The translations under genes were made by a program, and so were the position numbers. The notes beneath the pieces were generated by a model. That model saw only the letters and a program-made list of their open reading frames with translations, made no database searches and had not been told where the DNA came from. A stretch of 64,000 bases of DNA from Octopus vulgaris (Eukaryota): assembly GCA_951406725.2 (NCBI GenBank), contig OX597836.1, forward strand, positions 34,720,001 to 34,784,000, written 5' to 3'. Shown one piece after another: positions 1 through 64,000 of this stretch; position 1 is the stretch's first letter, and the number at the start of each line of letters is the position of its first letter.

Positions 1-39
1 AGCATTTTGTTCAAGAAAATATAACGCATCACCTGGTCC

Positions 40-230
40 AGAAGAACTCGATTGCCAGATCGGGCGGTGTGTTGTGTTCTTGAGCAAGACACTTCATTTC
101 ACGTTGCTCCCACTTTTAAGCGGGAGGTAGTGTCGGCCTGCTCGCCTAGCCAGTGGGGTGGCGTCATTCGAATGCGAAAACGATGCATAAGTGCATTGTG
201 AACAGTGATGTGTAACAGCATCTGATAGAC
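40..230 (+). mobile_element. Degenerate tRNA/CORE-type SINE fragment
   Basis: TTGTGTTCTTGAGCAAGACACTTCATTTCACGTTGCTCC also occurs at ~47460 and ~58815; the 3' part matches 34225-34275. Confidence 0.6.
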
Positions 231-465
231 TTGTGTCAGTCTTTTAGTTTTTTTTTTTTGATTTTTTGGTTTTATTTTGAGATCCCCTTTTCTATTTTAC
301 CATTTTGTTTTACATTTTCTCTGTCATATGATAACGTGATATGTATATATGTGTACGTGTGGGTATATATATATATATATATGTATATACACATATGTGT
401 GTTTGTGTGTGTGTATGTGTGTGTGTCTATGTAGGTATGTGTGTGTGTCTATGTATGTATGTATG

Positions 466-499
<34 letters not shown>

Positions 500-572
500 T
501 GTATGTTGTATGTATGTATGTATGCATGTATGTATGACGGTAGATTAAGCCCGGAAATAGCCGAACGAGCGA

Positions 573-624
573 TCCTTACTGAAGAGGCTACGGAGATAGC
601 CGAAACTGAATGTTCAGTATAGGA
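573..624 (+). ncRNA. Type I hammerhead ribozyme motif, canonical core
   Basis: CUGAAGA 579-585; stem II GGCUA/UAGCC; GAAA 602-605; stem III ACUGA/UCAGU; GUA cleavage triplet 617-619; stem I UCC(U)UA/UAGGA. Confidence 0.8.
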
Positions 625-896
625 AACTCTTGGGTCGATGTTTTGGGGCGATTGCAGCCCTTGTGAACATATATGTATAAAATTATGTGCCTTTACCACA
701 GCACTAGATCATTTTAGCTCCTATTTCTCGCAATGTAGGTGTTTCTAACACCCTTAGTTATATTTAGTAAGAATAATAATTTTCCTTTATGGTAACACAT
801 TGCGCACGGCTGTTCATATTAATGTGTGTGTGTATATATATATATATTTGTATGTGTATTCACTTATGTATGTTCACAAATGGTTTGATCTTTGTA

Positions 897-1116
897 TTCT
901 CTTTTACTCTTTTACTTGTTTCAGTCATTTGACTGTGGCCATGCTGGAGCACCGTCTTTAATCGAGCAAATCGACCCCAGGAATTATTCTTTGTAAGCCT
1001 AGCACTTATTCTATCGGCCTCTTTTGCCAAATCACTAAGTTACGGGGACGGAAACACACCAGCATCGGTTGTTGGGGGTCAAACACAGACACACAAACAT
1101 ATAAACACAAATACAT

Positions 1117-1150
<34 letters not shown>

Positions 1151-1356
1151 TCTTATATTTAGTCTAAATATATATATATATATATACACATATATATACA
1201 CATATATATATATATACATATATACGACGGGCTTCTTTCAGTTTCCGTCTACCAAATCCACTCACAAGGCTTTGGTCGGCCCGAGGTTATAGTTGAAGAC
1301 ACTTGCCCAAGGTGCCATGTGGTTGGTAAGCAAGCTACTTACCGCACAGCCACTCT
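897..1356 (-). mobile_element. SINE family A (tRNA head, internal TA/TG microsatellite, (AAAAGAGT)n tail)
   Basis: Reverse complement of the full copy at 25170-25590. Confidence 0.9.
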
Positions 1357-1665
1357 TATGATTACATATGATAAGTAAAATTATATAGTGTGTCTGTGTT
1401 CGCGGTCATGCTGGGGCACTGTTTACAAGGGTGTTGTTCAATTGATCCCAGTACTTATTCTGTGTGTGTGTATGTGTGTGCGTGTCTGTGTGTGTGTGTG
1501 TGTGTGTGTACGACAAGTCTGTACGCAGTTTCTCTTTACTAAATTCACTGACAAGACATACGGGGGCCCTGGTGCAACGCAGGTGGATCTGAACTCGAAA
1601 CCGCGTGGTTACAAACCGAGATTATTAACCACATAGCCATACCTATCACAATGTTTTCAATACAC

Positions 1666-2302
<637 letters not shown>

Positions 2303-3112
2303 AATGCACACATATACGTACACGTATATAAGTCAGGGTGAGAAAGAGCAAGAGTGAAAGAAAGAAACAAAGAGACAAACAAAGAAACAAAGAAAGAAGG
2401 AAGGAAGAAAGGAAGGAAGGAAGAAAAAAAGAAGGAAAAGGAAGGAAAAGGAAAGAAAGGGAGCGAGATCACATATGCGATACGCAGTGAGAAAAGGTGT
2501 GTCTGTGTTTTGTGTCGACTCTGATGAAAAACTACAGATCTTTCGAATCTTAAAAATCTGTAGATTAATTTAGTATATCTTGCAGTTTCGCTCACGTCAG
2601 ATTCCCCATTCTGTCATCGTCGGGAATTTCTGATATCGGTAATGGGACTATAATTTAATTTTTTCACAGTAGCACTTAATTCCTCTAATATCGTTACTCG
2701 CCAAATCCACAATGTCTAGCGTTGTCATCAACTTCCTGTTTTGTTTACAGAATATTGTGTCAGTCTTTTGGAGGAGTTTTTATTATTTTTATTTTTTGTT
2801 TTTTATTTTTTATTTTATTTTGGTGTCCCCTTTTCTATTTTACTATTTTGTTTTTATATTTATTCTTTTATCTATTCTTATTTTCTTTCTTGTTTTCAGT
2901 CATTTTTTACTGCGGCCATGCTGGGGCACCGCTTTGAAAGGTTTTAGTCGAGACTCCAGGACTTTTTTTTTTTTTTAAAGTCTTATTCTATCGATCACTT
3001 TTACCGAACCGCTAAGTTACAGGGATGTAAACACACCATCACCAGCTGTCAAGCGGCGGCGGTGGTGGAGGACTACACAATATTTTGATAGAAATATGTA
3101 AACAAAACAGGA

Positions 3113-4005
3113 AGCCGAGGTCGACTTTGCCTTTCATCCTTTCGGGGTCGATAAAGTAAGTACCAGTTACGCACTGAGGTCGATATTATCGACTTAATTC
3201 GTTTGTCTGTCCTTGTTTGTCCTCTCTATGTGTAGCCCATTGTGGGCAGTAAAGAAATAGGTATTTAATCTGTCTTTGCGCCCTGAGTTCAAATTCCGCC
3301 GAGGTCGACTTTGCTTTTTTCCTTTCGAGGTCGATAAAATAAGTACCGGTTGAATATTGAGGTCAATTTAATTGACTTAGCAGTTCCCTAAAACCTGCTT
3401 GCCTTGTGCCAAAATGATCTTCAATATCATGAAGGTGATTAGCTGGCAGAATCGTTAGCATTCCGGGCAAAATGCTTAGCGGTATTTTGTCCGCCCTTAC
3501 GTTCTGAGTTTAAATTCCGCCGAAGTCGACCTTGCCTTTCATCCTTTCGGAGCCGATGAAATAAGTACCAGTTACGCACTGGGGATCGATGTAATCGACT
3601 TATCCGTCCCCCAAAATTTCAGGCCTTGAGCCTATAGTAGAAAGGATTATTATCATTATAAAGGCAGCGAGCTGGCAGAATCGTTACCATGCTGGGCAAA
3701 ATGCATAGCGGCATTTCGTCTGTCTTTACGTGAGTTCAAATCCCGCCGTGGTCCACTTTGCCTTTCATCCTTTCGGGATCGATAAAATAAGTGTTTTCCT
3801 TGTCCCTTGAACTTGCTGGCTTTGTACGAAGTTTTGATACCATCCCTACGTTCTGAGTTCAAATTCCGCTGAGGTCGACTTTGCCTTTCATCCCCTCGGG
3901 ATTGATAAAATAAGTACCAGTGGAGCACTGGGGTCGATGTAATCGACCCACCCCCTCCCGAAAATTTCAGGCCTTGTGCCTATAGTAGAAAGAGTTGTTA
4001 TTATT
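3113..4005 (+). mobile_element. Cluster of about 5 partial or tandem SINE family B copies
   Basis: Repeated GAGTTCAAATTCCGCCGAGGTCGACTTTGCCTTTCATCCTTTCGGGGTCGAT (B-box-like); heads GGC(G/A)GCGAGCTGGCAGAATCGTT at ~3435 and ~3662. Confidence 0.9.
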
Positions 4006-4857
4006 ATCTATCATTATATGCTATGGACTTAAGTCTCTTGTTCCGAGGTTTGTTTTTTCTTTTCAATGTTTTGCAAGCGTAACCGAAGGAAGTCACTTTG
4101 ATTTTGGATCTATTTCCCACTGGGACCCTACTGGTTGTATTAGAGGGTCTCCCCTTTATTTGGATTAAACAACAATGTTGTTTTATTTTTTAATACTCTC
4201 GTTAAAATCATCTGGGGGTATTGTAAAAGTGGATTTTTCTTTCTTCGGATCTGTCCCCAGGGAGATTACAGTAAACAAAAAAAAAACAAAAGTAAGAACA
4301 TGTTAATGAACGCATAAACAAATAAACGCAGAAAATGAAAACTAATGCTACAACAGAAAAAAAGTATAGACAACAACAACAACAACAACAACAATATGCA
4401 TGTACGTATCGTGTTGGCGGAAAGAGGTATAACGGAAAACAATCCCTTCGTAAACGTTCTTCCAATCAAACGAAAGCTCTGGTTATAGAACATTTCACAC
4501 AAAGATCGAAAGCCGAGGTCATTTTGTACACAGGACAAGTTTGACAGTGAAACACACACACGAAGGATGGCGCGATGCGGAAGTAACCTGCTTGCTCCTT
4601 GCCAAGATACAAGAGGCTTTCCAACGGAGAAAGAATTAAAGACAACCCTGGCAGATATTTGGGAGTGAAGTATCTTATTTGGAGAGAGGGGACATATGAT
4701 ACAATACGGGACCAAGGGATGTGACAAAAGCCCAAGTCCAAACAGAATGCGATATATCTGCTCGCAAGCTGGTCCAGAAATACTCGGGGAAAAGAAACAT
4801 AAGGAACGCCGTCAGGGGCATCGATGACGATGTCGGCTCCTGGCCTGCAGTCAGTGT

Positions 4858-5075
4858 ATTCTTTTCTTTTTCTTGTTTCAGTCATTTGACTGCGGCCATG
4901 CTGGAGCACCGCCTTAAAGGGTTTTAGTCTAAAAAATCGACCCCAGGACTTATTCTTTGTAAGTCTGGTACTTATTCTAACGGTTTCTTTTGCCGAACCG
5001 CTAAGTTACGGGGACATAAACACACCGGCATTTGTTGTCAAGTGAATGCGGAGGGACAAACAGACACACGCATAA
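4858..5075 (-). mobile_element. SINE family A, 3' half
   Basis: Tail GTTTCAGTCATTTGACTGCGGCCATGCTGGAGCACCGCC plus body. Confidence 0.85.
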
Positions 5076-5088
5076 ATACATATGCATG

Positions 5089-5401
<313 letters not shown>

Positions 5402-5919
5402 TGCTCCAGCAATCAAACGGCTGAAACAAGTAAAAGAGTGAAAAGAGTAAAGTTTACCGTGTGTCTCCAATTAACTATTTTGCTTGCGTGGACCCCAAAA
5501 GTTTTATACAGACTCCCCCGCGCTCTACCAGGGGCCATATGGACACGAATTGAGAACTACCGCCGTAGAGATTCCCTAATTGGTTCGGCTGGATGTGATG
5601 GATAGTGAGGTGTGAGGCAGAGTGTATGAAATAAAACCGATACAGGAGATGAGAGATATTGAAAGCGATGAAGACGTTGCGGTGCAGTGAAAATAGGGGA
5701 TGATGATAGCGAGAGAGATGAAGCAGAAGAGGGAGGCGGGGCGGAGTCTGGATGTGATAACAGGGGTGAAAAGGCTGTATACACTGGAGGTGGTTGAGAC
5801 CGGGAAGGTGGCTTATATTTTGGGGATTCTTCTGTGCTGCGACTATCAACACTGGCTACGATACATTTAACAGACACCTGGTCGGGAGGAACAAACTTGC
5901 CGTACAGATGTTGCGTCAT

Positions 5920-5924
5920 ATATG

Positions 5925-6022
<98 letters not shown>

Positions 6023-6282
6023 CATACATGTACCTATAAGTATATCTATTTGCGAGTGTATGTATATATATATACGTATGTGTAAATTACTGTATGTACG
6101 CGTGTAGGTATCTATCTAACAATCTATCCATCTATTTTTTTGTGTTTATATATATATATATATATATGCACATACATATAATATATATATATATAATATA
6201 TATACACACATATATTATATACATATATGCATATACATGTTTATAAATACATATGCATATGTGTGTATATGTATATATTTAA

Positions 6283-6347
<65 letters not shown>

Positions 6348-6417
6348 ACATAAACACAGACGCACGCACATATACATACACATATACAGACATGCATATA
6401 CACATACATACATACAC

Positions 6418-6450
<33 letters not shown>

Positions 6451-6492
6451 CATGCATGCATATACATATATACCTATGCACACACATTCATG

Positions 6493-6544
<52 letters not shown>

Positions 6545-6828
6545 TGTATACCTGTATAGAACAATGCTACGTGCATAGACAAGCGTGTACCTATATATCC
6601 ATGTATGTATGTGTGTGTGTGTCTGTCTGTTCGTGCATGTGCGCGTGTGCTCGTGTGAGTGTATTTAATTTGTTTACAAACGTAAAAAGCAGTCAATATA
6701 TACAATAGAATTTATATTTATTTGAAATCAGCTGATAAAATAAACTATGTACACAAGCCTGGGAACTACATTAAATTGTTATGCAGAATCGTCGCCATTT
6801 TAAGTGAAGTTCACACGTGATTGCTTAC

Positions 6829-6875
<47 letters not shown>

Positions 6876-6910
6876 TATATATAGTATATATAGTATATAT
6901 AGTATATATA

Positions 6911-6996
<86 letters not shown>

Positions 6997-7015
6997 GCGT
7001 ACATACATACATACA
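5920..7015. repeat. (TA)n-rich region ending in (GATA)n
   Basis: Seen directly. Confidence 0.9.
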
Positions 7016-7376
7016 TATTCAGAACACGCATATCACACACATGCATATTGTGTGTGTGTGTATGTATGTGTATGTGTGTATATATGTGTGTGTATTTGCG
7101 TGAGTGAGTGTCTAGCTATTATCTTTCTATATACACACACGTTTACATACATAGATACATCCATACATAGACACACTCACACATATATACATACATATGA
7201 GTGTGTGTGTGTGTGTGTTTTGCGTGCATATATATCTGTCTCGGTCTGTCTGTCTGTCTCTCTCTCGCACACACTCACACACATACACTCAGACACTCAG
7301 ACACTAACACACACACACACTCACACACTCACACTCGTACACATACGATTACACTTTCTCTCTTTTTCTCCCTCAA

Positions 7377-7907
7377 TGGCTGTGTGGTAAGAAGTTTGCT
7401 TACCAACCACGTGAATTTGGGTTCAGTCCTGCTGCGTGGCATCTTGGGCAAGTGTCTTCTACTAGATCCCCGGTCCGACCAAAGCCTTGAAAATTAATTT
7501 GGTTGACGGACACTGAAAGAATCCCATCGTATACGCATATATCTGTGCGTGTGTCTATCTTTGGCAACCGGTGTTGGTTTGATTATTTCCCCGTAAGTAT
7601 AGGGATCAAAAAGAGCCCTGTAGGATAAGTAGCAAGTTTATAAAATAAGTACTGGGGTCGATTCATTCGACTAAAACCCTTTAAGATGGTGCCCCAGTAT
7701 GGTCACAGTAAAAGTCGAAAATAAATATAGGGCAAGTGTGGCAATAGGCGCAGGTGTGGCCGTGTAGTAAGAAGTTTGCTTCCCAAACACATGGTTCCGG
7801 GTTCAGTCCCACTGCGTAGCACCTTCGGCAAGTGTTTTTACTATAGCCTCGGACCGACCAAAGCCTTGTGACTAGATTTGGTTGACGGAAACTGGAAAAA
7901 GCCCATC

Positions 7908-7910
<3 letters not shown>
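7377..7910 (+). mobile_element. Two SINE family A copies (diverged near-full copy, then a 5' half from 7746)
   Basis: GGCTGTGTGGTAAGAAGTTTGCTT heads; GGCAAGTGTCTTCTACTA; GACGGAAACTG. Confidence 0.85.
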
Positions 7911-7967
<57 letters not shown>

Positions 7968-8224
7968 ATATATATTTTATACTTTTTGAGATCTAGTTAT
8001 AAGTTATATATAGGGAAAAAGATTTATAAATATATATATATATATTATTTGTTATTTATATATTGATTTATATCTATCACTTTTTGAGTTGCATAATAGT
8101 GGTTTTATCTCTAATTCATATTTTATATTTTATATATTTATACTGTGAAATTTGATTTAATACTAAATTGAATTTTTCCTTGTAAGTTTGGAGTTATACT
8201 CCCTAATATTATATATATATATAA

Positions 8225-8739
8225 ATACAAAGAAGATCGTCTCTTTGCAACAGCTCAGCTACTGGGAAAGGCTGAAACAGCTAAGACTCTACTCCCTGGA
8301 GAGAAGACGGGAGAGGTATGCAGTGATATATGTCTGGAAGATCCTGGAAGGAATTGTGCCAAATTTTGGCATTGTAAGCTACACCAATGCTAGAACGGGA
8401 CGACACTGCATAGTGCCAAAGATTCCAGCAATGCCATCACGCTTCAGGACCAGCTTCTACAACAGCCTGGGTTTCAAGGGCCCACAGCTTTTTAATATTC
8501 TCCCAAAGAGTCTGAGGAACTTGCACAAAGTAATGTAGCGGTTTTTAAATCAAAGCTGAACATCTTCCTGTCAAGAGTCCCAGATGAGCCTACCTCACGG
8601 CAAGAGGTACAAATGAGAGTAGCTGTATCAAACTCCATTCTTCACCAAGTGCCACATATTAGACGAGGTTCGTCGTAATAACAGTGTAGCACAAAACGGC
8701 GGTGCATCAGCATGGCCGCAGCTCTGAGCTGAAACTAGA

Positions 8740-8748
<9 letters not shown>
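8225..8748 (+). mobile_element. CR1/L2-type LINE, 3' end (5'-truncated)
   Basis: LSYWERLKQLRLYSLERRRERYAVIYVWKILEG, homologous to the C-terminus of the 57323-58222 ORF; 3' stem-loop and A-rich tail. Confidence 0.85.
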
Positions 8749-8781
<33 letters not shown>

Positions 8782-8976
8782 AGAGTATTGTAGTCCGCTT
8801 GAAGCATTGTAGTACGTAAGTAGAATAATGTTTGACACGAGAAATAAGGAAATTTTTTGTAACAATGTAGAAAGTTTTTAAATCACTATATTTTGGACGC
8901 AACAGTTTCTAGCACAATCAATGGTCTAACCAAAATGGCAGGATCTGTGTAAATACACATTTTTTACTGTATTCTC

Positions 8977-9009
8977 GTGAAGACAGGCCTTTGCCGAAAC
9001 TTCGAAGTC
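8977..9009 (+). ncRNA. Degenerate hammerhead-like motif
   Basis: GUGA(AG)ACA-GGC-CUUU-GCC-GAAA-CUUCGAAG-UC; palindromic stem III; stem I not evident. Confidence 0.45.
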
Positions 9010-9109
9010 ACTATCAATAATATTCTTCTTTTAGAATAATTACTTATAATTATTGTGTCTGTGTGTGTATGTATGCATGTATATATGTATGTACGTGTGT
9101 ATGTATGTG

Positions 9110-9798
9110 CATATGTAGGTATGTATATATGTAGGCAGGTAGGTAGGTAGGTAGGTAGGTAGGTAGGCAGGTAGGCAGGATGGTAGGTAGGTAGGTAGGT
9201 AGGTAGGTAGGTAGGTAGGTAGGTAGATAGGTAGGTAGGCAGACTGGTAGGTTGCTAGGTAGGTAGGTAGGTAAGTATGTATGTATGTATGTAGGTAGGT
9301 AGGTAGGCAGGCAGGCAGGTAGGTAGGTAGGTAGGTAGGTAGGTAGGTAGGTAGGTAGGTAGGTAGGTAGGTAGGTAGGTAGGTAGGTAGGTAGATAGGT
9401 AGGTAGGAGAGTAGGTAGATAGGTAGGTAGGCAGGCAGGTAAGTTGGTAGGTAGGTAGGTAAAGTATGTATGTATGTATGTATGTATGTATGTATGTATG
9501 TATGTATGTATGTAGGTAGGTAGGTAGGTAGGTAGGTAGGTAGGTAGGCAAGCAGGCAGATAGGTAGGTAGGTAGGTAGGTAGGTAGGTAGGTAGGTAGG
9601 TAGGTAGGTAGGTAGGTAGGTAGGTAGGTAGGTAGGTAGATAGGTAGGTAGGTAGGTAGGTAGGTAGGTAGGTAGGTAGGTAGGTAGGTAGGTAGGTAGA
9701 TAGGTAGGTAGATAGGTAGGTAGGTAGATAGATAGGTAGGTAGGTAGGTAGGTTGGTAGGTAGGTAGGCAGGCAGGTGAATGGGTGGGTAGGTAGGTA
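9110..9798. repeat. (GTAG)n tetranucleotide tract with (GTAT)n blocks
   Basis: Seen directly. Confidence 0.97.
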
Positions 9799-10539
9799 AC
9801 ATATGCATTCGCTTAAGTACTTACTGGGTTGGTGTCGTTTGCTGTTAGTTTGGGTTTTCACGTTAACACCAACAATTAGACATTCAAATGTTAACGAAAA
9901 ATGGCGTCGACCTATTAAACATAATTATACTTTAGCCCATGTATTGAGTACTTTTTCTTATCTCTTATAAACAACGTGTTTGTGTGTGTGTATGTGTGTG
10001 TATGTTTGTGTATGTTTGTGTGTCCGTACGTATATTCACAGATTAATATAGATATCGTCTCTCTCTCTCTCTCTTTTCTTTCTTTTTTCTCCCTTCTGTC
10101 TGTCTGTCTGTCTGTCCCTCTCGCTCTTTCTCTCTCTCTCTTTCTCTCATCGGGCCGAACTGTCGACACTGCCGAAAGAGGAAATAATCCAGCCAAAGTT
10201 AAGTAACACATGTTAGATAATTCAATCACTTAGTGAGTGAGTCGAGGCATTATACTACCGGTAGTTACTTTCACACAGCGGGAGAGGCTGGCGCGGTTGG
10301 AGTGGGGATATATACAAACGGCATCACTCGCACGGCGTCGGCATCAGCACCATCGCATATCCCAGACACATTTACCATTATCACCATCAACCACAGCAAA
10401 CACACACACACACATAGACGCATACACACATACATATTTATACATGTACACACACACGTATATATCTACACTCACGCACACATATGTATACATCAACACA
10501 CACACACATACACGCGCGCATACACACATGCACCATACT

Positions 10540-10716
10540 TTTCTCTTTCTCTCTTTCCCGCAGTCTTCTTTCTCTCTCTCTCTATTTCTTTCAATCTCTC
10601 TCTCTCTCTCTCAATCTTTCTCTCCCTCTCTCTTTCTCTTAATCTCTTTTTCTCTCCCTCACTTTCTCTCTCCCTCTAGTTCCCTCTATCTCCCTCTTTC
10701 TCTTTCCTTCTCTCTA

Positions 10717-10747
<31 letters not shown>

Positions 10748-10965
10748 TTCTCATTCACTCTCTCTCTCTCTTTCTCCTTCACTCTCTCTCTTTCTCTCTC
10801 TCCCTCTTTCTGTTTCTCTCCCTCTCTCTTCCTCTCCCTCTCTCTCAATCTCTCTCACACACAATGTCTCCCTTTCTCTTTCTCTCTCTCTCTCCCTTTT
10901 TCTCTTTCTCTCTCTCCCTCTCCCTCTCCCTCTCCCTCTCCCTCTCCCTCTCTCTCTCTCTCTCA
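10540..10965. repeat. Polypyrimidine (CT)n-like tract
   Basis: Seen directly. Confidence 0.95.
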
Positions 10966-11234
10966 ATCTCCCCGAAAGGCAAACACAAATTGAAGAAGAT
11001 CAGACAAGACCATTCGAGCAGTTTTCTCCATCATCAATAATTACACGTGGTAAGTTTTCGTATTTTTGCGGAGGGGCGGAGGGGCGAAAGGAGAACGATG
11101 GAGAGGGCGAGGTGGGATTGGGGTGGCGCCGGGGGGGGGGGGGTTGTTATAATAAAGACCACCAAGGAACTGTTGAACAGAAAATGCAGCGAAAGACAAG
11201 GAGATGAATAACAACAAAAACTAACCTATTTTCA

Positions 11235-11707
11235 GCATCGTCACCATCACAGAAGCCATCAACCTTATCCCCCTCCTCCTCCTCCTCCTCCTCCTCCTCC
11301 TCCTCCCCGCCTTCCACGGCCCCTCCTCATCCACTTCCTCCTCATCATCATCGTCATCATCATCATCATCATCATCATCGTCGTCGTCGTCGTCATTGTC
11401 ATCACCAGCACCAGCACCAGCACCACCAACACCATTACTACCACCACTATTATTACCGCCACCATCACTACCACCACCGCCACCACCATCATCATCATTA
11501 ACATCATCACCAGCACCACCGCCACCATCATACTACCACAATTACTACCACCACCATTATTACTACCATCATCATCATCACCATCACCACCATCATCATC
11601 ACCATCATCACCATCATCCTCATTATCATCATCATCATCATCATCATTATCATCATCATCATCATCATCATCACCATTAACATCATCATCATCATCACCA
11701 TCATCAC

Positions 11708-11770
<63 letters not shown>

Positions 11771-11859
11771 TAACATCATCATCATCATCACCAGCACCAC
11801 CGCCACCATCATACTACCACAATTACTACTACCATCAACATCAGCACCATCACCACCAC

Positions 11860-11892
<33 letters not shown>

Positions 11893-11896
11893 CATT

Positions 11897-11930
<34 letters not shown>

Positions 11931-11960
11931 ACAGTAGCAGCAACATCATCATCATCATCT
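11235..11960. repeat. (CCT)n/(CAT)n/(CAC)n trinucleotide region with an internal duplication
   Basis: ACCAGCACCACCGCCACCATCATACTACCACAATTACTAC occurs twice (~11510 and ~11790). Confidence 0.95.
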
Positions 11961-11984
11961 GTATCAACATTATAGAAACAGGAT

Positions 11985-12700
<716 letters not shown>

Positions 12701-12836
12701 ACGTATATATATATACACACACACACATATATATACCTGTGTATATATAAGGGTGAATTTACGAAAAAAAAAAACGAATACAGGTGTTGTACAAAACAAA
12801 CAGATATATTAGTATAACGCTCAGGAATAGAAAAAC

Positions 12837-12869
12837 TCTTTTACGTTTCGAGCTAACGCTCTTCTACAG
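12837..12869 (-). ncRNA. Hammerhead-like motif, CUGUAGA core, 5' stem I arm lost
   Basis: Minus strand CUGUAGA-A-GAGC-GUUA-GCUC-GAAACGUA-AAAGA; same family as 20503 and 44151. Confidence 0.6.
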
Positions 12870-13130
12870 TCGAGAGATCACGGGTTCGAATCTCAAACCG
12901 AGCGATGTGTGTGTTTATGAGTGAAACACCTAAGCTCCACGCGGCTCCGGCAGAAGGTAATGGCGAACTTCTGCTGACTCTTTCGCCACAACTTTCTCTC
13001 ACTCTTTCCTCCTGCATCTTGCAGCTCACCTGCGACGGACCGGCGTCCCTTCCAGGTGGGGAACCTATACGCCAAGGAAACCGGGAAACCGGCCATGTGA
13101 ACCAGGCATTGTTTGAGAAGGAACAAACAA
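12870..13130 (+). mobile_element. SINE family C (B-box, V-domain-like core)
   Basis: GGTTCGAATC; CCTGCGACGGACCGGCGTCCCTTCCAGG; second copy at 21620-21785. Confidence 0.75.
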
Positions 13131-13249
13131 ACATACATACATGCATACATACACATATACATACATGCATGTCTGCATGCATACATACGTACATACATAC
13201 ATACATACATACATACATACATACATACATACATACATACATACATACA

Positions 13250-13283
<34 letters not shown>

Positions 13284-13387
13284 CATACATGCATACATGC
13301 ATGCATGCATACATACATACATACATACATACATACATACATACATACATACATACATACATACATACATACATACATACATACATA
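13131..13387. repeat. (CATA)n microsatellite
   Basis: Seen directly. Confidence 0.97.
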
Positions 13388-14079
13388 GATGAATACGTCC
13401 ATGCATGCAAGCGAACAGCATGAGCGAGAAACTGAGAGAGAGCAAAGATAGAAAGGCTCCAACGAGTTATGTCAGATGTCTTGCTAGTTTCCCCCGAAAT
13501 CAATGCAATATTATTTTCAAACTGGAATTCCGAAGTATTATTCTTGGACAACAGTTTTACATCACATCACGCCACACTACTTACCACACAACGCTCCGCC
13601 TTACCTCACTCACATTAATCTCGACCATTCAACAATTATTAAGAACCCATCCATCGGACGTCGACACGAACCCGTTCCATAAGAACACAGCACACAGAAT
13701 AATATATGCACCAGGTTTAAACTTTGGGGTTTCCACGTGTCAAAGCCAATACAGAAATCCGAGTTTGATTCTTCCAAATCATACCTCGCTTAAGATCATA
13801 AAACGTCAAGGTTTTATGGACGCGTCTATTTAGTAATAATTGTTTGGGTTTGAAGATATGTGAGGGATTCATTAGTAAAAGGTTTGACCTCCAGGTTAAA
13901 AACACGTTGATCGGAGAGCGGCCACAGCTAGGATACAGGTTCGCTGTCAGATTGGCAAATGGCTGGAGATAAGTGGAATGACAAATCTGAACTCGTTGAG
14001 ATGTATTTAATACTTCCGAGCGCTTTTAAATACATTTTAAATACACTTTGTTTCTCCTCCCTCTCTATCTCACTCTTTC

Positions 14080-14115
<36 letters not shown>

Positions 14116-14189
14116 CTATATATATCTATTTCCCTCCTTATATTTGTGTCTGAGCACGCGCGCGAAAATAGTGGATACACGTATCCATA

Positions 14190-15860
<1,671 letters not shown>

Positions 15861-16404
15861 GCATGTATGCATGAACGAATGTACGTATTCTGATAAAGAC
15901 AAACGTTTCGGGTGATTAAATTCCATATTACTTTACAATAATTGTCCGTTAAAACAGACGATCGTCCCATACTGGATTCTATTGTACTTTACCGTCCAAG
16001 AAGTTGCCGCGTAAAAGACAACAGGGAGGGGCTTGTTGAGATTCTTCAGTCGAGTTATCAATTAATGTTGACGTAAGCAGAATAATTCGGGGAATTGGCC
16101 AGGAACTGATCTTTACACAACCTCTCTCAACCGCACACGTATAAATATACACATACGTGCATGCATGCATACATATATACATACATACATTGTTTCTGTT
16201 ATCTGCATTCCAATGATAGAGCCTTGTATCTATGCTAGGAACCAAGTTCCTTCTGCAAAGGAAGAATTTAAAGAATCAAGAACAGAAGAGAACATACTTG
16301 CAAGAATTGAGAATTAACACAAAATTCAAACATTGGAAATTCCTTATTCAGTATCTTTTTTTACGGATAACGTTCACCTTTTACTCTGCCTTTGTCTGTC
16401 GATT

Positions 16405-17482
<1,078 letters not shown>

Positions 17483-17634
17483 CTGTGCATATATATGCTT
17501 GCTTCAATTCTAATTCAGATTTACAAAGATGCATTCTTCCACCTATGTGTCTGCCTATGCACGTGCATATGTGTATATGTGTGTTCGTGAGATACACACA
17601 TGCGTAAACAGGCGAGGGCAAAATTTACTTAATA

Positions 17635-17790
17635 CGGGTTTCAAATTTTTAAGGCCAGCAAGATCGGGGACTGGGGGGTGTGCTAAATCGATTACATCGA
17701 CCCCCCCCCCAGTGCTCAACTGGTACTTATTTTATCGACCCTGAAAAAATGAAAGGCAAAGTAGACCTTGGCGGAATTTGATTTTAGAAT
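17635..17790 (-). mobile_element. SINE family B fragment
   Basis: Reverse complement of the family B body. Confidence 0.8.
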
Positions 17791-17791
17791 T

Positions 17792-18015
17792 TGGCACTCC
17801 GTCGTTTGCGACGACGAGGGTCCAAGTTGTTCCGATCAACGGAACAGCCTACTCGAGAAATTAACGAGCAAGTGGCTGAGCACTCCACAGACACGTGTAC
17901 CCTTAAGGTAGTTCTCGGGGAGATTCAGTGTGACACAGTGTGTGACAAGGCTGGCCTTTTGAAATACAGGTACTACAGAAACAGGAAGAAAGAGTGAGAG
18001 AAAGTTGTGGTGAAA
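17792..18015 (-). mobile_element. SINE-like interspersed repeat (separate family)
   Basis: GC-rich block ending on the minus strand in a hairpin CGTCGTCGCAAACGACGG followed by AGTGCC; TGAGAGAAAGTTGTGG at ~17995 matches family C in reverse. Confidence 0.5.
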
Positions 18016-18133
18016 AAGCACATCCATTCGAGATCAATAAATTAAGTACCAGTTACGCACTGGGGTCGATGTTATCGACTATCACTCTCCTCCAAATTTT
18101 AGGCCTCGTGCTTATGGCAGAAAGAAATTGTTA

Positions 18134-18534
18134 ACATGCATATATGGGTACAGGACATAAAAAAAAAACGTTGAACACAATGAGAAACGAAAACATAAAA
18201 ACAAAAACATAGACACGAACTTTTTTTCGGACAACGAAAAAAAAAACAGAGAAACAAGACATACAACATAAAGAATATTCTCCTTTTTCAGTTGTCCCTG
18301 CTTCAACTACTCCAAGTTTCGAAAGCAAGTACAAGACGCGACTTCGTTGAAACAGTCCTTCCCGCAAAGCAAATGAAATAAAATTTGTGATTTTTTGCGG
18401 AGGGTGAACGTGGTAACAAGAACAGGACAGTGGTTGTCCGAAAACAAGCTCGTTTCTATGTTTTTGTTTTTATGTTTTCGTTTCTCATTGTGTTCAACGT
18501 TTTTTTTTTATATCCTCTACCCATATATGCATGT
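18134..18534. mobile_element. Short element with ~100 bp inverted repeats
   Basis: 18134-18235 is the reverse complement of 18433-18534 with few mismatches. Confidence 0.75.
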
Positions 18535-18967
18535 ATATATACATATATATGTAGGTATGTACATATATGTATGTATATATATAATTAAATAAGGGTAGAA
18601 ATTGATATTAATCAATTAAAACCAGTGGCCTAGCATATTTTTTAAAATCCGAAGATTAAAATTAAAAAAAAAATTTGTGTATATATATATATATATTGTA
18701 TTCATATACGTAATATATTAACAACTGAAACTCCCTCCTACATGGCCTTGCTTTTTGCTTTTTGAGCCAAAAAATTAACTTAACTTAATTAGTACATAGG
18801 TAATCATTTTTTTATTTCGTATATTTTCATTTGTCTTGCTTATTTTTACACTTTGGTTTTTGGCAGAATTTTTCCTTGAGAACACATTCTCTGCGGAAAT
18901 GGCGATTTTGATGTCTATATCTAGCATACAGGCTGTCCACTTTTAGTGGTCAATCCTCTAAATTTTG

Positions 18968-19010
<43 letters not shown>

Positions 19011-19265
19011 TATCATATATATATCATATATAAATATGATATAGGCACACGTATGTCCATCGATATTCATATATTCATACGTCTCTAAATGTGTGTAATT
19101 CTTACGTGTGTTTGTGTCTGAATATGAGCGCAACTACATTTGAAAGTGTAGTCGTTGTTGCTGCTACTGCTACTGCTGCTGCTGTTCATGTTGTTATTGT
19201 TGTTGTACGAACGTGGTTTCTGTACGTGCTGTGATTCAATGAAGAACTGGAATTTTATCAAGCAC

Positions 19266-19296
<31 letters not shown>

Positions 19297-20128
19297 AAAG
19301 GATGAAATAAAATGAAATAAAATAAAATAAAATTTTAAAAAAAAACATTCTGTTTTACTGGTTATCCCAGTTATTTTTCCTACTTAATTCCCCGACTAGA
19401 TTTTTATGGCGGGACTGGATAACAGAAATATTTCAATTTCAACTCAAGCGCCACCACCACCACCACACCACTAGCCTACCACCACCACACCACTAGCCTA
19501 CCACCACAACCAGCTACAACAACACCAACACCACCCAGCCACCAGACCATCATCCTTTTAAAAAAAAACCTCTTTTTGCTTCTCTCTCTAAAGCGAAGGC
19601 CTTGGACAGACCAAAAAACTATCCGGTTACTCAACGTTCCACGCAAGAGACGGTGGGATTTTAAAGAATGCTTTGCCTAAATGGTTCACATCCTGATTTA
19701 ATAAAAATGTAGAGGAAACGAGCTACGGAATGTCGACTATAAATTATTCTTATTAAACCACCGTATTCATGAGGAGCCCTAACCCTTTCCGACAAATACC
19801 ATTATTATCATGCGCCGACTCCATAATATTTTATTTATTTTTATTTCTAGGTCTATGTGGATAGTGATGTTCACTGCTCTTATTATGGCTGTTATCGCTA
19901 TTGTTGTTGCCGTTGTGCGAGGTGGGGGGGATGCACTGCTTTTAGTCGCAACTGTTCTATGCTCTCGTTGTTGTTGTTGTTTAGCTCCAGACTATGCATG
20001 CGTTCCAGCCGTGCCTGTCCTATCATTTGTGGAACTGTATATTGCGTATCTATCAATATTCCCATGTTGGTTGCAAGTGTATCGACGAAGACTTGCGTAT
20101 GTATGTTACGTTATGTTGTTATGCAAGC

Positions 20129-20169
<41 letters not shown>

Positions 20170-20175
20170 TGTATG

Positions 20176-20237
<62 letters not shown>

Positions 20238-20314
20238 AGTATAGATTATATATATATATACTTTTATACATATATATATATATATGTATAGATTATATAT
20301 ATATATATATACTT

Positions 20315-20410
<96 letters not shown>

Positions 20411-20502
20411 TATATATAGTTCAAATTTACAGAAACAAAAGACGAACACTGGTGAAATAACAAGCAGGTGTACTAGTTTAACTATCGGGAAGAATGGAAA
20501 GG

Positions 20503-20540
20503 TCTTTGACGTTTCGAGCCAATGCTCTTCGACAGAAAGA
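20503..20540 (-). ncRNA. Minimal type I hammerhead motif, CUGUCGA core
   Basis: UCUUU-CUGUCGA-A-GAGC-AUUG-GCUC-GAAACGUC-AAAGA; perfect 5 bp stem I; ACGU palindromic stem III. Confidence 0.7.
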
Positions 20541-21157
20541 ATTAAAAGGAAAAGAAAAACGGAGAGAGAATGGGGGAAAATGGTGCTTATCGGTTCAACA
20601 TAACGAAATGGCCGGAAGAAAGAGGCTGAATGAAAGGGAGATAATAATGGTGACCCGGGCGAAGCTAAGGTGGGCAAGTGCTTGTGTGTATGTAAGAATG
20701 GTTTGTGTAAGTGTGTATGAGTAAATAGTGTGAGTGCACGCGCGTGTGTATGTGTGCGTATCTGTGTTTGTCCCCTACCACCGCTTCACAATCAGTGTTA
20801 GTGTGTTTTCGGTTCAGCAAAAGAGAATAGAATACGTACTAGGCTTTATAAAAAAATAATGAATCCTGGAGTTGATTTGTTTGACTAAAAACCCACTTCA
20901 AGACGGTGCCCCAGCATGGCTGCAGTTAAATGATTGTAATAAGTGGAAGATAGTAGGAGATATATATTGTCATTGCCATTCATATGATGTCTATGATTTT
21001 CACTGCGAAACAGATGACGTTGGATGGTCCTTCTTCTTGCCCGACTATTACTCGTGCGCTAGCTACTGGTTGGTGGTCATGTTTATATATATGTATTTAT
21101 ACAAGTGAGGATTAGAAGAAAAAGAAGGAGTTTAATACATCATTAATATATACATAC

Positions 21158-21396
21158 TCTTTTTTTTTACTCTTTTTATTTGTTTCAGTCATTTGACTGC
21201 GGTCATGCTGGAGCACGGCCTTTAGTCGAGCAAATCGACCCCAGGACTTATCCTTTGTAAGCCTAGTACTTATTCTATCGGTATCTTTTTCAGAACCGCT
21301 AAGTAACGGGGACGTAAACACACCAGCATCGTTTGTCAAGCGATGTTGGGGGGACAAACACAGACACACAACCATATACAAACACACACACACACC

Positions 21397-21452
<56 letters not shown>

Positions 21453-21596
21453 CATACATACATACATACATACATACATACATACATACGACGAACTTCA
21501 TTCAGTTTCCGTCTACAAAATCCACTCACAAGGCTTTGGTCAGCCCGGTGCCACGCAGTGGGACTGAACCCGGAACCATGTGTTTCGTAAGTAAGC
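21158..21596 (-). mobile_element. SINE family A
   Basis: Tail, body, internal microsatellite and partial head. Confidence 0.9.
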
Positions 21597-21619
21597 TCTT
21601 TTGTTTTTTCTTTTACATG

Positions 21620-21785
21620 TTTCTTTCGCCATAAATTTCTCTCACTCTTTCCACCTGGATCTTGCAGCTCACCTGCGACGGACCGGCATCCCATCCAGGT
21701 GGGGAACCTATACCCCCAAGGAAACCGGGAAACCGGCCCTTATGAGCCAGGCATGGCTTGAGAAGGAACAAACAAAAAAAAACAT
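21620..21785 (+). mobile_element. SINE family C, 3' part
   Basis: Aligns with 12980-13130. Confidence 0.75.
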
Positions 21786-21789
21786 GGTT

Positions 21790-22510
21790 CTTGGAGGTCG
21801 CTGCTTATAATGAGTGGTCCCTAATATGCTTGCCGTATTAGGAATTTTACCAACATTTGCGTAGGAGACAGGACGTTAAATAACATCGAGAAATGCATTC
21901 ACGAATCAAAAGGCACAAATGGGGCAAAGAATATCATGAGAGTTTGTTCTGATATTGATTTTCTATGAGGAAACTAATGTTGTCAAATTCATTTCAGAGT
22001 TGTCTTTCTTGCGATATACGATGCTAATAATAACCAAGAAGCTAGAAATGCATTTATTGTTTCCGCCAGAGGAGAGTTGAAATGACTGTTTTGTGCTATT
22101 TTTTTTAAATCTAGTAACTAAACTGAGCATTTTTCTCAACGGCAAACAGCAGTGAATACGGCCTTTGTACAGATCAAATGTGTCCCAAACATATTTGCAA
22201 AGAAGATCTTCGCAAATGATTATCTAACATAACCAAGGATGTTGCACAGCTCTATTGCAACAGACCCTCAGATGAAAGAGTGTATACAGATGAAAGATTG
22301 TATACAGATGAAAGATTGTATACAGGCTTTGCATGACTATGTTGCTAAGAAGTTTCAAAGTGACACAAACTTAGATAAACAAAGTAGTCTACGTTGGACC
22401 AACAACCAGAGTATTATCTCTCACTAGGATGGGTATGCTCTAGCAATCCAAGAACAGTAAATTACAACGACATACTTGTTATGAAACTACGATAAGGATA
22501 CAGATAAAAT
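21790..22510 (+). pseudogene. Decayed non-LTR retrotransposon fragment, R4/Dong-like
   Basis: LHDYV..DKQSSLRW..SH*DGYALAIQEQ*ITT resembles the LHG..DK..S..W..ETEG..AIQDQ.I.T motif; 18 bp repeat x3 at ~22269-22323. Confidence 0.5.
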
Positions 22511-22866
22511 GCCCAGATAGGACAGGTTTCATGAATATTGTTAGACAGGCTCAGACCTTTAAAAACTTATCAAAAATCCTGCAACCTCTGTTGCGCAGAA
22601 AAACTCCACATTGTCTGCCATCCTACTCTAATTTTAAAAATAAAGAAGAAATTAATTTTGACTTGCCGAAACATGCCCAAATTCTTTCTTGAAAATTTTC
22701 AAGGAGGAATTTAGTGCAAAATGGCCGACAAACGCCGATGTATACAACATACTCCACCTATAGTCATTCTGTTGCTTCCTAACTCGACTGAACGAAACTG
22801 ACATTCGGAAACTATGTAATCACGCTTTGTTTCTCTCTTACACACACACATACATACTCTCAAACT

Positions 22867-22901
<35 letters not shown>

Positions 22902-22927
22902 GTATGCTTACACACACATACACACAC

Positions 22928-22959
<32 letters not shown>

Positions 22960-23133
22960 GTATGTGTGTGCGTGTCTCTGTGTGTATGTGTGTGTGTGTA
23001 AGTATATCTATAAACATACACATGCATGTCAGTATAACACATACACATATGTAAATATCTAAGAATATATGTGTCCATGTTTTCACGTACACACACACAC
23101 ACATATATATATATGTATATGCATATAAATATA

Positions 23134-23261
<128 letters not shown>

Positions 23262-23394
23262 TGTGTGTATGAGATAAATAAATAGTATACATTTATACAT
23301 AGATTTATACATACACATATGTAACTGAACGCTTTTGTATCTGATTTTATCAATTCGGGTTCTCTGCACTCAAAATGATAAACTAAATTAACGA

Positions 23395-23722
23395 TAATGG
23401 TGTTGATGGTAGAAGCGGTGGTGGTGGTGGTGGTGGTGTTATTGGTGGTGGTGTTATTGGCGGTGCTGTTGGTGTTGGTGGTGTCGGTGCCGATGGCGGC
23501 GGCGGTGGTGATTGTGATGGCGATGGTATTGGTAGTGGTATCAGTGGTGTTGGTGTTATTGGTGGTGGTGGTGGTGATGGTGGTAGCGGTGATGGTGGTG
23601 GTGCTGGTGCTGGTGGTGGCGGTGGTGCTGGTGGTGCTGGTGGTGATATTAGCAATAGTGATGATAGAAGTGGTAGTGGTGGTAGTAATAGTAGTATGAT
23701 AGTAGTGATAATAGTAATAATG

Positions 23723-23783
<61 letters not shown>

Positions 23784-23905
23784 CAGCAGCAGCAGTAGTA
23801 GCCGCAGAAGTGATGATACTGGTGGTGGCGGTAGTAGTAGTAGTAGTAGTAGTAGTAGCAGCAGCAGCAGCAGCAGTGTTGGTGGTGGTGGCGGTGGTGG
23901 CGGTG
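23395..23905. repeat. (GGT)n/(AGT)n trinucleotide region
   Basis: Seen directly. Confidence 0.95.
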
Positions 23906-24297
23906 ATTGCAAGTGACGAGTATGAGAAACTTGATAATTAGCGAGAGACTATGTCAATACGAGTTGGAATCAAAAGAAAAGAATAAAAACCAAACAAAAC
24001 AAAAAAAAAAATAATAAATTAAATTAAATGAAAAATAAATAAATAAATAAAATACCTTCCTTCTTCCCTCCCTCCCTCCCTCCCTTCCTCCGTCCCTACG
24101 TCCACCTTCAACCCTCAAAGACCGTTCTGATAACAAAAGTATCTTTATTCTAAAGAAGCCGGGGAGAGAGAGAGAGAGGGAGAGGGAGAGGGGGGAATGA
24201 CATTTTAATAGAAGAATTGCGAAAGAATTTCGAAAGAATTATTGTTGGTGATGTTGTGTAGGGCGAGGATTCATTTTTTTAAAAATTACAATACGTG

Positions 24298-24349
24298 TAT
24301 ACATACATACATACATACATACATACATACATACATACATACATACATG

Positions 24350-24413
<64 letters not shown>

Positions 24414-24505
24414 TATACATATATATACATATATATACATATATATATATGTACATATATATATACATATATATACATATATATATGTACATATATATAT
24501 ACATG

Positions 24506-24537
<32 letters not shown>

Positions 24538-24639
24538 TATACATATATATATAAACATATATATATATATACATGTATATATACGTGTGTCTCTGTGTCT
24601 CTATGTATGTATACACATAAACACGTACACACAAACACG

Positions 24640-24736
<97 letters not shown>

Positions 24737-24772
24737 TATATATACACACATATATATATACATATATATATA
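24298..24772. repeat. (CATA)n/(TA)n region
   Basis: Seen directly. Confidence 0.95.
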
Positions 24773-25122
24773 TTGTCGAAGACTTCCTTGAAATTTAATT
24801 TGAATATTTGGTCGAAGACCCGTGAATGCAATATGGTTAATGAAGACTGTGAGAACGCTACCCGTATCTCTGTTGTTTACAAGTAACATCTTTGAGGATA
24901 GCTAAAGAGGGCAAGTCGGTCGTTGAGGAAATTCCAACTCGTGATTAAAACTATAACAAATGATGATTTTTTTTTTTCTTAAACACAGTGTTACCAAAAA
25001 AAAAGTCTATATATTCTCCCGAACAAGTGATTTGTAAATACCTAATAAAATGGAAAAATTATCAGAAAAGCTATTGATCATTGAAGAACAGAATGGATTA
25101 AGCAATGCAGGATGATGGAATG

Positions 25123-25167
25123 TGTCGCTGAAGAGGTCACAGATATGTAACGAAAGATTTCCTGACA
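25123..25167 (+). ncRNA. Hammerhead motif, copy 1
   Basis: UGUCG-CUGAAGA-G-GUCACA-GAUA-UGUAAC-GAAA-GAUU-UC-CUGACA. Confidence 0.65.
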
Positions 25168-25169
25168 AA

Positions 25170-25333
25170 GGCGCAGGAGTGGCTGTGTGGTAAGTAACTT
25201 GCTTACCAACCACATGGTTCCGGTTTCAGTTCCACTGAGTGGCACCTTGGGCAAGTGTCTTCTACTATAGCCTCGGGCCGACCAAAGCCTTGTGAGTGGA
25301 TTTGGTAAACGGAAACTGAAAAGAAGCCCGCCG

Positions 25334-25366
<33 letters not shown>

Positions 25367-25590
25367 GTGTGTGTGTGCTTGTGTGTCTGTGTTTGTCCCC
25401 CCCTACATCACTTGACAACCGATGCTGGTGTGTTTACGTCCTCGTAACTTAGCGGTTCGGCAAAAGAGACCGATAGAATAAGTACTAGGCTTCAAAAGAA
25501 TAAGTCCTGGGGTCGATTTGCTCGACTAAAGGCGGTGCTCCAGCATGGCCGCAGCCAAATGACTGAAACAAGTAAAAGAGTAAAAGAGTA
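25170..25590 (+). mobile_element. Full-length SINE family A
   Basis: GGCGCAGGAGTGGCTGTGTGGTAAG (A-box), GTTTCAGTTCC (B-box-like), (AAAAGAGT)2 tail. Confidence 0.95.
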
Positions 25591-25701
25591 TATTCTCCCG
25601 GACAAGTGATTTGTAAATACCTAATAAAGTGGAAAAATTATCAGAAAAGCTATTTATCATGGGAGAACAGAATGGATTAAGCGGTACAGGATGATGGAAT
25701 G

Positions 25702-25746
25702 TGTCGCTGAAGAGGTCACAGATATGTAACGAAAGATTTCCTGACA
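25702..25746 (+). ncRNA. Hammerhead motif, copy 2 (identical to copy 1)
   Basis: Same sequence as 25123-25167. Confidence 0.65.
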
Positions 25747-25799
25747 AAGGACTTAAGTTAACATAAAAATAATAATAAACGAGTGAAGAACGAATAATT

Positions 25800-26413
25800 T
25801 TGGGTTGGTGCATAATTATTGTAGCTTTTTTTTTTTTTAAATTTTATTCAACAAAAACAATAACAACTCGTAACAAAAACATCTTTAAATGATTACCAGC
25901 CCTATAACCCGGCGTTGCCGGATCATAGTGTTAGTGCATACATATACAGCTGCGTGCGTGCGCACATACACGCGAGTACTGTCCAAATATCCGAACAATC
26001 ACATACAGCTAGCTGGCATTCAATTGGCGTATCAAGTTTCGGGCATTTTGATTGGGTTTTGGATAGAAAATTCACAAAAAAGTCACTTCTATTGATTTTT
26101 TAATGATTTTGTGTGGTGACTGGGGAAATGTAAAGATGTGCACGACCACCCTTGGACGGTTTTGAATGACCATAGAAAATGCGAGCCCTGTAACTGAAAA
26201 ATTGTGGATTCGCATAAAGGACACGCACACACACATTTTGCCGTTTATATATAGAGAGATTACGGAGCGTATTCACCATATCTTCAATTACTGTTTCCCA
26301 TTTGCTTGGCAGACGATCAGTCCGTCTTTTGAAGATATTTTTGTTAGATATTGTTGTTTTTGTTGAATAAAATTTGTTGAAAAAAAAGCCGCAATAATTA
26401 TACACCAACGCAA
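25800..26413 (-). mobile_element. Internally deleted mariner element
   Basis: TIRs TTGGGTTGGTGCATAATTATTG / CAATAATTATACACCAACGCAA; C-terminal remnant RRTDRLPSKWETVIE..GEYAP* on the minus strand. Confidence 0.75.
25896..26259 (-). mobile_element. Non-autonomous Helitron nested in the mariner element
   Basis: Minus strand starts TCTCTCTATATATAAA and ends with hairpin CCGGC-AAC-GCCGG then CTGG (CTRR); inserted between A and T with no TSD. Confidence 0.8.
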
Positions 26414-26489
26414 TAGTAAGTATGTTTATTGGGGGAGAAAATGACAATACATTTCTGAAATTCAACAATGCATTTCTATTCAATTTTTC

Positions 26490-26795
26490 AAATCGTATCG
26501 TCGGCTTTATCTTGTATCCTAGAATTTAGTTTATTCTTTGCTGAACATTTCCTTTCTGGTGTTGGTGTTGATAACTCTTTTGACCAATTCTTGCGTAGAA
26601 GAGCCGATGGCATTGACTACATGGTAATCTTGGTGGAGGACGACGTTGATTTTGTTGAGCCTTTCTCTCCTATCGTTTCATTTCTTCCTCTTCTTTTCTG
26701 GTGGCTTCGAAGTTTTTGGTTCCATCAGTGATGGAAAACCGCCACTTGGTACAAGTCTCAAGCTTGTGTTTCAAATGATTTAGGCTCAATTCTAC
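26490..26795 (-). mobile_element. RTE-X-like LINE, 3' end
   Basis: KWRFSITDGTKNFEATRKEEEEMKR*..LPCSQCHRLFYARIGQKSYQHQH (C-terminal zinc finger); a second shorter 3' end lies at 26878-26967. Confidence 0.7.
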
Positions 26796-26797
26796 AC

Positions 26798-26853
<56 letters not shown>

Positions 26854-26967
26854 CTCCATAGGTTGCAGTGGGGGCAGCAGCTTTGTCGTGTATCTGAGAA
26901 ATTATTTACTTCTTTGCTGAACGCTTCCTTAATGGTGGTGGCGTTGATAACTCTGCAGACCAATTCT

Positions 26968-27166
26968 TATTTCTTTACTACCCACAAGGGGCCACACGTA
27001 TAGGGGACAAACAAGGACAGACAAACGAATTAAGTCGATTATATCGACCCCAGTGAGTAACTGGTACTTATTTAATCGAGCCCGAAGGGATGAAAGGCAA
27101 AGTCGACCTCGGCGGAATTTGAACTCAGAACGTAGCTGCAGACGAAATACCTATTTCTCTACTACC
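26968..27166 (-). mobile_element. SINE family B, 184 nt unit plus tail junction
   Basis: Family B body; junction at 27151/27152. Confidence 0.9.
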
Positions 27167-27197
27167 CGTAGACGGAAACTGAAAGAAGCCCGTCGTA

Positions 27198-27293
<96 letters not shown>

Positions 27294-27515
27294 GGGTATA
27301 TGGTTGTGTGTCTGAGTTTGTTTCCCCAACATCGCTTGACAACCTATGCTGGTGTGTTTACGTCCCCGTAACTTAGCGGTTTGGTAAAAGAGACCGATGG
27401 AATAAGTACTAGGCTTACAAAGAATAAGTCCTGGGGTCGACTTGCTCGACTAAAGGCCGTGCTCCAGCATGGCCGCATTCAAATGACTGAAACAAAGTAA
27501 AAGAGTAAAAGAGTA
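27166..27515 (+). mobile_element. SINE family A, 5'-truncated
   Basis: Matches 25305-25590. Confidence 0.9.
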
Positions 27516-28214
27516 ACCAATAGAAATGCTGCTAAGCATTTTGTCCGACGCGCCAACTATTCTGCCAGCTCGCTGCATTAGAAAAGTGAGGGGGGATATC
27601 ATAGCATTTATGAAACTTCTTGAAGTTCCACAGAATTATTTATCAATTGTCAAAGTCCTATACCCCCACCTTGCAAAAAGTCTTTAAAAAGGTTGAAATA
27701 TACACTAGGAATAATCAGAAAATATTCGAGATATTGAGTCGACGAAATTCTCCAGAATTTACAAAGGAATTCTGTCGGAATTAATCAAAATGATTCTTTT
27801 TTATATATATATGAAAAAAAAACTTCATTTATTTAAAAATTTGCAAAGAAAAGGAGTTTTTGTTTTTATCAAAGGACAGTTTAGAAGTTAGCTGTCATGT
27901 GTTTAAATGTTAATGTTTAAAGGTCCCGTTTTTTTTTTACATCAGCTGACGAAAGATTAAGTAAGAAATATCAAAGCAATATACAAGATTGTTCTAAGAC
28001 TTTCTTTTGTAAATACTAAAGAATTTTAAAGAATTTCTTAATATTTTAGAAATGTTTTTGAAAACAGTCACAACGTTGTTGAAAGAAACACTATGTCGTT
28101 AAAGAAATTCACAATAAGTTTCAAGAATTGCTGTCCAAAGAAATTTAAATCTAACAAGCAAGTCTATGACGAAAGTCATTCCGGTCGCGACCACCTCGAA
28201 AATGGAGAATTGTA

Positions 28215-28400
28215 ACATCCAACTTCCTAGAAACACAGTGGGGAACGCATGTACCGGTTTCCCATTCCGCCTTGAGGCCGTGGTGAAAGCTGAGGGCGGC
28301 TATTTTGAGTAAACTATTATCTCCCAACCCTAATTTCGTTGATCTTATTTGAAATTTTAAATTACCTTTATTCTTGGCACTCAACAGATTTTGTAGGAGT
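28215..28400 (+). mobile_element. Tc1/mariner-superfamily transposase C-terminal remnant
   Basis: VGNACTGFPFRLEAVVKAEGGYFE* ending at 28312. Confidence 0.6.
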
Positions 28401-28908
28401 TACATACGTAATTATTTGATTCGGTTAACTGCGCCTGAGAAGCTAGGCTCCAGTAGGAAGCTTACAACTATTTATATCGCATGGGATCGAAACAAACTAT
28501 TTTAAATAATAATCTGCATTTTATGTACACGTGGACGTTAAAGGACAAATCGTACACGCTATCCAGACCACTAATAAGTTTCCATAGCCACTCGTGGTTT
28601 GTTGTTAAAATTTCAGCTCGTCGGTTCAGTATAGTATTCGTCAGAAAATGCTTTCGCTATACGAATCGTTCGTTTAGCGTACCATTCGTATATTTCAGTT
28701 TGTTATTCAATGTATTCGTTTAGAGAAACGTTCGCATATGGCTACATCACGATATACATACGCACACGTACTCACACACACAACACACACAAATACACAC
28801 ACATACTATGTATGTATATGTATATATATATATTGTGTGTGTGCGTATGTATATGAGTAGGTTGTAATAATGAAATCAAACTAAATAAAGAAAAATTTTT
28901 TGAAATCA

Positions 28909-28962
28909 TTTAATATGCATGTTTCAGGTTTGCATCCTTTACGTAAACCTTCCTCAGTTGAA
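28909..28962 (-). ncRNA. Hammerhead motif, partly decayed
   Basis: UUCAA-CUGAGGA-AGGUUUACGU-AAAGG-AUGCAAACCU-GAAA-CAUGCA-UA-UUAAA. Confidence 0.6.
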
Positions 28963-29094
28963 GCATCTCAAAATATGGAAAAATTGATGGAAATATTTCA
29001 ATATATATGTCTTTAGAGCAGTAATCCAGCTTCTAAGTTAGGAGGATAGATGTGTATGCAGAAGGGTGAGCAGGCATTAAACTAAAGCAAAACA

Positions 29095-29145
<51 letters not shown>

Positions 29146-29390
29146 AAGCGTATTATTTTAGTTGCAAATTTTACTGGATAGATTTTGGCCATGCTGACAA
29201 TCGCTCTCCAGTTCGTATAATTGCTTAAAGCTGTTTCCAGGACTTGTAGACAGCATGTTTCACTATCGACCCTCGGATTCACGGATACCAAATTAGTGCG
29301 CGGTGAGATTTGAACTTACAGCGCAAACAAACGTAAATTACAGCACAAGATATTTTGGCCCATAGATATATCTTTTTCAGTTACACACAC

Positions 29391-29461
<71 letters not shown>

Positions 29462-29493
29462 TATATATGTAACACAGAAAACATAGTCGCTGT

Positions 29494-29688
29494 TAATCCT
29501 TTCTACTATAGGCCTGAAATTTGGGGGAAGGGACTTGTCGATTACATCGACCCCAGTGCGTAACTGGTACTTAATTTATCGACCCCGAAAGTTGACCTCG
29601 GCGGAATTTGAACTCAGAACGTAACGGCAGACGAAATACGGCTACGCATTTCGCCCGGCGTGCTAACGTTTCTGCCAGCTCGCCGCCT
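29494..29688 (-). mobile_element. SINE family B with head
   Basis: Head and alternative tail both present. Confidence 0.88.
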
Positions 29689-29709
29689 TATAGACGCTGT
29701 TAATGCTTT

Positions 29710-29748
<39 letters not shown>

Positions 29749-29830
29749 GTATGTGTGTTTGTGTGTGTGTATGTGTGTGTGTGTGTGTTTATATGTATAT
29801 AATACACACATATATAAACAATATACGTAT

Positions 29831-29995
29831 AGGCGCAAGCGTGGCTATGTGGTGAGAAGCTTGTTTCCCAACCACATGGCTCTGGGTTCAATCCCACTGC
29901 GTAGCACCTTGGACGAGTGCCTTCTACTATAGCATCGCCCGACCAAAGTCTTGTGAGTGGATTCAGTTGACGGAAACCGAAAGAAGCCCATCGTA
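29831..29995 (+). mobile_element. SINE family A, 5' half
   Basis: Head through AAGAAGCCCATCGTATA. Confidence 0.85.
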
Positions 29996-30003
29996 TATAT
30001 ATA

Positions 30004-31277
30004 CAGGAGTTGGACAAAATAATGGAAACACCTTAAAATTTCAAACAAATTTATTTTAATATGGGGCAGGACCGCCTTTGGCAGTAATTACAGCTTGAAT
30101 TCTACGAGGTATGGACTCGTACAAAGTTTGAATTGTTTCCAAGGGAATTTTTGTCCATTCTTCAGCTAAAACAGTTCCAGTTCTTGTAGTGATGGTGGAG
30201 GATATCGACTCCTTACTTGTCTTTCGAAAATGCACCATAACTGTTCGATAATATTGAGATCTGGGGCTTGTGGTGGCCAGACAAGATATTCAACTTCACT
30301 AGAATGTTCCTCGTGCCATTCAGTAACAACTTTAGTTGTGTGAATTGGAGGATCATCATCTTGAAAAATTGCGTTTCCCTCCGGAAACAGTTCCGCAACC
30401 ATAAGATGAATTTGATCAGATAAAATGCTTAAATAGTCTTGACTATTAATTCTGCCATGAAGGGAAACCATTGGGCCGGCGGATTTCCAAGATATAGCCC
30501 CCACCGCAGATCATCACAGATCCTCCTCCATGTTTAATAGTTGGAAGAAGGCAATCTGAGTCAAATGCTTCTTTTTGGTTGTCTCCACACGTATACTCAG
30601 CCGATGGTCGGAAATAAGGTAAAGGATGACTCGTCCGAGAAAATAACATTCTTCCTCTGCTCTAGGGACCAATTCTGTAGGTTTTTACTCCACCCTAAAC
30701 GCTTTGCAAAGTTTGTTTTTGAGAGTAGTCGTTTTTGATTGCAGCCCTCCCGTGAAATCCGGGTTTGTGCAGCTCCCAACAAACAGTTTTTTGTGGAAAC
30801 TGGGTTCTCGAAGTGGTCATTAAGCTCTGCAGTAATTTTGGGAGCTGCACTTTTGTGATCCTTTCTAAAAATTCTCGTAAGAGTCCGACGGTCTCTAGCT
30901 GAAAGTTTTGGTTTTCTTCAGGAGTTTTGTTTCGACGAGGAGATTTTTGCGTCTTTCTCAAAGGCTGTCATTACTTTCGAGACAGTACTTCTTGATACAC
31001 TAACCATTTCGGCTGTTTTCGTAACGCTAGCGCCTGCCATACGATCACCAACAATTTGACCTCTTTGAAAGTCCGATAGATCTGACATTTTAATGAATTT
31101 TAATTACCTTTTTCTGATGATATCTTAAAAGAAACAGCAATTTTAGCAAAACATATTAAGCAACACTAATAATAAATCATAAAACATAAAAATAAACAAG
31201 CTTTTAACGGTTTTATAGATATTTTAAAATTATGATGCTATGATGCTAGGTGTTTCCATTATTTTGTCCAACTGCTG
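30004..31277 (-). mobile_element. Tc1-family DNA transposon, about 1.27 kb
   Basis: TIRs CAGGAGTTGGACAAAATAATGGAAACACCT / AGGTGTTTCCATTATTTTGTCCAACTGCTG; TA on the left; inserted in a TA tract. Confidence 0.95.
30056..31088 (-). pseudogene. Tc1 DDE transposase, frameshifted
   Basis: MSDLSDFQRGQIVG (HTH); VIFSDES; KHGGGSVM; FQDDDPPIH; WPPQAPDLNIIE; SIPRRIQAVITAKGG, split across frames. Confidence 0.93.
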
Positions 31278-31300
31278 AATATATATATATATATATATGA

Positions 31301-31366
<66 letters not shown>

Positions 31367-31403
31367 ATGTGTATGTGTGTGTGTATGCATGCATGTATGT
31401 ATT

Positions 31404-31440
<37 letters not shown>

Positions 31441-31485
31441 GTGAATTACTTCTGTTTTGCATATGTTTATCTATTACTTCTGTTT

Positions 31486-31516
<31 letters not shown>

Positions 31517-31520
<4 letters not shown>

Positions 31521-31670
31521 GAGCTTCTGTTAGTTTCCGTCTACCTAATCCACTCACAGGGCTTTGGGCGGCCCGACGCTATAGTAGAAGACACTCGCCC
31601 AAGGTGCCACGCAGTGGGACTGAACCATGGACCGTGTGGTTGGTAAGTAGGCTACTTACCACTCAGCCAT
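31517..31670 (-). mobile_element. SINE family A, 5' half
   Basis: Reverse complement of the head and body. Confidence 0.85.
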
Positions 31671-31700
31671 TATTATATATATAACATACATAAATATAAT

Positions 31701-31732
<32 letters not shown>

Positions 31733-31750
31733 ATTATATATATATATACC

Positions 31751-31790
<40 letters not shown>

Positions 31791-31914
31791 TTGCATGTAT
31801 GTATATATGCGTGCATGTATGTATATATCTACGTATACACTCGCATACATACACATACATGTTTATGCATTTAAGCACACACGCATAATGTATATATGGG
31901 TGCCTTTGCGTTCG

Positions 31915-31949
<35 letters not shown>

Positions 31950-32540
31950 TTACATACATATATATATCTGTGTGTGCATGTGTATGTTGGTGTATGTGTG
32001 TGTGTGTGTAAGTGTGTGCGTGCGTGCGAGCTTATTAATACACATGCATGCGTTCACATATATTTAATATTGTTTGTCTAACACAGAAATGCAGTTGTGA
32101 GACTTTCTCATGAACAATTTCATTCGAGCCGTTTATCAAAAAGCATAAAGTAAACAGAACGGCGTAATATCGCAAAAGAACAATAGCGTTACTGCGAAAG
32201 GCATTATATGCTCTGTTTCCTGCAAATCACGATCGTTATGTCATACACTGCCTTCTGGCCGCAAGAATGGGAATGCATTCGCTACGTACATTGTACGTGT
32301 CTTCGTACAGATGCGTGTGTGTGTGGATGTGTGTGGCTGTGTGTGTGTTTGTGTGTGTTTGTGTGCGTGTGTGTGTGGATGCGTTTATGTATGTATATAT
32401 GTATGTATGTATGTTTGTATGTATGCATGTATGCATGTATGTATATACATATATATATATGAATATTTATATATATATATATATATATGGCCGTAGTCAA
32501 ATGACTGAAACAAGTAAAAGAGAGAGTATATATATATATA

Positions 32541-32623
<83 letters not shown>

Positions 32624-32682
32624 CAGAGAGAGATGGGTAGATAGATAAATAGACAGATAGATACACAGTTAAACAGACAAAG

Positions 32683-32747
<65 letters not shown>

Positions 32748-32987
32748 CGTGTAAGCGTGTGTCTACAGGGAGTAAAAGAGAAAGAGAAGCACACAGACGT
32801 GAATAGTTAATATACTCATGCTCACACCCACGCCTTATATTATGTGTGTGTGTGTGTGTTTGCATGTGTGTATATATGTATGCACGTGTCTATGGATACA
32901 TTTATGTATGCATTATGTATGTATGTCTTATATGTGTGCGTTGAGAGAAAGGGTGGCGGGTAGGCAGATAGATGCATATACAAACAT

Positions 32988-33145
32988 ATATATCATACAT
33001 ACATATATATCATACATATATATCATACATATATATCATACGTATATATCATACATATATATCATACTTATATATCATACTTATATATCATACATATATA
33101 TCATACATATATATCATACATATATATCATATATATATCATATAT
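32988..33145. repeat. 13 bp minisatellite (TCATACATATATA)n, about 11 units
   Basis: Seen directly. Confidence 0.9.
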
Positions 33146-33472
33146 ACACAAACATGTATATCCATGCGCAATGCGCAGAATCGGTTGAGTTCCCATCGAA
33201 TGAGGCAGGCCTTGAATTGTTCGGGTGGAAGGGGTATATGGCTTTTTTTTGTTGTTGTTGCTTTTTTTTTTTACATATAATCCTTTTGGACTTTCTCGCA
33301 ACATATCAAAATCAGAAAAAAACACTCCAGATCCTAATTATTTCTTAATCCTGTGTCGCCGAATTCTATGTCGGAGGAACCATTCCTCTTCATGGGTGGT
33401 TGACTTGATAAATGGCCCGTTGCTTTAGCACCTCCACGTGCCTCTTGGGTGGTTTTAGCAGAGTACTACACC

Positions 33473-33938
33473 CAGGGCCAGATTAAGATCCGCAGAGGCC
33501 CAAAGCACTTAAAATATTTTGGTACCCACATCTATAGGTGTGTGTGTGTGTGTGTGTGTGCGTGTGTGTGCAATTCCAAATATAAACGATAATAAATTTT
33601 TAATTCTCAAAATGATACTAAACTAAAACAAAAAGAAAAATGGGGGAAATGTTTATTTATGTATATTTCCACTTTATTTGTATTTGAAAAGTTTTCTCCG
33701 ACACATTTTTAATTGCAAAAATGTCTTTGATCAGATCCTCATTATGATACCATGAACACTTCGAAATTATATTTCTGATCATATAAACCACTTCGAATAT
33801 AATTTTAGCAAGTTTAAACTGATTTTTTTTTTCTTTTGTATCGTAAACCAATTACCATTTCTGCAGTACCCCCACCCCGTCACTTCCCTTGATGCCCTAA
33901 GCACGTGCTTCTTTTGCTTAATGGTTAACCGAACGCTG
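33473..33938. mobile_element. hAT-type non-autonomous element
   Basis: Ends CAGGGCCAGATTAA / TTAACCGAACGCTG; 8 bp flanks ACTACACC / ACAATACC; DLIKDIFAIK remnant on the minus strand. Confidence 0.6.
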
Positions 33939-34344
33939 ACAATACCTACATCTCTAACACTACGTGGGTTAGATCTTAGATCTACTGATATTGTCCCCTC
34001 TTTCACACCACCATACTCAAAGGCCACGAGATTAAAATGTGTTGAATTTGTAGAAACATCATTGAGTGAACTTTGAGCCATGAATCGTGCCGCTTAAGCA
34101 TCACCATAGGCCCCCAGACAAATTCCTGCACTGGGCCCTATAATATTTATTGTTTTGACAATTAGTCACGGCATACATAAATTAGGGTTGGGCTTTTAGA
34201 CCCACGAGTTCCTTGAGCAACTACCAATGCGAAGCGCATTGTGACCAGCGATGTGTAGCAACATCTGATAGCCTGGTGGCTCAAGGTGATCAAGGTGATA
34301 TAAAGACAGTCAGACAGATAGATTGATAAATAGATAGATTGAAT

Positions 34345-35113
34345 TCACTCACAGCGTTCCTGCCACTTTTGGAATCCGGCCTGGAAGTCGTTTTTTTTTT
34401 TTTTTTGTAAGCGAGTCGAGGATCTTCTGCGATTCTCTCTGGATGTCGACAACGCTGTTAAAATCGGTGATTTTTTAGCTGTATTTTCATCTTGGAGAAG
34501 CGATGGAAGTTCTCAGCTGCTAAATCTGGCAAATAGGGCGGGTGCTGAAGCGATACCAGAGGAGGGAGTGCTCTAGTGACAAGGTGTATTGTCGTAGTGA
34601 GGAATCCAATTCTTCGTGGACGCCAAAGTTGCCTGCACGGACCCATGCAACAGACCAACAACATCAGCAATGTCGTTGATTGCCCTCCAACGATCCTCAT
34701 ACACAAACTGATGAATTTTCTCCCCATTTCAGGGAGTGACGCTCATGACAGATCTCCCAGATCACTCATCGTCTTCCAGGGCCGTTCTTCCGCTGTTGAA
34801 GCGCTCGTGCCACTCGAAATATTGCGTACGACCTCATTGTTTCGTCGCCGTAAGCTTGCCGACGGATGTTCAGTGTCTCTGTAACAGACTTCCTAAGTTT
34901 AACGCAAAATTTCACGTCGGCTCTTTGTTCCAACTTCCTGTCCATGCCGAAAATCGCAGACTACAGCATACACGTGATCTCCAAAAAACATAGATTTCAC
35001 AACTTTCGAAGTCAACACTGTTTCATGAAGGTCACTACTAGCTTTCACTGCAGTGTGCTGCCATCTGCTGGCGCGCTACAGAACTAATTCGGGAACCTTT
35101 TGATACCACCTTG
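34345..35113 (-). mobile_element. Mariner element, internally deleted
   Basis: Terminus TA-CAAGGTGGTATCAAAAGGTT; ATG at 34945, MDRKLEQRADVKFCVKL..AYGDE; HPPYLPDLA; FQAGFQKWQER. Confidence 0.88.
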
Positions 35114-35129
35114 TACAAACATATCTATC

Positions 35130-35515
35130 AACCTACATACATACATCCATACATACATGCATGCATATATAGATACATACATATATGCATATATACATAC
35201 ACACATACATGCTTACATACATGCATACATACATACATACATACACACATACATACATACATACATACATACATACATACATACATACATGCATGCATAC
35301 ATACATACATGCTTGCACACATACATACATACATACATACATACATACATGCATGCATGCATGCATACATACATACATGCTTGCACACATACATACATAC
35401 ATACATACATACATACATGCATACATACATACATACATACATACATACATGCTTGCACACATACATACATACATACATACATACATACATACATACATAC
35501 ATACATACATGCACA
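35130..35515. repeat. (CATA)n with interspersed CATGCTTGCA variants
   Basis: Seen directly. Confidence 0.95.
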
Positions 35516-36401
35516 CAAAATGTCACACACACGTATGTCCACACACTTGCACAAAATCACACGACACGTGCGCGCAAAATCCCGCTTTCTCCCAGAAACA
35601 CACACACACACACACACATACGCGCACACACATGCACATACACGCATATTCACCACCCACCCATTACCTGCACAAAGTAACCTCTAGAAATTCCCCGTGT
35701 CTCGGGTTGCTCTTGGCCACCTGCACCAAGATTTGGCAACGCAGGGTGGTGGTGGCGGCGGCGGCGGCGGCGGTGGTGGTGGTGGTGGTGGTGGTGGTGG
35801 TGGTGGTGCAGGTGATGGTGATATCCTTGCCGCCTCTGTTAAGATGTTCGCGAAGAACTCCACCCCTGTTGCTCTTCATCTGTCACAGCCTATTAGGGTC
35901 TGGCGAGAAAGAGACCATCGCTACCCACACAGCCACCCAGATATCCACTCACCCGGCATTCCTCTGACGTGTTTACGTGTGTCCGCCCCTTCGCCGCACA
36001 CTTTCCACCGCCACCCCTTTACTTAACTTATTTCATTAGAGGCAACAAACTCAACTCTGACTGACAAACTTCTGTTGGTCGCCTCTTCCGCCCGCTCTCG
36101 CCTCTCCCGCATTTCCCCCGCTTAGCCAACAAGGGAGAGTGTACGTGGTCACCTCACCAGGTCTGCTAAAAATAGCAACCAAATCCTCATTAACTCAAGA
36201 CGTAACGTCTTAGAAAAAAAAAACGTCTTTTTAACGGATACACTGGATAATAATAATATACTAGAGGCAAAAAACTGTATGGTCATGACTGGAACGCTTT
36301 TGATCGTGGACTGCGGTTTAAATATATTCTTTGCGCCACCTCTCTCTCCCTCCTCCTTTCTGTCTGTCTTTCTACCTTTCACTTTTTCCTTTAATATACA
36401 C

Positions 36402-36440
<39 letters not shown>

Positions 36441-36543
36441 TGCGTGTATATATGTATATACACATTCATATACATATAGACCTGCTTTTAAAATATACTC
36501 TGCTTTAAATATGTCTCTATGTATGTATATATATGTATGTATG

Positions 36544-36577
<34 letters not shown>

Positions 36578-36627
36578 TGTATGTGCGTGCATGTATGTAT
36601 TTATGTGTAAGTATGTATATATGTACG

Positions 36628-37031
<404 letters not shown>

Positions 37032-37425
37032 AAAAGAAAGAAAGTTGACCAGAAGAGAATTAATGCATTCGAGCTTTGGTGTTGGAGAAGACTTTTACGG
37101 ATTTCATGGACAGCGAGGCTCACCAATGGAGAAGTTCTTAACCAGATCAATCCGAAACTGTCGCTAGAAGCTAGGATCACCAAGCATAGATTGACATATT
37201 TTGGTCATATTATGCGGAGAAAATCCCTGGAGAAGATCATGCTCGGAATGGCCAGTGGCAAGAGAGGAAGAGGCCGACCAAGAACCTGCTGGCTTGACAC
37301 CATCAAGAGTGATACGGGAATGGACATAGCCAATCTGAAAGAAGCGGCCTAGGATAGAACTGACTGGAGGACACTGATCCAACGAGTAACTGAGAGTCGA
37401 CTTCGACTGAGCGGATAGATAGATA
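37032..37425 (+). mobile_element. RTE (BovB-like) LINE, 3' end
   Basis: RINAFELWCWRRLLRISWT..YFGHIMRR..GKRGRGRPRTCWLD; (TAGA)n tail. Confidence 0.92.
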
Positions 37426-37606
37426 GTGAAACCACTTAACCTTGTGTATATGTGTGTGTGTATGTGTGTGTGTGAGTTTGTGTGCATGTGTATATGTGTG
37501 TGTGTGTGCATGTGCTTGTGTGTGTTTGCGTTAGTCCCCAGCACCACAGCATGAACAATCTGAGTTGGTTTACTTACTTCTTTATAACTTATATATATAT
37601 ATATAT

Positions 37607-37688
<82 letters not shown>

Positions 37689-37800
37689 TCAGATGAATAT
37701 GGTACTTAAGTTGAGGCACCAGAACTTAGTGCGGTATTATCCATACAATTTCAAAGTAAGGTAATTTAAATCAAAATAAGCAACAAGGATATCCAGAGGT

Positions 37801-37891
37801 AATACAGTACGATCGTTTCATGCAACTCCATTTAATTAAACAATGCAGTCATTACACCAATTTAAGATGCAGAGCAATCTTCAGCTGCACA
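37801..37891 (-). ncRNA. Type I hammerhead motif with extended stem II
   Basis: GUGCAG-CUGAAGA-[58 nt hairpin]-GAAA-CGAUCG-UA-CUGUAU. Confidence 0.72.
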
Positions 37892-38057
37892 ATGACATAG
37901 AATTTAATTAAATTAGAACAGATGGATATATTAGTATAACTATACCTAAAATCTCCAAGAAGTTAAGGAGATGGACAAAGAACATGCTATCCCAAATGAA
38001 TTTTTTAAGAAGATATACTTTGTTACAGACTCTGCCTGTCACTGATTTTTTTTTATG

Positions 38058-38335
38058 GGGTCAGTTTTAATTTATAGACTAGTTTATCAAATCCCTTGTA
38101 TACCTAAGGCTGAGAGAACATAAAAATTTTTATGACTATACCAACTATGATGTCTGTCTGCTCCCTCAGCCCTACCCCTAACAGATACTGCCCTCTTTTC
38201 TCTCGGCCTTAGATATACAAGGCATTTGATAAACTAGTCTATAAACTAGTCTATGATATGTTTTAAGAATTCCAAGTGAATTCACTTGAAATTCTTAAAA
38301 TATATCATGTGAATTGATAAATATCAAACAGACCC
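38058..38335. mobile_element. MITE-like element with two internal hairpins
   Basis: Ends GGGTCAGTTTTA / TCAAACAGACCC; inverted repeat 38071-38118 vs 38197-38244; palindrome 38253-38308. Confidence 0.65.
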
Positions 38336-38708
38336 TGCTTCAGAAGTATATTAATTTGAATGCAATTTAGATCCTTACTTTTCATAGTTTATTTTACATT
38401 TCAAGTATATGTTTAGCCTATCTCAACAAATCCGAGAAATTCAGAAATCCGGGCCACTTCCGGTGCCTGGCTTGCCGAATAATTGGTCTGGTACTGTAAT
38501 ATATTTTTCAAATTTTCTATCAATTTTTAGGGCTTTTATCGTTTCTTTTCCGTTGCTTGTTATGTTTTTTGTTTTATTTTCCGATTGTTATGTTCCTAAA
38601 AATGTCCTCTCTATTCTTATTTTCGTGTGTTGTGCTTCTGGTTTCTGTCTTTACTCATTTGAATATACTGTATAACGCCCAACCACTAGGCTACCCATCA
38701 TATCTTGC

Positions 38709-38732
38709 CTGAAGAAGGATGTTTCACTCGAA
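38709..38732 (+). ncRNA. Truncated hammerhead-like motif interrupted by a SINE A tail
   Basis: CUGAAGA-A-GGAUG-UUU-CACUC-GAA followed directly by TGACTGAAACACGTAAAAGAGTAAAA. Confidence 0.35.
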
Positions 38733-39363
38733 TGACTGAAACACGTAAAAGAGTAAAACATTGGGAAAATTACCGTTATAAAGCGGGGAAATGTGTCAAC
38801 AAACAGCCATAGGACACGAACCCATATCTCTTGAAGACTCCAGCCAAGTGCTTTACCATGGTTGCTTGTTGACAAAATTTTCCGCTTTGTAAGAGTAATT
38901 TACCCAATGCATCTGCTGTTCTAACGGCGTTTCTGCATTCGAAAATAAATTATCATCTTATTTTGTATTTATATACAAATTTCGGCGCTTATAAAAAAAA
39001 CAAAAACATATAATATAATAAAATTCCTTTATTTATTCGTATGTTTTTTTTTTTTATAAATAATTGAATAAATAAATAAATTTAATTTGTTCATTAAAAT
39101 TTGTTCGGTTGAAGATTTGGAATCCGAAAGAATTTTTTTAACAATGCATATATTTAAGCTGGAACGGGGATTTGATTTGGTTGGGAATCGGGCGGTGGGG
39201 GTGTGGGGTTATTGGAGAATTATTTCAAGAAATGAAAGTAAAAGGCTATAAATATAAGAGGCTGCTTTTCTGTCTTTTTTTTTTGTTTTTGAGGGGTGGG
39301 GACTTTATTCAGCAATATAAACTTCAGATATACAAACATACAAACACATGAGGTATGTATGTA

Positions 39364-39410
<47 letters not shown>

Positions 39411-39607
39411 GTGTGTGTGTGAGCTTGTGCGTGAGTATATACGTATACGTATGTATGTATATATGTATGCTTGCATACATTATATGTATGGGTGTGTTGT
39501 ATATAAAATTATTACAAAAATATTTACATATATATATATATACATATGTATATATATATATATACACACACACTCATTATATATAATGTGGTGTGTATGT
39601 AGCGATA

Positions 39608-39678
<71 letters not shown>

Positions 39679-39728
39679 GTATTATATATATGTGTCTGTA
39701 CGTATATATATACATTATATATATACAC

Positions 39729-39768
<40 letters not shown>

Positions 39769-39846
39769 CATACATATATATATACATATAAATATATGGG
39801 TGTGTCGTATACAAATGTATTAGAAAAATACATACATATATATATG

Positions 39847-39892
<46 letters not shown>

Positions 39893-40599
39893 TATATACA
39901 TACATATATATACATACTTCACATATACTTTATATTTACTATGTGTATGTATCATACATATGCATACATATACATATACATATATATATATACACGCACA
40001 GATATGCATATACATATATCAGCTTCAAGATAATAGTATTTTTGTTAAGATAATAAATATATCACATCAGTGCACAACAAAAATTTTACCACAATCAATA
40101 GTAGCGCGTATTCAACTGCACAGAATGAATATCACTGTGTGTGTGTGTGTGTGATAAAGTGTCCTCTTAGAAGCAGACACATTTAATATCCTCCTGTACT
40201 GCACTTTATCAAACAAAGAACAAACTCTTAACATAAATTCTAATTAACGATATAAATGCACTTACAATGTTGTTAGACCAAACCGTATAGGATTTCAATC
40301 GAAGAATAAACAAAAATCACATCCACCACCACCACCACCACCACCACCACCTTCGCTACTACTACAACTACTACGACTACTAACGCCCTAACTCAAATAT
40401 AATTGACAGCATTCTTGAAGTTTAGCTCAAAATCCAAGTTAAGGCCTTGTATATAAACCTGATAAAAAGAATCTTGAGAAACACTGAAACCAACGAGAAC
40501 ATTCCAGATAATGATAGAAGCCTTAATGGCGTTCAAGATCGAGCTAGTATTAGGCTCCAAGCTTACTCTTTAGGCTAAAGTAGCGAGGGACTGCAATGA

Positions 40600-41930
40600 A
40601 CCTCGAGGAAACGTGAGGGAACGCGAAGGAACGCGAGGGAAGGTGAAGGAACGTGAGGAAAATGTGAAGGACCGCGGGAGACCGTGAAGGACCGCGAGGG
40701 ACCGTGAGGGAATGTGAAGGGCCACGAAGTAACGTGAGGGAACGCGAAGAAACGCGAGGGACGGTGAAAGAACGTGAGGAAAATGTGAAGGACCGCGAGA
40801 GACCATGAGGAACCGCGAGGGACCGTGAGGGAATGTGAAGGGCCACGAAGTAACGTGAGGGAACGCGAAGAAACGTGAGGGACGGTGAAAGAACGTGAGG
40901 AAAATGTGAAGGACCACGAAAGACCGTGATGGACCGTGAGGGAATGTGAAGGGCCACGAAGTAACGTGAGGGAACGCGAAGAAACGTGAGAGATGGTGAA
41001 AGAACGTGAGGAAAATGTGAAGGACCGCGAGAGACCGTGAGGAACCGCGAGGGACCGTGAGGGAATGTGAAGGGCCACGATGTAACGTGAGGGAACGCGA
41101 AGAAACGTGAGGGATGGTGAAAGAACGTGAGGAAAATGTGAAGGACCGCGAAAGACCGTGATGGACCGTAAGGGAATGTGAAGGGCCACGAAGTAACGTG
41201 AGGGAACGCGAAGAAACGTGAGGGACGGTGAAAGAACGTGAGGAAAATGTGAAGGACCACGAAAGACCGTGAGGGACCATGAGGGAATGTGAAGGGCCAC
41301 GAAGTAACGTGAGGGAACGCGAAGAAACGTGAGAGATGGTAAAAGAACGTGAGGAAAATGTGAAGGACCGCGAGAGACCGTGAGGAACCGCGAGGGACCG
41401 TGAGGGAATGTGAAGGGCCACGATGTAACGTGAGGGAACGCGAAGAAACGTGAGGGACGGTGAAAGAACGTGAGGAAAATGTGAAGGACCGCGAAAGACC
41501 GTGATGGACCGTAAGGGAATGTGAAGGGCCACGAAGTAACGTGAGGGAACGCGAAGAAGCGTGAGAGATGGTGAAAGAACGTGAGGAAAATGTGAAGGAC
41601 CGCGAGAGAACGTGAGGGAATGTGAAGGGCTACGAAGTAACGTGAGGGAACGCGAAGAAACGAGAGGGACAGTGAAAGAACGTGATGAAAATGTGAAGGA
41701 CCGCGAGAGACCGTGAGGGATCGTGGGGGAATGTGAAGGGCCACAAAGTAACGTGACGGAACGCGAAGAAACGTGAGAGATGGTGAAAGAACGTGAGGAA
41801 AATGTGAAGGACCGCGAGAGACCGTGAGGGAATGTAAAGGGCCACGAAGTAACGTGAGGGAACGGGAAGAAACGTGAGAGAACGCGAGGGAGCGCCAAGG
41901 AACGCTGGGGACCGCGAGAGAATGGAAGAG
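40600..41930. repeat. CpG-rich higher-order satellite built from 10 bp monomers
   Basis: Marker GCCACGAAGT at 40721, 40842, 40953, 41074, 41185, 41296, 41417, 41528, 41629, 41740, 41841. Confidence 0.97.
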
Positions 41931-41985
41931 AACTTAAGGGAACGTAAGCTAACAAGATATTTCAAGCGACAGTGCTATTGTTTCT

Positions 41986-42262
41986 TATTTCTATATTGCC
42001 CACCAGGGGCTAAACATAGAGGGGACAAACAAAGACAGACAAACGGATTAAGTCGATTACATTGATCCCAGTGCGTAACTTGTACTTAATTTATCAACTC
42101 CGAAAGGATGAAAGGTAAAGTGGACCACGATGGATTATGAACTCAGAACGTAACGGAAGACGAAATACCTATTTCTTTACTACCCACAAGGAGCTAAACG
42201 CAGAGAGGACAAACAAGGACAGACAAATGGATTAAGTCGATGACATCGACCCCAATGCGACT
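41986..42262 (-). mobile_element. SINE family B, 1.5-mer
   Basis: 184 nt unit plus a partial unit; junction at 42169/42170. Confidence 0.88.
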
Positions 42263-42513
42263 TCATATTATTTTACTTTCGCAGTATTGTATTAACAAAC
42301 TTGTATCATTTATGCTAATATACTGGTGCCTGTATTTTATTCAACTGTTTAACTAAATTTAATAGTTGCTTAATTTAGAGGTGACAACCTAGAATCTGCA
42401 AAACCAGTAATCCGGAAAGGCTGATCGATGTTCTACTTATATTAGCTTGACTTGACAATTTGTATAACATACAGATAAAAAGTTCAATACATAAGGAAGG
42501 TAGAAGCGAGTAG

Positions 42514-42946
42514 GGATCTTTTCGGTTTGAACGGCAGATTTTTTCTAGCGGCGTCATATGAAATTGTCGCCCATAATTATGACCCTAGTATCGATCTATT
42601 GCATTTCAATCTGTTTTAGGGTTAGGGTTAGTTAGGGTTAGGGTTAGGGGTGGAGGAAGGGTGTCTTTTTTTCTTCAGAAATGTAAATAAACCCAATCTG
42701 TTTCTTAAACGAGGGACATATTCATACGGCACAGAATGTTTTTTTACCTCAATAGACGTCATTGATTGGTTGAAATTGCAGAAATTGAAGAAAAAACAAC
42801 AAATATCTTACAAACCATAGAATTTTCTCAATAAAGCCAAGAGAAAAAAATGTTTTATAAAAAAATTCTACCAGTATACGAAGTTTAAAAGTGTTTAGTT
42901 ACGTGGAAATTATTTTTAAAAACTGCCGTTCAAACCGAAAAGGTCC
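42514..42946. mobile_element. MITE with 8 bp TSD and internal TTAGGG repeats (Merlin-like ends)
   Basis: TIRs GGATCTTTTCGGTTTGAACGGCAG / CTGCCGTTCAAACCGAAAAGGTCC; perfect TSD GCGAGTAG. Confidence 0.9.
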
Positions 42947-43169
42947 GCGAGTAGAAAGCATGCATTAGGCTAGAGAAATTAGACAGAGACTTAGGTATTT
43001 ATTTTACTGAAGGGTATATAGTAGGTAACAACAAAACCAAAAGAAAGACGTAAAAACACGCAAAATGAACACAGAAAAAGAACAGATCTACATATATATT
43101 AGGACAAGCAAAAATATATATTTAGGGATACGTGCGCGCGCACACACACACATACACACACACATATAT

Positions 43170-43556
43170 ACTCTTACTCTTTTACTTGTTTCAGTCATTT
43201 GACTGCGGCCATGCTGGAGCACCGCCTTTAGTCGATCAAATCGACCCCGGGACTTATTCTTTTATAAGCCCAGTACTTATTCTATCGGTCTCTTTTGCCG
43301 AAACGCTAAGTGACGGTGACGTAAACACACCAGCATCGGTTGTCAAGCAATGCTAGGGGGACAAACTCAGACACACAACCCCCCACACACACACACATAT
43401 ATATATATATATACATATGTACGACAGGCTTCTTTCAGTTTCCGTCTACGAAATCCACTCACAAGGCATTGGTCGGCCCGGGGCTATAGCAGAAGACACT
43501 TGCCCAAGATGCCATGTGGTTGGTTAGCAACCTACTTACCACACAGCCACTCCTGC

Positions 43557-43558
<2 letters not shown>
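43170..43558 (-). mobile_element. SINE family A
   Basis: Head to tail, with a small internal deletion. Confidence 0.92.
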
Positions 43559-43618
<60 letters not shown>

Positions 43619-43819
43619 CGAAGACGTATTTATCCCGTTCGTTTGTCCTTGTTTGTCCGTTCTGTGTGTAGTCCCTTGTGGGCAGTAAAGAAATAATATA
43701 AAGCTATAAAATATTGGGTTTATACCTGAGATCATGTGCTGAAACCAAAACAATTGCAACGTGGAAGGTGTTTATAAGCCATATAAAAAACACACAAATG
43801 TTTAAATTCACTTAAATTT

Positions 43820-43874
43820 AATTTGTCAAAATATTTTCGTCGCTGTGAGGCCGCGACCTGTTCACTGAGAAAAT
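43820..43874 (-). ncRNA. Type I hammerhead motif with G3-C8 covariant core
   Basis: AAUUUCUCA-GUGAACA-G-GUCGC-loop-GCGAC-GAAA-AUAU-UU-UGACAAAUU. Confidence 0.72.
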
Positions 43875-44014
43875 TCCGTGCTGCATCACGGAATTATAAA
43901 ATTCCTGAAATGTTTACATGTGGTGAAAATTTCATATCTTTTGAGGTCTTGAATGTGTTAAAAATAATAATATGACTGTATAAACACCTTCCCCGCTGCA
44001 ATTGTTTATATCCT

Positions 44015-44063
<49 letters not shown>

Positions 44064-44150
44064 AGAGTTTACGAAAAAAAACAAAAGACGAAGACAGGTG
44101 GTGTACAAAACAAACAGATGTATTAGTATAACGCTCAGGAATAGAAAAAG

Positions 44151-44188
44151 TCTTTTACGTTTCGAGCCTATGCTCTTCTACAGAAAGG
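44151..44188 (-). ncRNA. Minimal hammerhead motif, CUGUAGA core
   Basis: CUUU-CUGUAGA-A-GAGC-AUAG-GCUC-GAAACGUA-AAAG; host repeat 44060-44250 aligns with 12750-12869. Confidence 0.68.
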
Positions 44189-44252
44189 GACACAGAAAAA
44201 ACAAGGAGAGAAAAAAATGTGTGTAGTGGCTAACGATCTATCATGGCGACTG

Positions 44253-44302
<50 letters not shown>

Positions 44303-44324
44303 AAGTCAAGTAAACTTCATTTCA

Positions 44325-44470
44325 GTCCCAGACGCCTTTCAGCCTGAAGATGTTAGAAACATCTACAGTAGGGTTTGGTTGTCCAAGGCCGGATATGCTA
44401 GTCATATAAGATCTCATGACGGCATTGATTGAAGAGGTACACTTCCGTAAAGAAGTGGAAATCACTGTCA
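44325..44470 (+). mobile_element. RTE-X-like LINE, extreme 3' end
   Basis: SRVWLSKAGYASHIRSH zinc-finger remnant. Confidence 0.5.
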
Positions 44471-44472
44471 TG

Positions 44473-44507
<35 letters not shown>

Positions 44508-44633
44508 ATAATATATATGCGTATATATATATAGATATATAGACATACATATGCATATATATACCTATATATATACATACAGATGTATGTATATGCATAT
44601 ATGTCTATATATATATATATATATATATATGTA

Positions 44634-44681
<48 letters not shown>

Positions 44682-44777
44682 TACACATATATATACATAT
44701 ATATATATACATACTTTACATTTATATATACATAGATATATACATATATATAAATATACAACCACACATACAAACAG

Positions 44778-44812
<35 letters not shown>

Positions 44813-44837
44813 TGCATATGTATGTATGTATGTATGC

Positions 44838-44868
<31 letters not shown>

Positions 44869-45004
44869 TGTATGTATGTATGTATGCATATGTATATATG
44901 TATGTATGTATATGTTTATATATGTATAAATGTATACATATATTTTTTGCTGACGTAACAAGAATTTTTATAAACTTTCCAGAGAACGTAAATGAATTTT
45001 CTGG

Positions 45005-45152
45005 AACAGTGGATCTCGAAGTCCGTAAAGCTGCAAATAATAGCATATAAATGATGGGTAGTCTTCAAATGTTTCTGTCCAAAATAGATTTTTCAACCCA
45101 ATATTTATATATATCATTATTTATAGCTTTATTTACTTCGAGATCTATCGTT
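45005..45152. repeat. Degenerate ~55 bp inverted repeat (old MITE?)
   Basis: GATCTCGAAGT..TAAAGCT..AAATAAT vs ATTATTT..AGCTTTA..ACTTCGAGATC. Confidence 0.6.
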
Positions 45153-45241
45153 TCCCAAAACAAATACACAGCTACATATAATACACACACACGCATACAC
45201 ACACGACCACACACACATACATACATATACATATATATATG

Positions 45242-45296
<55 letters not shown>

Positions 45297-45350
45297 GTAT
45301 GTATGTATACGCACATATATATATATATATATGTATGTATACACACACAC

Positions 45351-45422
<72 letters not shown>

Positions 45423-45424
45423 AC

Positions 45425-45521
<97 letters not shown>

Positions 45522-45762
45522 GCACATATATATATATATATATGTATATATGCATGTGAGCGTGTAAACATTCTATTGTCAGTGTGCTGTCAGTTTGTCG
45601 TTACTGATAAACGTAATAAATGGTTTTATAATGTCTTAAGCTGTTAAGTGCCAAAATTCTATCGCTTTCTCCTTCTCGTTACACGCATTCAGAAAAAAGA
45701 TGAGCTTTCAGATGATGGACGATTGTGTCTGTATACATGCATGTATGTGTTCGTGCATGTAT

Positions 45763-45799
<37 letters not shown>

Positions 45800-45930
45800 C
45801 GTACATATTTATATACACTCACATGCATATAGACATACATATATATATGCATATATGTGTGTTTCTGTGTGTGTGTGCATGAATGTATGTATATATAGGT
45901 AAGTAGGAATGTTCCTTATCAGCATGTGAA

Positions 45931-45971
<41 letters not shown>

Positions 45972-46611
45972 GAATGAATATGTATTATGAATATATGTAC
46001 ATTTGCATGTATATAGTCGGATTTTCACACACACACATATGTGTATGTATGTATGTATGTATGCTTGTATGTATGTATATATGCATTTATGTATGTATAT
46101 ATGTATGTATGTATATATGTATGTATGTATTTATGTATGTATGTATGTATGTATGTATTTATGTATGTATGCATGTATTTATGTATGTATGCATGTATTT
46201 ATGTATGTATGTATGTATGTATGTATGTATGTATGTATGTATGTATGTATGCTGTGATTGTGTGCTGTACGTATTTGCATTTGTTATTTATTTTTGCATG
46301 TGCGTCTGTCAGTATTGCGTAAGAGACCAGATATTTCCTTCTATGTACCAAAATATTTTCTTAAGCACTTTCGGTGTCTGTGTGTGCGTGTGCTTTATCT
46401 ATCTATATCTTCATAATCTGTATGCGTTTTCATGAACAAAAAAACTGACTCAATACGTTACGCCGAACAATTATATTTATTATGATATAGTTGATAAATA
46501 TGATTACTATTCCCTGGATTTAAGTTTCGTGCTAAAGAGAGCATTCTTCGCTGTATTTTATTCGAGTAAAGAGTTACATTCGAATAACGGATGTATTCGA
46601 ATAGCAAACTA

Positions 46612-46780
46612 ACACCACATTACATGGCTTACTCATTCCTTTCCTTTTAATGTTAAAACAAATACAGAAAAAAGTCGCTTATACGACATTGATAAACATT
46701 TTCCACTCAACCAGATACCGGGAAAAATTTGATAGGAATAACATCAAAGTAAGCTATAGTTGCACAGTCAATATGAAGAA
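46612..46780 (+). pseudogene. Penelope-like RT C-terminal/linker remnant
   Basis: ITWLTH..FNVKTN..TRYREKFDRNNIKVSYSCTVNMK, matching the PLE WFNPP..NVKTN..KIFNRN.IK.SYSC..NM motif. Confidence 0.7.
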
Positions 46781-46894
46781 GTCAAAACAGTTCTTAACTT
46801 TCATTACACATGTAAAGATAAACAGTCATGGGCCTTTAAAGAAAACTGAAATCAGAATGCAGTCCTTCATTCTACCAGTGTAACCTCACTTAAT

Positions 46895-47580
46895 ATCGGT
46901 TTAAAATTTTAGCACAGGGTCAGCTATTTTGGGGGAAGGAGCAAGTCGATTAAATCGACCCCAGTGTTCAACTGGTATTTATTTTATCGAATCCCGAAAG
47001 GATAAAGGGCAAAGTTGACCTCGGTGTAATTTGAACTCAGATCGTAAAGATGGATGAAATCCATCTTCACGATGGCTATTATCTCTCATTCTCTTTTCGG
47101 TGAAACGATTCCGGGTTATGTCACATTGCGTGGCACATGGACCAAGTGTCATCTACTATAGATCGTAGCCGACCAAACATCGTGAGTGGATTTCGTAGAC
47201 GGAAACTGAAAGAAGCCCGTCGTATATATGTTTAAATCACACTGCGTAACACCTTGCGTAATAGTCCGGATACTTATTGGTCAGGTCTCGTACTGTAAGC
47301 ATTTTACCTGGCGTGCTAACGGTTCTGCCAGCTCGCCGCCTTTATAATAAAAATTTTGGTTTCACGTTTTGTCACATTCATATGAGAGCGTTTAGCTTAG
47401 TGGCTAGTATATTATACTCACGATCCCGAGATCTTGGTTTCGATTCCCTGACTGAACGCTGCGCTGTATTTTTGAGCAAAACACTTCATCTCATGTTGCT
47501 TTGGGATCATTTCGAGATCTGACTTGTGACACACCGTGTACCTGTTCAGGTAACGTCAATTTAATAGTGGGAGTGAGCTA
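46895..47580. mobile_element. Nested SINE fragments (family B minus, family A plus, CORE-type plus)
   Basis: Similarity to the other copies in this window. Confidence 0.75.
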
Positions 47581-47581
47581 A

Positions 47582-47693
<112 letters not shown>

Positions 47694-47859
47694 AGTATAT
47701 ATGTATATATAAAGGAGAGAGAGACAGAAAGAAAGAAAAAAGGAGAGAGAAATGATTATAATCATATACATATATATGTATAGTCATGTGTATAAAGGTC
47801 CTTACATATGTATATATGTAATGCATATATAATATGTAATATTATACACACACACACAA

Positions 47860-47943
<84 letters not shown>

Positions 47944-48103
47944 ATACATATATATATGGGCTGTTTCATCTTGTCAGGTGATAGCGATCTCATTATTCAT
48001 TGTTCAGTGAATCTCTCTTTAGCGTTGTACGCCCATATTTTCTAAGATATCTCCCCCCCTCTGTCTCTTTCTCTTTCACTGTCTCCCTTTCATCTCTCTC
48101 TTC

Positions 48104-48149
<46 letters not shown>

Positions 48150-48714
48150 AGACAAGATGATGATTTACAAGTTCTAGAGCAGCTTGACAGGCAAAACTCA
48201 GCATCGCTCCAGAATTGATTTATTTTCTATGCAGAATGACATTTTTGTGCACTGCCGTACGCGTTTGCAGTCTGCTTTTGGAATTACACACTTTGCTGCA
48301 CACTACGCAAATGATATTTTTCTGAACGCTGAGGTAAAATATTGGTGTCAATAGGGAATTTCAATGAGAACGTGTGTGCAGTTTTATGTGATTACGATAA
48401 CTTGCTTTGACAGCAGGTTACATCTTGTTCGTTTGGCACTCAAATAAGGAGTTCAGAATAAGACGGGAACTTGTTCGGAGTCGTCTCCTTTATGTTCACG
48501 AAAACTGAAAATATTATTTAATCATTTGACAGTTATTGTTTTGTTTGTTGCTTATTTCGTCATTGCATATCCTCATATTTAATTCTAGTTAGCTTTTTAG
48601 CTTACTCTACGTTATAAATATATTACCCCTAACTTAGCTATCGTATTTCATACAGATGATGTTTATTTAATTAAGGATTCATTCATCTCTACTACAACAA
48701 GTACGGTGAGGCTA

Positions 48715-48945
48715 GGCGGCGAGCTGGCAGAAACGTTAGCACGACGGGCGAAATACGTAGCCGTATTTCGTCTGTCGTTACGTCGTGAGTTCAAATTCCG
48801 CCAAGGTAGACTTTGCCTTTCATCCTTTCGGGGTCGATAAATTAAGTACCAGTTACGCACTGGGGTCGATGTAATCGACTTAATCCGTTTGTCTGTCCTT
48901 GTTTGTCCCCTCTATGTTTAACCCCTTGTGGGCAGTAAAGAAATA
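48715..48945 (+). mobile_element. Full SINE family B
   Basis: GGCGGCGAGCTGGCAGAAACGTTAGC through GTAAAGAAATA. Confidence 0.93.
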
Positions 48946-49185
48946 TATATACTTCACTGACGATATCAAAGTAACACCGAAACATGTGTTGCGTCGTATC
49001 ACCAGTACAAAGATCTGTTATTCAACGAGGAGACAGTCAGCTCTTTAAAGTCTCTCGATGTTTGGTACGCCTCAAATATTTCTTTCGTGAAATCTCTGAA
49101 CTAAATTGAGGTGACAACCGTGCGTTGTCCATGTTTGAGATAACTAACAAATTGTCAAAACATTTATCATAAAACACTTAATATA

Positions 49186-49413
49186 TATTTCTTTACTACC
49201 CACAAGGGGTTAAACACAGAGGAGACAAATAAGGACAGACAAAGCGATTAAGTCGATTACATTGACCCCAGTGCGTAACTGGTACTTAAGTTATCGACCC
49301 CGGAAGGATGAAAGGCAAAGTCGACCTCGGCGGAATTTGAACTCGGAACGTAACGGCAGACGAAATACGGCAACGCATTTCGCCCGGCGTGCTAACGATT
49401 CTGCCAGCTCGCC
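49186..49413 (-). mobile_element. Full SINE family B
   Basis: Reverse complement of 48715-48945. Confidence 0.93.
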
Positions 49414-49469
49414 GGTGCCGTTACCAACTGCCCAAACCTTATTTTCTAAATTGCTAGGAACCTGTCTCT

Positions 49470-49760
49470 TGACAAAATATCCCCCAAGACATAAGAACGA
49501 GCCAACAGCTCCTAACCTGTGTGTGCAACTTCGTATGATTAATATAAGTTGCTTTCGAAGGAATAGCGTGTCGACGTGTATCACATTTGTAACTGCTCGG
49601 AGCTTTTCTGGCGCTATCAACCAGATTGGAAACCCGGGTTGGTGTGAGTTGAGTCACTTTGCAATGTTTCTGTTGTATTTGAGTTTTCCTAAAAATGATG
49701 AACCTATGTGGACTAAACTTCCAATAAAACGAAACCAGTAGCTCTCCTTTCATTCCGTAA
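49470..49760 (-). mobile_element. Possible RTE-X-like LINE 3' remnant
   Basis: YKCDTRRHAIPSKATYINHTKLH resembles a decayed C2H2 finger. Confidence 0.4.
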
Positions 49761-49794
49761 ATGGTGCATTGCTATTAATAGAAATAGAATTAGA

Positions 49795-50120
49795 AGGCGG
49801 CGAGCTAGCAGAAACGTTAGCACGCCGGGCGAAATGCTTAGCAGTATTTCGTCTGCCGTTACGTTCTGAGTTCAAATTCCGCCAAGGTCGACTTTGCCTT
49901 TCCTTTCATCCTTTTGGAGTCGATTAAATAAGTACCAGTTACGTACTGGGGTCGATGTAATCGTCTTAATCCGTGTGTCTGTCCTTGTTTGTCCTCTCTG
50001 TGTTTAGCCCCTTGTGGGTAGTAAAGAAATAGGTATTTCGTCTACGTTCGCTACGGTGGCCAGTTACGCACTGGGGTCGGACTGGTGGTTTGTCCCCTCT
50101 GTGTTTAGCCTTGTGGGTAT
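49795..50120 (+). mobile_element. SINE family B with a tandem partial second unit
   Basis: Junction at 50031/50032. Confidence 0.9.
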
Positions 50121-50178
50121 ATAGTGATGACGGCGGCAGGTAGTGGTGGTGGTGGAAGTGCTGGTGATGGTGTTGTTG

Positions 50179-50210
<32 letters not shown>

Positions 50211-50399
50211 GGTGGTGGTGTAGTGGTCATTTTGACGATGGAGACAAAACCGGCTGGACAGATCAGTCCTTACAGTATAGAAGGACACCTTAAACAGAGC
50301 CGTGGAATGCTGTTAATTATGGGTTTGCTCAACCGATCTCAAAGCATTCCGGCCTCTCTCACCGAACCACTAAGCGCGCCATCTACAAATGATAGTTAT

Positions 50400-51795
50400 G
50401 CTACAACCACATAATACCATCATAACCACTGTCTCCACAACCACAACCATCCAATCACCACCCTCACTAACACCACCACAAACACAACCACCACCGCCAC
50501 CAACACCATCACCAACACCACTACAACACCACCAATATCACCACTACCACCACAGCCAGCACCATCACTCCCACCACCGCCATCACTACCGCTACCACCA
50601 TCTCCCCCACTGCACACTACCATCATCACCACCACCATAATGACCACCATCTGGTTATTTTCACCACCACCACCACCACACCACTATCACCACCACCGTC
50701 ACCATCATCACCGCTACAACCACCACTACCACTACCACCGCCACCATCACCACCACTACCACCATCATCACCACCGCCACTATCACCACCACTACTACCA
50801 TCACTACCACCACCACCGCCACCGTCACCACCACTACCACCACCACTACCACCACCACCATCACTACCACCACCACCGCCACCGTCACCACCACCACCAC
50901 CACCACCACTATCATCACTACTGCCACCGCCACCACCACCACCACAGCCACCACACTACCACTACCACCATCATCACCACCATCATTACCACAGCTACCA
51001 CCATTACCACCGCCACCGTCACCATCACTACTACCACCACTACCACCATCCCTACCAATGCCACCATTACCTCCACCACCATCACCACCACCACCATCGC
51101 CACCATCACTACCACCACCACCGCCACCACCACTACCACTGCCACCGCCATTACTACCACCACCATCACTACCACTGCCTCCACCATCACAACCACCACC
51201 ACAAGCACAACCACCACCACAACCACAAACACCACCACAACCACCACCACCACCACCACCATCAACACCACCTCCACCACCATCACTACTATCACCACCA
51301 CCACCACCACCGCCACCACCACTACCACTGCCACCACCACCACCACCACCATCACTACCACTTCCACCATTACCGCCACCACCATCACCACCACCACCAC
51401 CACCACCACCACTACCACTGCACCACTACCACCACCACCACCACCACCACCACCACCGCCATCACCACCCACTACCACTGCCACTACCCCACCACCACCG
51501 CCGCCACCACTACCACTACCACGACGACCACCACCACCACCATCACTACCACTGCCACCATTACCGCCACCACCACTACCGCTGCCACCACCACCATCAC
51601 TATATGTGTGTATATACCACAACCACCACCACCTTCACCACCGCCACTACTACTGCCACCACCACCACCACCGCCGCCACCACCATGATATTCGTAACAT
51701 GGTTGTTACAACAGTGTTTTTGTTCTGCTCCAAGAGTAAAACACAAAAGATCCTTTTGTACTGACTTTATCGCATTAGCATTGTTTATGTTGCAG

Positions 51796-51830
<35 letters not shown>

Positions 51831-52102
51831 ATTGTGGTGGTGGTGGCGGTGGTGGTGGCGGTGGTGGTGGTGGTGGCGGCGACACAGACTGCGGTGGCGG
51901 GATGGCGGTGAGAGTTACGCTGGTGATGGGAGTGAGAGAGTGAGGGTAAGCTGGCAGTGGTGGTCGTGGCGGTGGGAGTAGTTGTAAATGACGAGAGTGG
52001 AGGAGGAGGCGGCGGCGTCGGTGGCGTCGGCGTGGGTTGTGGTGGCAGTGGTAATAATGATGACGGCGGCCGGTAGTGATGGTCGTGCTGGTGGTGGCGG
52101 CG

Positions 52103-52173
<71 letters not shown>

Positions 52174-52180
52174 CGTGGTG

Positions 52181-52236
<56 letters not shown>

Positions 52237-52354
52237 GATGGTGGTGGTGGTGGTGGTAGTGGTGGTAGTAGTAGTAGTAGTAGTGGTGGTGGTGGTGGTG
52301 GCCGTAGTAGTAGTAGTAGTTGTGGTGGTGGTGGTGGCCGTAGTAGTAGTTGTT

Positions 52355-52391
<37 letters not shown>

Positions 52392-52450
52392 CAGCAGCTG
52401 CGTTGATGATGATGATGATGATGATGACGACGACGACGACGACGACGATG
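50400..52450. repeat. (CAC/CAT/TAC)n tract (50400-51690), then complementary (GTT/GTG/GTA/GAT)n tract (51790-52450)
   Basis: Seen directly. Confidence 0.95.
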
Positions 52451-53054
52451 TTTAGGGTGGATGATGAGGATGGGGCTACGGACGTGCGGTACTCGGTTGT
52501 GGTACGGCGGAGTGGTACGGCGGCGAGGAGGTACGGGTTGCGATAGCAAGGCCATCTATGTATATATGCTAAAACGACGAAACTTGTCACTTAACAAAAA
52601 AAAACAAAAACAACAAAACAAACAAAATGGTATATAATTGCTTGTATTAGTTGATGATACTAGCAGCAAAAATTTATATTGGTCATAGGTTTTTAATGAT
52701 TGGCAAAGCGATAACATTAACCCTGACCCCTTCGGAAAGAACTTCAATCAACAACAGAATAAGAGGCCGTCACAAATGCTGGGGGTTTTTTTAATTGCGT
52801 ATTTCTTTCCCAGAGTCGCTAATCTTACAAAAAATGCTGTCGATCTGTTAGTAAACAGAGATCTTTGAAAAGTGCATAAGCTGCAACTGTTTGGATAAAA
52901 AGGGAGATTTATTAACTCTCAGAGCAGTGACCTTTTTTTTTATTATTTTATTTCATTTTTTTCTCTTTTTCTTTTTTTTTTTCGGTGGGGGGTTAGTCAA
53001 TTCTCTTGGTATTCTAAATAATCTGGCTTCCTTAATTAATTCTTCTATGGGTTT

Positions 53055-53110
53055 GTGTGTGTATGTATATATGTATATATGTATATATAAATATACACAC
53101 ACACACACAA

Positions 53111-53142
<32 letters not shown>

Positions 53143-53150
53143 ATATATCC

Positions 53151-53187
<37 letters not shown>

Positions 53188-53454
53188 TTATACATATATA
53201 TACATATGTACATATATATACACATATATACACATATATATCCATATATATATGTATACACACATACACATACATATATATATGTATATAAATATACACA
53301 TATATATACGTATATATATATATAAATATACACATATATGTGTACACATATATATACGTACATATATATTTATGTATACACATATATGTATATATATGTG
53401 TGTGTGCATGTATATATGTGTGTGTGTATATGTGTGTATATATATGTATATATA

Positions 53455-53516
<62 letters not shown>

Positions 53517-53645
53517 GGTAAAAAGATTAATTTTCTTTGGCAGAATAAAACCAAACTCTGAGTCTCACGATGTAAACAAGGCTGTGTTTCACAAAAATAA
53601 TTGTCTACTCCACAGTGCCAACTTACTTTATTCAACTTAAACTCT

Positions 53646-53703
<58 letters not shown>

Positions 53704-54064
53704 ATGTGTGCGTGTGTGTGTGTGCGTGTTTGTGTGTGTATGCATTCAGTGGTGAAAATCGAAATGAAACATGGGAAAAAAACGATTAAAAGAAAAGGTC
53801 AAATTAAATTTGGAACACCCGTCGTCAGACATAGAGACCAGAATCCACGTAGTTTCGGCACATTTAAAATTCAAGCCCTTTAAATCCCTTTGGTTGTGGC
53901 AGTAATAGTTCATATGACTGTTGTGACAGACATTACTGAAAAAAAAAGAACGAGCACGAAAAATGCAGATGACAACATACAAGCGAAGCGAAAGACTACG
54001 GACATATGCATGTAACACAGGTTGATAAAAGCGATGGATACACACACTCACACGCATACATACA

Positions 54065-54096
<32 letters not shown>

Positions 54097-54195
54097 CACA
54101 CCCATACTCCCATATGTATATTTATGTATGTATGCATTATGTACCTGTATATGTGAGTGTATGTATTCATGCATGTATCTACGTATGTATTTATG

Positions 54196-54229
<34 letters not shown>

Positions 54230-54656
54230 TGTATGTATGTATGCATGTATGTATGTATGCATGTATGTATGCATGGATGTATGTATGCATGTATGTATGT
54301 ATATGTATGTGTACGCATGTATGTATTTATATATATATATATATGCATGTATGCATGTATGTATGTATGCATGTATGTATTATGTATGTAGGTAGGTATG
54401 TATGCATGCATGTATACATGTATGTATGCATGTATGCATGTATGTATGTATGCATGTATGTATGTCTATATGTATGTATGTATGCATGTATTATCTATGT
54501 ATGTATGTATGTATGTATATATGTATGTATTTATGTATGTATGTATGTATGCATGTATGTATGTATATGTATGTGTACCGCATGTATGTATTTATATATA
54601 TATATGCATGTATGCATGTATGTATGTCTGTATATATATATATATGTATGTATACG

Positions 54657-54701
<45 letters not shown>

Positions 54702-54825
54702 GTATGTATGCATATGTATATGTATGTATTATGCACCTGTATATGTAGGTGTATGTATGTATGTATGTATTTGCATGTATGCGTATATATATAACGTACG
54801 TGCATACATGTACATGATGTATGTA
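53055..54825. repeat. Compound (TA)n/(TG)n/(TATG)n region
   Basis: Seen directly; short unique spacers. Confidence 0.9.
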
Positions 54826-55789
54826 TTGCAACCTTTAGGCAAGGCACAGAAAAGCAGCACTCACCAAATGGCAACGCCAAAGAAAATGAAAATAACTTTG
54901 GTCTCGTTGTAAACAAGAGAAAAGACAGAATGAGAGAGAGAGAGAGAGAGAGAGAATTTAGGATTGGTACTTGCAGTGACAATAAGGAATAACACCAGCA
55001 GGGTGCAAGCCAGAAAGGGGAGTAAAAGAGGAAGAGAGTAAGGATGAAAGAGAACAGGTAACACAAATAACCGTAAATACGCCCATACCTTCACTGAAAA
55101 AAACTGAAAATAAAATGTAGCTTGTTAAAACGTTAGATGCTTGCTTTTACGGAGAGATTTATCGCTGGATACGGGTGTGGTCAGACAAGGACTTCAGAAT
55201 AGTAAGATAGGAGTTGTGGGGGAGATTGCAGCAGGGGATGGGATAGGGTAAGGGGGAGAATTGAAACGCTGGGTGTTGGGGTAGCGGCAAACTGGTAAGA
55301 GATGGATGAGATGAAAGCGTTCTGAAGGAATACGTTTTTCACTGTGGATGGCCATGTGGTTGTGAAATACAAGAGAGATAAGGAAGAGAAAATTTCAGAT
55401 TATGTGTTTGTGGGAGCAACAAATGTGTTGCTCGTTCACACGTGTAATGCACACACGTGCATGCATATACGTGCACGAACCTAATGTGTCTTTCATAAAG
55501 AACAAATAATGGATACGTTTCGACCTGGGCAACATAAAATATTCTGCTGGAATGGATGCACGTAAGCATGAACATGCGCAGACATACATACATACATACA
55601 TACATACATACATACATACATACATACGTACATATATACATACATTAATAAATAAGCAGATAGATATACATATACATATGTTACCTCTCTCTATCTATCT
55701 AGCTACCTAACTTTCTGTTTATCTGTCTATCTATAACTATATATATTCATACATACATACATAAACAAATAGATATATATATATACATA

Positions 55790-57090
<1,301 letters not shown>

Positions 57091-57099
57091 AGCATAAAA

Positions 57100-58475
57100 T
57101 CCACCCAGGTATGGATGACTCATTCGGTATTCCTTGAAGAAATCTGTCCAGACTCTGTTTAAAGTGGATGGGATCCTTTTCCTCTTTGATCTCAGCACAA
57201 TGTTCAACAGGGCAGGGCCTGTTGCGGAAAAGAAATTATGTTGCAGTGTACCTATATGCTGTGATCCTGATTTGGGCAGGGTACGTACGGCCCGTGGTCC
57301 CAGCCTTGGATGAACCTTGAAACTAATGTTCAGGTCGTTTGAGCAAAGTTGGCGGTATTCTCCACATCGTACAAATGATGTACCGCTCGCGGCGGCGCTG
57401 GAGAGAGTAGAGTTTCAAGGTTTTAAGGCGGTCCCAATAATCGAGAGCAGTCATGCCTTTAATTCGTTTAGTGAGTGCCCTCTGGGGTGATTCAATCCTC
57501 GATATGTTTTGTCTTGTATGGGGAGACCGCATTGGGCAGCAGTATTCGAGGTGTGGCCTTACAAAGGAGGAGAAAAGCGGTATGATGACACCTTGTTCTC
57601 TGGACCGGAAGGTTCTTAAGATCCAGGAGCTCATCCTACGAGCAATATCGACCTTATTGTTGATGTGGGCACTCCAACTGAGATCGTCATCAACAATTAC
57701 ACCCAGGTCTCTGATATTGTTAGAGGCTGTGAGCGGTTCCCCTGAAGGAAGAGAGTATGGTTGTTTTAGTGAGGAATTTCTTCCAAAATGCATCAGCTCA
57801 AATTTTCCCTCGTTCAGTTGCATTTTGTTTCTGTCTGCCCATTGACTCACAGCATATAGATCAGACTGCAGCTGAGTTCGGTCTGCTTCTTCATTGATGA
57901 TTTGCTGGAGCTTAGTGTCATCAGCAAATATTTTCACTTTGCAGTAATGTACGACGCTGGAAAGGTCGTTTATGCATATTATAAAGAGTAGCGGGCCGAA
58001 GACAGTCCCCTGGGGGACACCGCTGGTGACTTTTGCTGGGCTTGAGTGGACTCCATCGACTACAACATGTGTTCTATTCACCAGGAAATACTTAATCCAG
58101 TGTAGAAGTTTTCCACGGATTCCAACATTTGCCAATTTTGAGAGTAGGATATTATGATCAACCCTGTCGAACGCTTTACTGAAGTCAAGATATATAACAT
58201 CAGAGTTCGAACCTGTTCCCAAGGCTTTAAGTATATCTTCAATGTGGTGTAAGAGCTGTGTTAGACAGTCCCTGCCAGAGTTTGTGGGTCTCCAGGAAGT
58301 CAGATATCCTTGATCTTAACACTCTTTCAAACACTTTAATGATGTGGGAGGTGAGTGAGATTGGGCGATAGTTGACTGCGTATGATCTGTTTCCATATTT
58401 GAAAACCGGGATGGCAGACTGGAATAGAAGCTGTTTCGGTATATAACCTGAGTCTAACCAATTTGTCAATAGTAC
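57100..58475 (-). pseudogene. CR1/L2-type LINE reverse transcriptase, disrupted
   Basis: NYRPISLTS; YLDFSKAFDRVDH; SGVPQGTVFGPLLF; FADDTK; RPHLEYC; LYSLQRRRER; frameshifts at both ends of the 299 aa ORF. Confidence 0.93.
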
Positions 58476-58739
58476 GCACTAGGGAATTTGACCATTAAGA
58501 TTTGGGGGGAAAATGCGGATTATACTCGAGGATTTACAGTATTTCTTCCGGATGTTAACGTTCTGAGTTCAAATTCCGCCGATGTCGACGCTAAATTTCA
58601 TTCCTTTCGTGGCCGAAAAAATAATTATCAGACAGGTATCGGGGTGGATATGATCGACTTGTCCTTTTTCTTCATTACTGATTTCAAATTTTGGCATAAT
58701 GCTAGTAATTTCGGTGTAGGTGCTTGACTGATATTTAGT

Positions 58740-58968
58740 GGAGGCGCATTAGTGGTTAAGGTGTTGGACTCATGACCGTAAGATTGTGGTTTCGATTCCA
58801 GGACCGGGCGATGCGTTGTGGTCTTCAGCAAAACGTTTCATTTCACGTTGCTCCTGATCACTCAGCTGGCAAAATTGAGTCACCCTGCAACAGACCGACA
58901 TCTTGTCCAGGTGCAGAATGTATTCGCTATGGAAACTGGCCCTTAGGGGTCGGCATGACTCGAGAGAG
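58740..58968 (+). mobile_element. tRNA-derived SINE with CORE-like and V-like segments
   Basis: TAGTGGTTAAGG A-box; GGTTTCGATTCC B-box; CCCTGCAACAGACCGACATCTTGTCCAGG. Confidence 0.65.
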
Positions 58969-58975
58969 TAACTTT

Positions 58976-59190
58976 ACCTATTTCTTTACTGCCCACAAGG
59001 GGCTAAACACAGAGGGGACAAACAAGGACAGACAAACGGATTAAGTCGATTATATCGACTCCAGTGCGTAACTGGTACTTCTTTAATCGACCCCGAAAGG
59101 ATGTAAGGCAAAGTCGACCTCGGCGGAATTTGAACTCAGAACGTAGCGGCAGACGAAATACCACTAAGCATTTCTGCCAGCTCACCGCCT
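58976..59190 (-). mobile_element. SINE family B
   Basis: Family body and head. Confidence 0.9.
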
Positions 59191-60774
59191 TCGAGAAAGT
59201 AACTTTACTATTTAACTGGTACTTGAGCCAAAATTATAAAAAATTAAGGCGGTGCCCCAGCCTGGCCGCAGTCACAGGACTGAAACAAGTAGAAGACTAA
59301 AATAGTAACTATATGACAGTTCTAACATGCTAGTTAAATAATTGGGGGAAAAAGGTATGAAAAAAAATAACGTGAGTTACTTCCCTTGTAAAGAAATCGA
59401 AACTGATAAGAGTTACCTCCCTTAAGCTTTTATCTTTTATTCTTTATCATTTTATCTTTTATTCTTTATCATTTGCGGCCATGCAGTACCAGTTATGCAC
59501 CGGGGTCGATGTAATCGACTTAATCCGTTTGTCTGTCCTTGTTTGTCCTCCCTGTGTGTAGGCCCTTGTGGGTAGTAAAGAAATAGGTTATGTTGAGATG
59601 TGTGGCACTATGCAATGGCCCTCCGTTCTGTGGACGTTATTCAGTGTATGAGTATTTGTGCTTGTGTATGTGTTTGTGTGAGTGTGTGTGCGTACGTGTG
59701 CATGCTTGTGTGTCTGTGTGTCTTTGTGTGTACGTTTTTGAGTATGTGCGTGTACGTGTGTGCGTGTGTGCGTGTGCGTGCGCGTGTGCGTGCGTGTGTG
59801 TGTGCTTCTGTGTTTGTATGTGTGTGTGTGTCTGTGTGCTTGTGTGTGTATGTTTGTGTGTATGTATGTGTGCGTGTGTGCGTGTGTTTGTGTGTGTGTC
59901 TTTATATCTATGTATGCGTGTGGGAGTACGTCTTTGCTTATGTCCATGCGATCAAAACAGTTCTGTAACACGAATCGATCGAATACATTACCGGACTTTA
60001 CAAAAAAAAAATAAATACCAATGGTCGATTTATTTAACTAGAAACCCATCAGTGTGTTAAACGAAATGTGCTAACCATTCGGCAGTTCCTTGTTTTGTCT
60101 TATTCCAACCGTTTGCCATTCTTCCCGAAATAACATTTCGAAGAACCGGGCGACAGCAGCCTCTGGTGATAATATGAATTACCTCCCTTAACATCATTTT
60201 TTTCTTCTTAAATATGCTGAGTTGTCTCCCCTACGCCGTGTGGTTCCACGGCAACACAAATATATATTTATATATCAACAAATGATTTTATTGTTCTATA
60301 TATTTGTTTTGTTTTCTTTTTTTTTTTCGTTGTTTTAGTTTTATTGAAATTATTCGTTTCATTCTTTTTTTCGTTTTCTCTCGTTTTGCCTCCGGGTTTT
60401 TTTTTTTTGTTCCTTTCTTTCGGTGAGCCTAAGACTTTTTTTTTTTGCATTTCAATTTCATTTCACCTTTTGTAAATCTATTTGTTATTGAAATTCCTCT
60501 CTCAGACACGCAAAAGTATTCGTGTAAAATCGTCCGTTTTTCCGTCCTTGTTTCGTATACATTCGAAGATTTTTCCCAAGGAATCTAATGCACTTAGCTT
60601 AGTTTTTCCTTGGGGCTGGCCAAATTGGAGCAATCTCAAGATTAATCAGCCGACGAAATTGCGAAGATGATCCGGTTCTTGACTGAAGATTGAAGGCTTC
60701 AAATTTCCCGTCCGTGTTTTTTGTATCGTCTTCTAAATGTTTCACGTTCTTGTCCCAGTTTGTATTTATTTATA

Positions 60775-61162
60775 CTCTCTTTACTCTTTACTTGTTTCAG
60801 TCATTTGACTGCGGCCATGCTGGAGCACCGCCTTTAGTCGAGCAAATCGACCCCGGGACTTATTCTTTGTAAGCCCAGTACTTATTCTATCAGTCTCTTT
60901 TGCCGAACCGCTAAGTAACGGAGACGTAAACACACCAGCATCGGTTGTCAAGCAATGCTAGGGAGACAAACACAGACACACAAACACACACACACATACA
61001 TATATATATACATATATACGACGGGCTTCTTTCAGTTTCCGTCTACCGAATCCACTCACAAGGCTTTGGTTGGCCCGAGGCTATAGTAGAAGACACTTGC
61101 CCAAGGTGCCATGCAGTAGGACTGAACTCGGAACCATGTGGTTGGTTAGAGCCACTCCTGCG
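60775..61162 (-). mobile_element. SINE family A
   Basis: Head to tail. Confidence 0.92.
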
Positions 61163-61165
61163 CAT

Positions 61166-61243
<78 letters not shown>

Positions 61244-61277
61244 CAAACTGGGACAAGAACGCAAAACATTTAGAAGA

Positions 61278-61344
<67 letters not shown>

Positions 61345-61869
61345 CATATATATATATATACATATATATATACATATATATACATATATATACATACATA
61401 CATACATACATACATACATACATACATACATACATACATACATACATACATACATACATACATACATACATACATACATACATACATACATACATGCAGA
61501 CACACACATTCCATACATGTTTGTATATACATACATGTACATATTCCGTTGACTTTTAAGTATCCCAATTTGTTATTACTGTTGTTAGATGTTATCTAAG
61601 TCCAAGTCCATTATATTATTTAGTATTTATTATATCGTTTGTAGGAAATATAAATTCGGAGAAGAAGTATGCTCTAAGATATAGAACGGTGTATATGTTG
61701 TTTTTTTTTAAATTTAAATCTAAAAAATTTTAAAACCAGCCTTCCCCATCTTGAAAAATATTTTTAATGAGTGTGGAGCGGGGGTGTATATATGTATGGA
61801 TATATGCATGTGTGTGTGTGTGGGTGGGTGGGTGTGTGCTCGTGACAGCACATTCTGATAATGGTATTA

Positions 61870-61928
61870 ACGACGACGTCGAAGGTGGTGATGAAGGTTG
61901 TAACGGTGATGAGGATGATGATGATGGA

Positions 61929-61992
<64 letters not shown>

Positions 61993-62109
61993 GTGCTGGT
62001 GATGGTGCTGGTGGTGGTAGTGGTGGTGGTGATGATGATGATGGTGGTGGTTGATGATGAAGATGATGATGATGATGATAACATTGGTGATGATGACGAC
62101 GACGACGAC

Positions 62110-62142
<33 letters not shown>

Positions 62143-62215
62143 AGTGATGAGGACGTTGATGATGATGACGATGATGATGATGATGATGATGATGATAGTA
62201 ATGATGGTGATGGTA
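61870..62215. repeat. (GAT)n/(GGT)n trinucleotide region
   Basis: Seen directly. Confidence 0.95.
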
Positions 62216-62362
62216 GTCGAGCAAATCGACCCCAGGACTTATTCTTTGTAAGCCTAGTACTTATTCTATCAGTCTCTTTTGCCGAACCGCTAAGTTACGG
62301 GGATATATACACACCAGCATCGGTTGTCAAACGATGTTAGGGAGACAAACACAGACACACAA

Positions 62363-62453
<91 letters not shown>

Positions 62454-62773
62454 TTGTCCCAAAAGTTCGTAAACACTTGCGAAAATTGACTAATTGACTA
62501 TAACTATATAAACCCAAACAAACAATTAAAAATTGCATAAAAATTCAAATTTTCGCAAAGTTTTTACGAACTTTTGGGACAACCTTATATATATATATAC
62601 ACATATATACGACGGGCTTCTTTCAGTTTCCGTCTACGAAATCCACTCACAAGGCTTTGGTCGGCTCGAGGCTATAGTAGAAGACACTTGCCCAAGGTGC
62701 CACGCAGTGGGACTGAACCCGGAACCATGTGGTTGGTAAGCAAGCTACTTACCACACAGCCACTCCTGCGCCT
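62215..62773 (-). mobile_element. SINE family A interrupted by a MITE
   Basis: Two halves flank 62451-62585. Confidence 0.9.
62451..62585. mobile_element. 135 bp Tc1/mariner-type MITE
   Basis: TIRs AGGTTGTCCCAAAAGTTCGTAAA / TTTACGAACTTTTGGGACAACCT; inserted in a TA tract. Confidence 0.88.
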
Positions 62774-63420
62774 ATATGTATATATATATATATCTGAAGG
62801 GGTACTTCTGAGTTCTTTTACAGGGCTTAGAAAAAGCTGAAGGACTGCTGCAATAAGCATGTGAATTTGAGAGGGGAAATATGTTGAACAAAATCATAAT
62901 TAAGTGATCCTCCTGTATTTTCCTTTACCCAAAGCCAGGAAATTTTCAGAACCCCTTCATATTTTAGCAAAGAAGACCCGTTCGAAAGAGGAACCCTTTG
63001 CAGTGTGCAAGAGAGAAGAAGGAAATAATGGAGACATATGATGTTATATAGAATATGGCAGTTGGGTAAGGAAGAGTCGGGTGACGCGAGGGATCAAGAA
63101 ATTTTGAATGACAAGGATGAAATGGGGGCAAGATTAGTGAGGGTTGGGTTGGCAGAAGATGATCCCAGAAGGAAGAATCTTCTGATAGAGGATAAGGAAC
63201 TGCAATGAATGGTAAGGCGTTGTGCTGGAGAAGTGACTTCCAGACTATACAACAATGGAAAAGAGAAAAAAAAACCCCACATAAAAATGGTAATGATGAG
63301 TATGAGTGTGTATTCTTGTGTTTGTGTGTGTGTGACTGTATATATGTGCACATCTAGGCATATATGCCTATGTGCAAATGCATGTGTGTATGAGTGTATA
63401 TGTACATACATATATATATG

Positions 63421-63502
<82 letters not shown>

Positions 63503-63507
<5 letters not shown>

Positions 63508-63817
63508 TCATCATCATCATCATCATCATTTAGCGTCCGCTTTCCATGCTAGCATGGGTTGGACGGTTCAACTGGGGTCTGGGAAGCTGGAAGGCTTCGT
63601 CGGGCCCAGTCAGATCTGGCAGGGTTTCTACGGCTGGATGCCCTTCCTAACGCCAACCACTCCGTAGGTGTAGTGGGTGCTTTTTACGTGCCACCCGCAC
63701 AGGTGCCAGACAGAGCTGGCAAACGGCCACGAGCGGATGGTGCTTTTACGTGTCACCGGCACAGGGGCCAGGCGAGGCTGGCAACGAACACGAACGGATG
63801 GTGCTTTTACGTGCCAT
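63503..63817 (-). mobile_element. SINE with (TGA)n tail and ~62 bp internal tandem repeats
   Basis: Minus strand GGTTGGCGTTAGGAAGGGCATCCAGCCGTAGAAAC (resembles a conserved SINE central domain); GGTGCTTTTACGTG three times. Confidence 0.75.
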
Positions 63818-63888
63818 ATATATATAACACATAAATGTGAAACAAGGTGGAGAAAAGAGTACTCAAATACCAGGGGTAGAGTAATATG

Positions 63889-64000
63889 CTTTATTTAAAA
63901 GCAGCAGAAATTCAGCAAAACCTGTTACTTGGAGTTTCACGTTCCTGTTCGTCAGTCCGAGTAACAGGTTTTGATGAATTTCTGCAGCTTTTAAATAAAG
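63889..64000 (-). ncRNA. Hammerhead core in the loop of a 45 bp or longer inverted repeat
   Basis: Minus strand CUGACGA-AC-AGGAAC-GU-GAAA-CUCCAAG-UA (63955-63926); arms 63889-63933 and 63956-64000. Confidence 0.6.

Follow-up and report, generated by a model that had tools for sequence, protein, structure and literature searches.

A SINE between two copies of a decayed hammerhead motif in Octopus vulgaris: probable outcome of an unusually long target-site duplication

Hammerhead ribozymes are described as a general feature of canonical Penelope-like elements (10.1101/2021.04.23.441226). The minimal hammerheads of these elements have an extra base between positions 9 and 10.1, a G10.1-C11.1 pair and a palindromic stem III strand, according to PMC4209133 (Cervera and de la Pena, 2014), which reports them as mostly solitary and present in thousands of copies. 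The same source describes minimal metazoan hammerheads as cleaving poorly even when intact and as having low activity even as dimers. Non-LTR retrozymes are presented as multicopy tandems of whole units, 150–450 bp long, that are expressed as circles (PMC7229834). Retrozymes are reported to carry mostly canonical active ribozymes and to yield abundant circular RNA (PMC7229834; bioRxiv 10.64898/2026.07.22.740005), and the non-LTR forms probably descend from Penelope pLTRs (bioRxiv 10.64898/2026.07.22.740005).

A different set of related systems is formed by non-LTR retroposons with long target-site duplications (TSDs). The TSD of RTE-1 in C. elegans is about 200 bp long. One of 25 ZfL2-2 insertions is reported with a TSD of 1,228 bp (PMC2666801), and R9 with one of 126 bp, 10–20 bp being the norm (PMC6895275). 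For the Octopus vulgaris genome, a SINE content of 11.6% and the presence of Penelope-like elements have been described (PMC13282606).

We analyzed 64,000 nucleotides of Octopus vulgaris DNA (GCA_951406725.2, contig OX597836.1, positions 34,720,001 to 34,784,000 of the forward strand; the window). An initial annotation had described a cassette there in which a SINE lies between two direct repeats, each with a hammerhead motif, and had proposed a retrozyme-like unit of 579 nt, with an unusually long TSD as the alternative. Our literature search returned no description of duplicated hammerheads on either side of a SINE, nor of the one-step birth of a retrozyme with SINE capture.

The SINE and its flanking repeats

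Direct-repeat and BLAST comparisons within the window recovered the two 162-bp repeats that had been annotated on either side of the SINE. The left copy (25010–25171, plus strand), likely one half of a TSD, runs on from a low-copy upstream flank, and the right copy (25589–25750, plus strand) runs on into the downstream flank. The copies are 95% identical and their starts lie 579 nt apart, which bears out the annotated unit size as a matter of arithmetic. They differ at eight positions of the repeat (13, 41, 67, 73, 75, 95, 96, and 98), all within the first ∼98 bp, as had been noted before, and the final 64 nt contain no mismatch. The identity of the ribozyme-bearing end is thus real, but its reading as a trace of selection does not hold: a gap of at least 64 nt among eight uniformly placed changes has P = 0.16 (P = 0.018 for that end alone, an end picked post hoc), and since such gaps arise in 16% of trials, the identity gives no evidence for selection on the ribozyme. 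The grouping of mismatches at 67–75 and 95–96 is not significant either. Five of the eight mismatches have A in the left copy and G in the right (25010–25107 versus 25589–25686).

The element between the repeats is a full-length SINE from an abundant family (25169–25590, plus strand), delimited by BLAST within the window and by contig ends in public runs, which we take to be an octopus SINE. It consists of a Pol III box-like head, an internal TA/TG microsatellite (25334–25378, plus strand) and a short tail of two tandem GTAAAAGA units, and it overlaps the repeats by AGG at its 5′ end (25169–25171) and by TA at its 3′ end (25589–25590). The A and B box strings in the head were picked by eye against the box consensus; the B-box region departs from the family at 25224 and 25231. 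ARAGORN and Rfam found no tRNA in the head. The family is high-copy, non-coding and interspersed with fixed ends, and is represented by 25 more BLAST pieces within the window and by hundreds of thousands of matching contigs per DNA run. Its 5′ end at 25169 is marked by 824, 614, and 495 loose contig ends before that position in runs X2, X6, and X8, respectively, and other SINE copies in the window also begin with AG. The SINE therefore starts 7 nt after the first predicted cut site and not 9 nt, as originally proposed. Family 3′ ends fall at 25577–25593, frequently with TA runs behind them (340 and 272 contigs have TA-run loose ends behind 25593).

Several other features were seen in the window. 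A C-terminal remnant of an RTE-like LINE, recognized by eye, lies at 36990–37352 (plus strand); it has no DNA likeness to the SINE tail. A second pair of direct repeats is located close to the cassette (26504–26592 and 26880–26968; 89 nt, 81% identity, 376 nt apart). At 40585–41945 we found a GC-rich satellite with 111/121-nt subunits, a 232/343-nt higher order and long open frames on the minus strand.

Hammerhead motifs and neighboring frames

Each repeat ends in a hammerhead motif, as the initial annotation had stated: CTGAAGA is present at 25128 and 25707, a UUC triplet ends at 25161 and 25740, and cuts are predicted after 25161 (C17) in the left copy and after 25740 in the right. In the left motif (25123–25167, plus strand), read against the layout in PMC4209133, stem I is formed by 25123–25127 and 25162–25167, with U25163 bulged next to the predicted cut. 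The core (25128–25134) is followed by an extra G25135, stem II (25136–25141 and 25146–25151) contains one C-A mismatch, GAAA occupies 25152–25155, and a six-base near-palindrome (25155–25160) would form two G-U pairs in a dimer. The right motif (25702–25746, plus strand) has the same sequence. Of the consensus traits, the motif has the core, the additional base ahead of stem II, G10.1-C11.1 and a stem III strand that is palindromic but for two G-U pairs; judged by its letters, the motif is a Penelope-type minimal type I hammerhead in layout. None of stems I–III is intact, in agreement with the earlier description: there is a bulge in I, a mismatch in II and wobbles in III. Both copies carry the same three defects, which are thus older than the duplication.

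A relaxed hammerhead descriptor, made by hand and written after the motif had been seen, gave four matches in the window, two of them to these motifs, compared with 0.05 on average over 40 shuffles; the motif exceeds chance. A strict descriptor had no match in the window. An Rfam search with the motif returned no gathering-level match and no hammerhead family at E ≤ 10, a miss that we do not count as evidence because Rfam is insensitive here and barely detects a cleaner motif at 579 (E 2.4). This other type I hammerhead (574–623, plus strand) has a perfect 5-bp stem II, a stem III of 5–6 bp and a stem I with one bulge, and its weak Rfam match is to RAGATH-1; compared with the motifs at 25123 and 25702, it is the stronger candidate for cleavage as a monomer. 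A looser listing contained 13 core strings in the window, and four others among them are hammerheads or relics by eye (579 plus, 28957 minus, 38709 plus, and 48957 plus), the last three decayed. The by-eye count in this window suggests about one hammerhead relic per 10–15 kb of genome.

No Penelope ORF (reverse transcriptase and GIY-YIG endonuclease) was found beside the hammerheads when 12 frames were compared with Pfam; the sole family returned was Chromo (E 2.9e-5; 24.3 bits, under the cut-off of 25.1). It corresponds to a decayed chromodomain-like frame in the right copy (25591–25677, plus strand), which in the left copy is interrupted by a stop at 25075–25077. In the PDB, 33 of 39 weak matches were named chromodomain proteins (best E 0.045). 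Protein searches returned no close relative of the peptide; the nine matches in one of them comprised six multi-chromodomain proteins and three unrelated repeat proteins, and a protein search with the frame at 24773 had no matches. The frame at 25590 also resembles by eye the endonuclease end of Penelope, a likeness that is not significant (p 0.16–0.35), and because of it any polarization of the eight repeat differences by the chromodomain frame is tentative. Just 5′ of the chromodomain-like frame, at 24960–24990 (plus strand), a polypyrimidine tract that ends in CAG resembles a splice acceptor. The chromodomain-like relic may be a dead exon.

Farther away, an open frame on the minus strand (56676–57119) looks by eye like the GIY-YIG endonuclease end of a Neptune-type Penelope-like element and abuts a CR1-like reverse transcriptase remnant (57323–58315). 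The ∼550 nt downstream of this frame contain no hammerhead core, and a protein search with the remnant returned no homologue.

Copy depth in related organisms

We used four of 24 public runs, three DNA or unlabeled (organisms B, C, and D) and one guessed to be RNA (organism A), at 88% likeness; copy number is judged here from contig depth in relatives, and the depths given are summed contig depths, which are not copy numbers. The upstream flank (24790–24933) has a depth of 41–48 in B and no coverage in C and D. Within the repeat, the depth at 25686 is 126 in B (∼3 times single-copy) and 11 in C (∼1 times single-copy). At 25724 in the ribozyme core it reaches 121,163, 4,592, and 7,994 in B, C, and D, or about 2,700, 400, and 1,600 times single-copy (in run X2, 121,163 versus 31–48 on unique flank). 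This high-depth plateau is ∼33 nt wide; position 25724, located in loop II, is mostly G, with 73 contigs having G there in run X2. Because the contrast amounts to two to three orders of magnitude, the depths indicate that the ∼33-nt hammerhead core belongs to an abundant family in the related genomes but that there is no amplification of the cassette, since the repeat outside the core and the upstream flank are both low-copy. Pattern scans of metagenome contigs for the hammerhead core, and of metagenome, prokaryote-genome and viral contigs for the SINE head, gave no match, and this animal is evidently absent from those collections.

Individual contigs cover parts of the locus. A contig of B spans 24790–25135 (three other letters and four gaps, depth 31), one of C spans 25626–25741 (one other letter, depth 10.9, its neighbor 11.1), and one of D spans 25712–25824 (three other letters) and passes 25750 unbroken. 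In B, the expected merge point is where both types stop: the left-type contig at 25135, and the right-type contig, which has the 25686 change, 29 letters from that change at ∼25714. This reading of break points assumes unitig contigs built on 31-letter words. Since its contigs end where the copies become identical, B has both copies. The right-type contig of C passes the merge point and continues to 25741 at single-copy depth. There is a weak hint of a single-copy, empty site in C and D, and private changes or missing contigs could give the same pattern. Among the joints listed for contigs of the related organisms, in which SINE matches dominated, none skips 579 nt. In run X13, guessed to be RNA, no repeat piece was among those listed, and there is little depth at 24982–25125 and none at 25606–25653, gaps that prove nothing.

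An assembly artefact was considered as the cause of the duplication and is ruled out by the presence of both copy types in organism B. At 25686, organisms B and C have the letter of the left copy, and the difference at this position is missing from the relatives. Most repeat changes, as polarized by the relatives, are apparently on the left copy, an asymmetry without explanation. Three homopolymer runs (24995, 25017, and 25053) are each longer by one base in the contig of B; these are either true differences or homopolymer errors in the assembly of the window.

Origin of the duplication and likeness to known systems

The repeat boundaries coincide with the ends of the SINE and not with the cleavage sites, and they share 2–3 nt of microhomology with the element. 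Repeats bounded in this way have the anatomy of a long TSD, and the alternative already raised in the initial annotation is the best fit to these boundaries and to the low copy number of the repeat. It is probable that the SINE inserted by chance beside an inactive relic and that a long TSD copied the decayed hammerhead. The relic itself lies just past the decayed chromodomain-like frame and probably represents a short fragment left by an abundant Penelope-like family. In the sequence of events that we propose, a LINE endonuclease would have nicked the bottom strand at a TA run near 25010 (25008–25014, plus strand, the putative priming site for the first strand). The tail of the SINE RNA would then have primed reverse transcription at the nick, sharing TA with the target, and the 5′ end would have been joined ∼160 bp downstream via the AGG microhomology, which would place the insertion point 7 bases downstream of a pre-existing, damaged and likely inactive hammerhead. 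Filling in the stagger would have copied the intervening 157–162 bp, hammerhead relic included, and both copies and the SINE would have decayed neutrally since.

The two copies of the repeat provide an internal clock for the SINE insertion. Their divergence of 8/162 (4.9%, i.e. 2.5% per copy) matches that of the SINE, 2–4%, which has at least seven differences in ∼353 nt from the family majority (at least 2.0%) and 14 in 349 nt (4.0%) from copies in the window. An observation against a TSD is that, if the site in C is empty, the left copy has acquired ∼6 changes in 98 nt and the right copy one, and this left excess of ∼6:1 is larger than predicted from the A–C distance of ∼1%. The excess and the A/G skew are left unexplained by a long TSD, which keeps explanations by repair or by a cDNA step alive.

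A TSD of this length is atypical for the SINE family: comparing TSD lengths within the window only, we found a long flanking repeat in one of 11 SINE copies (seven of which have the 3′ tail), namely this one, and one further high-scoring copy has microsatellite on both sides. The adjacency is unusual as well. With ∼5 relics and seven SINE starts per 64 kb, ∼0.004 cases per window are expected in which a SINE starts at most 15 nt downstream of a relic on the same strand. Such cases become rarer still if a long duplication is required. They are rare per window, but a few are to be expected in a gigabase genome; the locus came from a first screen that favored oddities.

The mobile, retrozyme-like cassette of the initial annotation is not borne out, given that the repeats end with the SINE, that their non-core part has a depth of only 1–3 times single-copy and that the stem defects predate the duplication. 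The same long TSD could nevertheless have created a retrozyme by accident, if the two hammerheads acted as a dimer and freed a 579-nt linear or circular SINE RNA from a read-through transcript. We regard this as very unlikely. In its favor, neither copy has a damaged catalytic core, the motif agrees with the minimal consensus described in PMC4209133 in its extra base, in G10.1-C11.1 and in its near-palindromic stem III strand, and the left stem I outlives the SINE insertion, the SINE start leaving it intact by one base. A dimer has a nested fold in which all six stem III pairs are possible, two of them G-U, but this fold lies 27.5 kcal/mol above the ensemble (a value without a matched dimer control), and the stem III duplex was computed at 0.0 kcal/mol. 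The bulge by the cut site and the mismatch in stem II also speak against activity, and PMC4209133 describes dimers of even intact minimal motifs as only weakly active. For the monomer, the folding penalty of 7.8–15 kcal/mol compares with 7.7–13 kcal/mol for the cleaner motif at 579; because these values fail to separate the motif from its control, we base the presumed inactivity on the stem defects and on the literature. Transcription by Pol III from the SINE start would begin 7 nt past the left cut, and the RNA would skip the left ribozyme, carry the right motif only and stop at the first T-run at 25798; the B-box changes at 25224 and 25231 weigh further against this reading. Release of a 579-nt RNA would putatively need read-through from upstream, and self-cleavage and circle formation are unlikely. 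That the insertion gave rise in one step to a working cassette releasing a 579-nt circle, possibly with a general bias of this SINE to finish its insertion at sites just downstream of hammerheads, we hold to be equally improbable. If the cassette did cleave and circularize, it would represent a one-step route to new retrozyme-like units capturing a SINE.

Two further explanations involve the copying step itself. Penelope machinery might have mobilized the unit, with a circular SINE-hammerhead RNA reverse-transcribed for more than one turn to give a partial tandem. Penelope-like elements are indeed described as forming partial tandems with a hammerhead per repeat (10.1101/2021.04.23.441226; PMC4209133), the window contains the possible endonuclease remnant seen by eye at 56676–57119, and the excess of A on the left and G on the right could come from an RNA/cDNA step. 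This course of events would, however, require that the left copy happened to end precisely at the SINE tail; both copies run on into the outer flanks, the non-core repeat is low in depth with no donor locus visible, and the SINE has no matching G-to-A excess, all of which makes such a mobilization a remote prospect. Repair or recombination at insertion could also have produced the duplication, for example if a diverged allele of the homologous chromosome had served as the template for the left copy. This would account for the clustered differences (67–75 and 95–96) and for the larger number of changes that the left copy may have when compared with organism C, but the clustering is not significant, the total divergence already fits the age of the SINE and more steps are needed than for a staggered cut, and we consider this origin very unlikely.

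Our best reading is therefore a single SINE copy with an unusually long TSD in nested repeat debris, of little consequence in itself. It carries a caution, as target duplication alone can yield a tandem-hammerhead layout. As in metazoan non-LTR retrozymes, two type I hammerheads lie on the same strand a few hundred bases apart and would define a monomer. In contrast to retrozymes, the repetition here covers 162 of the 579 nt and not the whole unit head to tail; the cassette is apparently confined to a single locus, its unit exceeds theirs in length and its motif is of the damaged minimal type. As neither whole-unit tandems nor multiple copies were found, we do not class the locus as a retrozyme, which it resembles in layout only. 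The minimal hammerheads of Penelope-like elements (PMC4209133) differ from the present motifs, in which every stem is damaged and no Penelope ORF adjoins, and a SINE rather than a reverse transcriptase-endonuclease ORF lies between the copies. With long-TSD insertions of SINEs and LINEs the locus shares a full-length non-LTR retroposon, repeats that the element ends delimit, microhomology at the 5′ end and a 3′ tail of short repeats; it differs from them in that the target carries a hammerhead relic.
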